Source: an uncultured Roseivirgaceae bacterium
GTDB lineage: Bacteria; Bacteroidota; Bacteroidia; Cytophagales; Cyclobacteriaceae
Reading direction: 5' to 3'
Assembly (NCBI GenBank): GCA_964493505.1
Contig: CAZBNP010000007.1
Coordinates: 70,392 to 134,391 of the forward strand
DNA length: 64,000 nt
This document shows, piece after piece, positions 1-64,000 of the stretch; within the stretch, counting starts at the first letter, position 1, and each line of letters begins with the position of its first letter. Position numbers and translations under genes: made by a program. A model generated the notes under the pieces. It did no database searches. It saw only the letters and a program-made list of their open reading frames with translations, and had not been told where the DNA came from.

Positions 1-1051
1 AGAAAATCCAACTGTACGGACTCGTCGTCATCCTTTCAATGAAATACACCGCTTCCTCCGGAATGTTGGCATACCAAATCAGCAGAAACTGGCTGAACCA
101 TATATAGGTCCAGAAGATCGTAAACGCGAATATGTACTTGCCGAGGTCATGCAAATGATTGGAATTCACAACCTTGAGATATCCCGCCTCCTTAAGGAAT
201 GCGCAAATCAGCGTGATCACGGCAAGGCCGGTTACCCACCAGCTTGCGAAAACATACCAGCCGAACATGGTACTAAACCAGTGTGTATCGATACTCATCA
301 CCCAGTCCCACGCTGCGATAGAAGAGCTCACCGCAAAGAACACGAGAAACCAGGCAGCCGTAGAGCGATTCTTGTACCAGTAGATGGTCTTGTTTTCCAG
401 GTCTTCAGCAAGCATATTCCTGCGGATGACGACGTAAAATGCATACCACATCCCAAAGAAGAGCACCATTCGAAGGATAAAGAAAACCGGGAAACCACCG
501 CCTTCACCAGGCCAGAAGAAGAACTTCGCCTTGTGTGAAATGAGTTCATCGTAATGCGCACCGCCCACTTCATACAGATCGTGATGTGTCCAGTGGAAGA
601 TTGTATGGCCCGTTACAAAGAAAAGTACGATCGAAAGAATCCCGGCAATCGGGATCCATGATCCCATCGCAAGTGGAATCCGGATAAGACCTGCAGACCA
701 GCCGGCCTGTGCCGCGTAGTGGATCGCTACGAAGAAAAGGCCGATGATACCGAGGCCGGTAAAAAATACGTTGTTCATCCAGAGGGTCGTATAGAGTCGC
801 TTCACTGCGTATGCAAAACCATCTCTCCCATCATGTTCTTCATGCCCCGCGACCGCCTGCGCCGTGCTGGCCACAAGCTCATGCTGGTCAGCCATTGCAT
901 GATGGTCAGCTCCCGTGGAGGGCGGATTGCTCATGACAATAAAAAAGCCGGCGATCAGGAGAAATAACCCTACCCCGAGAAGAATAAAGAACGTAGTTCG
1001 GGTTTGCGGCCTGAATATATATTGTTCGTCTTCAATAATTACATGAGCCAT
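1..1051 (-). CDS. actF: Alternative complex III membrane subunit ActF (partial, runs off the left edge; absent from the ORF track)
   Basis: Manual translation from ATG at 1051 (MAHVIIEDEQYIFRPQ...) is open to the window edge; multiple TM segments and the motif YIWFSQFLLIWYANIPEE; directly downstream of actE. Confidence 0.9.
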   Translation of the reverse strand, partial: MAHVIIEDEQYIFRPQTRTTFFILLGVGLFLLIAGFFIVMSNPPSTGADHHAMADQHELVASTAQAVAGHEEHDGRDGFAYAVKRLYTTLWMNNVFFTGLGIIGLFFVAIHYAAQAGWSAGLIRIPLAMGSWIPIAGILSIVLFFVTGHTIFHWTHHDLYEVGGAHYDELISHKAKFFFWPGEGGGFPVFFILRMVLFFGMWYAFYVVIRRNMLAEDLENKTIYWYKNRSTAAWFLVFFAVSSSIAAWDWVMSIDTHWFSTMFGWYVFASWWVTGLAVITLICAFLKEAGYLKVVNSNHLHDLGKYIFAFTIFWTYIWFSQFLLIWYANIPEEAVYFIERMTTSPYSWIF

Positions 1052-1058
1052 TTCTATA

Positions 1059-1076
1059 AGTCATTAGTCATTAGTC
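1059..1076. repeat. Short heptamer tandem repeat (AGTCATT)x2.5 between actE and actF
   Basis: AGTCATT at 1059-1065 and 1066-1072, then AGTC at 1073-1076. Confidence 0.7.
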
Positions 1077-1104
1077 CTGTTTCTGAATCTCGTTGTTCTT
1101 GCAT

Positions 1105-1827
1105 CTACTTCCCCTGCAATTCCTTCACATATTTCGCGATCTTCCAGCGATCCTCCGGAGCGATTTGAGAACCGTGAGGCCACATCAGATTCTTCCCGTA
1201 AGTGATCACGTGGAAGATATGTCCTTCGGTCATATCCTTCAGCGCGTCAGATTTATAGGTAGGCACACCCGCGTAAGCGCTCTTCTCCTGTCCGTCTACC
1301 GTTACGCCCTGCGCCACTTTGCCTTCACCTTCGCCCTTTACACCGTGGCAGTGTTCGCAATACCGCTCATAGAGCACTTTGCCCGCTGCCAGGGCCTCCT
1401 TTGATCCTTCCAAAGGACTTTCGACGCGGCCCGACAACCGCAACCCTGTGGTGTCATTCGGCAACCGGTAAGGCAGCCATCCCTGCTGATTTCTCTTCAC
1501 TGTATTGGCAGGGGGAACACGCATATTCATACGGTGTGGGTTAAAGAGGTTCGAGTTATAAAACTCTGCGTGGCCCTCATTCTTTCCGGGCATATTGGGG
1601 TAGTCGATAGAAGTTACCCATCGCCCGGCATCCGGATCGGTAACCTGAGTGAAGGGATCGTAGGGAACCGAGTGATACATATTCGGCGCGTACTCAACGC
1701 CGGGGTTATCGCCACTCGCGCTACAGCCTGCGAGAAGCGCCGTTGCGGAAAATGCGATCAATATCTTGTTCAAAGTCTGCATGTCGTGAAATCGTCTTGT
1801 GCTTATTGCTATGCGTATTCCCCTCAC
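1105..1827 (-). CDS. actE: Alternative complex III monoheme cytochrome c lipoprotein ActE
   Basis: Lipobox LLAGC, YAPNMYHSV motif, single CEHCH heme site, distal Met in GKNLM; 4-bp overlap with actD. Confidence 0.92.
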   Translation of the reverse strand: MRGIRIAISTRRFHDMQTLNKILIAFSATALLAGCSASGDNPGVEYAPNMYHSVPYDPFTQVTDPDAGRWVTSIDYPNMPGKNEGHAEFYNSNLFNPHRMNMRVPPANTVKRNQQGWLPYRLPNDTTGLRLSGRVESPLEGSKEALAAGKVLYERYCEHCHGVKGEGEGKVAQGVTVDGQEKSAYAGVPTYKSDALKDMTEGHIFHVITYGKNLMWPHGSQIAPEDRWKIAKYVKELQGK

Positions 1828-2354
1828 TGAAAGTTTTTCTTGTTGACCTCGGTAGCGCCGGATTCCTTAAGCAACTGTGTAATTGCCGCAGGGTCCTGCG
1901 TCTTGTTGGCATCCACGTCAATGGCCACTATGAGTTTGTCGTCTGTACTGCGCACATCAAATTGACGCGGCTTGCCGTAAGGCTTCATGTCACTAACGAT
2001 AAAGAAAGTCGCAACCATTCCCAGGGCTGACAACAGGACCGTCATCTCGAAAGTAACCGGAATAAACGGAGGCAGCGAAGCGTATGGTTTACCCCCGATA
2101 ATCATTGGCCAGTCGTAACCCAGCATCCAGAACTGCATGAGCAGTGCAAGCGACGTACCCAGCAATCCAAAGCAAAAAGCTGCGATAGGTAGGCGGCTCC
2201 TTTTGTAACCGAGAACCTCGTCAAGTCCGTGTACCGGGAAGGGAGTAAATACTTCGTGTATCTTCACCCCTTTTGACCGGAGCGCGCTGACAGCACCGAG
2301 CAATACGTCTTCGTCGTCGTAAACTCCTACCAGAAAATTGTTATTTGCGGCCAT
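1824..2354 (-). CDS. actD: Alternative complex III subunit ActD (DUF3341)
   Basis: TPFPVHGLD and IGGKP...PPFIPVTFEMTVL motifs, two TM helices, operon position. Confidence 0.93.
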   Translation of the reverse strand: MAANNNFLVGVYDDEDVLLGAVSALRSKGVKIHEVFTPFPVHGLDEVLGYKRSRLPIAAFCFGLLGTSLALLMQFWMLGYDWPMIIGGKPYASLPPFIPVTFEMTVLLSALGMVATFFIVSDMKPYGKPRQFDVRSTDDKLIVAIDVDANKTQDPAAITQLLKESGATEVNKKNFQ

Positions 2355-2380
2355 TATCTATCAAAAATTAAGCTCTTGTA

Positions 2381-3790
2381 TCATTGACGAGTACTATCCG
2401 CTTCACCTGACGCGCCTCCGGGTTTGTCGCCCGAAGTCGCTTTCAAAATACTCTTGATCTCCGCCATATTAACCACCGGGAAGAACTTGGCGAAGAGGAA
2501 GAACGCAGTAAAGAACAAACCGAAAGTGAAGATGTATTCTCCGATATCATAAATCGTCGGGTGGAACATCGTCCAGCTCGAAGGAACAAAGTCGCGGTGC
2601 AGCGATGTCACGATGATGACAAAGCGTTCGAACCACATTCCAATATTCACGATAATCGACAGCACGAACGTTGCGACAAGGCTGGTGCGGATCTTCTTGA
2701 TCCAGAATAATTGCGGTGAGATCACGTTACACGTCATCATCGACCAGTATGCCCAGGCGTAAGGCCCCTGAACCCGGTTGAAAAACGCATACCCCTCGTA
2801 TTCAACACCGGAGTACCATGCGATAAACAACTCGGTAATGTATGCGATACCGACGATCGAACCGGTGACGATGATGATGATGTTCATCAGTTCGATGTGG
2901 TAGATCGTGATATAATCTTCGAGTTTAAAAACTTTTCTCGTGACCAGAAGCAGGGTTAACACCATCGCGAATCCCGAAAAGATCGCACCGGCAACAAAAT
3001 AAGGAGGGAAGATGGTAGTATGCCAGCCGGGAATTACCGATGTGGCAAAGTCCATAGATACAATAGTGTGAACCGACAACACCAGCGGTGTTGACAAGCC
3101 CGCGAGGATCAGGGCAACGGACTCATAGCGCATCCAGGTTTTAGCGCCACCTGACCAACCAAAACTCAGCGCATTATAAATAGTGGCGCGTGTCTTGGCC
3201 CCCTGCACGATCGCGCGGTCGCGTATCGTAGCAAAGTCGGGGATAAGGCCGATATACCAGAATACCAATGAAACCGTGAAGTATGTCGAGATCGCGAACA
3301 CATCCCACAACAACGGCGAGTTAAAGTTCACCCACAGCGATCCGAAAGTATTGGGTAGCGGAAGTGCCCAATAGAATCCAAGCCACAGCCGTCCCATGTG
3401 CATAAGCGGGAATGTCGCGGCACAGATAACGGCAAAGATCGTCATCGCTTCCGCGGCGCGGTTGATAGACATTCTCCAGCGCTGGCGGAACAACAGCAGG
3501 ATCGCGGAAATCAACGTACCAGCGTGACCGATACCAACCCACCAGACGAAGTTTGTGATATCCCAGGCCCAGCCGACGGTCTTGTTAAGCCCCCATACAC
3601 CTATTCCTTCCCAGAGAAGTACACAAACACAATAAAAACCCAGGGCAAACAACACAAGCGATACTGCCATCGCCGTCAGCCACAGCGTATTCGGTTTGTT
3701 TTCTACGTGGCGGCTGATGTCTTGAGATACATCTTTCAGTGTCTTGCCACCGGTGATCAAAGGGTCGCGGATCGCGGAAGTTACTTGCAT
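2381..3790 (-). CDS. actC: Alternative complex III quinol-binding subunit ActC (NrfD/PsrC family)
   Basis: [32 protein letters not shown] motifs; about 10 TM helices. Confidence 0.95.
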
Positions 3791-3831
3791 CGTCTTGGTA
3801 TAGCTAATCCTCTAATTTCTTCTGTAAATCA

Positions 3832-6800
3832 TTAAGCGTTTGCAGCATCGCGGTTTCTCACCTTCGCCAGGTAGAAAATATTCGGTCGTGTATTGAGCTC
3901 TTCAAGCACCGAGTACGCGCGGATGTTGTCTGCGTCTTTATCATTAATATGAGGTCTCTCAGGATCCAGCGGACGCACTTTTAGGTGCCTGGCGATCTTG
4001 CTCTCCGGATCGTTCATATCTCCAAAAAGGATAGCACCCGTTGAACAGGCGGCCGCGCACGCGGTAACGACTTCGCCGTCCCTGAGTGTTCTTTTCTCTT
4101 TCTTAGCAGCAAGTTTTCCTGCCTGAATCCGCTGTACGCAGAATGAGCATTTTTCCATCACACCGCGTGAACGAACCGTCACATCAGGGTTCAACACCAT
4201 CTTGCCGAGGTCGGTATTCATCGACGTGTTGACGTTCGCAAACTGTTTGTTGTCGTGATATTTAAACCAGTTGAAACGACGTACTTTATACGGACAGTTG
4301 TTGGCGCAGTAGCGTGTACCGATACAGCGGTTATAAACCATTTGGTTGAGTCCCTCGGTGCTGTGAGTCGTCGCGGCTACCGGACATACCGTTTCACACG
4401 GCGCGTTGTTACAGTGCTGACATAGCATAGGCTGGAACACCACTTCCGGATTTTCCGCAGCGTATTCCGCACCGGTCCAGTCGTCGGCAGGTGCATCGCT
4501 GCTGTAGTAACGGTCGATCCGCAGCCACAGCATTTCACGACGGTTGATAACTTCCTCACGACCGACCAGGGCCACGTTGTTCTCAACGTTACAGGCAACC
4601 ACACACGCACCACAACCGATACATGTGTTCAGGTCTATTGCCATTCCCCAGTGGTGACCGTGGTAGTCATGGTTCTTCCAGAGCGTGAGTTTCTCAGGAT
4701 CCACTTTATGATCCTCAGACTTCCACGTATTGATCATCGGCTTGAACTTCTCTTTTTCGAAGGTGCCGTCCGTGAATTCTTCCAGGGTCGTTTCCTGGAT
4801 CACGGATCTACGTCCCATATAGGTGTCCTGGGTCTGGGTCTGAGCCAGTTGATAGTCTTCGTTGTAGTTGATCTCAAATTGAACATTCGCAGCCGCGTAG
4901 CTGAGTGAACCATTCACGAGACTGACAAAAGGATACGCGTTCGCACCGATACCATCGGCGACGCGGCCGGCCTTCGTGCGTCCATATCCAAGTGATATCC
5001 CAATGGTTCCCTGAAGCTGTCCCGGCTGTACCATCACCGGCAACTGTACTGACTTATCACCGACGGTGATCGTCGCCTTCTTAGTATGGCTTTCGTCAAA
5101 TGAAATCCTGGCGGCGTCTTTGAGTGATACCGTAACATAGTTATCCCAAACAACTTTGGTTATCGGGTCGGAGAGTTCCTGCAGCAGCGGGTTGTTGGCT
5201 TGTGAGCCATCTCCCACCGTACCGCTCGGGTAAATCACCAGCTCAAACTCAGAAGGTTTGTAGTTAGCGGCAATAGCCGTTGCGGCAGCGCTTACATCGC
5301 CATTGAAAGCCGGGGGTGCCGCTTCCGGTACAGATTGTTCGAAGACACCATCGTAGAGACATTTGTCCCAGAACGCCTGGAAGTCTCCCTGGCCGCCCTG
5401 ATAAAAGCGTGTTCGCCAGTTTTCCCTGAGGAATTCAAAATAGTTGGTTTGTTCTTCCCCAGCCCATACCAGTAAACTTTCCTGCACCTGGCGGGTCTTG
5501 AACAATTGCGTGATCACGGGCTGCGAGAGGCTGAAATGATTGCGCTTCGGCTCCGCGTCATTCCATGATTCGAGGTAGTGATGATCAGGAGCCAGATACT
5601 GACAATGAATGCCGGTTTCTTCCTCCTTGTATCCCGTAGCAACAGAAAGCGATGCAGCTTTGATCGCATCGGCTAATTCAGCTCCTCTCGGATGATCGTA
5701 AACAGGGTTACAGTTATAAAAGAAGATCGCAGCAATCCGGTTATCAACCACATCGCTGACAAACTTGTTCATTGCCTCGTCATTTCCCTGACGGTAGTTG
5801 ACAGGCAGGTTGGGCAGGATAGTGGTTCCGTAGCTACCCAGCATATCGTTGATTCCGTTTACCAGCACCTGAACGGCGCGGTCGTTAGAACCCGCCACGA
5901 CGAGAGATTTACCGCGGTTTTGCCACAGCTCGTCAGCCGCGCGGGAGAGATTGCCTTTATCTGCTCCTCCACTAACGGTTGGTCTACCAGCCTTCTGCGC
6001 GATATAATTGTACAACTGAACCACAACCGCGGCTTCTTCAGAAGGCTTAATCGGTGTGCGGTAGTCAGCATTCGCACCTGTAATCGTCAGCAATGCCTCG
6101 AACTGATAGTGGCGCGACATATCCTTTTTGGTCTCGCTCACCTCACGGGTCGCCGCGTATTGCTTGGTGTGTTCGATCGTCGCTCCCCAGCTTCCGAGGA
6201 AGTCAGCGCCGACACTCACGATCGTGCTTGCCTTGCTGAAGTCGTAGGACGGGATGGCAGCGGCTCCGAAGCTTTCTTCATTCGCCTTCAGGACACCGTA
6301 TTCGGAAACGGCGTCGTATTGAATGTGCTGTGTCGCAGGATATTTGGCCACGAACCGATCGATAGCTAGTTTGGTTGTCGGGCTTAGTATTGAATGGCTG
6401 ACGATGCGAATCTGTCCACCGCTGCGGGCGATTTCGCCCAGCTTGGAGATAACCTGCGCGTCAAGTTCTTCCCAGGTGATACGGGCGCCTTTTGCTTTAG
6501 GGCCGCGAAGGCGGTCGTTGTCGTAGAGCGACAGCACCGAAGCTTCTACCTGTGCGCTGGTTCCGCCGCGTGTAACGGAAGAGAGCGCGTTGCCGTCAAC
6601 TTTAATAGGACGACCCTCGCGCGTTTTCACGACGATACTACAGTAGTCGCCGCCGTTGACATACGTCGAAGCGTAATAATTAGGAATGCTCGCCAGGTAG
6701 TCGTCCGGCTGATTTACGAACGGAATAGCATGGCGGACCGGCGCTTCACAGGCCGCGAGCGACGCGGCAGCGACTCCAAAGCCCATCATTTTTAAAAAAT

Positions 6801-6930
6801 CTCTCCGGGAGTGCCCCAGATCCTCTTCCGGACCAGGGTCGGGGCCGAACTCGTCCTGTGCATTCTTCACAAACGCTGTGCGATTCGTGAGTTGCCCGAT
6901 ACCCTTCCAGTATACTTTCTTAGATTCCAT
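3832..6930 (-). CDS. actB: Alternative complex III Fe-S subunit ActB (molybdopterin-oxidoreductase-like fold fused to a ferredoxin domain; TAT lipoprotein)
   Basis: SRRDFLK twin-arginine signal ending in LAAC; C-terminal CIGCGAC, CQHCNNAPC, CIGTRYC, CSFC cluster motifs. Confidence 0.95.
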   Translation of the reverse strand: MESKKVYWKGIGQLTNRTAFVKNAQDEFGPDPGPEEDLGHSRRDFLKMMGFGVAAASLAACEAPVRHAIPFVNQPDDYLASIPNYYASTYVNGGDYCSIVVKTREGRPIKVDGNALSSVTRGGTSAQVEASVLSLYDNDRLRGPKAKGARITWEELDAQVISKLGEIARSGGQIRIVSHSILSPTTKLAIDRFVAKYPATQHIQYDAVSEYGVLKANEESFGAAAIPSYDFSKASTIVSVGADFLGSWGATIEHTKQYAATREVSETKKDMSRHYQFEALLTITGANADYRTPIKPSEEAAVVVQLYNYIAQKAGRPTVSGGADKGNLSRAADELWQNRGKSLVVAGSNDRAVQVLVNGINDMLGSYGTTILPNLPVNYRQGNDEAMNKFVSDVVDNRIAAIFFYNCNPVYDHPRGAELADAIKAASLSVATGYKEEETGIHCQYLAPDHHYLESWNDAEPKRNHFSLSQPVITQLFKTRQVQESLLVWAGEEQTNYFEFLRENWRTRFYQGGQGDFQAFWDKCLYDGVFEQSVPEAAPPAFNGDVSAAATAIAANYKPSEFELVIYPSGTVGDGSQANNPLLQELSDPITKVVWDNYVTVSLKDAARISFDESHTKKATITVGDKSVQLPVMVQPGQLQGTIGISLGYGRTKAGRVADGIGANAYPFVSLVNGSLSYAAANVQFEINYNEDYQLAQTQTQDTYMGRRSVIQETTLEEFTDGTFEKEKFKPMINTWKSEDHKVDPEKLTLWKNHDYHGHHWGMAIDLNTCIGCGACVVACNVENNVALVGREEVINRREMLWLRIDRYYSSDAPADDWTGAEYAAENPEVVFQPMLCQHCNNAPCETVCPVAATTHSTEGLNQMVYNRCIGTRYCANNCPYKVRRFNWFKYHDNKQFANVNTSMNTDLGKMVLNPDVTVRSRGVMEKCSFCVQRIQAGKLAAKKEKRTLRDGEVVTACAAACSTGAILFGDMNDPESKIARHLKVRPLDPERPHINDKDADNIRAYSVLEELNTRPNIFYLAKVRNRDAANA

Positions 6931-7025
6931 ATTCGTTTTATCGCGACTTAAAAGCTTGTGTTCGTTCAGTTAGATCTCAATAATTGCCAGCCATAAACCA
7001 TTTGAATCGGACCTGTAAACAGTTC

Positions 7026-8261
7026 CTAATAGTGGCATTTGGCACACTCGAGACCACCGATATCCTCGACAGTCATATCAGCTTTGCCCGACCCTTCGTG
7101 TACCTCCAGCAACTTGTCATAGTATTCGTTGCCCTGCGCATTAACTTGCGTTGTCCGGTGACAGTCGATACACCATCCCATTGTCAGCAATGAGTGCTGG
7201 CGAACGACATCCATTTCCTGAATAGGACCGTGGCAGGTTTCGCATTCTACGCCCCCGACGGTCACGTGCTGAGAGTGGTTGAAATACGCCAGATCTGGCA
7301 GGTTATGGACACGCACCCATTCGATAGGTTTGTTTTCATTGTACGCGCGTAAAATCTTGCCAATTTCGGCTTCACCTGTAAGCGTTCCACTTTTGATTTG
7401 ATTGTGGCAGTTCATACAGACGTTCACGGAAGGTATCGTTGCGTTCTTGCCAATAGAAGCACCGGTGTGGCAGTATTGACAGTCAATTTCGTATTGCCCG
7501 GCGTGTATCTTGTGCGAGAATGCGATGGGCTGCTCGGGTGCGTACCCTTTTTGAACACCTATAGAGAACAGTGTGTTAATCACTGATTTAAAGCCCAGCG
7601 CGGCAACAACAAAAGCAACCACGAAAATAAATCCACGGCTGCGGGTGATTGTTCCGAGGTTGATCGGCGAATGAATAAGTTCTTTTTGATCTTCCGACAG
7701 TTCTTTTGTATCGAGAAAACGCTTGATTGCCGAAATAAGGAAGAGCAAAATGACAACAAGCAGTGCCAGAATGATGACCATCCCGATCAGGATGAGATTT
7801 AGGTATTGCGGAGTTCCGGTTTCGCCGCCAGCGACCTGAGCGCCTGGCACAGGCTCAGCCACCGCGGGCTTCTCATCCTCACTTTTGATGTACGCGAGAA
7901 TATTGTTGACATCTTCATTCTTCAAAGAACTGAATGATGTCATCAGCAATTTGTTGTACTCATTAAACAGAGCAACCGCATACGGATCGCCACTTGCAAT
8001 GACTGCCGACGAGTTTCGAACGAAGTCCTGAATCCAGGATATCGACGGAGCCCGGTCATAAACGTGTCCAAGCGGAGGCCCGATCAGTTTGGAGTCGACG
8101 CGGTGACAGGTTTTGCAGTTTGTATCAAACAGTTGTTTACCCGCGGCGATAGCAGCATCGTCGGTAGGAATCTCTTGAGCAAAGGCTGATAAACTGAAGA
8201 ATGCGAGGACTATAGAAAAAGTAAGGGACTTGAGAGCGGAGCAATGGTAATTTATAGTCAT
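7026..8261 (-). CDS. actA: Alternative complex III multiheme cytochrome c ActA (six heme motifs)
   Basis: CKTCH in an N-terminal monoheme domain, two TM segments, then CQYCH, CMNCH, CETCH, CIDCH, CAKCH; QPIAFSHKIH motif. Confidence 0.95.
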   Translation of the reverse strand: MTINYHCSALKSLTFSIVLAFFSLSAFAQEIPTDDAAIAAGKQLFDTNCKTCHRVDSKLIGPPLGHVYDRAPSISWIQDFVRNSSAVIASGDPYAVALFNEYNKLLMTSFSSLKNEDVNNILAYIKSEDEKPAVAEPVPGAQVAGGETGTPQYLNLILIGMVIILALLVVILLFLISAIKRFLDTKELSEDQKELIHSPINLGTITRSRGFIFVVAFVVAALGFKSVINTLFSIGVQKGYAPEQPIAFSHKIHAGQYEIDCQYCHTGASIGKNATIPSVNVCMNCHNQIKSGTLTGEAEIGKILRAYNENKPIEWVRVHNLPDLAYFNHSQHVTVGGVECETCHGPIQEMDVVRQHSLLTMGWCIDCHRTTQVNAQGNEYYDKLLEVHEGSGKADMTVEDIGGLECAKCHY

Positions 8262-8297
8262 GTCAGGTTAGTGTCCGTTTTCCAAAACAAGTGCGCA

Positions 8298-8328
8298 CAA
8301 ATCTACTATTGGAATGCATTTTTTCAAA
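8298..8328 (-). promoter_or_regulatory. Bacteroidota housekeeping promoter for the act operon
   Basis: Minus strand TTTG (8325-8328), 19-nt spacer, TAGATTTG (8298-8305), matching -33 TTTG / -7 TAnnTTTG. Confidence 0.75.
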
Positions 8329-8619
8329 TTTATTTGCCCCAAGACTCCATTTTTTGAGCCTCTGGGCAACATTCTGATAGTCTTATCAGACCGCGAGCGT
8401 CAACAGAAAATCTGGTGGCGAAAGTAGTTAAGAAAGCGACTGCCTTCGAAGAAAAAAATAATTTAGAATGGTTTTAAATAATTAACCATCCCTCCAAAAG
8501 CCCTAAACACCGCACATCAGTTAAACAATACCGGTGGCCACATCCTACTTCAACCACGCGCCACAAAGTATTCGTTAAATTCTCTACCTTAACGGATTCG
8601 TTAACTACCACATCCTCAC

Positions 8620-9759
8620 TTGATACGCACACAAAAGGTAATACTCCCTCTGTTGTTTCTGGCCAACTGTATCACAGCCTCGGGGCAGAACACCTATGTC
8701 GAAACCGGTATCCGGAACATCATGGCAGAACACCAGGTAGTAGGATTATCCGTTGCTGTGGTAAAAGACGGACAGATCGTTTACACCGGTGCCTTCGGCA
8801 AGAAGAACATCGAAAACGACGAGCCGCTAACCGAAGTCGACCTCTTCCGCATCGCCTCCATCTCGAAATCGTTCTCCGCGACATCCATTATGCAGCTCGT
8901 CGAGGCGAAAAAAGTATCGCTTGACGACGACTTCAGTAAACTTATCGGCTTCCCCCTCCGAAACCCGGCTTTCCCTGACAAGGTCATCACACTGCGGATG
9001 GTACTGTCCCATACATCCAGCATCAACGACAGCCAGGGCTATTTCAACCTGGACGTGATCAACCCCGCCAAAAATCCCGACTGGAGGAAGTGCTACAACA
9101 CCTACGCGCCCGGCGAGGGCTACCAATACTGCAATCTCAACTATAATATGGCAGGTACGGTGATTGAAAAGCTTTCAGGAGAAAGGTTCGACACCTACGT
9201 CAGCAATCACATCCTTCGTCCCCTGAAACTGAATGGAGGCTATTGTATCGACTCCCTCGATAACGCACTATTCACTACCCTGTACGAATTCGACTCGGCG
9301 GCGGGGTTCATTCCTTCATCTTCAGCTTATGCGCCGCGCACGGAAGAGATCAGCAAATACGTCATGGGCCATTCAACACCTGTGTTCTCCCCCACCGGCG
9401 GAATGAAGATCTCCGCGCCCGACCTGGCCCGTTACATGATCATGCACATGAATTACGGGCAATATGAAGGAATGAAGATCATATCCAGGAAGAGCGCCAG
9501 GACAATGCAAAAGGCCGTAGCCTCCAACGGTTACGCATTAGGGCTCCTCAACACCGATACGCTCATCGAAGGCAAAGACCTTGTGGGGCACACAGGCTCC
9601 GCGTACGGGCTCTACAGCGCGATGTTCTTCCATCCAAAGGAAAAATTCGGAATCGTCGTCATTACCAACGGATGCAAACCCTCCTACTCCGCGGGGTTCA
9701 TAACGCCATTAAAAGAAATGATCGGGCACCTCTACCGCAATCTCATTGAGAAAGGATAA
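8620..9759 (+). CDS. Serine hydrolase, beta-lactamase/AmpC-like family, secreted
   Basis: SISK (SxxK), YCN (YxN), HTG motifs; signal peptide; TTG start. Confidence 0.88.
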   Translation: MIRTQKVILPLLFLANCITASGQNTYVETGIRNIMAEHQVVGLSVAVVKDGQIVYTGAFGKKNIENDEPLTEVDLFRIASISKSFSATSIMQLVEAKKVSLDDDFSKLIGFPLRNPAFPDKVITLRMVLSHTSSINDSQGYFNLDVINPAKNPDWRKCYNTYAPGEGYQYCNLNYNMAGTVIEKLSGERFDTYVSNHILRPLKLNGGYCIDSLDNALFTTLYEFDSAAGFIPSSSAYAPRTEEISKYVMGHSTPVFSPTGGMKISAPDLARYMIMHMNYGQYEGMKIISRKSARTMQKAVASNGYALGLLNTDTLIEGKDLVGHTGSAYGLYSAMFFHPKEKFGIVVITNGCKPSYSAGFITPLKEMIGHLYRNLIEKG

Positions 9760-9851
9760 ACCGCGCAGCCACCATCCTCCACACATGGAAATTCGGCCCT
9801 CCAACACAAAAAATCCATTACCTTTCCGGAATATTTAAGTGTCTGTCTGCT

Positions 9852-11276
9852 ATGAAATTCCGGCTGCTCCTGCTTTTGCTTTGCTTCGTTGCCTTTGGGG
9901 CAAAGGGGCAAACTAGTGGAAAAGAGCCTCTTCCCGACGCGCTGCGCTTCATCGACGCCTGGCTCGAAGCCCAGCAGGTGTACGATCGCATCCCGGGACT
10001 GTCTGTAGCGCTGGTGAAAGATCAGGAAGTAATATGGAGTAAAGGATACGGACTGGCCGACGTCAAAAGAAAAATACCGGCAACCCCGCAAACAGTCTAC
10101 AGTATATGTTCGATCACGAAACTGTTCACATCAATTGCCATCATGCAACTGTACGATCAGGGGAAACTGAGACTCGACGATTCGCTCTCAACTATATTAC
10201 CCGAACTGGAAATCCGGCAACAGTTTTCCGACAGCGGCCCCATCACCATTCGCAGCCTTCTCACCCATTCGTCCGGCCTGCCACGAGAAGCCGACTTCCC
10301 GTATTGGACCACGCCCGCGTTCGACTTTCCGACCAGCGAGCAAATTTTAACGAAACTGGAAACCCAGGAGACGCTATATCCCGTCAATACATATTTTCAG
10401 TACAGCAACCTGGGGATGGTCCTGCTGGGCCAGGTCGTTGAAAAGGTTTCGGGCGAGCAATTTGATACCTATATTCTGGAACATATCCTCAAACCCTTGC
10501 GGTTGTCAGACACGTATTCCAGGTTGCCCCAGGATCTTTCGGGCAATAGTCTCGCGACAGGATACTCTTCCCTGAACCGGGAAGGGACACGTGAGGTCCT
10601 TCTCCCGTTCGACACCAAAGGAATCCAGGCAGCAGCCGGCTACGCCTCCACGGCTCTCGACCTGGCGCGTTTCGCATCGTGGCAGTTCAGACTCCTCGCC
10701 AACGGCGGCAAGGAAGTACTGACATCCGCGAGCCTGAAGGAAATGCAGCGGGTTCACTGGGCCGACCCTGACGGAAAGATAAACTGGGGACTGGGATTCA
10801 TTGTATTCCAGAACAACGGGAGAACACTTACCGGCCATTGGGGCACTTGTCCGGGATACAGAAGCCTCTTGCTGATGGATCTCTCGGAGAAACTCGCCTG
10901 CGTCGTTCTTATCAACACGATGGAAAGCCCCTGGAAGTTTGCTCACCAGATGCGAAACATCCTCTTGAAGGGATCTAAGGAAAAGAACCATCAACCCAGC
11001 AGTATCGATCTCGAAGAATACACCGGTACCTATAGCGCTCAGCCATGGGGTTCGGAAAAAAAGGTGTTATCGTGGTATGGCAACCTCGCCATCGTCGATC
11101 TCCCATCCGATAATCCGCTCGAAAACATGGTATTGCTCCACCACGTCAGCGGAGATGTATTCAGGAGGATCCGCCGCGATGATAACCTCGGTGAAGAAAT
11201 CCGTTTCGAACGCGACGAAAAAGGGAAAATCACGCGCCTGTGGCGACACAGCAACTACTCCGAGAAGCTGCGGTAG
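9852..11276 (+). CDS. Serine hydrolase, beta-lactamase-like family, with extra C-terminal domain (DUF3471-like), secreted
   Basis: SITK, YSN, LLTHSSGL, HWG motifs; signal peptide. Confidence 0.88.
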   Translation: MKFRLLLLLLCFVAFGAKGQTSGKEPLPDALRFIDAWLEAQQVYDRIPGLSVALVKDQEVIWSKGYGLADVKRKIPATPQTVYSICSITKLFTSIAIMQLYDQGKLRLDDSLSTILPELEIRQQFSDSGPITIRSLLTHSSGLPREADFPYWTTPAFDFPTSEQILTKLETQETLYPVNTYFQYSNLGMVLLGQVVEKVSGEQFDTYILEHILKPLRLSDTYSRLPQDLSGNSLATGYSSLNREGTREVLLPFDTKGIQAAAGYASTALDLARFASWQFRLLANGGKEVLTSASLKEMQRVHWADPDGKINWGLGFIVFQNNGRTLTGHWGTCPGYRSLLLMDLSEKLACVVLINTMESPWKFAHQMRNILLKGSKEKNHQPSSIDLEEYTGTYSAQPWGSEKKVLSWYGNLAIVDLPSDNPLENMVLLHHVSGDVFRRIRRDDNLGEEIRFERDEKGKITRLWRHSNYSEKLR

Positions 11277-11323
11277 CAATGGGATGGAGAATCGAAAAGC
11301 AAACTCATATTCAAAACAGACAC

Positions 11324-12268
11324 ATGGCCACAAGAAGAGATTTCCTCAAAAAATCAATACTAGCCGCGTCAGCGGTACCTCTTATGCACACAGGCGTAAC
11401 GAACGTTAACAGTCAGCGACCAGCCAGTGCACTGAGTGTAAATATCTTTTCGAAACACCTTCAATTCCTGAACTATCATGATATGGCGAGTGCCGCCAGG
11501 GAGATTGGGTTTGACGGCGTAGACCTCACGGTGCGGCCAAACGGTCATGTCTTGCCCGAGCGGGTTGAATCAGACCTGCCGAAAGCTATAGAAGCTATTC
11601 GTCAGGCAGGGCTTTCGCACACGATGATGACAACAGCGGTAGACGATGCCAGCGATGCCGTCGACAAGCGGGTACTCGAAACAGCGGCCACACAGGGGAT
11701 AAAGTTTTACAGGATGAACTGGCTGACCTATCCGCCGGGATCCAGTATCCCGGAAGCGGTCAAACAGTTCCAGCAAACCATTCGCGGGCTGAGCATCCTT
11801 AACAGGAAACTCGGAATAGTCGGTGCCTACCAGAATCACGCCGGGCCTCGCGCGGGAGCATCTATCTGGGAATTGCACGATATGGTGAGCACAGCCAGGA
11901 AGTCGCACATGGGCGTGCAATACGACATCCGCCACGCGGTCGTGGAAGGTGGTCTTTCGTGGAAGACCGGTCTGCGACTTATCCACCCCGAGATCAAGAT
12001 CCTGGCGATAAAGGATTTTATCTGGGAGAAAAGAGATGGCCGCTATTACGTGCAGGACGTTCCACTCGGTACAGGCATGGTTGATTTCAAAAGCTACTTC
12101 ACGCTCCTAAAAGAGTACGGCGTCAATGTCCCGGTATCACTGCACATTGAATACCCCGTGGGTGGCGCCGAGCACGGCCTCACGAAAATCACAGTCGATG
12201 AAAACGTTGTGTTCGATGCCATGCGGCGCGACCTCAAATGGTTGCGCGACACCTGGAATTCTATCTGA
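11324..12268 (+). CDS. TAT-exported sugar phosphate isomerase/epimerase (xylose isomerase-like TIM barrel)
   Basis: Start moved to ATG 11324 (MATRRDFLKK twin-arginine signal); GFDGVDL, QNH, YDIRH, KDF, LHIEY metal-binding pattern. Confidence 0.85.
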   Translation: MATRRDFLKKSILAASAVPLMHTGVTNVNSQRPASALSVNIFSKHLQFLNYHDMASAAREIGFDGVDLTVRPNGHVLPERVESDLPKAIEAIRQAGLSHTMMTTAVDDASDAVDKRVLETAATQGIKFYRMNWLTYPPGSSIPEAVKQFQQTIRGLSILNRKLGIVGAYQNHAGPRAGASIWELHDMVSTARKSHMGVQYDIRHAVVEGGLSWKTGLRLIHPEIKILAIKDFIWEKRDGRYYVQDVPLGTGMVDFKSYFTLLKEYGVNVPVSLHIEYPVGGAEHGLTKITVDENVVFDAMRRDLKWLRDTWNSI

Positions 12269-12480
12269 CTGATCCGCACCCCGGCACTGCGTTCCTATCC
12301 CCGTGCTTGGATTCCACCACTTTGTGGAATAATCCTACAATCCTTCAGCGACTTTACCAACAGAGGCGCGACCCATAAAACTGTCAACCAGTGAGTTATC
12401 GAACAGGCGGGTGGACTGGTATGCCATTAGAAAGAACAAAGTGGAAACCAGTCAATATGTTCAACTTAAAAGAAAATGTT

Positions 12481-12873
12481 ATGAAAAAGTTATTGTTAGC
12501 AGTTTGTTTGATGTTTGGTGGAGCCACGCTCGTAAGCGCACAAACACCTGCCCAGACGCAGGATCAGGAGCAGATCTCGATTAGTGAACTTCCTGATCAG
12601 GTAACAGCAAAATTAGAAAGCTCTGATTATGCCGGCTGGACCGTAGGCAGCGCCTTCAAGAAGATGAACGATGCCAACCAGGAGATTTTTGTTATCGAAC
12701 TCAGACAGGGCACCGAAACCAAAAAGGTAAAGTTTGACAGAGACGGAAACGAGATAGAAAAGGATAAGCAAGGAAAAAAATCCGACAACTCAAACTATCG
12801 CGATCTGTCTGAGGATCCAGCAGCGCCTGAAGAACCCGTACTGCCAGAGCCCACAACGCCAGAGCAACAGTAA
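12481..12873 (+). CDS. Small secreted protein, PepSY-like/BLIP-like fold, with Pro/Glu-rich tail
   Basis: ATG 12481 MKKLLLAVCLMFGGATLVSA signal peptide; ISELPDQV...VKFDRDGNEI pattern. Confidence 0.65.
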   Translation: MKKLLLAVCLMFGGATLVSAQTPAQTQDQEQISISELPDQVTAKLESSDYAGWTVGSAFKKMNDANQEIFVIELRQGTETKKVKFDRDGNEIEKDKQGKKSDNSNYRDLSEDPAAPEEPVLPEPTTPEQQ

Positions 12874-12950
12874 TTCCATGAACGACAGTTCGTACATGGT
12901 TTCTGTAAAGCAGAAGTAACGTTCGGATTACATAACAGTAGGCTGAACAT

Positions 12951-12986
12951 AGAAAGGTGTCACTTGATAGTGACACCTTTCTTTAT
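12951..12986 (+). terminator. Rho-independent terminator
   Basis: Perfect 13-bp stem AGAAAGGTGTCAC / GTGACACCTTTCT, 6-nt loop, T-rich tail. Confidence 0.85.
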
Positions 12987-13064
12987 GGGCAAAAACGGCG
13001 GCGGCCAATTAATTTGAATCATTTGCCACCTCATTGGCTTCAAAATAATTACTTTTGGGCCGCT

Positions 13065-16007
13065 ATGAATTTCCATGCATTAAAACAATCACTTGATGGA
13101 GAACTGTTTATAGACGAAGTAACCCGACGGCTGTATGCAACCGACGCCTCTGCTTACCGGGAGGTACCCGCCGCGGTCGCATTTCCACAGACAGAAGAAG
13201 ACATCGCCAGGCTTATCAGGTTTGCATCCGAAAACAACACTTCCCTGATTCCCCGGACCGCGGGCACATCACTTGCCGGCCAGGTTGTGGGGCCGGGAAT
13301 CGTGGTAGACGTATCGAAACACTTTGGAAAGATCGTCGAGATCAACACGAATGAAGGTTGGGCTACAGTGCAGCCCGGAATCGTTCGCGACGACCTGAAT
13401 CACTACCTCAAACCACACGGCTTCTATTTCGCGCCCGAAACCTCTACCGCGAACCGTGCGATGATCGGGGGTATGATCGGGAATAACTCGTGTGGGTCAA
13501 ATTCGGTAGTCTACGGCAGTACACGCGAGCACTTACTCGAAGTAGAAGGTTTTCTTTCAGACGGATCGAAGGTGCGCTTTCGCTCAATAGCAAAGGACGA
13601 AGTTCTTGATCGGGCGAACCGAGATAGCAGCATTCTTGAAGACCAGCTGTACAAACACATATACACAGTACTCTCCGACCCCGAAAACATCCGGGAGATT
13701 GAAGAGCATTTCCCAAAACAATCCGTTCATCGCCGCAATACCGGTTATGCTATTGACCTCCTGGCGCGAATGGAGCCGTTCTATCCGGGAGGACAACCGT
13801 TCAATTTCTGTTCGCTGATCGCCGGGTCGGAAGGAACCCTCGCATTCATAACATCGGCGAAGATCCGTCTTACACCTCTCGAACCACCGCATAAGCGACT
13901 GGTCTGTGTCCATTGCAGGAGTATAGACGAGTCACTCCGCGCAAACCTGGTGGCTCTGAAACACCGCCCATCGGCGGTTGAACTGATGGACCATTACATT
14001 TTTGAAGCGACAAAAAGAAACACCGGACAGATCCCCAACCGGTTCTTTGTCGAGGGCGACCCACAGGCCGTATTGGTGGCAGAACTAACCAGAGCCAGCG
14101 AGGAAGAAGCCGACGCTGACGCGCGCGCGCTTGTCGACGAGCTCAAGACCCTGCAGATGGGGTATTCATGGCCGATCGTCAGCGGCGAAAACATCAAGAA
14201 GGTATGGACACTCCGCAAGGCTGGCCTTGGATTGTTGTCTAATGTTCCGGGCGACGCAAAACCGGTTCCCGTAATAGAAGACACCGCCGTAGACGTAACC
14301 GACCTGCCAGCATACATCGCTGAATTCGGCGAGATACTGAAGAAGCATGAGTTGTATAGTGTCCATTATGCACATGCAGGATCCGGCGAACTCCACCTGC
14401 GTCCGATCATCGATTTGAAGACCTCCGAGGGTGTGAAATTATTCCGGATCATCGCCGAAGAAACGGCATTACTGGTCAGGAAGTACCGCGGATCGCTTTC
14501 AGGTGAACACGGCGACGGCAGACTGCGAGGTGAGTTTATCCCGCTGATGATCGGCGAGAGAAATTACAACCTCATTAAAGACCTTAAGAAAACCTGGGAC
14601 CCCGGCAATATCTTCAACCCTGGAAAAATCGTGGATACGCCACCGATGGATACCCATCTGCGGTTCGAACGTGATCAGGAAACGAAGCAGTTCGATACCA
14701 TTCTCGATTTTTCGGAAAATCTCGGAATCCTGCGCGCGGCGGAACAATGCAACGGATCGGGCGACTGCCGGAAAACTGAACTGAGCGGTGGCACCATGTG
14801 CCCCAGCTATATGGCTACCCGCCACGAGAAAGATACGACGCGAGCCAGAGCCAACATCCTAAGAGAGATGATCACGCGATCTGACAAGGCGAACCCGTTC
14901 GCACATGACGAAATCGCCGAGGTTATGGATCTGTGCATCAGTTGCAAGGGCTGTAAGTCGGAATGTCCTTCCAACGTCGACATAGCCAAGCTGAAACAGG
15001 AATGGCAGTATCAGTACTATAAGGAAAAGGGAGTTCCGCTGAGAAGCTGGCTCATCGGGAACTTCGCTCTGGGCATGAAACTGGCTTCGGCTATCCCATG
15101 GGCTTACGATCTTGTTTTTGGTAACAAGACCCTGGGCGGCATCGCGAAGAATATCATCGGTTTCGCGCCGCTGAGAAGCATGCCTCACATTTCACGTACC
15201 AGCTGGCGGAAATGGTTCCGGCGCCAGTTCAGGCCCACAACCACCAAACCCATTAAAACAGTATATCTCTTCGTCGATGAGTTGCTGAACTACAACGAAG
15301 CGGAGATCGGAATCACAACAGTGAGGCTATTGGACCGGCTCGGATACGGCATCCGATTCCTGGATCACCATGAATCGGGACGGAGTTTTTTGTCGAAAGG
15401 CCTGCTGAAGCAAGCTCATAAGCTGGCAAAAAAGAATGTAAACCTGTTTAAGGATCACATCACAGGCGAGACGCCGCTTGTCGGCGTGGAGCCTTCAGCG
15501 ATATTGACGTTCCGCGACGAATATCCCGATCTCCTGCGCGGCCAGGAGAAAGAAGATGCCCGGCGGATCGGAAGTAATACCATGATGATTGAAGAATTTC
15601 TGGCCAGTGAACTCGAGGCGGGGAACATCACGCCCGGACAGTTTTCTGACCAGGGTGTTTTGATCAAGCTACACGGTCATTGTCAGCAGAAATCATTGTC
15701 GACCCTGACCCACACAAAAAAGATCCTGACGCGTTTGGGCAACAATCAGGTACACATCATTCCATCGGGATGCTGTGGTATGGCGGGCTCGTTCGGCTAT
15801 GAAAAAGAGCACTACGAGCTATCGATGCAGATTGGGGAGCTTGTGCTGTTCCCGGCAGTGCGCAAACTCTCTCCGGAGGTTATCGTCGCCGCACCGGGAA
15901 CAAGTTGCCGCCACCAGATCAAAGATGGTACGGGAAGAAAAGCGTTGCATCCCGTGGAAATCCTCTGGCGTGCGATCAAGGATAAGAAGAGCACGGACTC
16001 GCAATGA
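13065..16007 (+). CDS. FAD-binding and Fe-S/CCG-domain oxidoreductase (GlcD-GlcF/YdiJ-like 2-hydroxyacid dehydrogenase family)
   Basis: PRTAGTSLAGQ, GSEGTL, GEHGDG, CISCKGCKSECP, HGHCQQK, GCCGMAGSFG; start moved to ATG 13065, just downstream of TACTTTTG. Confidence 0.9.
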   Translation: MNFHALKQSLDGELFIDEVTRRLYATDASAYREVPAAVAFPQTEEDIARLIRFASENNTSLIPRTAGTSLAGQVVGPGIVVDVSKHFGKIVEINTNEGWATVQPGIVRDDLNHYLKPHGFYFAPETSTANRAMIGGMIGNNSCGSNSVVYGSTREHLLEVEGFLSDGSKVRFRSIAKDEVLDRANRDSSILEDQLYKHIYTVLSDPENIREIEEHFPKQSVHRRNTGYAIDLLARMEPFYPGGQPFNFCSLIAGSEGTLAFITSAKIRLTPLEPPHKRLVCVHCRSIDESLRANLVALKHRPSAVELMDHYIFEATKRNTGQIPNRFFVEGDPQAVLVAELTRASEEEADADARALVDELKTLQMGYSWPIVSGENIKKVWTLRKAGLGLLSNVPGDAKPVPVIEDTAVDVTDLPAYIAEFGEILKKHELYSVHYAHAGSGELHLRPIIDLKTSEGVKLFRIIAEETALLVRKYRGSLSGEHGDGRLRGEFIPLMIGERNYNLIKDLKKTWDPGNIFNPGKIVDTPPMDTHLRFERDQETKQFDTILDFSENLGILRAAEQCNGSGDCRKTELSGGTMCPSYMATRHEKDTTRARANILREMITRSDKANPFAHDEIAEVMDLCISCKGCKSECPSNVDIAKLKQEWQYQYYKEKGVPLRSWLIGNFALGMKLASAIPWAYDLVFGNKTLGGIAKNIIGFAPLRSMPHISRTSWRKWFRRQFRPTTTKPIKTVYLFVDELLNYNEAEIGITTVRLLDRLGYGIRFLDHHESGRSFLSKGLLKQAHKLAKKNVNLFKDHITGETPLVGVEPSAILTFRDEYPDLLRGQEKEDARRIGSNTMMIEEFLASELEAGNITPGQFSDQGVLIKLHGHCQQKSLSTLTHTKKILTRLGNNQVHIIPSGCCGMAGSFGYEKEHYELSMQIGELVLFPAVRKLSPEVIVAAPGTSCRHQIKDGTGRKALHPVEILWRAIKDKKSTDSQ

Positions 16008-16037
16008 AATACAACCCCGATTGATTAACTTAACGCC

Positions 16038-16889
16038 ATGAGAATACCAGGATATTTTATTGTACTCGCGACGTTAGTCGCTTGCCAGAGTTCGGGCGGC
16101 CCGGAAGGCGATGGCTGGATTCAGTTGTTCAACGGAAAAGACCTCAATGACTGGACCGTCAAGATCAGGGGCAATCCCGCGGGGGTGAATTTCGGCAATA
16201 CCTATATTGTCGAGGATGGAAAAATGAAAGTCGTCTATGATGATCAGGCATACCCGTCATTCTCGGATAAATTCGGTCACATCTTTTACAAAGAAAAATT
16301 TTCCTGGTATCTACTGGCGGTTGAGTATCGCTTTGTAGGCGAACAAGCGAATAATGGTCCAGGGTGGGCATTGAGAAACAGCGGCGCCATGCTTCATTGC
16401 CAGGCCCCGGAGACCATGTCAGACGATCAGGATTTCCCCATCTCGATTGAAGTTCAGTTCCTCGGCGGCAACGGTGTCGACGAGCGAACAACGGCAAACC
16501 TTTGTACTCCCGGCACCAACGTCGTGATGGACGGTGAACTTGTTACACAGCATTGTATATCATCGACATCGAAGACCTATCACGGGGATCAGTGGGTACG
16601 CGTCGAAGTACTGGTTCTCGGCGACTCCCTTATGGAACATTTTGTCGAAGGAAAAAGCGTATTGCGTTACGAACAACCCCAGATAGGCGGAGGCAATGTA
16701 AAGAACGAGGACGGAAGTATTAAGCAGGACGGAATGCTACTGGAAGAGGGTTATATCGCATTGCAGAGTGAAAGTCACCCTATTGAATTCAGAAAGGTAG
16801 AGTTGTTTGATCTGATCGACTATAAGTCCAACCCAGACGGTCTAGGGGAAGTCCTGGGTACTTTACTCACCAACCCAAACCCCAGGTAA
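16038..16889 (+). CDS. DUF1080 / 3-keto-disaccharide hydrolase family lipoprotein
   Basis: Lipobox LVAC; WIQLFNGKDLNDW, NSG, GYIALQSESHPIEFR motifs. Confidence 0.9.
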   Translation: MRIPGYFIVLATLVACQSSGGPEGDGWIQLFNGKDLNDWTVKIRGNPAGVNFGNTYIVEDGKMKVVYDDQAYPSFSDKFGHIFYKEKFSWYLLAVEYRFVGEQANNGPGWALRNSGAMLHCQAPETMSDDQDFPISIEVQFLGGNGVDERTTANLCTPGTNVVMDGELVTQHCISSTSKTYHGDQWVRVEVLVLGDSLMEHFVEGKSVLRYEQPQIGGGNVKNEDGSIKQDGMLLEEGYIALQSESHPIEFRKVELFDLIDYKSNPDGLGEVLGTLLTNPNPR

Positions 16890-16964
16890 AGGGACTTCAC
16901 AGCAATTATTTTATATATTGTCACAGTGATAGGTCGGAAACCGTAAACCTAACTACTGACGACG

Positions 16965-18101
16965 ATGACTCAGGAAGTGCCCGCGCACGCCGATACCAAA
17001 CCGGCAACCCGAAGACTACTATCCATCGATGCCCTTCGAGGCTTCGACATGCTCATGATCTCCGGCGCGGGGAGCTTCGTGCTATTGCTTCACGGCAAAA
17101 CGGGATGGGCATGGGTTGACGCGCTCGCGTTACAATTCGAGCACCCGGCGTGGAACGGGTTCACGTTCTATGACTTTATCATGCCCTTGTTCCTGTTTAT
17201 CGCAGGGCTGTCAATTCCGTTTTCACTAAACAAAGGTCTCGAACTGGGCATGACCAAGCGAAGGCTATACCGCAAAGCTTTCACGCGTATGCTTATTCTG
17301 ATTGCCCTGGGCATTCTCTATAAGAATGCACCCGTTCCGGTCTTTGAGCCTTCAAAGATCCGGTTCGTTAGTGTACTTGGCCGGATCGGCTTTGCCGGCT
17401 TCATCGCAACTATTCTCTATCTGAATTTCGGTTTTCAGAAACGTATCTTCTGGATCGCAGGACTTCTGCTGTTTTACTATGCCTGTATGTTTCTCGTCCC
17501 TGTTCCCGGATACGGCGCAGGCGACCTTTCCTTCGAAGGTAACCTCGTGGGCTGGATCGACCGGACATTCCTGCCAGGGCGCCTGCTCCAGAAAACATAC
17601 GATGAACTGGGTATTCTCACGCAGATGCCGGCTCTTTGCCTGACGGTATTGGGTACACTCGCCGGCGATATGTTGCGAAGGACGGGGAGCACCGACTACA
17701 GCAAGCTGAAGAATCTTGTTGTCGCCGGCGTGATCTGCCTGGTGATCTCCGCCGTGTGGGCGCTGCATTTTCCCATCAACAAACACCTATGGACGAGCTC
17801 ATTCATCATGCTGACAGGGGGAATGGCTTTTCTCAGTTTCGCATTATTCTACTGGGTGATCGACATCATGGAGATACGCCGGTGGGCATTCTTTTTCATG
17901 GTGATCGGGATGAACAGTCTTGCGATCTACCTGGGCTACCACTTCATCAGTTTTAATTACACTTCCCGGCTTCTGTTCGAAGGTCTGTACATCCACGCTC
18001 CCGAACAATGGCACCGGGTCTTTCAGACACTGGGAGCACTGGGACTGGTCTGGGTATTCCTGTATATGCTATACAGGCTGAAGATATTTATCAAAGTATA
18101 G
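16965..18101 (+). CDS. DUF5009 / HGSNAT (NagX)-like membrane acyltransferase
   Basis: RLLSIDALRGFDM, HPAWNGFTFYDFIMPLFLF, PINKHLWTSSF; polytopic membrane protein. Confidence 0.88.
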   Translation: MTQEVPAHADTKPATRRLLSIDALRGFDMLMISGAGSFVLLLHGKTGWAWVDALALQFEHPAWNGFTFYDFIMPLFLFIAGLSIPFSLNKGLELGMTKRRLYRKAFTRMLILIALGILYKNAPVPVFEPSKIRFVSVLGRIGFAGFIATILYLNFGFQKRIFWIAGLLLFYYACMFLVPVPGYGAGDLSFEGNLVGWIDRTFLPGRLLQKTYDELGILTQMPALCLTVLGTLAGDMLRRTGSTDYSKLKNLVVAGVICLVISAVWALHFPINKHLWTSSFIMLTGGMAFLSFALFYWVIDIMEIRRWAFFFMVIGMNSLAIYLGYHFISFNYTSRLLFEGLYIHAPEQWHRVFQTLGALGLVWVFLYMLYRLKIFIKV

Positions 18102-18124
18102 ACAAGCACGTTCAGCCCTTACTC

Positions 18125-19492
18125 TCAGGGCGCGGGATATTTTTTCGATACATCGTCGACGATCAGCACCCAATCGCGCCCCCAGCCGGAGGAAGGCGGT
18201 GTAAATTCCTTTTGCGCTACCTTTTTAAATTTTCCGATATCAGTAGACTCCCCGGTTTTAGGATCATACCACCGGGCGAAGATCTCTTTGCCGGATATCC
18301 TGTCCAGGTTCACAGTAAATTTTTTGCCCTGCGAGCTGTAGACAAAAAGGTAATCTTTACCCCGCGTAGCCTGAATCCGGTCGCTGGAGCTACGAGCGTC
18401 AGTGATCACGCTTTGATCCGGAACCCGGTCGAAGAAGGGTCGCGATTCGATCAGTCTGCGAACATGCTTCAGTTGCCCCGCGCCGGGAAGATCCATGGCT
18501 ACATACCAGGGGAAATTCGGCCCGTTCACCGGCACGCGATGCGGCGCGTACATCTGCCAGATGTCGTGGCATCCGTAGGTATGACCAAACGCGCCGGCAA
18601 ACACATTGAACCACGCTAGCTTTCGCACGTCGTACGCACTAGAGGTTCCGAGGTCTTTCGCATTGAAGCATATCGGATGATCTTCGTAAAGCGGTTCACC
18701 ATCTATCGCTGGCTTTACCGGTTGCAGGTTGTACAGATACTGTATCCTGTCCCAAACATCGATTTCATAACAGTGTCCCGTCTGGAGCATATTGAAATCG
18801 AGCCATTCATCATTGTGAAACCATTTCGCAGAGCCACCTTCATTGGTTTGTGTTGGTTGCGGATGAAACGTCATCAAAGCCTTCCCATGACCACCTACAC
18901 CTTCTGCGATCCCTTCCGCCATCGAACGCCAGATAGCAACATCATCTGACCCATCGCGCGGCCTTCGGTCGCCTCCGATTATCCAGACGATGTTCTTCTG
19001 ATCCTTGTAGCGATTGCCGATCCATCGGCCATATACCCGGGCATTGTCCACGTTAAAGATCACCGGCCCTTTACCCCAGCTGAGCAAATTAACTTTATCT
19101 CCCCAGGTCGGAAGCAAACCAATATAAAGCCCCAGTTGCTCAGCCTTCTTGATAATGAAGTCGACATGCCTGAAGTACGCTTCCCGGGGTTTTGTAGGAT
19201 CGTTATTTTCCAGCGGTAACTCGCCATACGGATTCGGATCGCGGAGGCCGTCCTGTTCGGCGAGAACGACAGCCTGGATAACAGTAAAACCTTTGTCAGC
19301 GCGGTTCTTCAGATAAATCTCCGCCTCTTCCCGGGTCAGACGGTGAAAAAGCTCCCATGCAGTATCGCCAAGCCAGAAGAACGGCTGGCCGTCGGCAGTC
19401 TGAAGAAATCGGTGGTTATCTGATACGCGCAGCTGAGCACCGGCTGTGGTTATTATCAGAAAAAAAAGTGTGATCAAACCTAATCTGTTCAT
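18125..19492 (-). CDS. DUF4038 / GH140 (apiosidase-like) glycoside hydrolase with C-terminal collagen-binding-like domain
   Basis: PFFWLGDTAWELFHRL, DGEPLYE, GHTYG, RDWVLIV; signal peptide; start ATG 19492 or TTG 19504. Confidence 0.85.
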   Translation of the reverse strand: MNRLGLITLFFLIITTAGAQLRVSDNHRFLQTADGQPFFWLGDTAWELFHRLTREEAEIYLKNRADKGFTVIQAVVLAEQDGLRDPNPYGELPLENNDPTKPREAYFRHVDFIIKKAEQLGLYIGLLPTWGDKVNLLSWGKGPVIFNVDNARVYGRWIGNRYKDQKNIVWIIGGDRRPRDGSDDVAIWRSMAEGIAEGVGGHGKALMTFHPQPTQTNEGGSAKWFHNDEWLDFNMLQTGHCYEIDVWDRIQYLYNLQPVKPAIDGEPLYEDHPICFNAKDLGTSSAYDVRKLAWFNVFAGAFGHTYGCHDIWQMYAPHRVPVNGPNFPWYVAMDLPGAGQLKHVRRLIESRPFFDRVPDQSVITDARSSSDRIQATRGKDYLFVYSSQGKKFTVNLDRISGKEIFARWYDPKTGESTDIGKFKKVAQKEFTPPSSGWGRDWVLIVDDVSKKYPAP

Positions 19493-19584
19493 AAGGGATT
19501 TCAATAAATGGCAGGCAATTTATCAATTAATCGCTCGCAGTCGCGAAAAATAGCCAATCTCAAAAAAAATCAACTGATTTGTGA

Positions 19585-20367
19585 ATGCGAAAGAGTGACC
19601 AGATCGCGGACCTCAAAAAATTCCTCGATGAAAAAGCAGACCTGTTTAATACGCCGGCATTCATCGACGATGACCCGGTGAGTATACCGCATTTGTTCTC
19701 AAAAAGACAGGACATAGAAATTGCCGGATTGTTTGCCGCACTCCTGGCCTGGGGGCAGCGTCCGGTGATTATCCGAAAGTGCCGCGAACTGATGACATGG
19801 ATGGATAATGATCCGCATAATTTTATTATCGACCACAAAATCCGGGATCTGAAACCCTTCGCGGAGTTTCGTCATCGCACTTTCAACGGAACCGATGCTC
19901 TGTACTTCATCGAGGCTTTGCGTTTCCTCTACAAAGACTCCAAATCGCTGGAAGACGCGTTCGTGGTTCCTGAAGATCATCAGACGATCGAACAGGGTCT
20001 TGTGCGGTTTCATAAGCTATTCTTCAGCCTCGAAGACCATCCACACAGGACAAAGAAGCACCTTCCCACTCCAGAGCGGAAGTCGACCTGCAAACGAATC
20101 AACATGTATTTGCGCTGGATGGTACGACGTGATAACAAAGGTGTTGACTTTGGCCTGTGGAACAAGATCTCCCCCGCCCAACTCGTATGTCCCTGCGATA
20201 TTCACGTCGATCGTGTTAGCCGCAAGCTGAAACTCATCCGCCGAAAACAGACAGACTGGCTTACAGCGCTGGAACTCACCAAAAATCTTCGAACGCTGGA
20301 TCCGCTCGATCCAGTGAAATACGACTTTGCCCTGTTCGGACTCGGTGTCAACGGAATGATGCGTTAA
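19585..20367 (+). CDS. TIGR02757 / DUF2400 family protein (HhH-GPD-related)
   Basis: FIDDDPVSIPH, KRINMYLRWMVR, VDFGLW, DPVKYDFALFGLG. Confidence 0.9.
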   Translation: MRKSDQIADLKKFLDEKADLFNTPAFIDDDPVSIPHLFSKRQDIEIAGLFAALLAWGQRPVIIRKCRELMTWMDNDPHNFIIDHKIRDLKPFAEFRHRTFNGTDALYFIEALRFLYKDSKSLEDAFVVPEDHQTIEQGLVRFHKLFFSLEDHPHRTKKHLPTPERKSTCKRINMYLRWMVRRDNKGVDFGLWNKISPAQLVCPCDIHVDRVSRKLKLIRRKQTDWLTALELTKNLRTLDPLDPVKYDFALFGLGVNGMMR

Positions 20368-20372
20368 CCGCG

Positions 20373-20888
20373 TCAACGGCCGAAATCATCCTGCACACGA
20401 ACGATGTCGTCTTCGTCCGAAGGCCTGGTGGCGTCCGTGTGTTGCCAGATCTCTGCAACCATTCCCCATCCGTCCAATCCCACAAGCCGGTGCCGCTCTC
20501 CTTTATGCAGCCTGATTATATCGCCGGGGTGGAGTTGCTTCAGCTCGCCTTCGTTGTCAGAATCACTGGTAACAACCCCGGCGGTACCCGCCACGAGTTT
20601 CCAAATCTCCGAGCGACGATGGTGGTATTGCCACGACAATCGTTTCTTCGGTTCAACCATCAGTATTTTGGGACTGAGCTTGCCCGCTCCTATTTTTAGC
20701 GAGCTGATCTCGATACCGGGAAAAAACTCAGCACCGAACTTCCCGGCCTGCGCCTCGTCCAGCACAAAGAAACCACCCCAGGGGCGTTCGAAATCCCTGG
20801 CGGTAACATGGTATCCCCTCTCCTTCAGGTAAGTGTCCACCTCGTTAAATACAGAAAGTCTGTCACCGTGTAATGTTAATGTCGTCAT
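20373..20888 (-). CDS. Cupin protein resembling the type II mannose-6-phosphate isomerase domain
   Basis: ERPWGGF, LSWQYHHRRSEIW, HRLVG, DEDDIVRVQDDFGR. Confidence 0.8.
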   Translation of the reverse strand: MTTLTLHGDRLSVFNEVDTYLKERGYHVTARDFERPWGGFFVLDEAQAGKFGAEFFPGIEISSLKIGAGKLSPKILMVEPKKRLSWQYHHRRSEIWKLVAGTAGVVTSDSDNEGELKQLHPGDIIRLHKGERHRLVGLDGWGMVAEIWQHTDATRPSDEDDIVRVQDDFGR

Positions 20889-20915
20889 ATCATTTATCCT
20901 ACAGTTCGTAACTGA

Positions 20916-21908
20916 TCAACCATCTCCTTCATATCGGAGTTCGCATGTGGCCCTGATGCGGTCAAGTGTCTCCATCAGCGTCAGCGTATCCGCGTGCGTC
21001 ATCACCGGACTCTCGACGAGGCCGTTGAGTAAACAGTCGTTAACATGCCGCGCCTCGAACTGGTATCCGAATCCGTCCTCACGATGCACTTCAATGGGTT
21101 GTGCTTCTCCCCTGCCCGAGACCAACTCTACAGTACCGACCGCGTTGTGAAACCTGTTTCTCATCACAACCCTGCCTTCTGTGCCCGCGATCATAGCCTC
21201 CACCGGAGTGTCTACAGCAAACGTCGATGAAAGTACCGCGAGCGCGCCACCCGCGAACTTCATAGTGATTACACACTGCTCATCTACACCCGTCTCATAC
21301 CGACTGATAAAAGCGTGTACTTCCGCCGGTTTTCCCAAGACCGACTGGGCCATAAAAACCGGATAAATTCCAATATCAAGCAGCGAACCACCGCCCAGGG
21401 CAGGCTCGTATAGTCGCTGTGGGCGCGGAAGCATCGCCTTGAAGCCAAAGTCAGCCTGAATCATCTTTATTTCGCCAATACGACCTGATTCAATGATGCC
21501 CATCACCGCCTGGTACTGCGGAAGAAATTTCGTCCAGAATGCCTCCATCAGAAAGATCCCCTCCTTTCGGGCATACTCAATCATCTCCCGCGCATGTGCC
21601 AGGTTAAGTGCAAATGCCTTCTCACACAACACCGCCTTGCCGGCCTTCAAACATAACATAACATGCTCGTAGTGAAATCCATGTGGCGTAGCCACGTAGA
21701 TCACATCCACATCAGGGCAATCTGCAAGTTGCTGGTACGTATCAAATACCGAAACCGGGCCGAATTCAGCAGCAAATGAATCACGCCGCGCAACATTGAG
21801 CGACGCCGCCGCCCTCAGCTCGGCATCCGCTACATGTCTCAGGTCACTGGCGAACTTTCTCGCAATCTTTCCGCAGCCGAGAATTCCCCATCTGATTTTT
21901 TTTGACAT
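20916..21908 (-). CDS. Gfo/Idh/MocA family NAD(P)-dependent oxidoreductase
   Basis: WGILGCGKIA Rossmann motif, YVATPH, VLCEKAF, GGSLLDIGIY; start moved to ATG 21908. Confidence 0.92.
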   Translation of the reverse strand: MSKKIRWGILGCGKIARKFASDLRHVADAELRAAASLNVARRDSFAAEFGPVSVFDTYQQLADCPDVDVIYVATPHGFHYEHVMLCLKAGKAVLCEKAFALNLAHAREMIEYARKEGIFLMEAFWTKFLPQYQAVMGIIESGRIGEIKMIQADFGFKAMLPRPQRLYEPALGGGSLLDIGIYPVFMAQSVLGKPAEVHAFISRYETGVDEQCVITMKFAGGALAVLSSTFAVDTPVEAMIAGTEGRVVMRNRFHNAVGTVELVSGRGEAQPIEVHREDGFGYQFEARHVNDCLLNGLVESPVMTHADTLTLMETLDRIRATCELRYEGDG

Positions 21909-22029
21909 GACTGGTGTATTGATGATCCACAAAATGCGCGCCGCCTATGCCGTACGCTGAAAGACAAATAAAATAAATAATAACGGAAACCAGCGATCCG
22001 AATATTTTCGTCATACCTATTTTTGTCAC

Positions 22030-22740
22030 ATGGCCCCGAGCCCCTTTCGTTTCAAGCAATTCAGCGTTTCAGACGACCTCTGTACCCATAAAGTGGGCAC
22101 CGATGGCGTTTTGCTGGGCAGTTGGGTACACGTGGAGGCCACCGACCACCGACTCCTCGATATCGGGACCGGCTCAGGGCTGATAGCATTGATGCTCGCA
22201 CAGCGGTCTCACAAAGACGCGACCATTGACGCCATCGAAATCAGCGCACGGGACGCAGGGCAGGCAACAATGAACGCGCGGCACTCACCATGGTCTGAAA
22301 AGATCACGGTGATACAGGCGGCGTTTCAAGAGTTTTCACCCGGTGTGAACTACGATCTCATCGTGAGCAATCCGCCGTATTTTGTCGGCAGCCTGCTTCC
22401 ACACCATCCGGGAAGAATGCAGGCCCGGCACGCCGACAGCCTGCCTTTCGGCGACTTGCTGGTCGGGATTGACCGGATGCTGGCAGAACGCGGAAGGTTT
22501 TGTGTTGTACTCCCGTTTACGGAGGGACAAAATATGATACAGCTCGCAAGGGTACATGACCTCTTTCCCAGCAGGATCTGCGCGTTCAGGTCGCGGCGAA
22601 ACAAGCCGCCTGAACGTTTGCTTATCGAGCTCTCACGCGGACAAAAAACTCCCGAAGAAACCGAGATTGTATTATACGATGGCAACGAGTGGAGCGAGCC
22701 GTATAAGCGGCTTACGCAGGCGTTTTACCTGAAAATATGA
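22030..22740 (+). CDS. trmN6: tRNA1(Val) (adenine37-N6)-methyltransferase
   Basis: FRFKQF, KVGTDGVLLG, LDIGTGSG, SNPPYF. Confidence 0.88.
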   Translation: MAPSPFRFKQFSVSDDLCTHKVGTDGVLLGSWVHVEATDHRLLDIGTGSGLIALMLAQRSHKDATIDAIEISARDAGQATMNARHSPWSEKITVIQAAFQEFSPGVNYDLIVSNPPYFVGSLLPHHPGRMQARHADSLPFGDLLVGIDRMLAERGRFCVVLPFTEGQNMIQLARVHDLFPSRICAFRSRRNKPPERLLIELSRGQKTPEETEIVLYDGNEWSEPYKRLTQAFYLKI

Positions 22741-22753
22741 TTTTCGGAAAACC

Positions 22754-22877
22754 ACCTGAAATAGCAAGTCCGACAAGTAAACCTAAGGGGCTACCCAAGG
22801 GAGGTTTGGCGAAGTAAAAAGGCATCTGAAGGAGTTCCCGCCGAAACTTGAGCCTTTTAACCAAGTCGCTATCAGGT
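22754..22877. other. Unassigned structured intergenic element (possible ncRNA)
   Basis: Nested complementary segments forming a closing stem plus two hairpins; see findings. Confidence 0.35.
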
Positions 22878-22973
22878 AATTACAATCCGTCAGAAACATA
22901 TTTAAAACAAATTTTTAAAGTGTAGCTATACTTGCATTGTAAACCAGGTATACACAAACCCATTAACCCATTT

Positions 22974-23552
22974 ATGAGAAAATTCAGCACTCTTGCGTTA
23001 CTGCTCATGTTTGCCGCGGGCAGCGCGCTTGCACAATCCACGTGGACGATCGATAAGGCTCATTCGAAGATCGGATTCAATGTCGTACACATGGCCGTGT
23101 CAGAAGTGGAAGGAAACTTCCGTGATTTCGACGCGTCGATAGTCACTAAATCCGCGGATTTCGACGGCGCGCAGATTACCTTCACAGCGAAAACAGGCTC
23201 TATTGACACCGGCAATGAAAGACGCGACAACCACCTGCGCTCAGACGATTTCTTCAATGCTGAGAAACATCCCGAAATCGCCTTCAGCGGTAGCCTGGTA
23301 AAACAAGGCGCCAAATACAAACTGAAAGGCAACCTCACGATGCACGGAGTAACCAAAGCGGTCGAATTTGACGTGACCTTCGGCGGCACCGTCAATACCG
23401 GTCGCGGCGAAAAGGCTGGCTTCCGGATCAACGGCAAGATCAATCGCCAGGACTACGGTCTGACGTGGAGCAACAAAACTCCCGGCGGCGAATTGGTCGT
23501 CTCTGATCAGGTCGAGATCATCGGAAAGATAGAACTCGATAAGAAAGCATAA
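22974..23552 (+). CDS. yceI: YceI family lipid/polyisoprenoid-binding protein
   Basis: Signal peptide; WTIDKAHS, SIDTGNERRDNHLRSDDFF, GNLTMHGVTK; start moved to ATG 22974. Confidence 0.92.
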   Translation: MRKFSTLALLLMFAAGSALAQSTWTIDKAHSKIGFNVVHMAVSEVEGNFRDFDASIVTKSADFDGAQITFTAKTGSIDTGNERRDNHLRSDDFFNAEKHPEIAFSGSLVKQGAKYKLKGNLTMHGVTKAVEFDVTFGGTVNTGRGEKAGFRINGKINRQDYGLTWSNKTPGGELVVSDQVEIIGKIELDKKA

Positions 23553-23555
23553 TTC

Positions 23556-23587
23556 AAAAAAAGCCCCGGATCCGGGGCTTTTCTTTT
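23556..23587. terminator. Bidirectional Rho-independent terminator between convergent yceI and M3 peptidase genes
   Basis: AAAAGCCCCGGATCCGGGGCTTTT perfect palindrome with A/T tracts on both sides. Confidence 0.9.
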
Positions 23588-25301
23588 ATACTTCACCTCG
23601 CACAAACGCTATCAACTCCCTGATATATTCACGGCTGAAATCAAATCTGATATTTGCCGCTTCGTATATCTCGGGGATTGTGCGCAGATACCCAAGCTTG
23701 AGGGCATCCTGGTAGCCCTGAAGTCCCGCTGACGAATCCTTCCTGAAGTTTCTCCACACCGCAATAGCACCGAGCTGCGCCATTCCGTATTCGATATAGT
23801 AGAAGGGCACCTCGTAAAGATGCAACTGCTTATGCCAGAGATAGTCTCTCTCTGCCTCCAGGCCATTCCAGTCAGTGACCGCGTCGGAAAACTGTGCAAA
23901 GATGCGGTTCCATTCGCGTCTGCGATCTTCCGGGCTATGGTCCGGGTTCTCATAGATCCAATGCTGAAACTTGTCGATCGTGGCAACCCACGGAAGGGTC
24001 TCAATAATATCTTCAAGGTGCTCACGCCTCGCGCGATGGAAGTCGGCCTTGTCGTCAAAGAAAACATTCCAGTGGTCCATGGAGATAAGCTCCATCGACA
24101 TCGACGCAAGCTCGGCGACTTCCGATGGTGTCGACTTGAAATCATTGAGAGGTAAATCCCGCGTCAGGAAGTTATGAATAGCATGCCCTCCTTCGTGCAT
24201 AATAGTCACCATATCGCGCAGCGTAGACGTGGCATTCATGAAGATAAAAGGCACCCCCACTTCAGCCAGTGGATAATTGTAGCCACCCGGCGCTTTACCT
24301 ATTCTCGACTCGAGATCAAGGTGTCCCATCGTGCGCATAATCGACAAGCACTGACCGAGGTATGGATCAAGTCTGGCGAACACCTGAATGGTCTTCTCCG
24401 TGAGCTCTTCCCCGGTGGCAAACGGCTTAAGCGCTTCGCGGCCTTCGGGATCAACGGCCTTATCCCAGGGGCGTAACGCATCAATACCAAGACGCTCTGC
24501 TCTTTCCTTCGCGAAATCGTTCAGCAATGGAACGACCTCGTGTTCTATCGCATTATGAAAGTCAAAACAATCCTGAGGCGTATAGTCAAACCTGCCGAGT
24601 GCTTTGAACATATAATCTCTGAAATTCCTGAAGCCCGCATTCACCGCTACCTGATGCCGCAATTTGATAAGCCTGGTGAACAAAGCATCCAGCGCATCCT
24701 TGTCGCGCAGCCTTCGTTCGTTGATCTTTCGATAAACTTCTTCGCGTTTGGCGCGGTCGGGCGACATGAGATACACTGCAGCCTGTTGGAGTGTGAGCGT
24801 TTTTCCGTCTACCTCCACCGTCATGGCGCCTGATATTTGCGCGTATTTCTGTGTCTCGGTGTTGATCTCCGTAAACAGCGGCACATTTTCTTCCCGGAAG
24901 ATCTCGATCTCTTTCCGGAGATTTCTCACCAGGATGTCATATCCTTCCTCCCGTGCAAGTGTACCGAGCAGATCGGAAGCGGCAACCTTTTTATTCAGCT
25001 TGTCTGACTCAGGCGCGATTTCCGGCTGGATATTCTGCACAAAATCCTGATAGCTCTCGAGGTATTTCTGGTTCTCCGTGTAGCACGTCATCCGTATGTA
25101 ACGCCAGGCGAGATCTTCGGAGATAACAGACTCAAGCTCACTCCGGTCGGCAAACCACTTCTTCAGGTCAGCCATTGTGTTTAGCCGGCGGTCAAGCAGG
25201 TTTTCAAAGAAAGGTTTCAGTTTCTCCCAATTCGTCACAGCGAAATCTTCCGGGAGAAAGTTACGCGACGGTCGTTTTAATGGTTCTGCAACTTCTGTCA
25301 T
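23586..25301 (-). CDS. M3 family oligoendopeptidase (PepF-like)
   Basis: HEGGH zinc motif, GKAPGGYNYPL, AELASMSME, PFYYIEY. Confidence 0.92.
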   Translation of the reverse strand: MTEVAEPLKRPSRNFLPEDFAVTNWEKLKPFFENLLDRRLNTMADLKKWFADRSELESVISEDLAWRYIRMTCYTENQKYLESYQDFVQNIQPEIAPESDKLNKKVAASDLLGTLAREEGYDILVRNLRKEIEIFREENVPLFTEINTETQKYAQISGAMTVEVDGKTLTLQQAAVYLMSPDRAKREEVYRKINERRLRDKDALDALFTRLIKLRHQVAVNAGFRNFRDYMFKALGRFDYTPQDCFDFHNAIEHEVVPLLNDFAKERAERLGIDALRPWDKAVDPEGREALKPFATGEELTEKTIQVFARLDPYLGQCLSIMRTMGHLDLESRIGKAPGGYNYPLAEVGVPFIFMNATSTLRDMVTIMHEGGHAIHNFLTRDLPLNDFKSTPSEVAELASMSMELISMDHWNVFFDDKADFHRARREHLEDIIETLPWVATIDKFQHWIYENPDHSPEDRRREWNRIFAQFSDAVTDWNGLEAERDYLWHKQLHLYEVPFYYIEYGMAQLGAIAVWRNFRKDSSAGLQGYQDALKLGYLRTIPEIYEAANIRFDFSREYIRELIAFVRGEV

Positions 25302-25372
25302 ATCTCAAAATGATTTCAAAGACGCCAACGTATTGTCTTGACGTTTGTATAAATAACGGTTCAGACCAAATA

Positions 25373-26506
25373 TTACCCGATCTCTATCACCACGTCATCT
25401 GTCAACGGGTGCCCCACGCAGGTGAGCACATATCCCTCGGCGCGTTCGCTTTGCGACAAGCCTTCTTCCTCGTCGAGCTTAACTTTTCCGCTCAGCGCCT
25501 TTCCACGGCAGGCTGTACAAAGTCCGCTTTGGCAGGAATAGGGAAGGTCGATCCCCTGGTCGAGTGCGCTTTCCAGGATCCCCTTATCGGGAGGTACCGT
25601 AACTTTGTATTCCTGTCCATCGTAACGGATCGTCACCACGCGCTCTATCAATTCCCCGCCGTCGGCCGCGGTAGCTTCTTTCTTTTCCTCCTTATTGAGA
25701 ATACCCTGCACGAAGCTTTCTCTGAAGATCTTCTCCTTCGGAATTTGGCGCATTTCCAACAGGGAATCCACGTTCTTCATCATCCCCTCCGGTCCACACA
25801 TGAGATACGTTGTACTCTCGATGCCCCAGTCGGGGATGCGTTCAAAGAGCTTAGTTAGGATATCGTGGTTAAGCAATCCTGAATAGCCCTGCCAGTTTAC
25901 AGGGGCATTATCCAGGATATGGATAATATGCAGGCGGCCTTCATCACGGGTCTGCATCGCTTCCAGGGCATCCCTGAAGATCACGCTGTCGATATCGCGG
26001 TTGCAGTAAATCAGGGTAACGATGCTTTCAGGCTCTTTTGCCAGGATGCTTTTAATGAGCGACATCATCGGTGTAATACCCGAGCCCCCGGCAAACATGA
26101 TGACGTGACGTTTCCGCGTTGGATCATACTCCGTAGTGAACTGACCCATCGGCTCCATAACCTTGATCGTATCTCCAACGGAAAGGTTGTCTGCAAGCCA
26201 GTTCGACATCACGCCTTCTTCCACCCGCTTTATTGTAACGGAAAGGTCTTCATCCACAAAGGGCGATGAACACAGTGAGTAGGAACGGCGCACCTCCTTA
26301 CCATTTAAGGGGACAATGAGGGTGAGAAACTGACCGGATTTATAGGTAATCGGTTTGTCTGCCGGCTGCCCGAAAACAACCGAGATCGTATCGCGGGTCT
26401 CGTTTACGATATCCTTTATCACCAGGTCGTAGTAATGCGGGCCGCTGTGTGATTCCTCTTTTTTGGATGTAGTGTCTGATTTTTTCTTAAAAAAACTGAA
26501 AGCCAT
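25373..26506 (-). CDS. FAD/NAD(P)-binding oxidoreductase with C-terminal 2Fe-2S ferredoxin (PaaE-like)
   Basis: RSYSLCSSP, GGSGITP, CGP, PYSCQSGLCTAC...C; start moved to ATG 26506. Confidence 0.9.
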   Translation of the reverse strand: MAFSFFKKKSDTTSKKEESHSGPHYYDLVIKDIVNETRDTISVVFGQPADKPITYKSGQFLTLIVPLNGKEVRRSYSLCSSPFVDEDLSVTIKRVEEGVMSNWLADNLSVGDTIKVMEPMGQFTTEYDPTRKRHVIMFAGGSGITPMMSLIKSILAKEPESIVTLIYCNRDIDSVIFRDALEAMQTRDEGRLHIIHILDNAPVNWQGYSGLLNHDILTKLFERIPDWGIESTTYLMCGPEGMMKNVDSLLEMRQIPKEKIFRESFVQGILNKEEKKEATAADGGELIERVVTIRYDGQEYKVTVPPDKGILESALDQGIDLPYSCQSGLCTACRGKALSGKVKLDEEEGLSQSERAEGYVLTCVGHPLTDDVVIEIG

Positions 26507-26729
26507 CTCGGTACTGATAACACGGTGAATTGCAAAGAATACATCAATTTTTTGCGCCGGCAATATGCCCCTTTGAAAAACTAATTACAAGGCCGCGAAC
26601 ATTGCCTGTCTATTCGAAGGAATAACAAAAAAAAGCCCCGATCCGCACAGAGAGAGGCTAAAAAAATTCAATAAAATGCCTCAAAGGGTAGAAATGGGGT
26701 TAATTTTGGGCCTTAACACCGTCCCCAAC

Positions 26730-28067
26730 GTGATCTTGAATCCTCTAACCGCTATATCGCCTATTGATGGGCGATATTTTGAAACACTGAAGCCTCTGGC
26801 GGGCTATTTCTCAGAACTGGCGCTGATCCGGTATCGCGTCCGTATTGAAATTGAGTACTTTCTAAGTCTGACCGATGTGGTCGACGACCTGAAACGGTTT
26901 CCGCGCACCCGCGAGGCGGAAGTCAGGAGTATTTTCTCGACGTTGAGCGAAGCAGACGGCCTGCGGATAAAGGAAATTGAAAAAACAACCAACCACGATG
27001 TCAAGGCTGTAGAATACTTTGTCAAAGAAAAGCTGGAAGCACTCGGTCTGGGCGACTTCAAAGAATACGTTCATTTCGCCCTTACTTCACAGGATATCAA
27101 CAATACCGCGATTCCGTTGTCGCTAAAGGAATTCACGACCGTGGAGTTGATGCCGCAAATCCAGGAGTTGCTGGCCTTGCTTGATGGGTATAGCCACGAA
27201 TGGAGCGATGTCGCAATGCTCGCGCGAACACACGGGCAGCCTGCGTCACCGACCCGTCTGGGCAAGGAGATCGCCGTCTTCACTGAACGGATCCGAAAGC
27301 AGCTTGACCTGCTCACCACGATACCCTTTTCCGCAAAGTTTGGTGGCGCTACAGGAAACCTCAACGCTCACTATGCCGCTTATCCTGAGGTTGACTGGCA
27401 CAGCTTCTGCAACCGTTTCTGTGACCACCTCGGTGTTGTAAGGAGCTACCCAACAACGCAGATCGAACACTACGATAACCTCGCAGCCTACTTCGACAAC
27501 CTGAAAAGGATCAATACGATCCTGATCGACTTCAGCCGTGATATATGGCAGTATGTTTCAATGGAGTACTTCAAACAGAAGATCAAGGCCGGTGAGGTTG
27601 GGTCGTCTGCTATGCCTCATAAGGTCAATCCTATCGACTTCGAGAATGCGGAGGGGAACCTCGGGTTTGCGAACGCAGTCTTTGAACACCTTTCCGCCAA
27701 GCTACCGGTGTCACGTCTTCAACGCGACCTCACCGATTCTACCGTGCTGAGAAATATCGGCGTGCCTCTCGCGCACACCTATCTGAGCATTCGATCACTG
27801 TTAAAAGGTTTGTCAAAACTCGAATTGAACAAGAAGGCTATTGATGACGACCTTGGAAACAACTGGGCTGTGGTGGCTGAGGCTATACAGACAATTCTCC
27901 GCACAGAAGGTTATCCTAACCCTTATGAAGCCTTGAAAGACCTGACCCGCCGAAACGAAAAGATCACCCGTGAAAGCATCGCCGACTTTATCGACCGGCT
28001 TGAAACCGACCAGCCGCTCAAAGAACGGCTGAAGGCAATCACACCGTTCAACTATACCGGGAAGTAG
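26730..28067 (+). CDS. purB: Adenylosuccinate lyase
   Basis: TAISPIDGRY, TNHDVKAVEY, SSAMPHKVNPIDFEN; likely GTG start 26730 downstream of TAATTTTG (26701-26708). Confidence 0.96.
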   Translation: MILNPLTAISPIDGRYFETLKPLAGYFSELALIRYRVRIEIEYFLSLTDVVDDLKRFPRTREAEVRSIFSTLSEADGLRIKEIEKTTNHDVKAVEYFVKEKLEALGLGDFKEYVHFALTSQDINNTAIPLSLKEFTTVELMPQIQELLALLDGYSHEWSDVAMLARTHGQPASPTRLGKEIAVFTERIRKQLDLLTTIPFSAKFGGATGNLNAHYAAYPEVDWHSFCNRFCDHLGVVRSYPTTQIEHYDNLAAYFDNLKRINTILIDFSRDIWQYVSMEYFKQKIKAGEVGSSAMPHKVNPIDFENAEGNLGFANAVFEHLSAKLPVSRLQRDLTDSTVLRNIGVPLAHTYLSIRSLLKGLSKLELNKKAIDDDLGNNWAVVAEAIQTILRTEGYPNPYEALKDLTRRNEKITRESIADFIDRLETDQPLKERLKAITPFNYTGK

Positions 28068-28073
28068 CCGCGA

Positions 28074-29549
28074 CTAATTCTTCTCGGGTGTGTACAACAA
28101 TCTACCGGCGTAGAAGTCGTAGAGTGTGAGCTGACGGAGGTTGTAATACGCTATCCAGAAATCGCGAAGCGCCTGAATATATTTTCGTTTCGCATCGTCC
28201 TTTTCATTCAAAGCGATGTTGAGGTTGGTGATATCGATCTTTCCGATAAGGTACCGGTTCTGCGACACATTATAGCGTTCAGCTGCTACTTCATCCGACT
28301 TTTTGGTGATCTCGAGCTGCAACCGAAGCATCTCGAATTGCCGAACCTGCGTCATCACTTGCTGTTCGAAGTCAACTTCATCCTGTGCTATCTGAAAATC
28401 CTGAAGTTGCTTATTCGCCATAGCTGTACGCATCATCGCTTTGTTTCGTCCCCAGTCGAGTACGGGGACACTAAAGGTCAGGTTGAACTGCTGCTGTTCG
28501 ACCGGATCCTTATAGACGTCATTAAACTCCAGACCACTTTTGTTCAGCCCGTATGCCGCAGTGGCGTTTATCCTGACCCGATTTCCCTTTGCGCGGGCCA
28601 CCGACTCGTCAGCTTCCAATCGGCGACGTTTAAATCCAATATATTGCGAGCGGTACTCCTTGGCATAGTCGAGCGCTTCCTCTACCGTGACATCAAACTG
28701 CGGAATTATTTCCGGCAGTATAAGTTGAAACTGCTCTCCGTCGTTCAGTCCAATGAAGGAACGAAGTTGCAGTCGCGCAGTTTCGAGTGCAAGACTTGCC
28801 TGGGCCACCTGTTGCCGAGACGTGAGCAACTGGAGCTCTACCTGCAGGAGCTTATCCAGCGAAGTGGTTCCAATATTGTAGCGCCCCTGTTCAATTTTAT
28901 AAATCGTATCGTTGTTGGCCAGGTTGAAGTTCGCGATCTGAAAATTGATCTGTTGCTCAAGTACATTGAAAAACCGCTGCACCGCGGTCCCGGAGATGTT
29001 CTCCATCTCTTCAACAAACTCTCGCCTGGATTCTTCGTACACAAGTGGTTCTATTTGCTTGTCCCATTTATATGGGTTGAATGCAAACAAGGGTTGATCG
29101 ATCGCAACATAAAACATACTTCCCGTCCATCTTTCGGGAAAGCGGGCATCACCGAGGTAATTTTTATAATATCCCAGGCCGGAGTTGGCGGAAATTATTC
29201 CTCCGGTAAAAGAGAGAGGCTGTAACAATCCGAGAGTCACATTGTTGTTGGTCCGTTCCACCGGAACAAATTCGAAAGTTCCATCCTGCTGCAAGACCTG
29301 GTCGACCCTATTCTCGTAAACCGGCAAACTGCCCGACAGCCGAAGCTGAGGATTGTAGTTTGTGCGGAAAGACCGGTATGCCCAGAAGCGGTTTTCCTTC
29401 CTTGTTTCCGCCCACTTTGAAGACGGTGACTGATTTTTCGCCCGCATGATAATATCCTCCAGGCTAAATTGCTGTTGGGCATTACCCAACGATGGGAGCA
29501 AAAGGATTACCGAAACCGAAAAAAGGATCGTTCTTAAGAATCTATTCAT
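28074..29549 (-). CDS. TolC family outer membrane efflux protein
   Basis: Signal peptide, repeated OEP helical pattern, C-terminal LTLYDF. Confidence 0.88.
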   Translation of the reverse strand: MNRFLRTILFSVSVILLLPSLGNAQQQFSLEDIIMRAKNQSPSSKWAETRKENRFWAYRSFRTNYNPQLRLSGSLPVYENRVDQVLQQDGTFEFVPVERTNNNVTLGLLQPLSFTGGIISANSGLGYYKNYLGDARFPERWTGSMFYVAIDQPLFAFNPYKWDKQIEPLVYEESRREFVEEMENISGTAVQRFFNVLEQQINFQIANFNLANNDTIYKIEQGRYNIGTTSLDKLLQVELQLLTSRQQVAQASLALETARLQLRSFIGLNDGEQFQLILPEIIPQFDVTVEEALDYAKEYRSQYIGFKRRRLEADESVARAKGNRVRINATAAYGLNKSGLEFNDVYKDPVEQQQFNLTFSVPVLDWGRNKAMMRTAMANKQLQDFQIAQDEVDFEQQVMTQVRQFEMLRLQLEITKKSDEVAAERYNVSQNRYLIGKIDITNLNIALNEKDDAKRKYIQALRDFWIAYYNLRQLTLYDFYAGRLLYTPEKN

Positions 29550-30885
29550 AACGAAGGGAAGTAATAGGGTCCTGGCTGGCAGCTTTTCTAGCGGGGGCGA
29601 TGCCGAAGATCAGGCCCACCGTAGCCGCTACACCAAAGGACAATACAATTGAGGAGAAGCTGATGAGCGTGGGTATCTCCGCAAATTCAGATACAAGATA
29701 GGCCATCGTAATCCCGAGAATGACACCAATAAGGCCGCCTGACACACTGATCATGATCGCCTCAAAGAGGAACTGCTGGGTAACGTCGCTCTTTTTGGCA
29801 CCAATTGAAAGACGCAATCCGATCTCCTTGATTCGCTCGAGTACGGAAGCAAGCATAATATTCATAATCCCGATACCGCCGACCAGCAGTGAGATACCGG
29901 CTATCGCTCCCAGCACATAGTTGAAAATATCATTTGTTCGCTGCTGCTGCTTCAGCAACAATTCGGGGATCTCAATTTCAAAATCCACCATATCATAGTG
30001 TCTTCTTTTCAGGAGGCGCGACAATATCTCAGCCGAGGGCTGAAGCAACCGTGTTTCTTCTACCTGGATCACCAAACGGTCAAGCTGGTGATAGTTTTTG
30101 CGTTCCATCTCAGTCGCTGCGTCGGCACTGCCGCTCCGGTTTCTCGCGGATGCCCGCCGCAATTCGCTGGCTGTGATCTTATCGCGATCCCTGTAGCGGA
30201 TAAGCATGGTTTGCAGCGGCACATATATATCCATGTTGAAATCGCGGATACCGAGCTTACTGATGCTGCTTTTAGACACATACCGTTCGCGCATCACACC
30301 GATGATCGTCAGCCAGTGAGACCCGACCTTGATGTTCTTTCCGATCGGATTCTCCGTTGGAAAGAACCGGGATTTGATAGACTGGCCGATAATGCATACC
30401 GGCGCACCGATCGTGCGGTGGTCGTCGGTAAACATCATCCCCTCCTCCATTTCGAAGTTGTACATCTCGAAGTAGGTCGGATCGACCCCAACGAGCTTCG
30501 CTGATCGCCGGTAACCCTGACGTACAACACTGGTTTCGAGAATGATCTCAGGACTGATGCGCGCAAGTCCCGGAATGGTCTTCGCAATACTTTCCACGTC
30601 GCGCCGGGTGAGACCGGGGGAAAACTTCTTCTTTTCACTAGCGCCTGTCTTCTCTTCGATCTTTTCCTCGTGCTGCTCGATTACAGGCTTGATCACGATA
30701 TTGTTGACCCCTACCAGTCTGATTTGTTCAAGGATCTCCTGCTGTGCGCCGTTTCCGATCGCGAGCATAGCAATGACCGCGGCCACTCCAAAGATGATAC
30801 CCAATGCGGTCAGCAGAGATCTTACCTTGTTAGAGATGACGGCGTCAATCGCTATATACAGGTTGGCTAATATCCGTTCCAGCAT
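29542..30885 (-). CDS. MacB/FtsX-type ABC transporter permease (no ATPase domain)
   Basis: RSLLTALGIIFGVAAVIAM, LLVGGIGIMNIMLASVLERIKEIGLR. Confidence 0.92.
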   Translation of the reverse strand: MLERILANLYIAIDAVISNKVRSLLTALGIIFGVAAVIAMLAIGNGAQQEILEQIRLVGVNNIVIKPVIEQHEEKIEEKTGASEKKKFSPGLTRRDVESIAKTIPGLARISPEIILETSVVRQGYRRSAKLVGVDPTYFEMYNFEMEEGMMFTDDHRTIGAPVCIIGQSIKSRFFPTENPIGKNIKVGSHWLTIIGVMRERYVSKSSISKLGIRDFNMDIYVPLQTMLIRYRDRDKITASELRRASARNRSGSADAATEMERKNYHQLDRLVIQVEETRLLQPSAEILSRLLKRRHYDMVDFEIEIPELLLKQQQRTNDIFNYVLGAIAGISLLVGGIGIMNIMLASVLERIKEIGLRLSIGAKKSDVTQQFLFEAIMISVSGGLIGVILGITMAYLVSEFAEIPTLISFSSIVLSFGVAATVGLIFGIAPARKAASQDPITSLRYE

Positions 30886-30887
30886 AT

Positions 30888-32231
30888 CTATCTCGTTGGC
30901 CTCCTTACAGGACGGATGAGTTCACCGGGTGCTGGCTCGCCGGTTTCTTCTTCCTGTTTTTTCTTGCGCTTGCCGTTCATCTCCGGTAGGAGGTTGATTG
31001 CATCCTGCTCATGACCGGACGGCACAGAAAGGAAGACGCGGTCGCCATCGGAAAGTCCGGCGAGCACCACGGCTTCGTTTGCATTCGTTTCACCCATGGC
31101 GATCTCCTGTTTTACGATACCCAGGCCTACGCGCTTGTATACAAAGGTTATCGAGTCGAGATGATTGTGCAGCGCTTCCAGGGGAATGAAGATTGCATCC
31201 TCAATCAACTTGGTGATGATCTTGTTACTGGTTGTCATCGAAGGACGCAGTGTCGGGTCTGTCCCCTCTATCTCAACTGACACCTCGAAAACCTTTGCGT
31301 CGGAGTTCGGCCGCGCTTCCCCCACATTCGCCACACGTATTACCTTGCCGACAAGTCTTTTGTCAGGATACGCATCCAATCCGACCTCCACACGCTGGCC
31401 TGGCCGCACTTTTCTGACATCAACTTCGTTGACGTATGTCTTCGACATCATTGTCGTCATATCAGGAAGTGTAGCAACTGTTGGGTCCCACATATTGACC
31501 TGGGAGCCTGCTTTGATTGGACGGCCGTCGGAGCGGCTTTTCTCGTATATCACCATCCCTGGCTCCGGAGCAGTGACACGAAAAGCTTCGATGGCTCTCA
31601 TCATTGCATCATGCTCGTTTTGCACTTTGCGCAATTCCGCATTCTGCTCGCGCATTTTCGCTGCGTTCTTCTGTCTTCTGATCTTATAATTCTCCTGTGC
31701 CTGCGTATGTTCCCGAATGGCACGCTCCACATTGATTTCCGCCTGCTTAATGGTCGCGGGTGGCTCAAACTTGGACTGCTCCAGGATAATCTCTTTTTCT
31801 TCCACCGCGTAGCGCAGGTTGATCAGCTGATCGCGCGCAGCTCTCAGTTCCAACGCGGTGTCTAGTTGTGTCTGCGTGAACTCGGCCAGCTCCCGGTCAA
31901 GTTCGATCTTCTTGTCGTTAAGCTTTGTCTGGAACTCCGACCGGTCGAGTGTTGCAACCCAGTCGCCTTTTCTGACTACTGTGCCTTCATCGATCATATC
32001 CTGGACCACGATTTGGTAAATCCTGAAGTCCCGCAGGTTACCGGGAGCTTGTATCTTGACGGAGTTCTTCGCCTCCAACTCACCAGTAGTTTCAATCTCC
32101 ACTTTAAACGGGCCGGACTTGACATGGGTCATGATGTCAGCTGTTTCTGTTGTTTTATTGCCTTTCACAACGAAAAACGCTATCAGCAACACAACGACAA
32201 CCCCTGCACCGATGATCAGGTTTCTTTTCAT
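30888..32231 (-). CDS. Efflux periplasmic adaptor subunit (HlyD/MacA-like)
   Basis: N-terminal anchor, lipoyl halves, long coiled-coil hairpin, VNEVDVRKV. Confidence 0.88.
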   Translation of the reverse strand: MKRNLIIGAGVVVVLLIAFFVVKGNKTTETADIMTHVKSGPFKVEIETTGELEAKNSVKIQAPGNLRDFRIYQIVVQDMIDEGTVVRKGDWVATLDRSEFQTKLNDKKIELDRELAEFTQTQLDTALELRAARDQLINLRYAVEEKEIILEQSKFEPPATIKQAEINVERAIREHTQAQENYKIRRQKNAAKMREQNAELRKVQNEHDAMMRAIEAFRVTAPEPGMVIYEKSRSDGRPIKAGSQVNMWDPTVATLPDMTTMMSKTYVNEVDVRKVRPGQRVEVGLDAYPDKRLVGKVIRVANVGEARPNSDAKVFEVSVEIEGTDPTLRPSMTTSNKIITKLIEDAIFIPLEALHNHLDSITFVYKRVGLGIVKQEIAMGETNANEAVVLAGLSDGDRVFLSVPSGHEQDAINLLPEMNGKRKKKQEEETGEPAPGELIRPVRRPTR

Positions 32232-32436
32232 ACTTGTTTTTTTACGCTTCCCTGGAGAACCAGGTCCGCGATGAACGCCTTTTTAAACTATTATGAACAG
32301 CAAAAGTACAGGAAAGGTTACAATTTGCCGCGCCACCTAAATAATTGCTTTTCCAGCGGTGTAATAGCGCAAAGAGCTGATACCAGGACCTTCCCCGTGT
32401 ATCAGCTCTCTTAGCAAAGCCCGTACCGTAAACGTT

Positions 32437-33624
32437 TTATTGGTCGCGGCTCTTCTTAACGGTGATCTTTTTCAATGCCGAGTGCTTGTCGATCTTGCCG
32501 GAATTGAAGTCTTTCAGGACCGATGCCCTGACGGAAAGCTCAAGAGTATCAGGTATGCCACACCCCGCACATCTCGTAAGCACAATTTTGAAGACCAGGT
32601 TTTCATCGTCCTCCAGGCTCTTGATTGTCCTGCCATACTCCAGAATGTTCTCCCGCAGCTCTGACTCGAACGCGGGATAGAGCTCAGCCACCTTTTTGTC
32701 ACGGGCCTCCTGATCAAGGTTATCAAGACCGACCGTTGGTAACAGAAAGCGGTTTGGCGCCGTCTGACTACTGCTTAGCACGCGCATGTAAAACACCGCC
32801 CCGAAATCGAGAAGACGCTCGTAATAGACGTTTCCTTCCGTGAAGTAGGTACGCGACAGGTCCGGGCGATAAAGCCGGCTGAAGATACTGGAGAGCATCT
32901 CGAGATCGGCCTCTTTCCGGTCGCTGATCTCGGTATTGAGAACCTTCAGTCTTTTGATCGCCTGTTCGCGGGTGATCTTCCCTTGCCGGAATGCCGCTAC
33001 ATCGGCAATCATTCCCTCCACAACTATACGCGATCTGCTTCCCCGATTAAAGTAAAAGTTCATCCGGTCACTTTGGTTAGTTACCACGATCCGCTCATCC
33101 GGTGCCAGCTGACTGAGAAACTCTCCATAGTCGACGATGAAGTTCTGCGCCGCGCGAATAATGCATGTGTTGTAGGCTGTACGTGTGCTGTCGGCCCGGC
33201 CTTCGTCGCGCGCGCGCAGCCGGTCAGTCAGGCTGACGGAATTGTCAGCGACCGAGGGTGGCTCGGGAGCGCCGTCTGTGCGGAACGAATAGCGATATGT
33301 ACCACCATCCGATATTATTGTCGTATTGCCGCCCATATCCCGTGGCGCCAGGTTAAAGACAGCAAACGGCATCGAACTCTCGGAGGGAACCCGGAACGTC
33401 ACACCGTAGCCGGGTTGATAGGTCGCATCGACATCGAGCCCGAAAATTGTTCGCTGCTGCTCCAGTTCCTGCTTGATAAGTGTCGCGAGAACATTCTCCG
33501 CCACCTCAATATCTCTCATCATCCGCTCTTCGTTGAAGGGCGCTTGCCCCATCGCTGTGTACGAAATACCCAGAACTATGAGGATCGTGATCCCGAATCT
33601 TTGTACGCTTTTCATAATAATCAT
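32437..33624 (-). CDS. Uncharacterised exported protein downstream of the ECF/anti-sigma pair
   Basis: 395-aa ORF with signal peptide, internal two-fold repeat-like pattern (YQPGYGVTF / YERLLDFGAVF) and a C-terminal CAGC. Confidence 0.75.
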   Translation of the reverse strand: MIIMKSVQRFGITILIVLGISYTAMGQAPFNEERMMRDIEVAENVLATLIKQELEQQRTIFGLDVDATYQPGYGVTFRVPSESSMPFAVFNLAPRDMGGNTTIISDGGTYRYSFRTDGAPEPPSVADNSVSLTDRLRARDEGRADSTRTAYNTCIIRAAQNFIVDYGEFLSQLAPDERIVVTNQSDRMNFYFNRGSRSRIVVEGMIADVAAFRQGKITREQAIKRLKVLNTEISDRKEADLEMLSSIFSRLYRPDLSRTYFTEGNVYYERLLDFGAVFYMRVLSSSQTAPNRFLLPTVGLDNLDQEARDKKVAELYPAFESELRENILEYGRTIKSLEDDENLVFKIVLTRCAGCGIPDTLELSVRASVLKDFNSGKIDKHSALKKITVKKSRDQ

Positions 33625-33663
33625 AATTGATCTTTGCTTTTCTGTTCTATCCGAAGCGACTTC

Positions 33664-34536
33664 CTAATTTTTCATTTCTCCTGAAACAGGCACCCCTACC
33701 GTTGTGATGATGCTGGACAAGATCTGTTCGGTTTCCTGCTTGAAAATATCGGTGTTTTGTTCGAGGCTATTCATCCGCATTTGCACCAGGCGCAGGTCAT
33801 CATTGCGCTGCTGCTGAAGATACTTGGAGAAATCGACGAGCAGGTTCTCGATATATTTCTTCTGCTCCGTCGATGTGAGCTGAAAATAATCCTTTACCTG
33901 CTGCATATTCTCGGTGCGAATACCATCGACAAATTGCCTGATCTGTTCCTGCGAAGCGCTTGAGACTTCCCGCACCAGTTGATCCATTTTACCCGAATTC
34001 AATGCCAGGTTACTGCGGATAGAGGCGTCTAGCTTGCTCCGTGTCTCGTCAAGTTTCTCCTGTATTTCGCTGTTGTTCTGTTCGAGCGACGCATCGATCA
34101 TGCCGCGCACATCCGCTTCCGTCAGTATATTGACAGGTACCGCTTCACTGACCGGCCGTTGTTGCTGCGGGCCGAAACTGATTCTCAGTTCATCGTCGGA
34201 AATACTGAGCTGCGCGCCTGTCAATCGACCGGCCAGAATGATTACAACCACCGAAGCCGCTACAGCCGCGACTGCCCGCAACCAGGGGGTGGTCCACAGT
34301 GATCGCTGCGCGGCCGCTGGTTCTTCTTTCCGATCGTGGCCGATTACTATGGAGGGAGCGATGACCTCTTTATCGTCTACGGAAGCAAGGGCCTTCCGCA
34401 CAGTCCGGAGTCTATCCAGCTCCTCAGCGGCTTCGGGATGCTGAAGGATAAACTGTTCGACCTTCCGCCGGTGTTCCTCCTCCAACTCGTTGTAGAGGTA
34501 GGCCATCCAGTCTTTTTCGTCCGGTTTATAACTCAT
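33664..34536 (-). CDS. Anti-sigma factor-like membrane protein (zf-HC2-like N-terminus, single TM, periplasmic coiled coil)
   Basis: MAYLYNEL...VEQFILQHPEAAEEL N-terminal pattern, TM AVAAVAASVVVIILAG; overlaps the sigma stop; start 34536 or 34542. Confidence 0.75.
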   Translation of the reverse strand: MSYKPDEKDWMAYLYNELEEEHRRKVEQFILQHPEAAEELDRLRTVRKALASVDDKEVIAPSIVIGHDRKEEPAAAQRSLWTTPWLRAVAAVAASVVVIILAGRLTGAQLSISDDELRISFGPQQQRPVSEAVPVNILTEADVRGMIDASLEQNNSEIQEKLDETRSKLDASIRSNLALNSGKMDQLVREVSSASQEQIRQFVDGIRTENMQQVKDYFQLTSTEQKKYIENLLVDFSKYLQQQRNDDLRLVQMRMNSLEQNTDIFKQETEQILSSIITTVGVPVSGEMKN

Positions 34537-35158
34537 AACCAATTGTATTTTTGTTGATATTCCTTTTCTCCAGGATCTTCCTCAACGCATCGAGCGCGTA
34601 ATACATCCTGGACTTCACCGTGTTTTCTGATATATTGAGTACCTCCGCGATCTCGCGGAACTTAAGGCCTTCGTATTCTTTCATGATCACTACTTCCCGC
34701 TGCTCCTGGCTCAGGGATCCCAGCGCCATCTGAAGGATATCGGAGAGTTCTCCCTGCTGGAACTGCCGCTCCGGATTATCGTGGCGCTGACGTGACGATT
34801 CCCAGTCGGGCGAATTCTCGGCGTTGTGATTCCATACCTGTTCAAATGGTAACGAGCGGTTTCCCCGCCGTTTTCGCATCTCTTCACGACAGCAGTTGAC
34901 CGCGATCTTGTATAACCAGGGTCGAAACCGGGCCGGATCGTTAAGTCCCGTTACATTTCTACACATGGAAATAAATGTGCGTTGGGAGATTTCCATGGCC
35001 ATATCGTGATCGAGAAAGAACTTGAACCCGAAGTTGTAGATCCGTTTATACCACAGCTGCACAAGACGTCCCTGGGCACCCTGGTCACCTGTTTTGGCCC
35101 TCACAACGAGGGTATCCGAATGCATCATGGCAATGTCCGGTAGGGTTTGTGCCTGCAT
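34526..35158 (-). CDS. ECF-type RNA polymerase sigma-70 factor
   Basis: Region 2 FRPWLYKIAVN, region 4 LKFREIAEVLNISENTVKSRMYYA. Confidence 0.95.
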   Translation of the reverse strand: MQAQTLPDIAMMHSDTLVVRAKTGDQGAQGRLVQLWYKRIYNFGFKFFLDHDMAMEISQRTFISMCRNVTGLNDPARFRPWLYKIAVNCCREEMRKRRGNRSLPFEQVWNHNAENSPDWESSRQRHDNPERQFQQGELSDILQMALGSLSQEQREVVIMKEYEGLKFREIAEVLNISENTVKSRMYYALDALRKILEKRNINKNTIGYEL

Positions 35159-35297
35159 AAATGTCGTTACTGTACCAGTCCGGTAAAATACCGTTTCCGG
35201 TCCGTTTTCCTGCTATTATGATGGTGCCGTGTCGCAAATAGTTTTACTGCCGCCGATCTATTTTCCACTGCCACCGAGCCTCTTATCTTTGCCGGTG

Positions 35298-36068
35298 ATG
35301 AGATGGCTGATTTCCTGGTTGATCCGGTATATTCCGAGAAAATACCTTCAGCGGGTAAGTGGCGTCGGGCTCAGAATCGCAGGTCTCCTGCTCCGGGGCC
35401 AGGCAGTGACGTGTCCCGTATGTTCGCACAGTTTTAGCAAGTTCCTCCCCTACGGGCGGATCAATCCACGCGCCAATGCGCTGTGTCCTCAGTGCCAGTC
35501 GCTGGAGCGCCACCGCCTGATCTGGCTCTACCTTCAGGAAAAAACGTCATTCTTCACCCGCCGCCAATCCGTCCTCCACATTGCTCCGGAAGCCTGTTTC
35601 ATCCCGCGTTTTGAAGAACTTCACAAAGAGGACTACATTACCGCCGACCTGGAGTCGCCGTTGGCGAAGGTGAAAGCAGATATCCACAAGCTGCCGTTTA
35701 GTAACAACGCCTTCGACGTAGTGCTGTGCAACCATGTACTGGAGCACGTAGACGACGACATTCTGGCGATGAAAGAGATCTGCCGCGTGCTCAAACCGGG
35801 GGGATTCGCGATCCTGCAGGTTCCGTTCTTTAACCCCCTAGCGGAGACAACGGTTTCGGACCCTACTATTACCGACCGCGGCCAGCGCGAGAAACTATTT
35901 GGCCAGGACGATCATGTGCGCCGTTACGGAAAGGACTATCCTCAGCGCATCGCCGCAGCAGGATTAACGCCCTTCGAAGATCCGTTTGTAAATATCTTGA
36001 CAAACGAACAACGGGCGGAGTACGGGCTGGTGAGAGACGAGGTTATTTTTTTAGGGTTCAAAGTTTAG
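35298..36068 (+). CDS. Class I SAM-dependent methyltransferase with N-terminal CxxC...CxxC
   Basis: CPVC and CPQC, SLERHRL, LHIAPE, CNHVLEHV; ATG 35298 lies 6 nt after TATCTTTG. Confidence 0.88.
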   Translation: MRWLISWLIRYIPRKYLQRVSGVGLRIAGLLLRGQAVTCPVCSHSFSKFLPYGRINPRANALCPQCQSLERHRLIWLYLQEKTSFFTRRQSVLHIAPEACFIPRFEELHKEDYITADLESPLAKVKADIHKLPFSNNAFDVVLCNHVLEHVDDDILAMKEICRVLKPGGFAILQVPFFNPLAETTVSDPTITDRGQREKLFGQDDHVRRYGKDYPQRIAAAGLTPFEDPFVNILTNEQRAEYGLVRDEVIFLGFKV

Positions 36069-36072
36069 AAGC

Positions 36073-36128
36073 TTCGGATTCCGGGTTTCGGGTTAGAGGC
36101 TCCCAAACCCGAAACCTTGAACCCGGAA
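36073..36128. repeat. Inverted heptamer-unit array/hairpin at a convergent gene junction
   Basis: TTCGGAT TCCGGGT TTCGGGT followed by ACCCGAA ACCTTGA ACCCGGA. Confidence 0.75.
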
Positions 36129-36132
36129 CTTC

Positions 36133-36735
36133 CTAAAGACTTCCCAACTCCATCAACTTATTGCGCTCGTTCTGCAATTCGCGCGAAAGCTTGGTCTGCT
36201 TATCCATCGCACGGCGCTTGTAGTCCTCGTACTCCGTACTAATGGAATTCATGAGCTCCACCTTTTCCGCGAGATTGCGACGCATCATTTTCATTGTGTA
36301 GTAGATAACAGCGATTATCAAACCGAGCAGCAGGATAACCGCACCCATGAGTCCGGCAAAGACACCTTTGGTGAAGTCGATACCCAGGACGGTAATGTGC
36401 GTACTGGCGTAAAGCACATCCTGCATACTCTCTTCCTTCTCCTTCAGTGTTTGTTTGTTTTCATCCAGCTCGTTATTCAGGCTGGCGATTGTAGCGTTCG
36501 CCTTTCGGATCTCAGATTGCTTATGTTGCATGGAATCCTGCACAATCTTCCACATACCTTCGAGGATGTTCTCCTTGATAACTTTGTAGTCCTGGTACGT
36601 TTGGGATTTGTTCTTCATGACAAAATAACGCTCGTTCAGCGTCTGGCTGTCTCTTTCCAATGCGTCGCTGGCAGTTTGTGCAGAGACACTCACACCGGCC
36701 AACACGCAGATCAACAAAATAGTGGTACGCTTCAT
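36133..36735 (-). CDS. Hypothetical exported coiled-coil protein with C-terminal TM anchor
   Basis: Signal peptide MKRTTILLICVLAGVSVSA, heptad region, one TM, basic cytoplasmic coil LSRELQNERNK. Confidence 0.75.
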   Translation of the reverse strand: MKRTTILLICVLAGVSVSAQTASDALERDSQTLNERYFVMKNKSQTYQDYKVIKENILEGMWKIVQDSMQHKQSEIRKANATIASLNNELDENKQTLKEKEESMQDVLYASTHITVLGIDFTKGVFAGLMGAVILLLGLIIAVIYYTMKMMRRNLAEKVELMNSISTEYEDYKRRAMDKQTKLSRELQNERNKLMELGSL

Positions 36736-36894
36736 AGTGATTTCGAAGAAAAGGTTTATCAAGCCCGTAAATTAAAATCATATTGATTGCTAGCCAAGCA
36801 ACAATACCTCAAGTGTTCGATATAATCGGTACTCTGTGCAAATGGCCGATAAGAGACATTTTACCCGCCTAAGCAACAGTATTTTGGTTAAATG

Positions 36895-36967
36895 GACGCC
36901 CTAAGGGTTTTTCAGTCGCCACGGCCGCAGACCCCGGAGGGATCTAATATGCGTTTTACAGGACAGC
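36895..36967 (-). ncRNA. Candidate small structured RNA, possibly a divergent SRP (4.5S) RNA
   Basis: Rod-like fold (GUCCUG/UAGGGC outer stem, CGC/GCG, AGAUCCC/GGGGUCU apical stem) directly downstream of TAAACTTTG; canonical SRP loop motifs not intact. Confidence 0.35.
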
Positions 36968-37030
36968 AACGGTGCAAAGTTTAGGGTGCCCCCACTTTGA
37001 AGTTCGAACTTTAATCCCGAAACTATAGAC

Positions 37031-37537
37031 ATGAAGATCGGATTGATCTCGGATACCCACGGCGTATTGCAGCCGGCGGTGTTCGAGCATTTCAAAAACT
37101 GCGACGAAGTATGGCATGCCGGCGACATCGGAGACGTCTCAATTGTCAGTTCCCTGGAAGATTTCAAACCGCTGCGCGCGGTGTACGGCAACATCGATGG
37201 CAAGGAAATTCAACTGCGATTTCCAGAAGACCTGTTTTTTGAATGTGAAGGCCTGAGCATCTGGATGACTCACATCGGCGGAAGCCCGCCCCGTTACAAC
37301 CCGAGGGTAAATAAGATCCTTCCCGTGCGCAAACCCGACATCTTCATCTGCGGTCACTCCCACATACTGCGCGTCGCAAAAGATCCTGCCCGCAACGGAA
37401 TGCTATACATCAATCCCGGCGCGGCTGGAAACCACGGATTTCATCACATGAGAACAATCATTCGGTTTGAAATCACCGATGGAAAGACCCGGGAACTTGA
37501 GGTTATCGAGCTGGGAAAACGCGGTGTTATCGACTGA
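37031..37537 (+). CDS. YfcE/MJ0936-type metallophosphoesterase
   Basis: LISDTHG, WHAGDIG, VYGNID, THIG, GHSH, INPGAAG. Confidence 0.92.
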   Translation: MKIGLISDTHGVLQPAVFEHFKNCDEVWHAGDIGDVSIVSSLEDFKPLRAVYGNIDGKEIQLRFPEDLFFECEGLSIWMTHIGGSPPRYNPRVNKILPVRKPDIFICGHSHILRVAKDPARNGMLYINPGAAGNHGFHHMRTIIRFEITDGKTRELEVIELGKRGVID

Positions 37538-37550
37538 ATATCCCTTAAGG

Positions 37551-38675
37551 CTAAACATACTGGTTCAGCATTACCGGCATCACCAGCATAAGAATATCCT
37601 CGGAGGCGTCCTTATCGACCGGGAAAATAACGCCGGCTTTGTTGGGTGCCGACATCGTAAGGCGGATCTGATCTGAATCCATATTGCCCAGCATCTCGAC
37701 GATGAACTTCGCATTGAAGCCGATCTCGATATCCTCGCCTTCGTGTTCGCAACTCAGGCGCTCGTTTGCCTCGTTTGAAAAATCGAGGTCTTCCGCGGAT
37801 ATCTGCAACTCGCTTCCGGTGATCTTCAGTCGCACCTGATGAGTTGTCTTGTTGGCATAAATGGATATCCTCTTCAGCGCGCCGAGCAAATCATTTCGCC
37901 CTATCGTCATCTTGATATCGTTGCCGGAAGGAATGACATTCTCGTAATCGGGGAAGCGTTCATCAATCAGGCGGCAGATCATACGGATATTTCCGAAACG
38001 GAAGAATGCATTCGCCATGTTGAAGTTCAACACGACGTCTGTGTTTTCCGCCGGGAGGGTTGCTTTCAAAAGATTCAGCGCTTTGCGCGGGATAATAATG
38101 GCATTGCCATTGTCAGACTTAACATCGGCTCTCCTGTATCTGACAAGCCGGTGGCCGTCGGTGGCGACAAACGTTGTGTTCTTATCGCCGAGGTTTACAT
38201 AAACACCCGTCATCGCAGGCCGCAGCTCGTCGTTGCTGGTCGCAAAGATCGTGTTGCTAATAGCGCGGGAGAGGACTTCAGACGATATCTCTGCTGAAAA
38301 GTCGTCGGTCACCGCCGGAACCTTGGGGAAATCGGTAGCATTCTCACCGGAGAGTTTATACCGCCCATTGTCGGAGATTATTTCAACGCTATAAGTAGAC
38401 TCGTCTATTGAGAAAGTAACGGGTTGCTCCGGAAGGTTCTTCAGTGTGTCCAGCAGAATACGCGCAGGCACTGCAATACTTCCCTTCTCTTTTGACTCCA
38501 CCTGGATCTCGGTGATCATAGAAGTTTGAAGATCGGATGCTGTTACCGTAAGCCCGCCCTTTTCGAGTTCAAACAGAAAATTTTCCAGGATAGGCACAAC
38601 CGGGTTGGTTGTGATCACACCATTGATATTGGAAAGTTGCTTTAGCAGATAAGCTGAGTTTACGATAAACTTCAT
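37551..38675 (-). CDS. dnaN: DNA polymerase III beta sliding clamp
   Basis: VPILENFLF, RPAMTGV, ATDGHRL, IGFNAKF, LMLVMPVM. Confidence 0.97.
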   Translation of the reverse strand: MKFIVNSAYLLKQLSNINGVITTNPVVPILENFLFELEKGGLTVTASDLQTSMITEIQVESKEKGSIAVPARILLDTLKNLPEQPVTFSIDESTYSVEIISDNGRYKLSGENATDFPKVPAVTDDFSAEISSEVLSRAISNTIFATSNDELRPAMTGVYVNLGDKNTTFVATDGHRLVRYRRADVKSDNGNAIIIPRKALNLLKATLPAENTDVVLNFNMANAFFRFGNIRMICRLIDERFPDYENVIPSGNDIKMTIGRNDLLGALKRISIYANKTTHQVRLKITGSELQISAEDLDFSNEANERLSCEHEGEDIEIGFNAKFIVEMLGNMDSDQIRLTMSAPNKAGVIFPVDKDASEDILMLVMPVMLNQYV

Positions 38676-38762
38676 CGGTGGAGTAGTGGTTTGATTTTAA
38701 AGCGGGGTAAAGTTATAAAGAAAACCGAATTATAAAACCGCCATTGTTTCCGAAAATCCGGG

Positions 38763-39695
38763 CTATTTTTTTCCGAAAAACGACCTCGTTTTCAATAATT
38801 CGTCGGTTTTCCTCCGGTTAATCAGCGCAGCCTGCGAATCCTGGATGAGAATAAAACCTTCCCGGGACTTCCCGGGATCGAATAATCGCAAGCGATACGA
38901 CCGGTTTGCGACATCCGTGACAAGTATTTCCATTTTGGGGATGATCGCCTTTAGGCTATCGATTAACTTCGGTTCAGAAAGATATTCCTCCACCGTGAGC
39001 AGCGACACATCATCCAGGAAATTATTAAGCCGCGTAGTGTCCGTCGCCGGCAAACCCTGGATACCGAAGAAACCGGCTTGCATCGCAACGGTAAAGTCGC
39101 CGGCGGCATTACCCGGAAATCGCGCTTCCAGGGACTTGAAATTGCGCCAGTTGAAGCCAAAAACGAGTTTGTCCCTCCATCCGTCTGTGGCTAGTTCGAG
39201 GATACCCGATACATAGACCCGGTAGCCGGGAATGGTCACTACGTACACACTTCCCGTAGCAGGGTCGGCGAAGAACGCCTGTGTTTTTTCACTGTTTCCG
39301 CCCGCATAAAATTCTTTTCGCAATTCGTCGCCGGCGTAGAGTCCTACCTTCACTCCTGATTCAGAAACCGCCTTCATTACCGAATCCCGGTGCGCAAATG
39401 CGACCGGACGCTTCGGCTGCGCTTGCTGAAGGGTAGCGAACAAGACCCGGATCATACTCGCGTCTGCGTCATACTCGTCATTGACGCGCCAGCGCGCACC
39501 GTCGAACTGCAGCCGCACCAGGCCCGCGGGAGAGTGCAGATCAACCCGGCTGATCTCGTTCAGCCCGTCGACGCGGAAAAGGTCTTCGTCAATATCAAAG
39601 CGATTCCCGGGTTGCACCCACCACCCTGCCACCAGGGTCGCTACGGTCAACACAACCAGCACAATAAACCGCCTCTTATTAACTCTCCCCTGCAT
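38763..39695 (-). CDS. DUF4340-type membrane-anchored protein associated with gldFG
   Basis: N-terminal TM after MQGRVNKRR; WRDKLVF; start moved to ATG 39695, 2 nt after the gldG stop. Confidence 0.7.
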   Translation of the reverse strand: MQGRVNKRRFIVLVVLTVATLVAGWWVQPGNRFDIDEDLFRVDGLNEISRVDLHSPAGLVRLQFDGARWRVNDEYDADASMIRVLFATLQQAQPKRPVAFAHRDSVMKAVSESGVKVGLYAGDELRKEFYAGGNSEKTQAFFADPATGSVYVVTIPGYRVYVSGILELATDGWRDKLVFGFNWRNFKSLEARFPGNAAGDFTVAMQAGFFGIQGLPATDTTRLNNFLDDVSLLTVEEYLSEPKLIDSLKAIIPKMEILVTDVANRSYRLRLFDPGKSREGFILIQDSQAALINRRKTDELLKTRSFFGKK

Positions 39696-39697
39696 GA

Positions 39698-41362
39698 TTA
39701 AAAATTTGCGAATTTTCTTCGTCTCCAATACGCACGTGCCACGCCGAAAACCACCAAAAGCACAAGCGGGATCCCGAGGTTGATCACCTGCCATTTCAGA
39801 CGCTCACGCGCAATCTGCTCGCGGTCAAGAGGCCTGACCATGAGTTCCTTGTTTCGCGCGCGGATTAATCCGTCCTTGTCCAGAAGATAGGCGATCATAT
39901 TCAGCAGCAGATCCTTGTTGGCAAATGTGTAGTTGGTGAAGGGATCCAAACCGAGTGGTAGCGGCTCTCCTGTTCTGCGATTGACATCGTTCTGCAAAAC
40001 GTCGCCGTCAGAAACTACGATCAGGCTGGTCGCTATACTTTGTTCTTTAAAAGATCCCGCGTCGGCACCTTCCGGGAGAAAGCGATTCTTATATAAGGAA
40101 TTGAACGAACCCTCCAGGAGGTAGGCTACCGGAATGAACTGCTCGGTGAACTGCTCGGCCGTTAGATTGCGACGAAGCTCACTGACGTTCACGTTCACCG
40201 GACTACTCAATCTGCGCGAATACTCCGACGTGAACATGAGTGGCGTCTTTCGCACACCTTCCGCTTTCACTGTATCGATGCTGCTGACAAAACGCATGAA
40301 TATCCTATCAAGGTTCCGCGTAACGGGATGGTCGGCGAGCCCATTGATCAGCGGAAAGAACGGCCACTCTATCAAATGCATCTGAGGTGTGCCGTCCGGG
40401 TTCTCGCCCGTCACGATCGGATATCCCGCGGAATAGCGATCCTGTATCAGGTCAGGATTTATCCGCACACCGTATTTAAACAACAGATCATCAAGGCCGG
40501 TCTCATAGGGGAACGCGTAATAGTTCGCCTGTGTGGTACTGTCCATACTGGCGTCGAGTCTATCAATCAAAAACAACGCTTTTCCTCCTCCCATGATATA
40601 CTGATCCAAGCGATACTTGTCGAGTGCTGAAAATGCGTTTACCGGTTTTGCGACAACAATGACATCGCACGCGTCAAGCGCCGGATCCTGCATATCAATT
40701 CTGCGGACGTGGTAGAGATCGGAAGCTGCGCGTATGAATGACGCGACAGCCGCACCATCGGCTTCACCGTGTCCGGATATCATTCCCAGGAGTGCTGGCT
40801 CCTCTTCGGTGAGCTTATAGATCGCATTGGCAATCTCGAACTCAATGCCTTCGATAGATTCATTGATCTTACGCCCTTTCAGAAGCATAACTCCCGTCTC
40901 CGCGCCTCCATACGACACGATCGCGCCCGGAAAAATAATCTTCTCCACACGTTCGCCGTCGCGTATGTCGATCACGTTAGTAGGTTGTATGCCCTTCGAC
41001 GCGAGATCTGACATAAACTCCGATCGCGCCTTTTGACCAATAGCCATACCGGGATCGGTGAACGAATATTGCAACTTGTTATCCGAGTATATCCGGAACA
41101 TTTCCAGTGTTTCACGGATAGTCTTCTGAAAGCGTCTGAACTCAGCGTTCAATTCACCCTCCAGAAACACCTCAACATACACATCGTCATCGAGTCGCGA
41201 CAACATCTCCCGTGTGGATTCATGAATCGAATAGCGCCTGTCTTCCGTGAGGTCAATACGAAAAAAATACCGGGAAGCCAGCAGGTTGATCAGCACAAGG
41301 ATTACGATGCCATTCGCCAGTAAGAGCAGATCTCCCGTTTTTCTGTTTTTCCAGTTCACCAT
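39698..41362 (-). CDS. gldG: Gliding motility-associated ABC transporter substrate-binding/auxiliary protein GldG
   Basis: FFRIDLTEDRRYS, ISGHGE, LDQYIMGGGKALF, ANKDLLLN, RNKELMVRPLD. Confidence 0.93.
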   Translation of the reverse strand: MVNWKNRKTGDLLLLANGIVILVLINLLASRYFFRIDLTEDRRYSIHESTREMLSRLDDDVYVEVFLEGELNAEFRRFQKTIRETLEMFRIYSDNKLQYSFTDPGMAIGQKARSEFMSDLASKGIQPTNVIDIRDGERVEKIIFPGAIVSYGGAETGVMLLKGRKINESIEGIEFEIANAIYKLTEEEPALLGMISGHGEADGAAVASFIRAASDLYHVRRIDMQDPALDACDVIVVAKPVNAFSALDKYRLDQYIMGGGKALFLIDRLDASMDSTTQANYYAFPYETGLDDLLFKYGVRINPDLIQDRYSAGYPIVTGENPDGTPQMHLIEWPFFPLINGLADHPVTRNLDRIFMRFVSSIDTVKAEGVRKTPLMFTSEYSRRLSSPVNVNVSELRRNLTAEQFTEQFIPVAYLLEGSFNSLYKNRFLPEGADAGSFKEQSIATSLIVVSDGDVLQNDVNRRTGEPLPLGLDPFTNYTFANKDLLLNMIAYLLDKDGLIRARNKELMVRPLDREQIARERLKWQVINLGIPLVLLVVFGVARAYWRRRKFANF

Positions 41363-42084
41363 GATCGCGCTCCAACATTGATACGGGTGATCAGCAACAT
41401 CGCGGTGATGACACTTCCGAAGTAAATCAGGTTACGGCTATCTATAAGTCCGCGGCTAAGAGCATCGTAGTGGTACAATAACCCAAGCTCTTTCAAAAAG
41501 AGCGACGATTCGGACCAGACATTGAGCTGCGACACGGATTCAAAGCCTTCAAACATCAGGTAGCAAAGGAAAGCTGACACAATAAACGACACGATCTGAT
41601 TGTTAGTAATGGAGGAAGCCAGTACACCGATCGAACAAAACACAGCTCCGAGCAAGATCAGACCGACGTATGAGCCCATCACACCGGGTGTGTCAATATT
41701 GCCGGGAGGATTGCCGAGCGCATGCACCGAGAAATAATAGATCAAGGTCGGAATCAATGAAAGTACGACGAGCAGGAAACACGCGAGAAATTTACCAAGT
41801 ATAATATCCCAGTCGGAAAGGGGTTTGGTGAGCAGCAACTCAAGGGTACCTCCCCTCGCCTCTTCAGCAAAACTTCGCATGGTAATGGCGGGGATGAGGA
41901 ATACAAAGACGTAGGGCGCCAGTGAAAACAGTGTTTCCATGTCGGCATAACCATAGTCCAGCACGGAGGTTCCCGGGAACACCCACATCAGCAAGCCAAT
42001 GGCTGTAAGAAAAACTCCCATGACCACGTAGGCGATCAGGGAGTTGAGGAAACTGTTAAATTCTTTGGACAGTACCTGAATCAT
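41356..42084 (-). CDS. gldF: Gliding motility-associated ABC transporter permease GldF
   Basis: KEFNSFLNSLIAY, PAITMRSFAEE...GTLELLLTKP; 6 TM. Confidence 0.94.
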   Translation of the reverse strand: MIQVLSKEFNSFLNSLIAYVVMGVFLTAIGLLMWVFPGTSVLDYGYADMETLFSLAPYVFVFLIPAITMRSFAEEARGGTLELLLTKPLSDWDIILGKFLACFLLVVLSLIPTLIYYFSVHALGNPPGNIDTPGVMGSYVGLILLGAVFCSIGVLASSITNNQIVSFIVSAFLCYLMFEGFESVSQLNVWSESSLFLKELGLLYHYDALSRGLIDSRNLIYFGSVITAMLLITRINVGARSW

Positions 42085-42237
42085 TCCTGGAAAAATGTAA
42101 ATATAGGCGTTAATGCTATATTATGTATAGCAGACCCATCCGTTTAAACGCCACTCACCCTCAAAATTTGGGAATTTATAATTGTAATGATTATCTTACT
42201 CGTTGATGAAGCCTAAATCTACAACCAAATTGTGATC

Positions 42238-42666
42238 ATGAAAAGAGTATCAGATGTGTTATCCCACAAAGGAAGAAGTATCATTTCTGTCACCCCCGAA
42301 GCGAAAGTTTTCGAGGCGCTCAAGATCATGTCTGACAAGAACATTGGATCTGTACTGGTGATGGACAGCGCCAGCTATGTGGGGCTGCTCACAGAACGCG
42401 ACTATGCCCGCAAGGTCATTCTGAAAGGCAAGGCGTCGTCGGACGTCAAGGTGAAAGACATTATGTCAACCGACCTCCCTACGATCCAGCCTGACACGTC
42501 GATCGAGATCTGCATGCAACTGATGTCTGACAAGAATGTTCGCTATCTGCCGGTGTTCGAAAATGATCAGGTGATCGGAATCATTTCGATCAATGACGTG
42601 ATCAAAGCCGTAGTGGCCAATCAGCAGGATACAATCCAGCAATTGGAAAAGTACATTCATTCGTAG
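42238..42666 (+). CDS. Tandem CBS-domain protein
   Basis: Two CBS repeats (GLLTERDYARKV; IGIISINDVIK); start GTG 42232 or ATG 42238. Confidence 0.92.
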   Translation: MKRVSDVLSHKGRSIISVTPEAKVFEALKIMSDKNIGSVLVMDSASYVGLLTERDYARKVILKGKASSDVKVKDIMSTDLPTIQPDTSIEICMQLMSDKNVRYLPVFENDQVIGIISINDVIKAVVANQQDTIQQLEKYIHS

Positions 42667-42673
42667 GCTGGCA

Positions 42674-43597
42674 TCAGCCTACGTCTGCCTTCGTCAGTTC
42701 ACGGAAAATATTCTCCAGCGAGTTTTCGTCCTGTCTCAGTCCGATCAGCGATAGATTCCGGTCGGCGGCGTAGCGGAATATTTCGGGGCGGATGTCGGTG
42801 CCTTTGTCGATGAAGATCCGGTATCGGTTATCACCGAGGTTTTCGATCTTCGATACACCGGATATCCGCTTCATTTCGGAAAGATCGATGGGTTCTTCAA
42901 ACTCGACTACAATGCTGTCGTCATGACCGTGGCGGGCCAGCAGGTTTCCGAGACGGTCGTTAGCAACAATGCTACCGCGATTAACTACCACTACTCGTTC
43001 GCAGATCGCTTCAACCTCCTGCATGATGTGTGTCGAGAAGATCACCGTTTTATTCGCGCTGATGTTGCGGATAAGATTCCTGATTTCAACAAGCTGATTC
43101 GGGTCAAGTCCGGAGGTGGGCTCATCCAGGATAAGCACGGCCGGATCATGAATCAGCGCCTGCGCGAGACCAATCCGCTGACGATACCCTTTCGACAAGC
43201 TTTCTATTCGCTTATTCTGCTCACGCGTGAGTCCGCAAAGTTCTACCATTTCGTCCACGCGCTTTTTCAGCGTCGTCCCGCGCAGGCCGTACAATCTGCC
43301 CACAAACATCAGGTATTCACGAACATACAAGTCGAGATACAATGGATTGTGCTCCGGTAGATAGCCGGTTATTCTCTTCACCTCCATGGGGTGGCTCGCT
43401 ACATCGTAACCTCCGACAACAACCCTCCCGGATGTTGGCGGGAGATAACTGGTCGATATCTTGAGCGTAGTCGATTTTCCGGCGCCATTGGGGCCAAGAA
43501 AACCAACGATCTCTCCTTCGTTTACCGTAAACGATATGTCGTTAACTGCCTTCTGGCGTCCGTATTCCTTCACAAGATTCTCAATGAGCAGTGACAT
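42674..43597 (-). CDS. gldA: Gliding motility-associated ABC transporter ATPase GldA
   Basis: Walker A GPNGAGKST, LSKGYRQRIGLAQAL, DEPTSGLDPNQLVEIR, STHIMQEV. Confidence 0.92.
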   Translation of the reverse strand: MSLLIENLVKEYGRQKAVNDISFTVNEGEIVGFLGPNGAGKSTTLKISTSYLPPTSGRVVVGGYDVASHPMEVKRITGYLPEHNPLYLDLYVREYLMFVGRLYGLRGTTLKKRVDEMVELCGLTREQNKRIESLSKGYRQRIGLAQALIHDPAVLILDEPTSGLDPNQLVEIRNLIRNISANKTVIFSTHIMQEVEAICERVVVVNRGSIVANDRLGNLLARHGHDDSIVVEFEEPIDLSEMKRISGVSKIENLGDNRYRIFIDKGTDIRPEIFRYAADRNLSLIGLRQDENSLENIFRELTKADVG

Positions 43598-43779
43598 AGT
43601 GCGCTAAAATAGGAAAAATGGCGAATGAAACGCCTGGGCCTTCGCGGAACCCAAATGGCGACGTAAGATATATTCAAAATTTGTCACCATCCTTGTTACC
43701 AATACGTTAACTGGTTTATTAATTGCAGCGTCTTTGAATTCGTCCAATAGTTTTCTGAAATTTGACAAATTTTCCAGCT

Positions 43780-45207
43780 ATGCGAACCGGCTTTCTTATC
43801 CCGATCCTGATACTTTCCTTTAGCGCTCTGGCGCAAACCGGCTACAATATCCGGCTCAACATCACAGGACTAAAAGATACAACGGCCTATCTCGGTTACT
43901 ACTACGGCGAGAGCACATTCGTAAAAGACACGGCGCACGTCAATAATAGCGGCGAGTTCTTCTTCGACGGAAAGCAATCCCTTCCCCAGGGCGTGTACTT
44001 CCTGGTACTGAACAAAACGCGAATTTTTGAATTTGTGGTTTCGCACGACCAACACTTTTCACTCGCGACAAATACGTCCGATTACATAAAAAACATGAAG
44101 GTCAGCGGGGACGTAGACAACACCCTGTTCTTCGAAAACATGGTCTTTAACATGGAACGGCACCTCGAGGCCGAGCCGTATATAAAAGTCCTGCAAGACA
44201 GCACACTCGCCGAAGCGCAGAAGAAGGATGCGCGCGAGCACTTCTCGAAAGTCAATGAGAACGTGTTGGCCTACCAGAAACGCGTCATCGATGAACATCC
44301 CTCCACCCTGACAGCGAGGATATTCAAAGCCAATCAGCCCATTGTGATCCCCGACCCTCCGAAAAAAGCGGATGGTTCAATCGACTCGACATTTCAGCTG
44401 AAATGGTACAGGGAACACTTTTTCGACAACTTTGACCTCGCCGACGATGCCATGATACGGTTGCCACGGCCGCTTTACCAGGAAAAAATCCACGAATACC
44501 TGGACAAACTCTACGTACCGCAAGCCGATACGCTTAGGAAAGCCCTGGAGAGGGTAATCAACGTCGCTAAGAAAAATCAGGAAACCTATAAATACGCGGT
44601 ATGGGTATCGGTATTGAAGTTTCAGAATCCGGATATTATGGGGCTTGATGAAGTGTTCGTACACCTCAACGATACCTACTTCGCATCGGGAGAGATGGAC
44701 TTCTGGGCCAATGCCGCTATGCGGAAGAATTTGAAAGACCACGCCGATCGATTGCGCAAGAGCCTCATCGGCCAGAAAGGCGCGAACCTCATCATGCAAG
44801 ACATCAACCTGAAGCCGCGGGAGCTGTACGCCATCAAGAACAAGTACACCGTTCTTTACATATTTGATCCCGACTGCGGCTCATGCAAAAAAGAAACGCC
44901 CAAACTCGTCGACTTCTACAATATGAAAAAATGGGACGTAGAAGTGTTCGCCGTCAGTGCCGATACCAGCATAACAAAGATGCGCGACTACATCAAGGAA
45001 ATGAATATGAAGTGGATCACGGTAAACGGACCCCGCACGTATGTCGGCCCTTATCAGGATTTGTACGACGCCAATACCACGCCCACGCTGTACGTACTTG
45101 ACGGTCAGAAAAAGATCATCGGAAAGAAGATTCCCGCCGAGAAGCTCGACGACTTCCTGACGCAATATGAACGGGTTCAAAAACGGCGGGCGTCTGACAA
45201 GCTGTAA
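43780..45207 (+). CDS. Exported redoxin-domain protein (DUF5106 + TlpA/thioredoxin-like)
   Basis: Signal peptide; C-terminal DPDCGSC thioredoxin motif, TPTLYVLD; start ATG 43780. Confidence 0.8.
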   Translation: MRTGFLIPILILSFSALAQTGYNIRLNITGLKDTTAYLGYYYGESTFVKDTAHVNNSGEFFFDGKQSLPQGVYFLVLNKTRIFEFVVSHDQHFSLATNTSDYIKNMKVSGDVDNTLFFENMVFNMERHLEAEPYIKVLQDSTLAEAQKKDAREHFSKVNENVLAYQKRVIDEHPSTLTARIFKANQPIVIPDPPKKADGSIDSTFQLKWYREHFFDNFDLADDAMIRLPRPLYQEKIHEYLDKLYVPQADTLRKALERVINVAKKNQETYKYAVWVSVLKFQNPDIMGLDEVFVHLNDTYFASGEMDFWANAAMRKNLKDHADRLRKSLIGQKGANLIMQDINLKPRELYAIKNKYTVLYIFDPDCGSCKKETPKLVDFYNMKKWDVEVFAVSADTSITKMRDYIKEMNMKWITVNGPRTYVGPYQDLYDANTTPTLYVLDGQKKIIGKKIPAEKLDDFLTQYERVQKRRASDKL

Positions 45208-45238
45208 AACACAGGAAACAACACGGGCGTGGTAACGG

Positions 45239-46213
45239 CTAGCTCGTGCGATCGATCGTAAATTGAACCAGGTCCCGGAGAGACTTGCGGTAGTCTGAAT
45301 CTGAAAAAGACTCAAGGATAGCGAGAGCTTCCCGGTGATAGTAGTTCATTTTTTCAACCGCGTATTCAATACCTCCCGACTGCTTTACGTAGGCAATTAC
45401 TTCTTTCACTTTCCGGGGCTTATCGCTTTCGTTCTTCACGATGTTGATAATCCGTCGCTTTTCCATCCAGCCCGCTTTCGAGAGCGCATAGATCAGCGGT
45501 AGTGTCATTTTCTTTTCCCTGATATCGATACCGAGGGGTTTACCGATCTCCACCTCACCGTAGTCGAACAGGTCGTCTTTTATCTGGAATGCCATCCCGA
45601 TATTCTCTCCGAAGGCGCGCATTTTCTCCACTACTTCCTCCGAGGCGCCGGAGGAACTCGCGCCGACGGCACAGCAGGAGGCGATCAGCGATGCCGTCTT
45701 CTGACGGATGATCTCGTAGTAGACGGCCTCGTCTATGTCCAGCCTCCGCGACTTTTCAATCTGTAGCAGTTCCCCTTCGCTCATTTCCTTTACCGCGCGT
45801 GTAACGATCCTCAACAGCTGAAGGTCGTTATTCTCGACTGAAAGGATAAGGCCACGGGCCAGGAGAAAGTCGCCGACAAGCACGGCAACCTTATTTTTCC
45901 ACAACGCATTCACTGAAAAGAAACCACGCCTGTAGTTTGCTTCGTCCACCACATCGTCATGCACCAGGGTTGCCGTATGCAGAAGCTCAATCAGGGCGGC
46001 GCCGCGAAAGGTCTCGTCGCCGATCCTGCCACACATCCCCGCACAGAGAAAGACAAACATCGGGCGCATTTGCTTCCCTTTGCGCTTTACGATGTAGCTC
46101 ATGACCTTGTCAAGCAAGAGCACACGCGTCTTCATCGATGCCCGGAATTTGGGTTCGAATTCCTGCATTTCTCTAGCAACAGGGGCTTTTATATCTTCCA
46201 GGCGCAAGGACAT
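45239..46213 (-). CDS. Trans-polyprenyl diphosphate synthase (IspB-like)
   Basis: GKQMRP, LHTATLVHDDVVD..RRG, FQIKDDLFD. Confidence 0.93.
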   Translation of the reverse strand: MSLRLEDIKAPVAREMQEFEPKFRASMKTRVLLLDKVMSYIVKRKGKQMRPMFVFLCAGMCGRIGDETFRGAALIELLHTATLVHDDVVDEANYRRGFFSVNALWKNKVAVLVGDFLLARGLILSVENNDLQLLRIVTRAVKEMSEGELLQIEKSRRLDIDEAVYYEIIRQKTASLIASCCAVGASSSGASEEVVEKMRAFGENIGMAFQIKDDLFDYGEVEIGKPLGIDIREKKMTLPLIYALSKAGWMEKRRIINIVKNESDKPRKVKEVIAYVKQSGGIEYAVEKMNYYHREALAILESFSDSDYRKSLRDLVQFTIDRTS

Positions 46214-46335
46214 GAATCACAATTATACACAACGTTTCTTTATTATCCGCGCTGGAACAGCACCGGTTATTGTCAGCCAAAACACTTTTCGGAAATTTCA
46301 TTTGAGCACTCACATTTTTGCATACTTTAGTAAGA

Positions 46336-46380
46336 GGGGTTTGTGCCGCCGGGGCTTCCAGCCACCGGGACACAGGCTCC
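46336..46380 (+). promoter_or_regulatory. Long stable hairpin in the putative corA 5' leader
   Basis: GGGGTTTGTG/CACAGGCTCC, CCGG/CCGG and GGCT/AGCC nested stems. Confidence 0.5.
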
Positions 46381-46399
46381 CTGAAAACCCTGAAGCTAC

Positions 46400-47410
46400 A
46401 TGGATACCCAGTCACCGGCGCCTGACAGCCAGGAAAATGTCATTCTCGAACTCATTGTCTATAACCGCGAAAACTACAGCCGCCACACCGCGGACAACTT
46501 CGTCGACCTGATTCCGCATATAAAAAAGGGCGAGGTGAACTGGGTGAATCTCGACGGTCTGTCTCAGGCCTCCATTATTGAAGAGCTGCAATCACATTTT
46601 TCGCTACACTCGTTGCTGGTTGAGGATATTCTCAATGACCAGCGCCCGAAAGTCGAAGAGTACGAACCATACCTGTTCGTCACCCTCAAGATGCTGTACC
46701 GGATACAGGGCTCCGAAATAGACTACGAGCAGATCAGCTTTGTACTGGGGCCTGACTACCTGCTCACCTTCCAGGAAAAGGAAGGCGATCTGTTCGACAA
46801 CTTACGGGAACGCATCCGGCTTGATCAGGGGCGAGTGCGCAAAAAACAAGCCGACTACCTGCTGTACCGCCTCATCGATATCACCGTCGACAACTACTAC
46901 ACGGTACTCGATATTATCGGCGAGCGAATCGATGACATCGAAACGCTACTTAGCACAAACCATTCCGACGCGTCGTTTCAGAGAATCCAGGTGATCAAAA
47001 AGGAACTGATCTTTCTTCAAAAAGCACTGTACCCCCTGCGCGACGCCCTGGGAAAAATCCTGAAAGATGAAAGCGACTTCGTCCGGGAAGAGAATATACC
47101 CTACTTCAGAGATGTGTATGACCACGTGGTTCACATCATCGACTCGCTCGATGCCTACCGCGACCTGTCCGTGGGACTGACCGATCAGTATCTCAATGTT
47201 CAGAACAGTAAGCTGAATGAAGTAATCCGACTACTCACCATCATTTCAACGATATTCATACCACTGACTTTTATCGTCGGGATATACGGAATGAACTTCC
47301 GGCATTTCCCCGAGCTGGAGTGGAAGTACGGATACGCAGCCGTTTGGGTATTGATGATAACGATAGCCGTTGGCATGATCGGGTATTTCAGACATAAGAA
47401 ATGGCTCTGA
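46400..47410 (+). CDS. corA: Magnesium/cobalt transporter CorA
   Basis: HSLLVEDILNDQRPKVE, ADYLLYRLID, IFIPLTFIVGIYGMNF (GMN signature). Confidence 0.96.
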   Translation: MDTQSPAPDSQENVILELIVYNRENYSRHTADNFVDLIPHIKKGEVNWVNLDGLSQASIIEELQSHFSLHSLLVEDILNDQRPKVEEYEPYLFVTLKMLYRIQGSEIDYEQISFVLGPDYLLTFQEKEGDLFDNLRERIRLDQGRVRKKQADYLLYRLIDITVDNYYTVLDIIGERIDDIETLLSTNHSDASFQRIQVIKKELIFLQKALYPLRDALGKILKDESDFVREENIPYFRDVYDHVVHIIDSLDAYRDLSVGLTDQYLNVQNSKLNEVIRLLTIISTIFIPLTFIVGIYGMNFRHFPELEWKYGYAAVWVLMITIAVGMIGYFRHKKWL

Positions 47411-47415
47411 ACACG

Positions 47416-48723
47416 TCAATCTTCCTCCGGTTCGACGAAGCGATCAAAAATATCCACCAAAATGATCTGGTTCTTGATACGCTTGATCACAGTGAAGATA
47501 TAATCATCCTGTTCGATACTTTCGCCGACATTCGGAATTCGCCCCACGATATCAATCAGCATTCCCGCCAGCGTTACATAGGTTTCGTCTTCGGGAAGCG
47601 GGCGGGGAAGCATTTCATTCAGCGAAACCAGCGCGACTGATCCCTGGACCCGGTATTTCCGGTCATCGAGTCTTTCGACCATCGGGGTTTCGGTGTCGTA
47701 CTCATCCTGGATCTCCCCCACAAGTTCTTCCAGAATATCCTCCATCGTGATCACACCTTCCGTGCCCCCAAATTCATCCACCACGACAGCAAACTGAACA
47801 TGCTGTTTCTGGAAGTCTCTCATAATATCGATCAGTTTCTTGTTAGACGCGATATAATGAGCGGGGCGAAGGATCGTCTCGATAGAAAACGGCTTTCCCT
47901 CGTGCAACTTCAGCAGCAGGTCTTTCGTGAAGACAATACCCGCGACATGATCGATCGTCCCGTCAAAGACCGGCACACGCGAGTACCCGTTTTCCAGGAT
48001 CTTCTCGACAATCTGATCTACCGGCGACGTTTTGTTCACCGCGAATACATGGGTTCTGGGAACCATAGCCTGGCGCGCCGTGCGTTCGGCAAAATCGAAG
48101 GCATTTCGAATGATCTCATATTTGCGGGGCTCGATGGCGCCGCTCTTCTTACCCTGCTCCACCATCAGGCGGAGTTCTTCCGGCGAGTGGACTTCCGCCC
48201 CTTTCAGCGGCGTGATGCCGATGAGGCGAAGTACCCGGTTCGAAAACCCGTTGAGCAGCCAGATGAAGGGCCTGAATATCCAATAAAACACATTCAGCGG
48301 TGCAGCCAGCCACAGGGTGGCGCTCTCCGGACGCTGAATAGCGTATGATTTTGGCGCCAACTCGCCGAACACGATATGCAGAATAGTGATGACACCAAAA
48401 GCGACAGGAAAGGCGGCGCGATGCGCCGTCTCAGGATCCATACCCAGACCCAGCGCGGTAAAAAGATCGATTATAAGCCGGGAGACCACTGCCTCGCCAA
48501 TCCATCCCAACCCGAGGCTGGCGATCGTTATCCCCAACTGCGTTGCCGACAAGTAGGCGTCGAGGTTGGCAATAATGCGTTTGGACAACGCTGCCATCGG
48601 GTGACCTTCTCTCTCCTTGAGGTCGATTTGAGAACTCCTCACTTTAACAATAGCAAACTCCGCTGCAACGAAGAAACCGTTGAGAAGGACGAGAAAAATT
48701 GTCAACAGGATGTCGAATATCAT
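47416..48723 (-). CDS. HlyC/CorC family transporter (DUF21/CNNM + CBS pair + CorC domain)
   Basis: NGFFVAAEFA, TQLGIT, GELAPKS, GYSRVPV, VDEFGGTEGVITMEDILEE. Confidence 0.93.
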   Translation of the reverse strand: MIFDILLTIFLVLLNGFFVAAEFAIVKVRSSQIDLKEREGHPMAALSKRIIANLDAYLSATQLGITIASLGLGWIGEAVVSRLIIDLFTALGLGMDPETAHRAAFPVAFGVITILHIVFGELAPKSYAIQRPESATLWLAAPLNVFYWIFRPFIWLLNGFSNRVLRLIGITPLKGAEVHSPEELRLMVEQGKKSGAIEPRKYEIIRNAFDFAERTARQAMVPRTHVFAVNKTSPVDQIVEKILENGYSRVPVFDGTIDHVAGIVFTKDLLLKLHEGKPFSIETILRPAHYIASNKKLIDIMRDFQKQHVQFAVVVDEFGGTEGVITMEDILEELVGEIQDEYDTETPMVERLDDRKYRVQGSVALVSLNEMLPRPLPEDETYVTLAGMLIDIVGRIPNVGESIEQDDYIFTVIKRIKNQIILVDIFDRFVEPEED

Positions 48724-48797
48724 ACGGGCAATATATTCAGTATTCGGTAGACAGTAGTCGATTGGAAGTACACCGAAGGACTACAGGCAACCGGTTA

Positions 48798-49544
48798 CTA
48801 TAACCTGGCCTCCAGCTCAGTAATCCGGGTCTGAGCTTCAGTTTTGCCCAATGACAAGGCTTTTTTATACAGTTCGAGCGCTTCCCGCAAGGTCTCTTTT
48901 TTCTTGCGCGGAGCAAGCCGCGTGCGTTCGGCCGCAGTCTCAATGGCTTGACCCCGGAGGTAATATGCTTCCGCTTCACCAACCTTCGCCTGTATCATCA
49001 ACTCCTGAACCCGCGCTTCTATGAGCGCAAGCTCCTGTGATCTGGCATCGATCTGCTCTTGTTTATCTGCTATTTCCGCATCCTGCAGGTCTACCGTTAT
49101 AATGAGGTTCTTATTCTCATTCCGGACCCGTTCAACCTCCTCCTGCAGAAATATCACCTCCTTGTTCTTCGCCGCCAGGTCGGCTTTAAGTTTATTAATG
49201 GATCTGGTGAAAGCCTGCGCATTTGCCTTCGAGGTCCTCAGCGATTGTTCCAGGTCACTGATCTTGTCTTGCGTGGTGCGGATATAGTCATTTAACTCCT
49301 CCATGCGGCCACTGTAGTCATCGTAAGGAGTGCCTTCCACGAGGTTGACACGCAGTAACTGCCGGGTTGCATCTATCGAGTCGAGCAGGGTACCAATTTC
49401 CACCAGCGCCCGGGAAGTCTCATGACTTCTGGCCAACTCCGTTTTGAGGGAATCCACCTGGAACTGGAGCGCTTCTTTGTCCCTGGTTTCGCAGGAAGTG
49501 AAAAAGGCCGGTATTAACAAAAAATACAACAGCTTTCTGTACAT
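48798..49544 (-). CDS. Hypothetical coiled-coil lipoprotein with C-terminal TPR-like helices
   Basis: Lipobox FTSC; long heptad region; AEAYYLRGQA...ALELYKKAL. Confidence 0.7.
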   Translation of the reverse strand: MYRKLLYFLLIPAFFTSCETRDKEALQFQVDSLKTELARSHETSRALVEIGTLLDSIDATRQLLRVNLVEGTPYDDYSGRMEELNDYIRTTQDKISDLEQSLRTSKANAQAFTRSINKLKADLAAKNKEVIFLQEEVERVRNENKNLIITVDLQDAEIADKQEQIDARSQELALIEARVQELMIQAKVGEAEAYYLRGQAIETAAERTRLAPRKKKETLREALELYKKALSLGKTEAQTRITELEARL

Positions 49545-49702
49545 AAGCGGATATCGGTTGGGTATATAAACACAAAACTAAAAATTTCTGGAGCTATCCG
49601 TCAGCCGGGCAGACAACTTTTAGCCGTTTGTCGTTCAAATTCCGCGTAGAGCGGTCGGCTATCTTCCCCGGATCTCGATTCGGAAACATTCCGTTACTTT
49701 CT

Positions 49703-49732
49703 TTTGCAGTTATCAAAAGGCCTCTAAATTTG
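49703..49732 (+). promoter_or_regulatory. Bacteroidota promoter for kup
   Basis: TTTG (49703-49706), 18-nt spacer, TAAATTTG (49725-49732). Confidence 0.7.
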
Positions 49733-49769
49733 CTCCTGCCAGAAGGATTTGGAGTAACAGACTTTTCCA

Positions 49770-51734
49770 ATGCCGGAATCCAGTACAAAACACCACCCTA
49801 AACTGTCGGCAGCTGGCATCCTCATCGCCTTTGGAATCATTTATGGCGACATCGGGACATCCCCGATCTATGCGTTCCGGTTTATTATAGGGACACACGT
49901 GATCACCGAAGACCTGATCCTCGGCGGACTGTCATGTGTATTCTGGACGTTGACGATCATCACCAGCTTCAAATACGTGTACCTGGCACTCAGCGCCGAC
50001 AACAAAGGTGAAGGAGGTATCTTCGCATTGTATGCGCTGCTGCGCCGTTACAAATCCGGATGGGTTGTTTACCCCGCGATCATCGGATGTGCCACACTGA
50101 TAGCCGACGGCTTCATAACCCCCGCGATCAGTGTTACGTCTGCAATCGAAGGTCTGCGGATTATTGACCCGGAGATCTCAACCGATACGATCATCGGCAT
50201 CGTGATTGCAATCCTGGTCCTCGTCTTCGTTTTCCAGCAATTCGGCAGCTCGATGGTGGGTCGAACGTTCGGCCCGGCAATGGTGGTGTGGTTTTCTTTT
50301 ATCGGCATCATCGGGTTCTCGCACGTTGTGCTGAACCCGGAAGTAATCAAAGCAATCAATCCTCTTTATGCTATCAACCTGCTCTCACAATACCCTGGTG
50401 GATTCTGGATACTGGGAGCCGTATTTCTGTGTACAACAGGAGCGGAAGCATTGTATTCAGACCTCGGCCACGCCGGCAAAAGCAATATCCGCGTTGGATG
50501 GGGCGTTGTGAAGGTATCTCTCCTGTTTAACTACTTCGGACAGGGCGCCTGGCTGCTTGCGCACGAAGGCGAGATGCTGGGCAACAAACTTCCCTTCTTC
50601 CAGATCATGCCCCAGGATGAAGTATTCCAAATAGCCGGTGTGCTCCTGGCTACGCTGGCAACCATTGTCGCCAGTCAGTCACTTATCTCCGGGACTTTCA
50701 CACTTGTCAACGAAGCTATGAAGCTCAAGCTTTGGCCGGCAACAAGAGTTCGCTATCCAAGTCAGCTGAGGGGTCAGGTCTATATTCCCGCTATCAACTG
50801 GACACTGTTGGCCGGCTGCATCCTCGTAGTGTTTATTTTCCGGGAGTCCGTTCGCATGGAAGGCGCCTATGGGCTCGCGATCACGTTCGATATGCTCATG
50901 ACATCGTCCCTGCTGGTCTTCTACTTCGCGGCATCGAGGAAATCAACCTTTCGGGCAATCATGCTGGGTATCCTGCTGTTTACTGTCGAGGGAGCATTCC
51001 TGGTTTCCAACCTGAGTAAATTCTCACATGGAGGGTGGTTTACGTTCACCATCGCCGGACTCTTTTTCATCATGATGTTCATCCTCGTACACGCGCGCAG
51101 GCTACGAACGCGACATACCGAGTTTGTCGACCTCAAGCACTACGTCGGAATGATACAGGATCTCCAGGCCGACACGACGATTCCAAAAGAATCGACAAAT
51201 CTCGTGTACCTGGCGATGGCTGACAGCAAACGCTATATCGACTCCAACATCATTTACTCGATGTTCAAAAAGCGACCCAAGCGAGCCGATATCTACTGGT
51301 TCGTCCACGTCGAGACGGTAGATACGCCGTTCATGAGCAAATACATCGTCGATACGATAATTCCCAAGAAGTGCTTTTACCTGACAATCAAACTTGGCTT
51401 CAAGACCGATCATCGTGTAAACCTCATCTTCAACAAGATCATCCATGAAATGGCCGACTCCGGAGAGATCGATCTTACCAGTCCCCACCCTGCGCTGCAC
51501 AAATACAGCATGATGGCAGACTTCAAATTCATCATTTTACATTCCTGGGCTTCAACCGACAGCGTGATCTCCAACTTCGACAGGCTGATCATCCAGGGTT
51601 ACCGCATGCTGAAGAAGCACAGCCTGTCAACCGAAGGTTTATACGGGATTGAAGCCGCGAACCTCGAGATAGAGAAAGTACCCATACGGGTGGGTCCCCA
51701 GGCCAGTGTCAACATCAAACGCGAGCGGGAATAA
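49770..51734 (+). CDS. kup: KUP/HAK/KT family potassium transporter
   Basis: GIIYGDIGTSPIYA, ADNKGEGGIFAL, TGAEALYSDLGH, SQSLISG, GAYGLAIT. Confidence 0.96.
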   Translation: MPESSTKHHPKLSAAGILIAFGIIYGDIGTSPIYAFRFIIGTHVITEDLILGGLSCVFWTLTIITSFKYVYLALSADNKGEGGIFALYALLRRYKSGWVVYPAIIGCATLIADGFITPAISVTSAIEGLRIIDPEISTDTIIGIVIAILVLVFVFQQFGSSMVGRTFGPAMVVWFSFIGIIGFSHVVLNPEVIKAINPLYAINLLSQYPGGFWILGAVFLCTTGAEALYSDLGHAGKSNIRVGWGVVKVSLLFNYFGQGAWLLAHEGEMLGNKLPFFQIMPQDEVFQIAGVLLATLATIVASQSLISGTFTLVNEAMKLKLWPATRVRYPSQLRGQVYIPAINWTLLAGCILVVFIFRESVRMEGAYGLAITFDMLMTSSLLVFYFAASRKSTFRAIMLGILLFTVEGAFLVSNLSKFSHGGWFTFTIAGLFFIMMFILVHARRLRTRHTEFVDLKHYVGMIQDLQADTTIPKESTNLVYLAMADSKRYIDSNIIYSMFKKRPKRADIYWFVHVETVDTPFMSKYIVDTIIPKKCFYLTIKLGFKTDHRVNLIFNKIIHEMADSGEIDLTSPHPALHKYSMMADFKFIILHSWASTDSVISNFDRLIIQGYRMLKKHSLSTEGLYGIEAANLEIEKVPIRVGPQASVNIKRERE

Positions 51735-51745
51735 ATATCACCACG

Positions 51746-52855
51746 CTAGCCCTTCTCCAGCGCAGCGAATACGCGCGACGCGCCTTCAACAACGATCTCC
51801 CTATCCTTAAAAGCGTTGTGATTCCGGATCTCAACCCAGCCGTCCATCGCAACGCCGGTATCGATATCATCAACACGATAGCCGCCATCGCTCTTCCATA
51901 CCACAAACGACTTTCCATTGCGTGTAACTACTGCTGTTTCCGGAAGGGCATAGAGACTGTCACGTGAAAGCACAATCTCCGCCTCGACAAACATACCAGG
52001 CCTGAACATATCGTTGTTGTCTTCAATATGACCGTGCACATCAAATGTCCTCATATCCTCACTACCCTGCGGACTGATCAGCGAGATTTCGCCCAGGAAC
52101 GTCTCACCACCACCGCCCGCCAGACGAAAGCGAATTAACTGACCCTTGCGCACCTTTGCCACATCCGTCTCGAACACATTCAGGTGTAAGTGCAGATCGC
52201 TAAGGTCGACGATGTGAAACGAAACTTCTCTCGGTTCGACGAATTGTCCCCGGTGGTGATTAACCGCCGTCACAAATCCGGTAATCGGCGCACGCAGCGC
52301 GACATCCGGCTGAATGTGTCCTTCCTCAAGGCTACGCATATCCACGCCGATCATCCGGAGCCGTTCCTTCAAACCCGCCAGTCTCGCTTTCAATACATCA
52401 TACGATGACTCGCTCTCCTGGAATTTTTTCTGAGCTGCTGCATTCTGCTCGACCAGCGATCGCTGGCGCTCAAACTCCTTCGAGGCAAATCGCAGCTGCC
52501 CCAGCGTCTCCAGGTAGCCTTGTTGCAGGGATATGTATTCAGGGTTGTTCAGCCGCGCCAGGATCGCGCCCTTTTTCACATATTCTCCGGGTACGATGTT
52601 GGCATCGAGAATATATCCGCCTAGCGGTGCCGTAACAGACGCCTGGCTCTGCGGCGGCACTTCTACTTCACCGGTACACGACACAACCGGTGAAACCAGT
52701 CTGTATTCAATCCGCCCGGTGCGGATGCCGGCAAGCTGTCGCTGATCCGCTGTCATCACATCTCCCGGCGACACAACGGAATCATCTTCACGCCCGCCTG
52801 AACAGGCAGCGAGGAAGAAAGACACGATACAAAACAATTTATTATAGGTTCGCAT
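51746..52855 (-). CDS. Heavy-metal RND efflux periplasmic adaptor (CzcB/CusB-like), lipoprotein
   Basis: Lipobox LAAC; APLGGY lipoyl motif, HLHLNVFE; ATG 52855 lies 4 nt after the upstream stop. Confidence 0.88.
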   Translation of the reverse strand: MRTYNKLFCIVSFFLAACSGGREDDSVVSPGDVMTADQRQLAGIRTGRIEYRLVSPVVSCTGEVEVPPQSQASVTAPLGGYILDANIVPGEYVKKGAILARLNNPEYISLQQGYLETLGQLRFASKEFERQRSLVEQNAAAQKKFQESESSYDVLKARLAGLKERLRMIGVDMRSLEEGHIQPDVALRAPITGFVTAVNHHRGQFVEPREVSFHIVDLSDLHLHLNVFETDVAKVRKGQLIRFRLAGGGGETFLGEISLISPQGSEDMRTFDVHGHIEDNNDMFRPGMFVEAEIVLSRDSLYALPETAVVTRNGKSFVVWKSDGGYRVDDIDTGVAMDGWVEIRNHNAFKDREIVVEGASRVFAALEKG

Positions 52856-52859
52856 ACTA

Positions 52860-55800
52860 TTATTCACTTTGTAAGTATTCTAGTTGAATGACTGATTGAT
52901 TGTATTTATAGACAGCCTCGAGGAAACCCAGGCGCATTTCTGTATAGCGTTCGATACTCCGGAGGTACTGGAAGAAATCGATCTCACCGGCTTCGATCTG
53001 GCGGACCGCCGTTTGCTGGATGAAGGCTGCCTGATCAAGTCCTTCATCCCGGTAATAGCCGAGCAGTCGCTGATACTTCCGATAATCTGAGGTTGCCCTT
53101 CTTCGGGCATTGTGCAAACCGCGCGCTCCCAATTCAAGCTGCTGCTCCGCCTGCATAGCTCCGATCTTCGCTCTTTGAATATCCGATTGTCGTGGAGAAA
53201 ACCAGAGAGGAACGGCCACTCCCACGGCAAATCCCCGGAGCCCTCTGAAGCGAACGTCGGCTTCTGTAATGTTCTGACGAAAATACCCTAACCGGATTTC
53301 AGGAAACAGAAGAGCCTTCTCAAGCCGGGTTTGCATCTCACTTGCTTCAAGCTGCTTCTCCAATACCCTGATGGCCGGGTGATCGACGGTCGCCGTGTCC
53401 GCTATCGTGACAAGTGTCAGCAGCGTATCCAGTGCGGGGACAATGGCCTCGTCAGTCGAAAGCAGTAACTGTAGGTCGGCCATTGCCTGCACCAGGTTCT
53501 CAGACTGCATCAGGTGGTTGTTGCGCAACTCATGCAGACTACTTTCGATGAGTTTCTTCTCCAGCAAGCTGCGTTCACCCACCCTATATTGAAGGTCTAT
53601 ACGTTTCTCAAAATCGGCGTATTGCAACAATTGAGAACCCAACTCTTTTACTACCTGTCGGTAGTACATCCAGGTATGCCACGCATTACGCACTTCAAGC
53701 ACGAGGTCTCGTTGGTTCAACGCATCTCTTTCTTCCGCCAGCTGCACGTGATGCCTATTGATCCGTGCGCGCTGAACGTGTGCAGGAACACTCCCCAGGC
53801 TTTGCGTCACATCCAGCGAAGGATCGTGCTGATCGCTGTTGAGTTGTCCGTAGCGCAGGTCAATATCCGTCATCGGCAATTGTATCGCACTCTTCCGTTG
53901 AACCTTTTGTCGCTCGATCTCAAGCGAGGATATTCTCATACGAGGATTCGTTTCGACAGCAATCCCGACTGCTTCCTCTTCCGTCAGGACTCGCGAGGGT
54001 CGCTCCTGCGAAAAACCCGGAATACTGCATAGAAGCAAAAGTACGATCGTCAGTGACGGTCTGATTCGCCGCCGCGTGTTCCGCTCACGGTATTCTTCCA
54101 TCGACTTATAGAGCACGGGGAGCACGACCAACGTCAGCAGCGTAGCGCTTACCAGTCCGCCGATCACAACGGTAGCCAGTGGCCGCTGCACTTCCGCACC
54201 CGCTGTATTCGAGAGCGCCATGGGGAGAAACCCCAGCGCAGCAACCGAAGCTGTCATGACAACCGGACGCAGTCTGGTCATCCCCCCTCTGATGACGACA
54301 TCTTTGAGACCACCGTGTACCTGGGCTTTCAACTCGTTGAAATAGCTGATAAGCACAATACCATTCAGCACCGCCACACCAAACAACGCGATAAAACCAA
54401 CACCGGCGGAAATACTGAACGGCAAATCCCGAAGCCACAAAGCAAAGACTCCTCCTATTGCCGAAAGGGGGACAGCGGCAAAAATAAGAAAGGCATACCG
54501 GAACGATCCGAATGCGAAATAGAGCAGGATCACGATGAGCATCAACACGATCGGAATAGTGACCATGAAACGTTGCTTAGCTTTCTTAAGATTTTCGAAG
54601 TCGCCTCCATACGTTATATGGTATCCGGGAGGAAGGTCAAGCTTGTCGCCGAGCGCGATCTGCACCTCGTTTACCAGGCTTTCAATATCTCTTCCCCGCA
54701 CGTTTATCCCGAGCGTAATGCGTCGGCGTGCGTTTTCACGTGAGATTTGCGCGGGGCCGACCGATTCCGTTACCGAGACCAGTTCGGCTATGGGCACGAG
54801 TTGTCCGTAGCTGTCTTTTACAAAGAGGCCGTTCAGGTTGAACTTCGATCGTTGCTGTTTATTCAACCGCACCACCAGATCAAACTTTCTCTCTCCTTCA
54901 AACACAACTCCAGTGTGTTCTCCGGCAAACGCCGCGCGAATAACCGTGTTCAATGCCTCTACTGATATACCGCGCTGAGCCAGGCGCGGGCGATGATACC
55001 TGACCAGCAACTGTGGCAACCCCTCTGTCTGTTCAACGACAACATCCGCCGCACCGGGAATGTCAGCTACAATGTCTGCCGCGATAACTGCCTGGTTGTG
55101 CAGGACATCGAGATCCTCTCCATATATCCGAACCGCCACATCAGTTTTCGACCCCGTCATCAACTCGTTAAACCTCAGTTGTATCGGTTGTGTAAAATCG
55201 AATGAGGCGCCGATGATCGCCGAAAGTTTCTCCTCCATCTTGTCCACGAGCTCTTCACGCGTTTCCGCTGACGTCCACTCGCTCTTCTCCTTCATCACAA
55301 TCATAATGTCTGCGAGTTCAAAAGGCATCGGATCGGTGGGAACCTCAGCCGTACCGATCTTGGAAACCACCTGCCGGACTTCGGGAAAATTTTCAAGCAG
55401 AATGCGTTCGGCTTGTGTAGCGGTTCGCATACTTTCATCGAGCGATGTGCCAGCCGGCAACGTCATTTGCATGGCAATATCGCCTTCCTCCAGTTGGGGA
55501 ATAAATACGCCTCCCAGGCGCGTGAAGACAAAAATACTTACCACGAAAAGAAGAGCGGATACCCCTACCGTAATCCGAGGATAAGCAAGAGCGCCGCGCA
55601 GGCAAGGTTCGTAAACACGTCGTAGAGCGCCGACAATGCGATCGGAAAAATTCTTTTTCAGACTGATCGTCCGGCCGAGCAAAAGCGCGGAGAGGGCAGG
55701 CACGTAGGTAACCGATAGGATAAGGGCACCGAGTATCGCAAAGCTTACCGTCTGCGCCATCGGGCGAAACATCTTGCCTTCAATGCCTGTCAGTGTCATG

Positions 55801-57182
55801 ACAGGAATGAATACCACGATGATAATGAGCACACCAAACGCTGCAGTCCTGTAGATCGAAGAAGCAGACCGGACTACTACAGCATCCATCTCCGCCCGAC
55901 TAAGTGTTTTACCTGCATGATAGACCACGAACGCATGTAACACGCCTTCCACAATGATAACCGCGCCGTCTACTACGATCCCAAAATCGAGCGCTCCCAG
56001 CGACATAAGATTCGCCGAGACCCCAAAGAGATGCATCATGATAAAAGCAAAAAACAGAGACAGAGGGATAACGGAGGCAACTATGAGCCCCGCCCGCCAG
56101 TTGCCGAGCAAAAGTATCAGCACCACTATCACGATCAGCCCACCTTCCAGCAGATTGGTCATGATCGTCCGGGTGGTTCTACCGACAAGTTCAGACCGGT
56201 CGAGATAGGGTACAATACTGACACCCTTGGGCAATGATGCCTGAATCTCTTCTACCCGGCGATGGATATTGTCAAGTGTCTGCGAAGAGTTTGCGTTTTT
56301 GAGCATGAGCGTAATACCTCCGACCGCCTCTCCCTCGCCATTTTTTGTCATCGCACCATACCGCGGCGCATGGCCGTTTTCAATCGTCGCTACCTGCCTG
56401 AGCAAAACCGGCGTCCCCTCCTGCCGCACCACGATATTTCCGATGTCCTCCAAGTCCGCGACAACGCCTTCCGCACGTATATAGATAGCGTTGGGACCGC
56501 GATCCAGGTAGCTTCCACCGGTGTTCTGGTTGTTCGCCTTGAGTGCCGCAACCACGTCTGGAATAGTGAGACCAACGCTTCGGAGCCGCATGGGGTCAAT
56601 CGTAACCTGAATCTGTTTCAGGTATCCGCCAAAACTGCTAACCTCCACCACACCTTCAATGCCGGACAATTGGCGCTTTACGATCCAGTCCTGAATCGTG
56701 CGCAGTTCCATGGCGTCATACTCATGTTCAAATCCATCGTCTACAGCCAGCGTATATTGATAGATCTCGCCGAGTCCTGTAGTGATAGGCATCAGTCCAG
56801 GATGCCCCATCCCTTCGGGAATATCCTCAGCGGCGATAGCGATCTGTTCGCTTACAAACTGCCGTGTGTCGGATATTGAAATGTCGTCTTCGAAGACAAT
56901 TGTGACAACTGAAAGTCCGTAGCGGGAAACTGACCGCAATTCAATAACACCCGGGAGGTTAGCCATGGAAACCTCAATCGGATAGGTGATGAATCGCTCT
57001 ACTTCCTCCGCGCTTAGCGAAGGCGAGGTAGTGACAACCTGTACCTGATTGTTCGTGAGATCCGGTACCGCGTCTATCGGGATTTCATTCATAGCGAAGA
57101 TCCCCCCGCCGATAATGGCAAGCGTGAAGATGGCAACTACGAACTTGTTGTGAACCGAAAATGATATTACTCGTTCAAACAT
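52860..57182 (-). CDS. CusA/CzcA family heavy-metal RND transporter fused to a C-terminal TolC-like outer membrane factor domain
   Basis: IDAVPDLTNNQVQV, SLGALDFGIVVDG, RLRPVVMTA, AEVQRPLATVVIGG; about 400 extra C-terminal residues with an OEP pattern. Confidence 0.94.
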   Translation of the reverse strand: MFERVISFSVHNKFVVAIFTLAIIGGGIFAMNEIPIDAVPDLTNNQVQVVTTSPSLSAEEVERFITYPIEVSMANLPGVIELRSVSRYGLSVVTIVFEDDISISDTRQFVSEQIAIAAEDIPEGMGHPGLMPITTGLGEIYQYTLAVDDGFEHEYDAMELRTIQDWIVKRQLSGIEGVVEVSSFGGYLKQIQVTIDPMRLRSVGLTIPDVVAALKANNQNTGGSYLDRGPNAIYIRAEGVVADLEDIGNIVVRQEGTPVLLRQVATIENGHAPRYGAMTKNGEGEAVGGITLMLKNANSSQTLDNIHRRVEEIQASLPKGVSIVPYLDRSELVGRTTRTIMTNLLEGGLIVIVVLILLLGNWRAGLIVASVIPLSLFFAFIMMHLFGVSANLMSLGALDFGIVVDGAVIIVEGVLHAFVVYHAGKTLSRAEMDAVVVRSASSIYRTAAFGVLIIIVVFIPVMTLTGIEGKMFRPMAQTVSFAILGALILSVTYVPALSALLLGRTISLKKNFSDRIVGALRRVYEPCLRGALAYPRITVGVSALLFVVSIFVFTRLGGVFIPQLEEGDIAMQMTLPAGTSLDESMRTATQAERILLENFPEVRQVVSKIGTAEVPTDPMPFELADIMIVMKEKSEWTSAETREELVDKMEEKLSAIIGASFDFTQPIQLRFNELMTGSKTDVAVRIYGEDLDVLHNQAVIAADIVADIPGAADVVVEQTEGLPQLLVRYHRPRLAQRGISVEALNTVIRAAFAGEHTGVVFEGERKFDLVVRLNKQQRSKFNLNGLFVKDSYGQLVPIAELVSVTESVGPAQISRENARRRITLGINVRGRDIESLVNEVQIALGDKLDLPPGYHITYGGDFENLKKAKQRFMVTIPIVLMLIVILLYFAFGSFRYAFLIFAAVPLSAIGGVFALWLRDLPFSISAGVGFIALFGVAVLNGIVLISYFNELKAQVHGGLKDVVIRGGMTRLRPVVMTASVAALGFLPMALSNTAGAEVQRPLATVVIGGLVSATLLTLVVLPVLYKSMEEYRERNTRRRIRPSLTIVLLLLCSIPGFSQERPSRVLTEEEAVGIAVETNPRMRISSLEIERQKVQRKSAIQLPMTDIDLRYGQLNSDQHDPSLDVTQSLGSVPAHVQRARINRHHVQLAEERDALNQRDLVLEVRNAWHTWMYYRQVVKELGSQLLQYADFEKRIDLQYRVGERSLLEKKLIESSLHELRNNHLMQSENLVQAMADLQLLLSTDEAIVPALDTLLTLVTIADTATVDHPAIRVLEKQLEASEMQTRLEKALLFPEIRLGYFRQNITEADVRFRGLRGFAVGVAVPLWFSPRQSDIQRAKIGAMQAEQQLELGARGLHNARRRATSDYRKYQRLLGYYRDEGLDQAAFIQQTAVRQIEAGEIDFFQYLRSIERYTEMRLGFLEAVYKYNQSVIQLEYLQSE

Positions 57183-57300
57183 ATTGATTGATCATGATAT
57201 GGAAATGGAGTCGACCCCCTGTCAGGCGGTAGCTGCCATCCGTTCAGAATAATGGATTGATTGGGGTGCTATGCACACCACAGAAGAAAAGATAAACAGT

Positions 57301-57696
57301 CTACCCGACGGGGGGACCGCGGAAGGAGGTAGTGGAGGATAACGCTTGGTGCCGGGTCAATCCCGCGATACCCCCGTCGATAAACTCGGCGTGTACACCG
57401 GTCGCTGAAGCGGCAGTAATGGTAAATGTTAATGGGGGGAGATGCGCAATAAACCGGGATGAGAACTCAATCTCGGTATCGGCGTTCCTCTTGAAAATTT
57501 CAAGATGTCCCGTACCCAGGTCAGTGGAGAGTACCCTTAGTAAGAGATTGCTGTCTTCGAGGGAGAAAACACAATTATTGTGAACCAGGACGGCCTGCTC
57601 GTGGCTGACCTGCGCATGATGGTGGGGCACCACAGTATGCAGCATCGCAATGCCGTACGCCAGAAGGATCAATATGAACCGGCCCCAGGATTTCAT
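57301..57696 (-). CDS. His-rich upstream ORF with N-terminal hydrophobic segment and C-terminal RGPP (DUF2946/CruR-like architecture)
   Basis: ATG 57696: MKSWGRFILILLAYGIAMLHTVVPHHH...DLGTGHLE...SFRGPPVG*; 131 aa; 118 nt upstream of the czcA-like start. Confidence 0.78.
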   Translation of the reverse strand: MKSWGRFILILLAYGIAMLHTVVPHHHAQVSHEQAVLVHNNCVFSLEDSNLLLRVLSTDLGTGHLEIFKRNADTEIEFSSRFIAHLPPLTFTITAASATGVHAEFIDGGIAGLTRHQALSSTTSFRGPPVG

Positions 57697-57701
57697 TCCC
57701 C

Positions 57702-57734
57702 CAAAGATACAGCGAATGGCGGATAACATCCAAA
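57702..57734 (-). promoter_or_regulatory. Bacteroidota promoter for the uORF-czc transcript (probably leaderless)
   Basis: Minus strand TTTG (57731-57734), 21-nt spacer, TATCTTTG (57702-57709); ATG follows after 5 nt. Confidence 0.7.
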
Positions 57735-57891
57735 TAGCCGGTGTCTGTAGATTTGAATCTACAACCGGTACTGCAAACGGCTTCTTTTGAGGGTGGTATA
57801 AAGATTTCCGTAGATAAGGCCGGGCATATAAGCACCGCCGGTAATCGGGAAACCGGAAATTTTCCCGCATTATAAATTAAACTACTGAATT

Positions 57892-58059
57892 ATGTTACGT
57901 TGGTCAATTACATTCTTTGTCATCGCCATCATAGCTGCGATCTTCGGCTTCGGTGGTATCGCGGCAGGTGCGGCATCAATCGCGAAAGTGTTGTTCTTCA
58001 TTTTTCTGGCGCTCTTCATTATCACCATACTGTTTGGCGCCAGTCTTTTCAAAAAATGA
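57892..58059 (+). CDS. DUF1328 (UPF0391/YtjA-like) small membrane protein, below the ORF-track length cutoff
   Basis: [55 protein letters not shown]. Confidence 0.92.
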
Positions 58060-58105
58060 TCAAAGCCCCTGCGTCACAACCGGAACAGGTTGTGGCGTGG
58101 GGACC

Positions 58106-59068
58106 TTATCCTTCCAGGCGACAAAAATTGTCCATACCCAGGTGTATGAGCGCATCTCCCGCATTGATTACAGGACCGTTGTTTAGTCCGATGATATAAC
58201 CTGTCTGTGTTGTTTTTACTTCCTCTTTGAATTCACCAAACGGGTCGGTGATAGTGCCAACCCATTCTCCGCGGTGAACGAGTTGTCCGCTTTGCACATT
58301 AGGTTGAAAGAGGCCGGCGTGTTTTGCCCGTATCCAGGAAGTATTCCAGATGACACGATTGGGTTCAGCGGGTTCGGGAGCGTTGGCAATCATACCCAGG
58401 TGCTTCATCAGCCGCAACGTACCGGAAAGTCCTTCTTCAATAGCATGAGCATCGAACCTCAGGGATTCGCCACCTTCATATACAATGATCCGTTTGCCTT
58501 TGCGCGATGCCTCTCGCCTGAGCGAGTTGGGCCGGAAGGGCATATCGATCGTAAAGGGAGCGCCGAAGGCATTTGCGAGCTCAAGATTCTTCCCGTCTCT
58601 CAATACAGCACGCACCTGCGGGTAGTTGGAGCGCATAGCTCCGCCAGTATGGAAATCCACGCCACAGTCGATGGCCGGTATTACATCATGCATAAGGTAA
58701 TAGGCCACGCGGCTCGCAAGTGAACCTGTTCTTCGTCCGGGAAATGAGCGATTGACATCCTTGCCGTCGGGAACCTCACGCGAATAGTTAAGGAATCCGT
58801 ACACATTGATAACCGGCATACAGACCACTGTTCCACGTATGACCTTGTGCAACCCGCGGTCGAGGATTCGCCGCACAATTTCCATCCCATTCAGTTCATC
58901 GCCATGCATACCCGCAATCAATGCCAGAACAGGCCCGTCCTCCGATCCACGCGAAACATAGATCGGCGTATCGATCAGGGTGTGGGACGGCAGTCTTGCA
59001 ATGTTAATATTGATCTCCCTGAATTCACCCGGCTCAATCTCATGATTAGCAACGATCAGCTTTTTCAA
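58106..59068 (-). CDS. Succinylglutamate desuccinylase/aspartoacylase (M14-like) family protein
   Basis: AGMHGDELNG, DVNRSFPG, VDFHTG, YEGGE; C-terminal biotinyl/lipoyl-like domain; TTG start. Confidence 0.92.
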   Translation of the reverse strand: MKKLIVANHEIEPGEFREININIARLPSHTLIDTPIYVSRGSEDGPVLALIAGMHGDELNGMEIVRRILDRGLHKVIRGTVVCMPVINVYGFLNYSREVPDGKDVNRSFPGRRTGSLASRVAYYLMHDVIPAIDCGVDFHTGGAMRSNYPQVRAVLRDGKNLELANAFGAPFTIDMPFRPNSLRREASRKGKRIIVYEGGESLRFDAHAIEEGLSGTLRLMKHLGMIANAPEPAEPNRVIWNTSWIRAKHAGLFQPNVQSGQLVHRGEWVGTITDPFGEFKEEVKTTQTGYIIGLNNGPVINAGDALIHLGMDNFCRLEG

Positions 59069-59075
59069 AACTATA

Positions 59076-59160
59076 CAGATTTAAGATTCAAGATTCAAAA
59101 TTCAGAGTCTTCCTCCTAATCCTGAACCTTGAATCTCAAACCCTGAACCCTTGAATTTTG
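59076..59160. repeat. Inverted pair of degenerate heptamer arrays between rimK and the deacylase gene
   Basis: CAGATTT AAGATTC AAGATTC AAAATTC AGAGTCT ... ACCTTGA ATCTCAA ACCCTGA ACCCTTGA ATTTTG. Confidence 0.8.
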
Positions 59161-59165
59161 CGTGA

Positions 59166-60074
59166 TTATGCATTGACGGTATCCCGCTGGATCTTGTGTT
59201 TACCCGCAAATTTCTCCACAAAGTCGTAGATCCTGCCCGCGATATCGACCTTGGTTGCGCCCTCGATCCCTTCGAGGCCGGGCGAGGAATTGACCTCCAG
59301 AATGAGCGGTCCGCGATTTGAGGGCAGCATATCGACACCTGCCACACCGAGCCCCATCTTCCTTGCCGCCATCAGCGCGGCCGCCTTCTCCTGCTTACTC
59401 AACTTCACCACACTGGCGGTGCCTCCGCGGTGAAGATTGGACCTGAACTCCCCCTCCTTAGCCTGCCTGCGCATCGCGCCGACCACTTCATTGTTAACCA
59501 CAAATGCCCGTATGTCGGCTCCCTTTGCCTCCTTGATAAACTCCTGGATAATAATACGCGCATGAATGCCATGAAAAGCTTCGACGATCGACTTCGCAAC
59601 CTTCTTGGTCTCCGCCATCACCACACCAAGCCCCTGCGTGCCTTCCAGTAGTTTAATGACTACCGGCGCACCGCCCACAGCTTCAACAATACCTTCGGTG
59701 TCCCGCGAATAATCCATAAAAATTGTCTTCGGTAACCCCAGGCCTGCACGCGACAATATCTGTAAACTGCGTAATTTGTCGCGCGAGCGAATAAGAGCTT
59801 GGGATTCCACCGCTGTAAAGACCTTCATCATCTCAAACTGCCGGATCACAGCAGCGCCGTAGAACGTCACCGATGCCCCGACACGGGGAATGACCGCATC
59901 AAAATAGTCGAGACGTCTGCCGTGATAGAGCACCATCGGGTTTTTCTTTTCAATGAAGAGCACGCATTTCATGTGGTCGATGATCTCGACGTGATGCCCC
60001 CTCTCTTCTCCAGCTTGTTTTAAACGCTTCGTAGAATAGAGTGACGGGTTCCTGGAGAGAATTGCGATATTCAT
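59166..60074 (-). CDS. rimK: RimK family alpha-L-glutamate ligase (ATP-grasp)
   Basis: [48 protein letters not shown]. Confidence 0.93.
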
Positions 60075-60088
60075 ATTAAATATGGTGA

Positions 60089-60535
60089 CTATTTTTTTGA
60101 ACGAACAGCGGCGCGGGCTTTCCGCTTCTGCCGGAATGACACGTTTCTTTTGGAAACATCAATCAAAAAACGATTGTGTAAAATTTTGCGCCCGATCAAA
60201 ATGGGAAATTTCAGCGATCCCCGGTTAGACAACGAAAATTCAGTGGTAATCACCTCATCCAGAATAGTTACGGCGGTAACAATAACAAACCGGTTCTCGA
60301 TCTCGCCAAACGAATTCTTGATCTTCCTCTTCTCAAACTTCTCAAAAACGAACTTCATCCCCGTGAATTCGGGATGCTCCTCATCGAGCAGGATAAACTC
60401 AAGTTTCCCGTCGACTACTTCCGCTTTCAGACAATGCAGACTGCATGTGTATGCGCCGGTATCAATCTTTGCATGAATGTTATTCAAGCCCAGTTCCGGT
60501 AGGTCAACCCGGTCATATCGCCCCAAAATTTGCAT
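60089..60535 (-). CDS. RimK-associated retropepsin-like putative protease (RimB / so-called ATP-dependent zinc protease family)
   Basis: [29 protein letters not shown]. Confidence 0.88.
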
Positions 60536-60561
60536 GCACTGATTTTTAATAAATATAAACC

Positions 60562-60587
60562 AAAAAAAGCCCCGCCGAAGCAGAGCT
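60562..60587 (-). terminator. Rho-independent terminator after ffh
   Basis: Minus strand AGCUCUGC-UUCG-GCGGGGCU followed by a U7 tract. Confidence 0.85.
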
Positions 60588-60618
60588 CTTTCAATATATT
60601 TTTACCTGTCTTTACCCG

Positions 60619-61950
60619 TTACCGGCCAAATGGATTTATGGCAGAAAGTGCTCTTTTTCCACCCCCCATCTTGTTCATCGTTTTCATCATTTTGCGCATT
60701 TCCGAAAACTGTTTGAGCAGGTTGTTTACCTCCTGTACGGTACGTCCACTTCCTTTGGCAATACGCGCCTTACGGCTTCCGCTGATCAACTCCGGATTCT
60801 CCCGTTCCGCCATCGTCATCGACCGGATGATTGCCTCTATAGGCTTAAATGAATTATCGTCGATATCGGCTCCTTTCAGCGCTTTTCCTACGCCAGGAAT
60901 CATTCCCAAAAGGTCCTTCATATTCCCCATCTTCTTCACTTGCTGCAGCTGCTGAAGGAAATCGTTGAAGTCGAATTGGTTCTTCCTTATCTTTTTGGAG
61001 AGACGCTGTGCTTCGTCTTCATCGTAAGCCTGCTGGGCCCGTTCCACGAGAGAGATCACATCGCCCATCCCGAGGATCCTGCTGGCCATCCGATCGGGAT
61101 AGAAGCGGTCAATCTCTTCCATCTTCTCGCCGGTGCTGATAAACTTGATCGGTTTATCTACGACGCGGCGAATTGACAATGCCGCTCCACCCCGGGTGTC
61201 GCCGTCCAGCTTTGTCAGCACAACACCGTCGAAGTTCAGGCGCTCGTTAAACGTCCGCGCTGTATTGACAGCGTCCTGGCCCGTCATAGAATCGACTACA
61301 AAGAGCGTCTCCGACGGCTTCAAAACCTCCTTCAGCCGCGCGATTTCGTTCATCATCTCCTCGTCCACGGCCAGACGACCGGCCGTATCGACTACAACAA
61401 CCTTGTGATTGTTGTTTCTGGCGTGCTCTATCGCCGCCTTTGCAATCTTCACGGCATCCTTGTTCTCAGGTTCGGCATACACCTCCACACCAACCTGCTC
61501 ACCGAGTACTTTCAACTGATCTATGGCGGCAGGACGGTAGATGTCGCATGCTGTGAGCAGAACCTTTCTTCCCTGCTTTTTCAGATATAATGCGAGCTTT
61601 CCGGAAAATGTGGTCTTACCCGACCCCTGCAACCCCGAAATCAGGATAACAGCCGGGTTTCCTTCGATCCGGATATCTTCACTCCGGCCTCCCATCAGCG
61701 AGGTGAGCTCGTCGCTGGTAATCTTTGTCAGTAACTGGCCGGGAGAGATCGCAGTGATCACATCCTGCCCCAGAGCCTTTTCGCGGATATCGTCGGTAAC
61801 CTCCTTCGCAACTTTGTAGTTCACGTCGGCGTCAATCAGCGCCTTTCGGATCTCCTTGACAGTGGACGCCACGTTTATCTCCGTGATCTTTCCCTGCCCT
61901 TTCAGGGTCTGGAACGCTTTTTCCAGCTTAAAACTCAGATTATCGAACAT
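60619..61950 (-). CDS. ffh: Signal recognition particle protein Ffh
   Basis: GLQGSGKTT, DTAGRL, TKLDGDTRGGAA, RMASRILGMGD, Met-rich M domain. Confidence 0.97.
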   Translation of the reverse strand: MFDNLSFKLEKAFQTLKGQGKITEINVASTVKEIRKALIDADVNYKVAKEVTDDIREKALGQDVITAISPGQLLTKITSDELTSLMGGRSEDIRIEGNPAVILISGLQGSGKTTFSGKLALYLKKQGRKVLLTACDIYRPAAIDQLKVLGEQVGVEVYAEPENKDAVKIAKAAIEHARNNNHKVVVVDTAGRLAVDEEMMNEIARLKEVLKPSETLFVVDSMTGQDAVNTARTFNERLNFDGVVLTKLDGDTRGGAALSIRRVVDKPIKFISTGEKMEEIDRFYPDRMASRILGMGDVISLVERAQQAYDEDEAQRLSKKIRKNQFDFNDFLQQLQQVKKMGNMKDLLGMIPGVGKALKGADIDDNSFKPIEAIIRSMTMAERENPELISGSRKARIAKGSGRTVQEVNNLLKQFSEMRKMMKTMNKMGGGKRALSAINPFGR

Positions 61951-62059
61951 AGCAATGGTAAACTTAAAAAATTGTGAATATCCGGATCGGCTGCCCGCAG
62001 ACTAGCAAATTCGGGTTGCAAAGCTAACCAGAACTGATGTGTTTAAGAAAATCTGAACA

Positions 62060-62479
62060 TTAATTGTGCATCACGGTGGCGGATATCCATTCTTCACCGT
62101 CCTCAAAAACCTCCTTCTTCCAGATCGGCACTCGTTCTTTCAGACCCTCGACGATAAATTCGCAGGCGGCAAAAGAATCCCTGCGATGAGGCGTGGAAAC
62201 CGCGACAACAACCGATACTTCGCCGGGCTTCAATGTGCCCACCCGGTGGCTGACAGCCCAACCCAGCAACCCCCACCGACTGGACGCTTCCTCGAAGATT
62301 TTCTTGATCTCCGCCACTGCCCGGGCTTCATACGCCTCGTATTCCAGCCACAATACGTTCTTTCCATTCGCCGTATTGCGAACTGTACCGACAAAAACAC
62401 TGACTGCTCCCGCCCCCAGGCTGGATGCAGTATCGATGACCCTCTGTACATCAACTGGCTTTTCTGTGATCTTAATCAT
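62060..62479 (-). CDS. moaE: Molybdopterin synthase catalytic subunit
   Basis: GAVSVFVGTVR, LEYEAYE, HRVGTL, PHRRDSF, LKERVPIWKKE; true start ATG 62479 (the ORF-track N-terminal extension is spurious). Confidence 0.9.
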   Translation of the reverse strand: MIKITEKPVDVQRVIDTASSLGAGAVSVFVGTVRNTANGKNVLWLEYEAYEARAVAEIKKIFEEASSRWGLLGWAVSHRVGTLKPGEVSVVVAVSTPHRRDSFAACEFIVEGLKERVPIWKKEVFEDGEEWISATVMHN

Positions 62480-62605
62480 TTTTGTATCGGTTGAGTGCAA
62501 ATTTGTGTGAATGACTAAATCTAAGGATATGCAAAGCAAATAGCAAGGAAGAATGTACCGGCCGCCGGGGTGCAGATATCTGGAAATAGTCCTTATTTTG
62601 CGTCG

Positions 62606-64000
62606 ATGAAAAAAGTAAACTTCACCGCGCACGTACTCCCGCATCTTGTCGCGGTGGCCGTCTTTCTGATTGTTACTGTCTTTTTCTTTAACCCGATCTT
62701 TTTCGAAAGCAAGAGTCTGCAGCAAGGCGATATCCTGCAATTTCAGGGCTCGTCCAAAACCATCGCAGACTATCGCGCGGAAACCGGAGAAGAGGCACTC
62801 TGGACCGACTCAATGTTCAGCGGAATGCCGGCTTACCTGGTAAGTGTGCAGTGGGGAAATCAGGCAGTCGCCTATCTCAAAACCCTGATGGCGCTGTTTC
62901 TTCCCCATCCGATTGCCAATATTTTTCTGGCCTTTCTTTGTTACTACATCCTTCTGCTCTCGTTCCGCGTAAGACCCTACCTCGCCATTGCCGGTGCCAT
63001 CGCATTCGGCTTATCGTCCTATATGATCATCGGACTCGCCGCCGGACATAATTCACGTATCGGTGCCATAGCCTTCATGCCGCTCGTCATGGCGGGTATT
63101 CACCTTGCCTTCAGCGGACGGCGTATCCTCGGATTCGGAGTAACTACCACGGCAATGGCACTACACCTCCGCGAAAACCACATCCAGATTACTTACTACC
63201 TGCTGCTGATTGTGCTTATCTATGGACTGATCAGGCTTCTGGAAGCGTTCCAGGAGAAAACATTGCCCGACCTTTTCAAAGCCGTAGGCGTTTTATCCGG
63301 CGCAGTCGTCATAGCATTAGGAACCTATTTCGGACCGATTTGGGCGCTGAAAGAATACAGCAAGTACTCCACACGCGGTAAGTCGGAGCTGCTCACCGAC
63401 ACCCGCGACGCCGATGGTGCCGAGGGTATGAGCAAGGCTTACGCATTCGACTACAGCAACGGCATACTCGAACCTATGACGTTGATGATCCCCAATTTTT
63501 ATGGCGGCGCCAGCTCGAACTTTCTGGTATCGGACCGGGACAGCAAAGTGTACACCGCGCTCATGCGTTCGGGGAATGAAGAGACCGCTAACCAGCTCGC
63601 CCGCTACACAGGCGCTTACTGGGGCGAACAACGCATTGCCGCTCCCTACTACGCGGGCGCTGTGATCGTTTTTCTTTTCGCCGTGGGGATAGCTTTCGCG
63701 GACAAAAAACATGTTTGGTGGCTGGTATCCGTCAGCGTTCTCGGGATCGTTCTCTCATGGGGTAGCAACTTCGCCGCCTTCAATTATTTTATGTTCGACT
63801 ACTTTCCGGGATACAACAACTTCCGGTCTGTCACCTTCACACTGGTGTTGATCCTTTTCGCCATGCCGTTACTCGGATTACTCGGCCTGGAAAAATTGAT
63901 CGAAGCGAAAAACTCACGGAAGAAACTATTGATCGCCTTTACCTCCACGGGAGGACTGGCACTGGTGTTGTGGGTGTTCGCCGGTGTGTTTGGCTTCGTC
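62606..64000 (+). CDS. YfhO family membrane protein (putative GT-C glycosyltransferase), partial, runs off the right edge
   Basis: MKKVNFTAHVLPHL..., ALWTDSMFSGMPAY, NHIQITYY, STRGKSEL; open to the window end. Confidence 0.88.
   Translation, partial: MKKVNFTAHVLPHLVAVAVFLIVTVFFFNPIFFESKSLQQGDILQFQGSSKTIADYRAETGEEALWTDSMFSGMPAYLVSVQWGNQAVAYLKTLMALFLPHPIANIFLAFLCYYILLLSFRVRPYLAIAGAIAFGLSSYMIIGLAAGHNSRIGAIAFMPLVMAGIHLAFSGRRILGFGVTTTAMALHLRENHIQITYYLLLIVLIYGLIRLLEAFQEKTLPDLFKAVGVLSGAVVIALGTYFGPIWALKEYSKYSTRGKSELLTDTRDADGAEGMSKAYAFDYSNGILEPMTLMIPNFYGGASSNFLVSDRDSKVYTALMRSGNEETANQLARYTGAYWGEQRIAAPYYAGAVIVFLFAVGIAFADKKHVWWLVSVSVLGIVLSWGSNFAAFNYFMFDYFPGYNNFRSVTFTLVLILFAMPLLGLLGLEKLIEAKNSRKKLLIAFTSTGGLALVLWVFAGVFGFV

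Follow-up and report, generated by a model that had tools for sequence, protein, structure and literature searches.

The window, by which we mean the whole stretch of 64,000 nucleotides analysed here, carries on its minus strand a 131-codon upstream open reading frame (uORF) followed, after a spacer of 118 nt, by czcA and a czcB-type gene. The features discussed below are, in window coordinates:

57702..57709, minus strand: candidate -7 promoter element TATCTTTG, a pattern match to the Bacteroidota TAnnTTTG
57301..57696, minus strand: uORF of 131 codons, with MKSWGRF..LHTVVPHHH at its start, STDLGTGHLE inside and SFRGPPVG at its end, then TAG
57361..57379, minus strand: competing upstream arm (U), CGACGGGGGUAUCGCGGGA, the D-G-G-I-A-G codons of the uORF
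57310..57321, minus strand: Arg-Gly-Pro-Pro codons CGC GGU CCC CCC, which form the putative arrest motif and are separated from the stop by two codons
57301..57327, minus strand: predicted footprint of an arrested ribosome, P-12 to P+14, with the Pro codon 57315-57313 in the P site
57301..57319, minus strand: 5' arm (M) of the reported stem, from RNAfold
57283..57360, minus strand: C>G 'bubble' (30 C against 14 G) of rut-like composition, centred on the arrest site and stop codon
57281..57300, minus strand: pyrimidine-rich tract ACUGUUUAUCUUUUCUUCUG, 80% pyrimidine, directly 3' of the uORF stop
57262..57280, minus strand: small spacer hairpin UGGUGUGCAUAGCACCCCA, from folding
57212..57232, minus strand: 3' arm (D) of the reported stem, CU...GCCUGACAGGGGGUCG, the only G-rich stretch in the spacer
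52860..57182, minus strand: czcA, with a 1440-aa product in which a CusA/CzcA RND permease is joined to a TolC-like outer-membrane domain
51746..52867, minus strand: gene for a czcB-type periplasmic adaptor, with an 8-nt overlap with the czcA stop

The uORF reads MKSWGRFILILLAYGIAMLHTVVPHHH...STDLGTGHLE...SFRGPPVG and stops at TAG (57303-57301, minus strand), which places R-G-P-P at residues 126-129 of the 131-residue product (FRGPPVG*). Its N-terminus, as read from the sequence, is basic and is followed by the hydrophobic stretch FILILLAYGIAML. The match to the -7 element, TATCTTTG, is a candidate promoter whose end is separated by 5 nt from the uORF ATG, and the uORF mRNA is therefore probably leaderless or nearly so. 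Downstream, czcA begins at the ATG 57182-57180 and its start, MFERVISFSVHNKF, is kept in relatives. A mini-ORF (MINQYV*) that overlaps the czcA start was set aside because relatives such as the same-genus locus L039 have no upstream AUG there.

Searches of protein, metagenome and genome sequences recovered uORF relatives that end in FRAPPVC, FRGPPQLA and similar sequences; those with names come from Chryseosolibacter and Flammeovirgaceae, which puts the lineage within Cytophagales, and the best homologues are 39-50% identical in protein. All 63 loci that were parsed (63/63) share one layout, in which a basic N-terminus, a hydrophobic segment and H-x-x-x-P-H-x-H are followed by a D/E-L-G-x-x-H-L-E-like motif and a variable region, and then by [LFY]-R-[AG]-P-P with 1-5 further residues, so that the R[AG]PP motif always lies 1-5 codons before the stop. 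A spacer of 40-183 nt then leads to a czcA gene whose product has a conserved N-terminus. When 1.84 billion representatives were searched with a profile, 181 clusters of the uORF family were found. Among the representatives of the best 150 of these 181 clusters, R[AG]PP plus 1-7 residues forms the C-terminus in 131 (79 RGPP and 52 RAPP, most commonly with a tail of three residues) and 144 contain HxxxPHxH. Homologues keep the C-terminal [LF]-R-[AG]-P-P motif, which usually lies two or three codons from the stop, whereas the sequence on either side of it varies.

The uORF product carries no Pfam or NCBIfam assignment and gave no Pfam match at E<=1. Neither the protein at this locus nor any of the 22 family members scanned matched PF11162 (DUF2946), and the CxxC/CxxxC motif of the DUF2946/CutF-like family is absent from the uORF product, which has HTVVPHHH instead. 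An identity as DUF6769 was rejected: family members match this model over its full length, though only below the 27-bit gathering threshold (best E = 0.0056 in one scan, 11-16 bits in another), and the uORF protein of this locus gives no match to it at all. The association of such motifs with metal-efflux genes has been tabulated previously, with CusA/CzcA downstream of 133 RGPP uORFs against 4 AGPP uORFs (an enrichment of about 60-fold) and of 50 RAPP against 7 AAPP uORFs; most of the czcA-linked uORFs in these tables are classed as signal-peptide proteins (Fujiwara et al. 2025). The uORF product is thus described here as a convincing candidate for a ribosome-arrest peptide of the RAPP/RGPP class, belonging to a conserved Bacteroidota family that is His-rich and putatively signal-anchored and that would functionally resemble CutF and CruR.

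The initial annotation had drawn attention to a possible pairing between the arrest codons and the czcA leader, and the complementarity itself is as described. Positions 57315-57303 (CCCCCCGUCGGGU), which span the Pro-Pro-Val-Gly codons and the first base of the TAG stop, are complementary to 57227-57215 (GCCUGACAGGGGG) at 12 of 13 positions, with two G-U pairs and one C-A mismatch, and the partner does end 33 nt upstream of the czcA ATG. RNAfold extends this pairing to a 17-bp interrupted stem between 57319-57301 and 57232-57212, with a duplex energy of -26.7 kcal/mol and pairs between 57319-57317 and 57214-57212, 57315-57311 and 57219-57215, 57309-57303 and 57227-57221, and 57302-57301 and 57232-57231. 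The stem closes a long irregular hairpin that holds the pyrimidine tract and the small internal hairpin, and it appears in both the minimum free energy (MFE) and centroid structures of fragments of 121-176 nt (fragment z = -2.25 and -1.11). As a side observation, long-spacer relatives have a G+C-rich hairpin in the position that corresponds to 57262..57280, and the locus stem is among the strongest duplexes seen in the family.

How unusual this complementarity is depends on the null model. In dinucleotide-shuffled spacers, a 12/13 match was found for the reported 13-mer in 0.25% of cases and for any 13-mer within the ribosome footprint in 2.1%, while the energy of the stem duplex relative to shuffled leaders gave p of about 0.01-0.015. 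The leader-shuffle null was calibrated on 250 ordinary gene ends of the same genome (mean z +0.08, 4.8% at p<=0.05). Its significance is overstated because shuffling destroys G/C clusters, namely the G-run; the leader-shuffle statistics alone were dropped, and nulls based on footprint shuffling and synonymous recoding were used instead. When the leader was left intact and the footprint was shuffled, the stem had p = 0.13-0.19, and when the footprint was synonymously recoded it had p = 0.15-0.17, meaning that 15-17% of recodings pair as well. We therefore describe the complementarity as suggestive, not compelling: a C-run of Pro codons meets a G-run in a G-poor spacer.

A second helix competes for the same codons. 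Positions 57324-57306 (the F-R-G-P-P-V-G codons) can pair with 57379-57361 over 18 bp, and at -36.4 kcal/mol this U:M helix is 10 kcal/mol stronger than the M:D stem at -26.7 kcal/mol. With up to 30 nt of upstream RNA the reported stem has a probability of 0.72-0.88, which falls to 0.05 or less with at least 60 nt because the RGPP codons then pair with 57379-57361; U:M replaces the stem in every fold with at least 60 nt upstream. The stem is thus not the energetically favoured pairing once at least 60 nt of the uORF is included. All structural statements made here come from thermodynamic prediction, which takes no account of ribosome traffic or of folding during transcription, and the upstream arm U, which lies inside the translated ORF, may often be covered by ribosomes, a situation that would favour the reported stem. 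No other U:M helix in the family is as extreme as the one at this locus (z = -1.73, p = 0.06), and close relatives have no such pairing.

The proposed switch further requires that arrest should expose the downstream arm to the benefit of czcA, as in SecM-secA coupling. The geometry of the stall holds: with 57315-57313 in the P site, a ribosome would cover about 57327-57301, an extent derived from published work (PMC10951233) and the standard size of a ribosome footprint, and the whole 5' arm would therefore be covered by the arrested ribosome. The stalled state was modelled by forcing the footprint, 57327-57301, to be single-stranded. In the long context, the opening energy of the czcA start region (-18 to +12) was 8.71 kcal/mol in the free state against 8.71 kcal/mol in the stalled state, and the region from -35 to +15 was likewise unchanged by stalling; in the short context, stalling lowered the opening energy of the start region from 7.7 to 7.0 kcal/mol. 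Folding with and without the footprint constraint, the check suggested by the initial annotation, therefore recovers the stem locally but leaves the opening of the czcA start unchanged in the long context. The arrested ribosome would mask the 5' arm as proposed; the stem itself does not touch the czcA start region. The stem does not sequester a ribosome-binding site or start codon at this locus; its 3' arm, D, extends no closer to the ATG than 57212, which leaves a gap of 29 nt. When long fragments are folded, czcA codons take up the segment immediately 5' of this arm, and D pairs with the czcA coding sequence in all modelled states.

Three genomes of the same genus (L038, L039 and L040) carry the uORF-czcA pair, with uORF products ending in FRAPPVSL, FRGPPLA and FRAPPF, and in four other same-genus genomes the uORF is missing altogether. 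The stem is not found in the MFE structure of any of these three leaders, nor in that of a further relative, L006. In the two leaders that can be aligned with the locus, L039 and L006, the homologous duplexes reach only -13.0 and -18.4 kcal/mol and do not form in the MFE structure. Pairing is possible in 74% of alignment cells, against 32-50% in slid controls, a figure that includes the locus row, which is fully paired by construction. No stem pair has changed on both sides in these two alignable leaders, and covariation of the exact stem was rejected as a test because no relative is close enough (the best homologues being 39-50% identical). Conservation or covariation in orthologues, which had been proposed as support, is thus not what these genomes display: the stem is absent in same-genus and alignable relatives and there is no compensatory change. 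A pairing that is neither conserved nor energetically favoured was what the initial annotation itself had named as speaking against its proposal.

Across the family as a whole, a modest signal of complementarity is present. Among 42 sequence clusters, complementarity between the footprint and the leader of the same locus exceeds expectation. With leader shuffling the mean z was about -0.9 (for the first 26 clusters, Wilcoxon p = 2e-5, or 4.5e-5 without this locus), with footprint shuffling -0.59 (p = 3.6e-4) and with synonymous recoding -0.36 (p = 0.04, or 0.06 without this locus). No complementarity excess was found in control windows 30, 60 and 120 nt upstream or at control gene ends. Pairing of the arrest site with upstream codons tends to be avoided in the family (mean z +0.38, p = 0.018), and this locus is the most extreme exception. 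The excess of leader complementarity together with the avoidance of upstream pairing points to selection for downstream pairing somewhere in the family. The centres of the partner segments range widely, from -6 to -139 with respect to the AUG, and therefore do not indicate a family-wide unmasking of the start. SecM-like unmasking was rejected as a family-wide rule, as the unpaired probability around the AUG shifts by 0.07 or less on stalling; on the basis of these models, start unmasking is retained as a possibility for short-spacer members only.

These short-spacer relatives form a subfamily with spacers of 44-64 nt and a czcA start of the form MLxxxIxFSLKNKL. In them, UUUAGAGG (the F-R-G codons) can form a helix with a box, YCUYUAAA, located 9-16 nt ahead of the AUG; the paired fraction of cells is 78%, compared with 26-56% in slid controls. 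Covariation in this helix is not significant because both arms are nearly invariant and shuffles reach the observed scores; the helix is conserved complementarity, not proof. The modelled opening energy of the start region in these relatives drops by 3-7 kcal/mol when the ribosome is stalled. A CutF-like switch is therefore plausible in sister lineages, as far as the models go, and the stem at our locus is not homologous to the short-spacer helix.

The initial annotation had also noted a pyrimidine-rich tract (UUUAUCUUUUCUUCUG, 57296-57281 on the minus strand) after the uORF stop as a possible Rho-loading site, and this proved to be a feature of the family. Over the first 20 nt after the stop, measured across clusters, the pyrimidine content is 67% against 51% at control gene ends (p = 8e-9), and at this locus it is 80%. 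G makes up 8-15% of the first 10 nt after the stop across the family, and between about -60 and +60 relative to the stop C outnumbers G, an excess that is absent at 588 control gene ends (a family C-G profile of +0.1 to +0.3 against about 0). Within the window, 57360-57283 has a C/G ratio of 2.07, which is in the 98th percentile of all 78-nt windows of the 64-kb stretch. The genome encodes Rho (TIGR00767, 670 bits, above the cut-off), and the spacer contains no intrinsic terminator and no Rfam family. The C-rich composition is partly due to conserved Leu/Phe/Ser/Pro codons and the tract could serve another purpose. On this analysis, the conserved C>G tract favours a CruR-like Rho mechanism at this locus.

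Comparison with known leader peptides helps to place these observations. In SecM-secA and MifM-yidC2, the regulatory structure hides the downstream gene's Shine-Dalgarno sequence, and our locus resembles these systems in that a ribosome arrested near the 3' end of the uORF would overlap one arm of a downstream structure. Here, however, the 3' arm occupies the positions 29-50 nt ahead of the start codon, and a Shine-Dalgarno sequence is not apparent; Bacteroidota largely do without Shine-Dalgarno-led initiation. The locus shares with the set comprising ApdA, ApdP, ApcA and the Streptomyces lividans peptides (PMC7897499, PMC10951233, PMC12992588) an R-[AG]-P-P motif near the C-terminus of a small (<300 aa) protein and a position upstream of the gene that would be regulated; the export signal of that class is only a putative one in our uORF product. 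The association of this class with czcA is already present in published enrichment tables, and start-masking hairpins are not found for ApcA, ApdA and ApdP either. The difference is that arrest by the His-rich Bacteroidota family is putative, and we infer it from its sequence.

In Rhodobacter capsulatus, the nascent CutF peptide of the cutFOG operon is exported and senses metal; it carries a Pro-rich, stalling-like motif at its C-terminal end and holds open a stem-loop shielding the downstream ribosome-binding site, and CutF-like genes often precede CusA/CzcA genes (PMC9973294). This is exactly the mechanism that the initial annotation proposed for our locus. It differs in that the stem here does not shield the start region, is not favoured in the long context and is not conserved, and in that the protein belongs to another family and the spacer is longer (118 nt). 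The closer parallel is CruR (BP2923, DUF2946) of Bordetella pertussis, encoded upstream of the TonB-dependent transporter gene bfrG, in which a stall at an RAPP motif, three residues short of the stop, keeps Rho from acting at a C>G bubble that extends from the uORF into the spacer; copper relieves the stall, and the regulation is bicyclomycin-sensitive (PMC9426467). Both systems have a small, metal-ligand-bearing uORF product (exported in CruR, putatively so here), with R-A-P-P in CruR and R-G-P-P two residues before the stop here. Both also have a C>G bubble extending from the uORF 3' end into the spacer, which here matches the composition of the CruR rut region, and neither needs a start-masking hairpin for in-cis control of a metal-homeostasis gene, a control that is proposed in our case. 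They differ in protein family (no PF11162 match, and HxxxPHxH here against CxxC in CruR) and in phylum (Proteobacteria against Bacteroidota), and Rho dependence at our locus is deduced from composition. Unlike in CruR, the gene downstream encodes an efflux pump, so that metal would have to prolong the arrest, or the output logic would have to be inverted.

Taking these observations together, we favour with moderate confidence a leader-peptide-controlled czcA(-tolC)-czcB operon with Rho-type occupancy coupling, in which the stem is incidental or auxiliary. The uORF peptide would arrest its ribosome at RGPP, and the nascent His/Cys/Glu-rich peptide would set the duration of this arrest, either by binding metal or through its own export. 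The arrested ribosome and any queue behind it would then occupy the C-rich, G-poor tract spanning the arrest site and early spacer, and this occupancy would hinder Rho-dependent termination before czcA, as in CruR. Metal may prolong the arrest as in CutF, or the output logic may be inverted relative to CruR. The stem at this locus is most likely incidental, or at most a lineage-specific auxiliary, because it is out-competed by U:M, falls short of the czcA start and is not retained in close relatives.

The alternatives differ in the weight they place on the pairing. If the stem were a genuine stall-opened switch of the SecM/MifM/CutF type, the ribosome-free hairpin would close the leader from the uORF stop to -29 of czcA, and arrest would open it and allow czcA expression. 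Its presence in the MFE and centroid structures of local folds, the finding that only 1-2% of shuffled leaders pair as well, the family excess of complementarity between arrest site and leader that is absent from gene-end and upstream-window controls, the short-spacer helix with its drop of 3-7 kcal/mol on stalling and the CutF precedent are all compatible with this. We nevertheless consider such a switch unlikely here, given a 3' arm that ends 29 nt from the AUG with predicted start accessibility unchanged, a stronger upstream competitor, no conservation or covariation, synonymous recodings of which 15-17% pair equally well and family partner positions scattered from -6 to -139. The existence of two mutually exclusive helices (U:M and M:D, at -36.4 and -26.7 kcal/mol) could also be read as a three-segment attenuator that senses traffic, with M pairing with U or D according to whether trailing ribosomes cover U after a long arrest. 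The rank of the locus U:M helix as the most extreme in the family agrees with this, but the family avoids upstream pairing, close relatives lack U:M and, with D paired to the czcA coding sequence in all modelled long-context states, start accessibility stays constant; we judge this attenuator to be very improbable.

Alternatively, there may be no RNA-level coupling at all, with complementarity and tract both arising as by-products of composition. In that case the uORF would encode a small metal-binding protein that is exported, and any pause at RGPP would help this protein's own targeting or folding; or else arrest would act on czcA via general polarity or mRNA stability only. The weak statistics at the locus when the leader is left intact are in keeping with this, as are the spacer devoid of any Rfam family or terminator and a composition partly dictated by conserved residues. 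Set against these are the placement of R[AG]PP near the stop in 131 of the 150 best of 181 cluster representatives with czcA always the next gene on the same strand, the approximately 60-fold excess of RGPP over AGPP upstream of czcA, and a non-coding spacer that is itself pyrimidine-rich and G-poor family-wide. On balance we find an absence of coupling doubtful, and return to the Rho-type occupancy model as our preferred reading.

The general concept (CutF, CruR, SecM) and the RGPP-czcA association are already published. The new elements are a delimited His-rich Bacteroidota family, a negative finding on the stem and the start-proximal helix of short-spacer relatives. The eye-catching stem is poor evidence for the mechanism in this genome, where the conserved C>G pyrimidine tract is the better lead, and in sister lineages the start-proximal helix with the arrest codons is likewise a better lead than the stem. 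A more ambitious interpretation, which we advance only tentatively and regard as rather unlikely, is that the stem represents this lineage's version of a family-wide design, in which a Zn/Co/Cd-sensing His-rich nascent peptide arrests a ribosome that remodels the czcA leader, in short-spacer relatives via the helix that the F-R-G codons can form with a box some 10 nt ahead of the start codon. If true, this would be a stall-controlled translational switch in Bacteroidota, with a metal-sensing arrest peptide that uses His rather than Cys ligands. There is still an incomplete understanding of how bacteria can induce heavy-metal efflux in the absence of a dedicated transcription factor and, to our knowledge, metal-sensing leader peptides (CutF, CruR) have so far been worked out only for copper in Proteobacteria. 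To these, the locus adds a His-rich, RGPP-ending leader family, putatively of arrest peptides, that stands before Zn/Co/Cd-type pumps in Bacteroidota.

Among relatives of the short-spacer subfamily, in which 44-64 nt separate the uORF stop from the czcA start, the uORF's Phe-Arg-Gly codons (UUUAGAGG) are complementary over 8-13 bp to a YCUYUAAA box, and this pairing is conserved (loci L047, L073, L054, L065, L066, L078, L083, L050 and L068). The position of the box is fixed, 9-16 nt 5' of the czcA AUG, and the energy for opening the start site in these relatives is predicted to be 3-7 kcal/mol lower when the arrested-ribosome footprint is forced single-stranded. The features of the window, where the spacer is 118 nt, are as follows:

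52860-57182, (-) strand: czcA permease fused to a TolC/OEP-like outer-membrane domain, a single 1440-aa frame
57175-57195, (-) strand: six-codon mini-ORF AUG AUC AAU CAA UAU GUU UGA (MINQYV*), overlapping the start codon of czcA in a different reading frame
about 57229-57241 with about 57135-57147, (-) strand: pairing of leader GAUGGCAGCUAC with czcA GUAGUUGCCAUC (V-V-A-I codons), long-context folds
57361-57379 with 57306-57324, (-) strand: intra-uORF 18-bp helix, -36.4 kcal/mol, D-G-G-I-A-G codons with F-R-G-P-P-V-G codons
57702-57709, (-) strand: TATCTTTG, a pattern match to the Bacteroidota -7 promoter element

The intra-uORF helix is lineage-specific, since such upstream pairing is otherwise avoided across the uORF family. 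The leader-czcA pairing places the czcA start codon inside a large loop in all modelled states. An AUG at the mini-ORF position is absent from relatives such as L039.

In long-spacer relatives (L041-L045, L034, L039, L006, L026, L036 and L040; window counterpart 57262-57280), a G+C-rich hairpin lacking a U-run lies ~10-25 nt 3' of the post-stop pyrimidine tract and might act in pausing or processing. An extended N-terminal region has been reported for Bacteroidota Rho, and the 555-residue open frame encoding Rho in genome G000 (contig C1:397979-399529), compared with a 415-position model, is consistent with such an extension.

The outer-membrane domain spans residues about 1070-1437 of the czcA fusion in the window, and the same long czcA also occurs in relatives within the published RGPP tables (Fujiwara 2025). 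Two distant uORF-family members, L008 (a Candidatus Limimorpha MAG) and L022, have the C-termini LRAPPVS and LRAPPILS, and the gene downstream of them is not czcA but a lipoprotein-like gene in one case and one for a small membrane protein in the other.

At the 5' end of the uORF, the 3' end of TATCTTTG lies 5 nt upstream of the ATG. Translating the DNA immediately 5' of the uORF ATG in relatives gives '..LYIR..M', which points to conservation of a TATAT-like element. The leader-peptide mRNA is probably leaderless.

Follow-up and report, generated by a model that had tools for sequence, protein, structure and literature searches.

We examined a 64-kb stretch of DNA (64,000 nt, referred to here as the window) from an uncultured Roseivirgaceae bacterium, in which a small upstream ORF (uORF) precedes the genes for a heavy-metal RND pump. 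The promoter and coding features of the locus are as follows, with (-) denoting the reverse strand.

57731-57734 (-): TTTG, the -33 element of a predicted Bacteroidota-type sigma-A promoter, 21 nt upstream of the -7 box
57702-57709 (-): the predicted -7 element, TATCTTTG (consensus TAHHTTTG), followed by the 5 nt GGGGA and then by the ATG
57301-57696 (-): the uORF, a 131-aa leader ORF (coordinates including the stop codon), candidate metal-sensing arrest peptide
57628-57678 (-): hydrophobic segment of the uORF, residues 7-23, following K2 and R6; predicted signal peptide or N-in signal anchor
57616-57639 (-): motif 1, H20-T-V-V-P24-H25-H-H27 (family pattern H-x3-P-H-x-H)
57493-57522 (-): motif 2, D59-L-G-T-G-H64-L-E66-I-F68 (family pattern DLGxGHLExF)
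57310-57321 (-): codons CGC GGT CCC CCC for R126-G-P128-P129, the predicted arrest site
52860-57182 (-): czcA::OEP, 1440 aa, the presumed regulated gene, a heavy-metal RND permease (residues 1-1036) that continues in frame into a TolC-like outer-membrane factor domain
51746-52867 (-): gene for a czcB-like periplasmic adaptor, sharing 8 nt with the end of czcA::OEP
51738-51768 (-): terminator-like hairpin with a T-rich tail at the czcB end, where the operon likely stops

The uORF translates as MKSWGRFILILLAYGIAMLHTVVPHHHAQVSHEQAVLVHNNCVFSLEDSNLLLRVLSTDLGTGHLEIFKRNADTEIEFSSRFIAHLPPLTFTITAASATGVHAEFIDGGIAGLTRHQALSSTTSFRGPPVG, which begins with MKSWGRF and ends with FRGPPVG before the stop codon at 57303-57301 on the reverse strand. 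The frame is open further upstream, so that the longest-ORF call gives 189 aa from 57870, and the database gene call is 142 aa, compared to the 131 aa used here. We take 57696 as the true start because the homologues begin with MK[SP]WGRF and because the promoter box abuts that ATG. The residues singled out by an earlier, sequence-only reading of this DNA were all found in the translation (H20, H25-27, H32, H39, C42, DLGTGHLE at 59-66, and the FRGPPVG end). Related ORFs are annotated as 'hypothetical', and their starts are often miscalled.

Comparison of the uORF with its relatives yielded an overall dN/dS of approximately 0.13-0.29, indicative of purifying selection, with substitutions being mainly synonymous (pN 0.13-0.39 vs pS 0.57-0.73). 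Constraint was tightest over residues 1-30, 51-70, and 113-131 and was relaxed over residues 31-50 and 71-112; the central motif, and even the linker, showed some purifying selection (dN/dS 0.2-0.5). The runs containing the uORF sequence are of metagenomic DNA only. A potential concern is that the uORF had no Pfam match at E<=1 and no NCBIfam family, as might be expected of a chance ORF that is not a gene. This explanation, to which we assign a negligible probability, is refuted by the 73 profile matches described below, by the invariant motifs, by the excess of synonymous change (pN/pS), and by the conserved synteny and start position. The uORF is confirmed as a genuine gene under selection.

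The product of czcA::OEP matches PF00873 (3.8e-271), PF02321 (7.6e-28), and TIGR00914 (1125 bits), the last identifying it as a CusA/CzcA-family RND protein. The ZneA match (679 bits) is closer than the CusA match (583 bits), and the Zn exporter ZneA is its closest solved relative; residues DFGIVVDGAVIIVEG were read from its translation. The czcB product matches TIGR01730 (4e-39) and HlyD_D23 (3e-34). The next same-strand ATG after the uORF is at 57182, confirming the 118-nt distance to the czcA-like gene that had been noted earlier. The position upstream of a metal transporter, proposed at the same time as a feature to be checked among homologues, is conserved: a CzcA-type pump lies directly downstream, in the order uORF, czcA::OEP, czcB, in all 19 loci for which downstream DNA is available. 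These include members at only 21-24% identity, and the flanking genes vary between loci. From this arrangement we infer co-transcription of the uORF with the pump.

A search of 1.84 billion representatives with a profile of the uORF family resulted in 73 matches, and the family, a conserved one of the Bacteroidota, contains more than 70 sequence clusters at 50% identity. Homologous loci were located with an alignment of closer relatives, and one locus (L018, Candidatus Limimorpha) was left out of the counts, its match covering only 35 residues. Conservation was computed on 59 members with a mean identity of 26%. H20, P24, H25, H27, G61, R126, P128, and P129 are invariant in these 59 members, for which the presence of R[AG]PP had been one selection criterion, and H64, L65, and E66 are nearly invariant (>=90%).

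The conserved residues upstream of the C-terminus fall into two motifs. The first is located at the outer end of the hydrophobic helix and corresponds to the PHHH-type His motif of the sequence-only reading. The motif is kept across the 59 sequences, with H20, P24, H25, and H27 invariant, but the middle His of 'HHH' varies, so that the sensor pattern is better written as H-x3-P-H-x-H. The other residues then listed as possible ligands fared less well: neither H32 nor H39 is conserved, and C42 is kept within the closest subgroup but not beyond it. No conserved Cys pair (CXXC or CxxxC) is found in the family, in which the conserved candidate ligands are H20, H25, H27, H64, and E66. The region of the second motif shows pN of 0.02-0.26 versus pS of 0.5-1.0. 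In the family, 31-38 residues separate H27 from H64 and 51-72 (median 60) separate H64 from R126, and protein length is conserved as well; motif spacing is thus constrained although the linker is variable.

The RGPP sequence of the uORF occupies residues 126-129 of 131. Conservation of R[AG]PP, another check suggested at the outset, gave a positive result: the motif is present in 67 of 74 short family sequences, in addition to the invariance of R126, P128, and P129 in the 59 members, and is situated 1-5 residues before the stop in 63 of the 74. Several of the seven sequences without it are fragments, and two carry the variants KAPP and RGSP. Among 25 matches that cover only the N-terminal part of the profile, 18 nevertheless end in R[AG]PP. 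Across loci, the Arg codon of the motif is CGC, CGG, AGG, or AGA, representing two codon families, which indicates that selection acts on the peptide and not on the RNA. Six-frame translation of the window into segments of 40 aa or longer (75,117 residues) contains R[AG]PP only twice. The second occurrence (48315-48326, reverse strand) is out of frame within a 435-aa gene (47416-48723) and was dismissed as chance.

Bacterial proteomes show strong avoidance of R[AG]PP, and its occurrences cluster at the C-termini of small proteins that are encoded by uORFs and exported (PMC12992588). [quoted passage not shown] By its sequence, the uORF has the C-terminal core, small size, and upstream position of the RAPP/RGPP class; the motif by itself is no proof of arrest, because upstream context matters. 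Based on the toeprints of RAPP peptides (PMC12992588), the P site of the predicted stalled ribosome would be occupied by Pro128 (57315-57313) and its A site by Pro129 (57312-57310).

The classical peptides of the RAPP type monitor secretion and are released by the pulling force of the translocon, and the predicted N-terminal export signal of the uORF is conserved. One explanation is therefore an arrest peptide that monitors export or insertion capacity or envelope stress, as do SecM, MifM, and VemP, with no role for metal and with the conserved histidines serving another purpose. We consider this very improbable. The downstream gene is a metal pump in 19 of 19 loci rather than Sec or YidC, and the closest solved relative of that pump exports Zn. 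Furthermore, beyond the R, P, and P of the arrest motif and G61, the invariant residues H20, H25, and H27 are typical metal ligands, as are the nearly invariant H64 and E66.

Structure prediction with AlphaFold2, using the 59-sequence alignment, yielded a helix at residues 3-22 as the sole confident part of the uORF product (pLDDT 91-92); outside the helix pLDDT was 50-68, and the pTM was 0.30. A profile search of the PDB with the uORF found no relative. Most uORF products of the CusA/CzcA class are assigned 'SP' by DeepTMHMM (PMC12992588). A model in which the helix alone is confident would be more in keeping with a sensor in the nascent chain than with a stably folded globular domain.

These results bear on the possibility that the uORF product functions as a mature accessory protein, namely a metal-binding partner of the pump that is periplasmic or anchored in the membrane (cf. 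CusF, CzcI, AcrZ). Such a partner would deliver or gate metal at CzcA, with R[AG]PP being a structural or interaction motif or causing a minor pause, and could coexist with a simultaneous regulatory role. The conserved His/Asp/Glu motifs and length are consistent with a mature protein, as is the purifying selection beyond the arrest motif; judged from the substitution pattern, selection on the central motif and linker would fit a functional mature protein too. The strict co-occurrence and inferred co-transcription with the pump, and the finding of no RNA read-out element (see below), point in the same direction. On the other hand, R[AG]PP is counter-selected in ordinary proteins and typical of the C-termini of small exported uORFs (PMC12992588), and a near-invariant motif 1-5 residues from the stop is hard to account for structurally. 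No confident fold past the helix was predicted by AlphaFold2, there was no relative with a solved structure, and CutF, the closest functional analogue, is not detectable as a mature protein (PMC9973294; bioRxiv 10.1101/2025.02.05.636593). CzcI of Cupriavidus metallidurans lacks a C-terminal proline motif. Taken together, an accessory protein is unlikely but is the alternative to which we give the most weight.

The promoter offers information on how the operon is expressed. The -7 box is 5 nt before the ATG, and the spacing from box to transcription start site is 4-5 nt (PMC6847099, PMC9723704), which places the predicted start site at the A of the ATG or 1 nt earlier and so predicts a leaderless mRNA. 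Of the 19 loci, 13 have a strict -7 box at -12/-13 (in one case at -15), and 3 others have a box with one mismatch at -12; TTTG or TTG is present at comparable spacing in most related loci, this being a weaker signal than the -7 box. The leaderless start, initially proposed for this ORF as probable, is thus predicted from a conserved box 4-5 nt before the ATG in most loci. Matches to E. coli-type sigma-70 promoters were at chance level, the E. coli consensus not being relevant to the phylum. No strict sigma-A -7 box was found within the uORF or the spacer in any of the 19 loci, and czcA appears by this measure to be without a promoter of its own between the genes.

Control of heavy-metal RND operons is usually exerted by two-component systems or ECF sigma factors. 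The main control of the pump could be over the initiation of transcription, by an unlinked metal regulator that acts at 57702-57734, the uORF being merely co-transcribed, and the gene for such a regulator could lie beyond the 64-kb window. The uORF promoter is, however, of a near-consensus housekeeping sigma-A type that is conserved across loci, with no inverted-repeat operator overlapping it, and no regulator gene is adjacent to the module in the window or conserved beside it in the other loci. Control of this kind would also leave the invariant R[AG]PP unexplained, and we regard it as quite improbable.

We also examined the RNA between the arrest site and the start of czcA for elements that might serve as a read-out. 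The relevant features are as follows.

57363-57379 (-): upstream stem arm inside the uORF, pairing with the F-R-G-P-P-V codons (57306-57322)
57183-57300 (-): intergenic region (spacer) of 118 nt, C-rich relative to G (31 C, 22 G)
57204-57240 (-): best local hairpin of the spacer, dG -13.6 kcal/mol, ending 21 nt before the czcA ATG
57208-57228, approximate (-): spacer segment CCGCCUGACAGGGGGUCGAC, complementary to the arrest and stop codons

A scan of the spacer for intrinsic terminators found none. An Rfam scan of 56900-58100 found no family, which excludes a NiCo/czcD-type riboswitch. The spacer of the window as a whole is not more structured than shuffled sequences (z +0.19), and although 8 of 15 spacers are more structured than their shuffles (z<-2), hairpin positions differ between loci; a conserved spacer hairpin is thereby ruled out. 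In the window, the duplex between arrest codons and spacer has an energy of -26.7 kcal/mol (z -2.8; 4 of 300 shuffles as good), and this pairing is significant in 4 of 15 loci, the window and three others, with a mean z of -1.3. The stem inside the uORF (17 nt, 88% complementary) forms a duplex of -36.2 kcal/mol in the window (z -4.2; 0 of 300 shuffles as good) but is specific to the window, the family mean z being -0.17. Both pairings of the arrest codons are strong in the window and not conserved, indicating that they are lineage-specific.

In SecM and CutF, a stem-loop masks the downstream start and is opened by the stalled ribosome. Unmasking of this kind was analyzed in 19 loci by partition-function folding with and without a blocked stall footprint. 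Blocking the footprint shifted the predicted accessibility of the czcA start by a mean of +0.02, with a value of 0.00 for the window; in view of no consistent change in the 19 loci, RBS unmasking was rejected as a conserved mechanism. No conserved stem-loop shielding the czcA start, and no conserved RNA element linking a stall to czcA, was found in these loci. To our knowledge, Bacteroidota do without Shine-Dalgarno sites. In spacer composition, C exceeds G in 15 of 16 loci, a rut-like bias, whereas C is below G in the czcA coding sequence.

Two characterized systems resemble the uORF in architecture. In CutF of Rhodobacter capsulatus, one of the CutF-like/DUF2946 proteins, copper stalls the nascent chain and switches a downstream detoxification enzyme ON (PMC9973294; bioRxiv 10.1101/2025.02.05.636593), and the authors noted that CutF-like proteins occur in Bacteroidota and also beside ACR_tran/OEP genes, and that there are clusters with His only (Ozturk et al., mBio 2023, PMC9973294; bioRxiv 10.1101/2025.02.05.636593). 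Like CutF, the uORF encodes a small leader with an export signal, an N-terminal candidate metal motif, and a C-terminal Pro-containing motif, directly upstream of a metal-detoxification gene in one operon. It differs from CutF in having no sequence homology to it, in its putative ligands (H-x3-P-H-x-H and DLGxGHLExF instead of CxxxC), in its stall motif (R[AG]PP instead of the PPP type), in preceding an RND pump, in its predicted leaderless mRNA, and in that no RBS-shielding stem-loop is detectable in the family loci. CruR (Bp2923) of Bordetella pertussis is an exported uORF product with a C-terminal RAPP at which arrest governs termination by Rho in a long spacer, RBS masking playing no part (Roy et al., mBio 2022, PMC9426467), the arrest being confirmed by toeprinting (PMC12992588). 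CruR is a DUF2946 protein with CXXC, and copper relieves its arrest to turn a TonB-dependent importer OFF (PMC9426467). A C-terminal R[AG]PP and, by prediction, export are shared with the uORF, and the Rho model would be compatible with the spacer of this locus, which is rich in C, poor in G, and weakly structured; on the other hand, CruR has CXXC, senses copper, and responds with a sign opposite to that needed for an exporter. DUF2946 matched neither the uORF (E<=1) nor any of the 59 members, and hhalign against a DUF2946 protein gave 7% probability over the RAPP tail only; by these comparisons the family is not a DUF2946 homologue. The analogy to CruR and CutF drawn in the sequence-only reading is therefore apt with regard to architecture, but does not extend to DUF2946 homology or to an RBS-masking stem-loop.

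The uORF also resembles ApdA, ApdP, ApcA, and the Streptomyces lividans set of RAPP/RGPP arrest peptides (PMC7897499; PMC10951233; PMC12992588) in its small size, N-terminal localization signal, upstream position, and RGPP/RAPP a few residues before the stop, whereas the characterized members of that class regulate Sec/YidC components or actinobacterial copper/thioredoxin genes. Upstream of CusA/CzcA genes, Fujiwara et al. (2025) counted uORFs with RGPP 133 times versus 4 times for the AGPP control, given as a 60-fold enrichment, and RAPP 50 times versus AAPP 7 times (PMC12992588). One protein in their dataset, WP_143402003.1, is a member of the uORF family. Novelty had thus been overestimated at first, CutF already being a metal-ON switch for detoxification and RGPP uORFs before CusA/CzcA having been tabulated (PMC12992588). 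Since both the general concept and the CusA/CzcA class are published, our result is a confirmation and refinement rather than a discovery; in the literature searched, we found no description of the family's motifs, leaderless promoter, or fused pump.

The most likely interpretation of the locus, based on this combined analysis, is a CutF/CruR-like metal-sensing RGPP arrest peptide. We consider it probable, on balance, that the uORF heads a leaderless three-gene operon and most likely exerts its effect in cis, as a translation-arrest peptide that responds to metal. According to the model, transcription would begin at the ATG or 1 nt earlier, so that a 70S ribosome would load once the 5' end emerges, and the N-terminal hydrophobic segment would direct the nascent chain to the Sec/SRP pathway. 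At R126-G-P-P129, the bond between ...FRGP-tRNA in the P site and Pro-tRNA in the A site would fail to form, such failure of the Pro-Pro bond having been shown experimentally for RAPP/RGPP peptides of other bacteria. Approximately 95 residues would be outside the tunnel at the stall, with H-x3-P-H-x-H at the outer face of the membrane and DLGxGHLExF about 60 residues from the arrest site, a distance that should suffice to span tunnel and translocon. Binding of a divalent metal to the His/Asp/Glu residues would then alter the pulling force and hence how long the ribosome remains stalled, three codons before the stop. The sensed metal would probably be Zn, Co, or Cd, given the ZneA/CzcA-like pump, and because the product is an exporter we would anticipate that metal lengthens the stall and that stalling turns expression ON, in the manner of CutF. 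The ribosome stalled at the end of the uORF would decide expression of the downstream pump genes, and our preferred guess for the read-out is protection from Rho-dependent termination or from mRNA decay in the C-rich, G-poor spacer, which is likened to CruR and is favored over unmasking of a shielded start.

A more far-reaching proposal, which we advance only tentatively and regard as rather doubtful, is that this Cytophagales family represents the first arrest-peptide attenuator described in a phylum without Shine-Dalgarno sites, combining a leaderless mRNA, a His/Glu sensor of periplasmic divalent metal (Zn, Co, or Cd) about 60 residues from RGPP, and a read-out other than RBS unmasking. Here the leaderless mRNA would force the first ribosome to follow close behind RNA polymerase, and the stalled ribosome would control the RND efflux pump, for example by keeping Rho or RNase off the C-rich spacer or through re-initiation. 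If true, the output logic would be new among metal-sensing uORFs and without precedent for an efflux pump. The metal-responsive arrest peptide, if correct, would itself mean that a large group of Bacteroidota from soil and aquatic habitats switch their heavy-metal RND pumps by means of a nascent leader peptide. In Proteobacteria the corresponding function is served by two-component or ECF systems, in contrast to a self-contained cis sensor. At 131 codons plus 118 nt, the family makes a compact test case for whether RGPP arrests Bacteroidota ribosomes, for how metal binding on the outside relates to stall length, and for how a stalled ribosome might control a gene that has neither a Shine-Dalgarno site nor a shielding hairpin.

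The N-terminal module of the uORF, a hydrophobic helix followed by VPHHH, resembles that of the uncharacterized DUF6769 (PF20558). Weak matches to DUF6769 were obtained for 13 of the 59 family members (best E-value 8e-6), and none at E<=1 for the uORF itself; hhalign against the DUF6769-annotated WP_018337519.1 gave 91% probability over 30 N-terminal columns. That protein, which is in the Fujiwara dataset, ends in GRAPPTVIA and precedes an RND adaptor gene, and its central region is Cys/His-rich where the uORF family has DLGxGHLExF. Judged from these alignments, the uORF family is not a member of DUF6769 but a distant relative of it, or shares a module with it.

The uORF, a 131-aa frame at 57696-57301 on the minus strand ahead of the pump genes, reads MKSWGRF-ILILLAYGIAMLHTVVPHHH...STDLGTGHLEIFK...SFRGPPVG and then stop, and all of the residues named in the sequence-only reading are present in its translated sequence. 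The elements associated with it in the window are as follows.

57709-57702, minus strand: -7 box TATCTTTG, followed by GGGGA and then ATG
57321-57310, minus strand: RGPP codons at the C-terminal end of the uORF
57182-52860, minus strand: czcA::OEP (1440 aa), the next same-strand gene after a 118-nt spacer
52867-51746, minus strand: CzcB-type adaptor gene, overlapping czcA::OEP by 8 nt
51768-51738, minus strand: terminator-like hairpin at the end of czcB

The frame is open upstream to 57870 (189 aa) and the database gene call is 142 aa; close homologues start with MK[SP]W[GC]RF, and other members of the family start at the equivalent position. Pairwise codon comparisons gave pN of 0.13-0.39 versus pS of 0.57-0.73, with an overall dN/dS of about 0.13-0.29, these values being rough because synonymous sites are near saturation. 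Constraint was strongest at residues 1-30, 51-70, and 113-131, and relaxed at residues 31-50 and 71-112. This substitution pattern, with its low pN/pS and its conserved islands separated by variable spacers, indicates that the uORF is translated and selected as a protein; that it is a chance ORF has negligible probability. The 75,117 six-frame residues of the window contain just two instances of R[AG]PP, one of them in the uORF. The other occurrence, a RAPP at 48315-48326 on the minus strand, is six residues before the stop of a 58-aa segment, and was judged to be due to chance since it lies out of frame within a 435-aa gene (47416-48723).

Only three relatives were found by word-indexed search; searching 1.84 billion cluster representatives with a profile gave 73 matches. 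In an alignment of 59 members (26% mean column identity), H20, P24, H25, H27, G61, R126, P128, and P129 are invariant, and H64, L65, and E66 are conserved in at least 90%. The family signature is a hydrophobic helix, H-x3-P-H-x-H, about 36 residues, DLGxGHLExF, about 60 residues, [FL]-R-[AG]-P-P, 1-5 residues, and stop. Spacing is tight despite the variable linker, with 31-38 residues from H27 to H64 and 51-72 (median 60) from H64 to R126. The PHHH to which metal sensing had been attributed is conserved as P-H-x-H, but its middle His varies; H32 and H39 are not conserved in this alignment, and C42 is conserved in the nearest subgroup but not beyond it. The conservation of R[AG]PP across homologues that the arrest interpretation called for is found in 67 of the 74 short family sequences (RAPP in 38, RGPP in 29); the other seven include several that are fragment-like, one with KAPP, and one with RGSP. 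Because the profile itself includes the C-terminus, a fairer test comes from the 25 matches whose alignment ended before profile position 115, and R[AG]PP still terminates 18 of these. The Arg codon is CGC, CGG, AGG, or AGA across loci and there is free variation among the codons for Gly/Ala and Pro, indicating that the conservation is of a peptide and not of an RNA motif. AlphaFold2, given the 59-sequence alignment, was confident only for the helix at residues 3-22 (pLDDT 91-92; remainder 50-68; pTM 0.30), and no solved structure was found among the relatives.

A locus scan with one genome per GTDB species identified 13 clear loci, each of them in a Cytophagales MAG (Flammeovirgaceae, Chryseosolibacter, Roseivirgaceae, or Cyclobacteriaceae). 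When metagenomic contigs are included, a czcA-type RND gene directly follows the uORF, across spacers of 42-150 nt, in all 19 loci that extend downstream, and those reaching far enough also carry the fused OEP domain and czcB. This position ahead of metal transporters, whose conservation had been in question, holds even at 21-24% identity to the window protein. The genes on either side vary from one locus to another, which limits the conserved module to precisely three genes: the uORF, czcA::OEP, and czcB. In the window, both the 118-nt gap and the identity of the same-strand czcA-like gene proposed earlier were confirmed. Its permease part belongs to the CusA/CzcA RND family (PF00873, 3.8e-271; TIGR00914, 1125 bits), and a TolC-like OEP domain (PF02321, 7.6e-28) is fused to it in frame. 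Against ZneA, a Zn exporter, the permease scores 679 bits and against CusA 583 bits, so that it is nearer to the former; its membrane domain contains, as read from the sequence, DFG..DGA..VEG, which we take to be an HME-RND signature favouring divalent cations over Cu(I)/Ag(I). The RND and OEP parts are separated by a hydrophobic, signal-like internal segment (...RRRIRPSLTIVLLLLCSIPGFSQE..., roughly residues 1050-1075). The in-frame fusion is kept in all related Cytophagales loci (L005-L017, L020-L022, and L024), with products of 1439-1472 aa.

In 16 of 16 close loci, the TAHHTTTG -7 box of Bacteroidota sigma-A promoters, intact or with one mismatch, ends 4-5 nt before the ATG, with TTTG about 20 nt upstream of it in most. 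The Flavobacterium box spans -12 to -5, and transcription starts 4-5 nt beyond it (PMC6847099, PMC9723704). Based on this spacing, the first nucleotide of the uORF mRNA should be the A of the AUG or the one preceding it, and the leaderless start suspected in the sequence-only reading is thus predicted from the conserved box position. The box has this 4-5 nt distance from the ATG in nearly all family loci, and the conserved leaderless mRNA that it predicts would be unusual for a phylum whose leaderless mRNAs amount to only about 5% of the total (PMC6847099). No strict sigma-A box was found within the uORF or spacer of 19 loci (background 0.13 per kb per strand), which argues that czcA must lack its own promoter and be read from the uORF transcript. 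No regulator gene adjoins the module in the window; purely transcriptional control of the pump by an unlinked regulator is considered quite improbable.

We examined how a stall might be read out. Between the uORF and czcA in the window there is neither an Rfam family nor an intrinsic terminator. Folding is better than in shuffles for eight of 15 spacers but not for that of the window (z +0.19), and hairpin positions differ from locus to locus. Within the uORF, a 17-nt, 88% complementary inverted repeat pairs the F-R-G-P-P-V codons (57306-57322) with codons ~107-112 (57363-57379); this duplex has a predicted energy of -36 kcal/mol (z -4.2, 0 of 300 shuffles as good), and a spacer segment at 57208-57228 is an alternative partner of the arrest codons (z -2.8). 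The three segments are reminiscent of an attenuator. These pairings are not conserved in the family, the three-segment arrangement being specific to the window versus 18 other loci, and with a stall-sized footprint blocked, the czcA start region was predicted to be no more and no less accessible (mean +0.02; window 0.00). Hairpin opening by a stalled ribosome, the SecM/CutF-type unmasking of the RBS, is thus not supported as the conserved mechanism of the family. C exceeds G in the spacers of 15 of 16 loci, whereas the czcA coding sequence has less C than G. With no shielding hairpin and a C-rich, G-poor spacer, a read-out through Rho or mRNA stability, like that of the Bordetella leader CruR, seems more likely than start-site unmasking, our confidence in any specific read-out being well below that in arrest regulation itself.

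In six Cyclobacteriaceae loci (L012-L017), a GC-rich hairpin of differing sequence (e.g., GCGCGG...CCGCGC, UGCGGCA...UGCCGCA) lies at the same position, 10-35 nt after the uORF stop. It is followed by CUGAU in L012, L015, and L017, and in L015 and L017 the F-R-A codons find a complement in its 3' arm together with CCUGA (z -5.4 and -4.1). This arrangement may represent a subgroup-specific alternative-pairing switch.

At RAPP and RGPP, formation of the peptide bond is blocked when the two Pro codons occupy the P and A sites; this block resists EF-P, and RGPP is the strongest variant. Ordinary proteins are purged of such motifs, which are found mainly at the C-terminal ends of small exported products of uORFs (PMC12992588, PMC10951233). 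The loci described here have a conserved architecture, synteny, and promoter position and no other control elements, and we consider the uORF to be probably a cis-acting arrest-peptide regulator. The ribosome would stall at 57315-57310, for a time set by export of the N-terminus and by metal binding through H20/H25/H27/H64/E66, and would thereby keep the pump genes expressed. Judging from nascent-chain force profiles, about 60 residues would be roughly enough to span the ribosomal tunnel and translocon. As H64 and R126 are about 60 residues apart, a stall at Pro128/129 would catch the two metal-ligand motifs just after they had passed to the outer side of the membrane. That the His motifs sense metal is given slightly less than an even chance. 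For a gene product that exports metal, the natural logic would be that of the Rhodobacter leader CutF, in which metal prolongs the stall and turns expression on. The earlier interpretation is supported in part: all its computational predictions were borne out, but the expected RBS-masking element is missing. A stable accessory metal-binding protein, a role compatible with a regulatory one, is an unlikely alternative to arrest regulation, and a monitor of export or envelope stress a very improbable one.

By sequence the uORF is not a member of DUF2946, to which CutF and CruR belong, and its family has in common with Pfam DUF6769 only the N-terminal helix-plus-VPHHH module; its functional fit is with the RAPP/RGPP arrest-uORF class, which is already published, this type of downstream gene included. 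Fujiwara et al. (PMC12992588) described such uORFs upstream of CusA/CzcA, most with predicted signal peptides, and listed WP_143402003.1 (...VPHHH...DLGDGHLEDF...LRGPPSLS), clearly a member of this family, upstream of a 4371-nt CusA/CzcA gene. CutF-like proteins have been reported both from Bacteroidota and adjoining ACR_tran/OEP genes (Ozturk et al. 2023). The literature examined on arrest and metal-sensing uORFs contained no experimentally tested member upstream of an RND pump or from Bacteroidota. To the earlier papers examined, our analysis adds the family signature with its spacing, a leaderless promoter predicted to be conserved, the observation that a fused CzcA-OEP pump is invariably linked to the uORF, and the negative result on RBS masking.

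A divergent gene for a 55-aa DUF1328 small membrane protein (57892-58059, plus strand) is located upstream, 195 nt from the start of the uORF; related loci do not keep it beside the module. Unrelated to the uORF, a three-gene run farther upstream (58106-60535, minus strand) presumably encodes a succinylglutamate desuccinylase/aspartoacylase-like protein, a RimK-type ATP-grasp ligase, and a small RimK-associated protease-like protein, and is followed by the presumptive ffh, the gene for the SRP protein (60619-61950).
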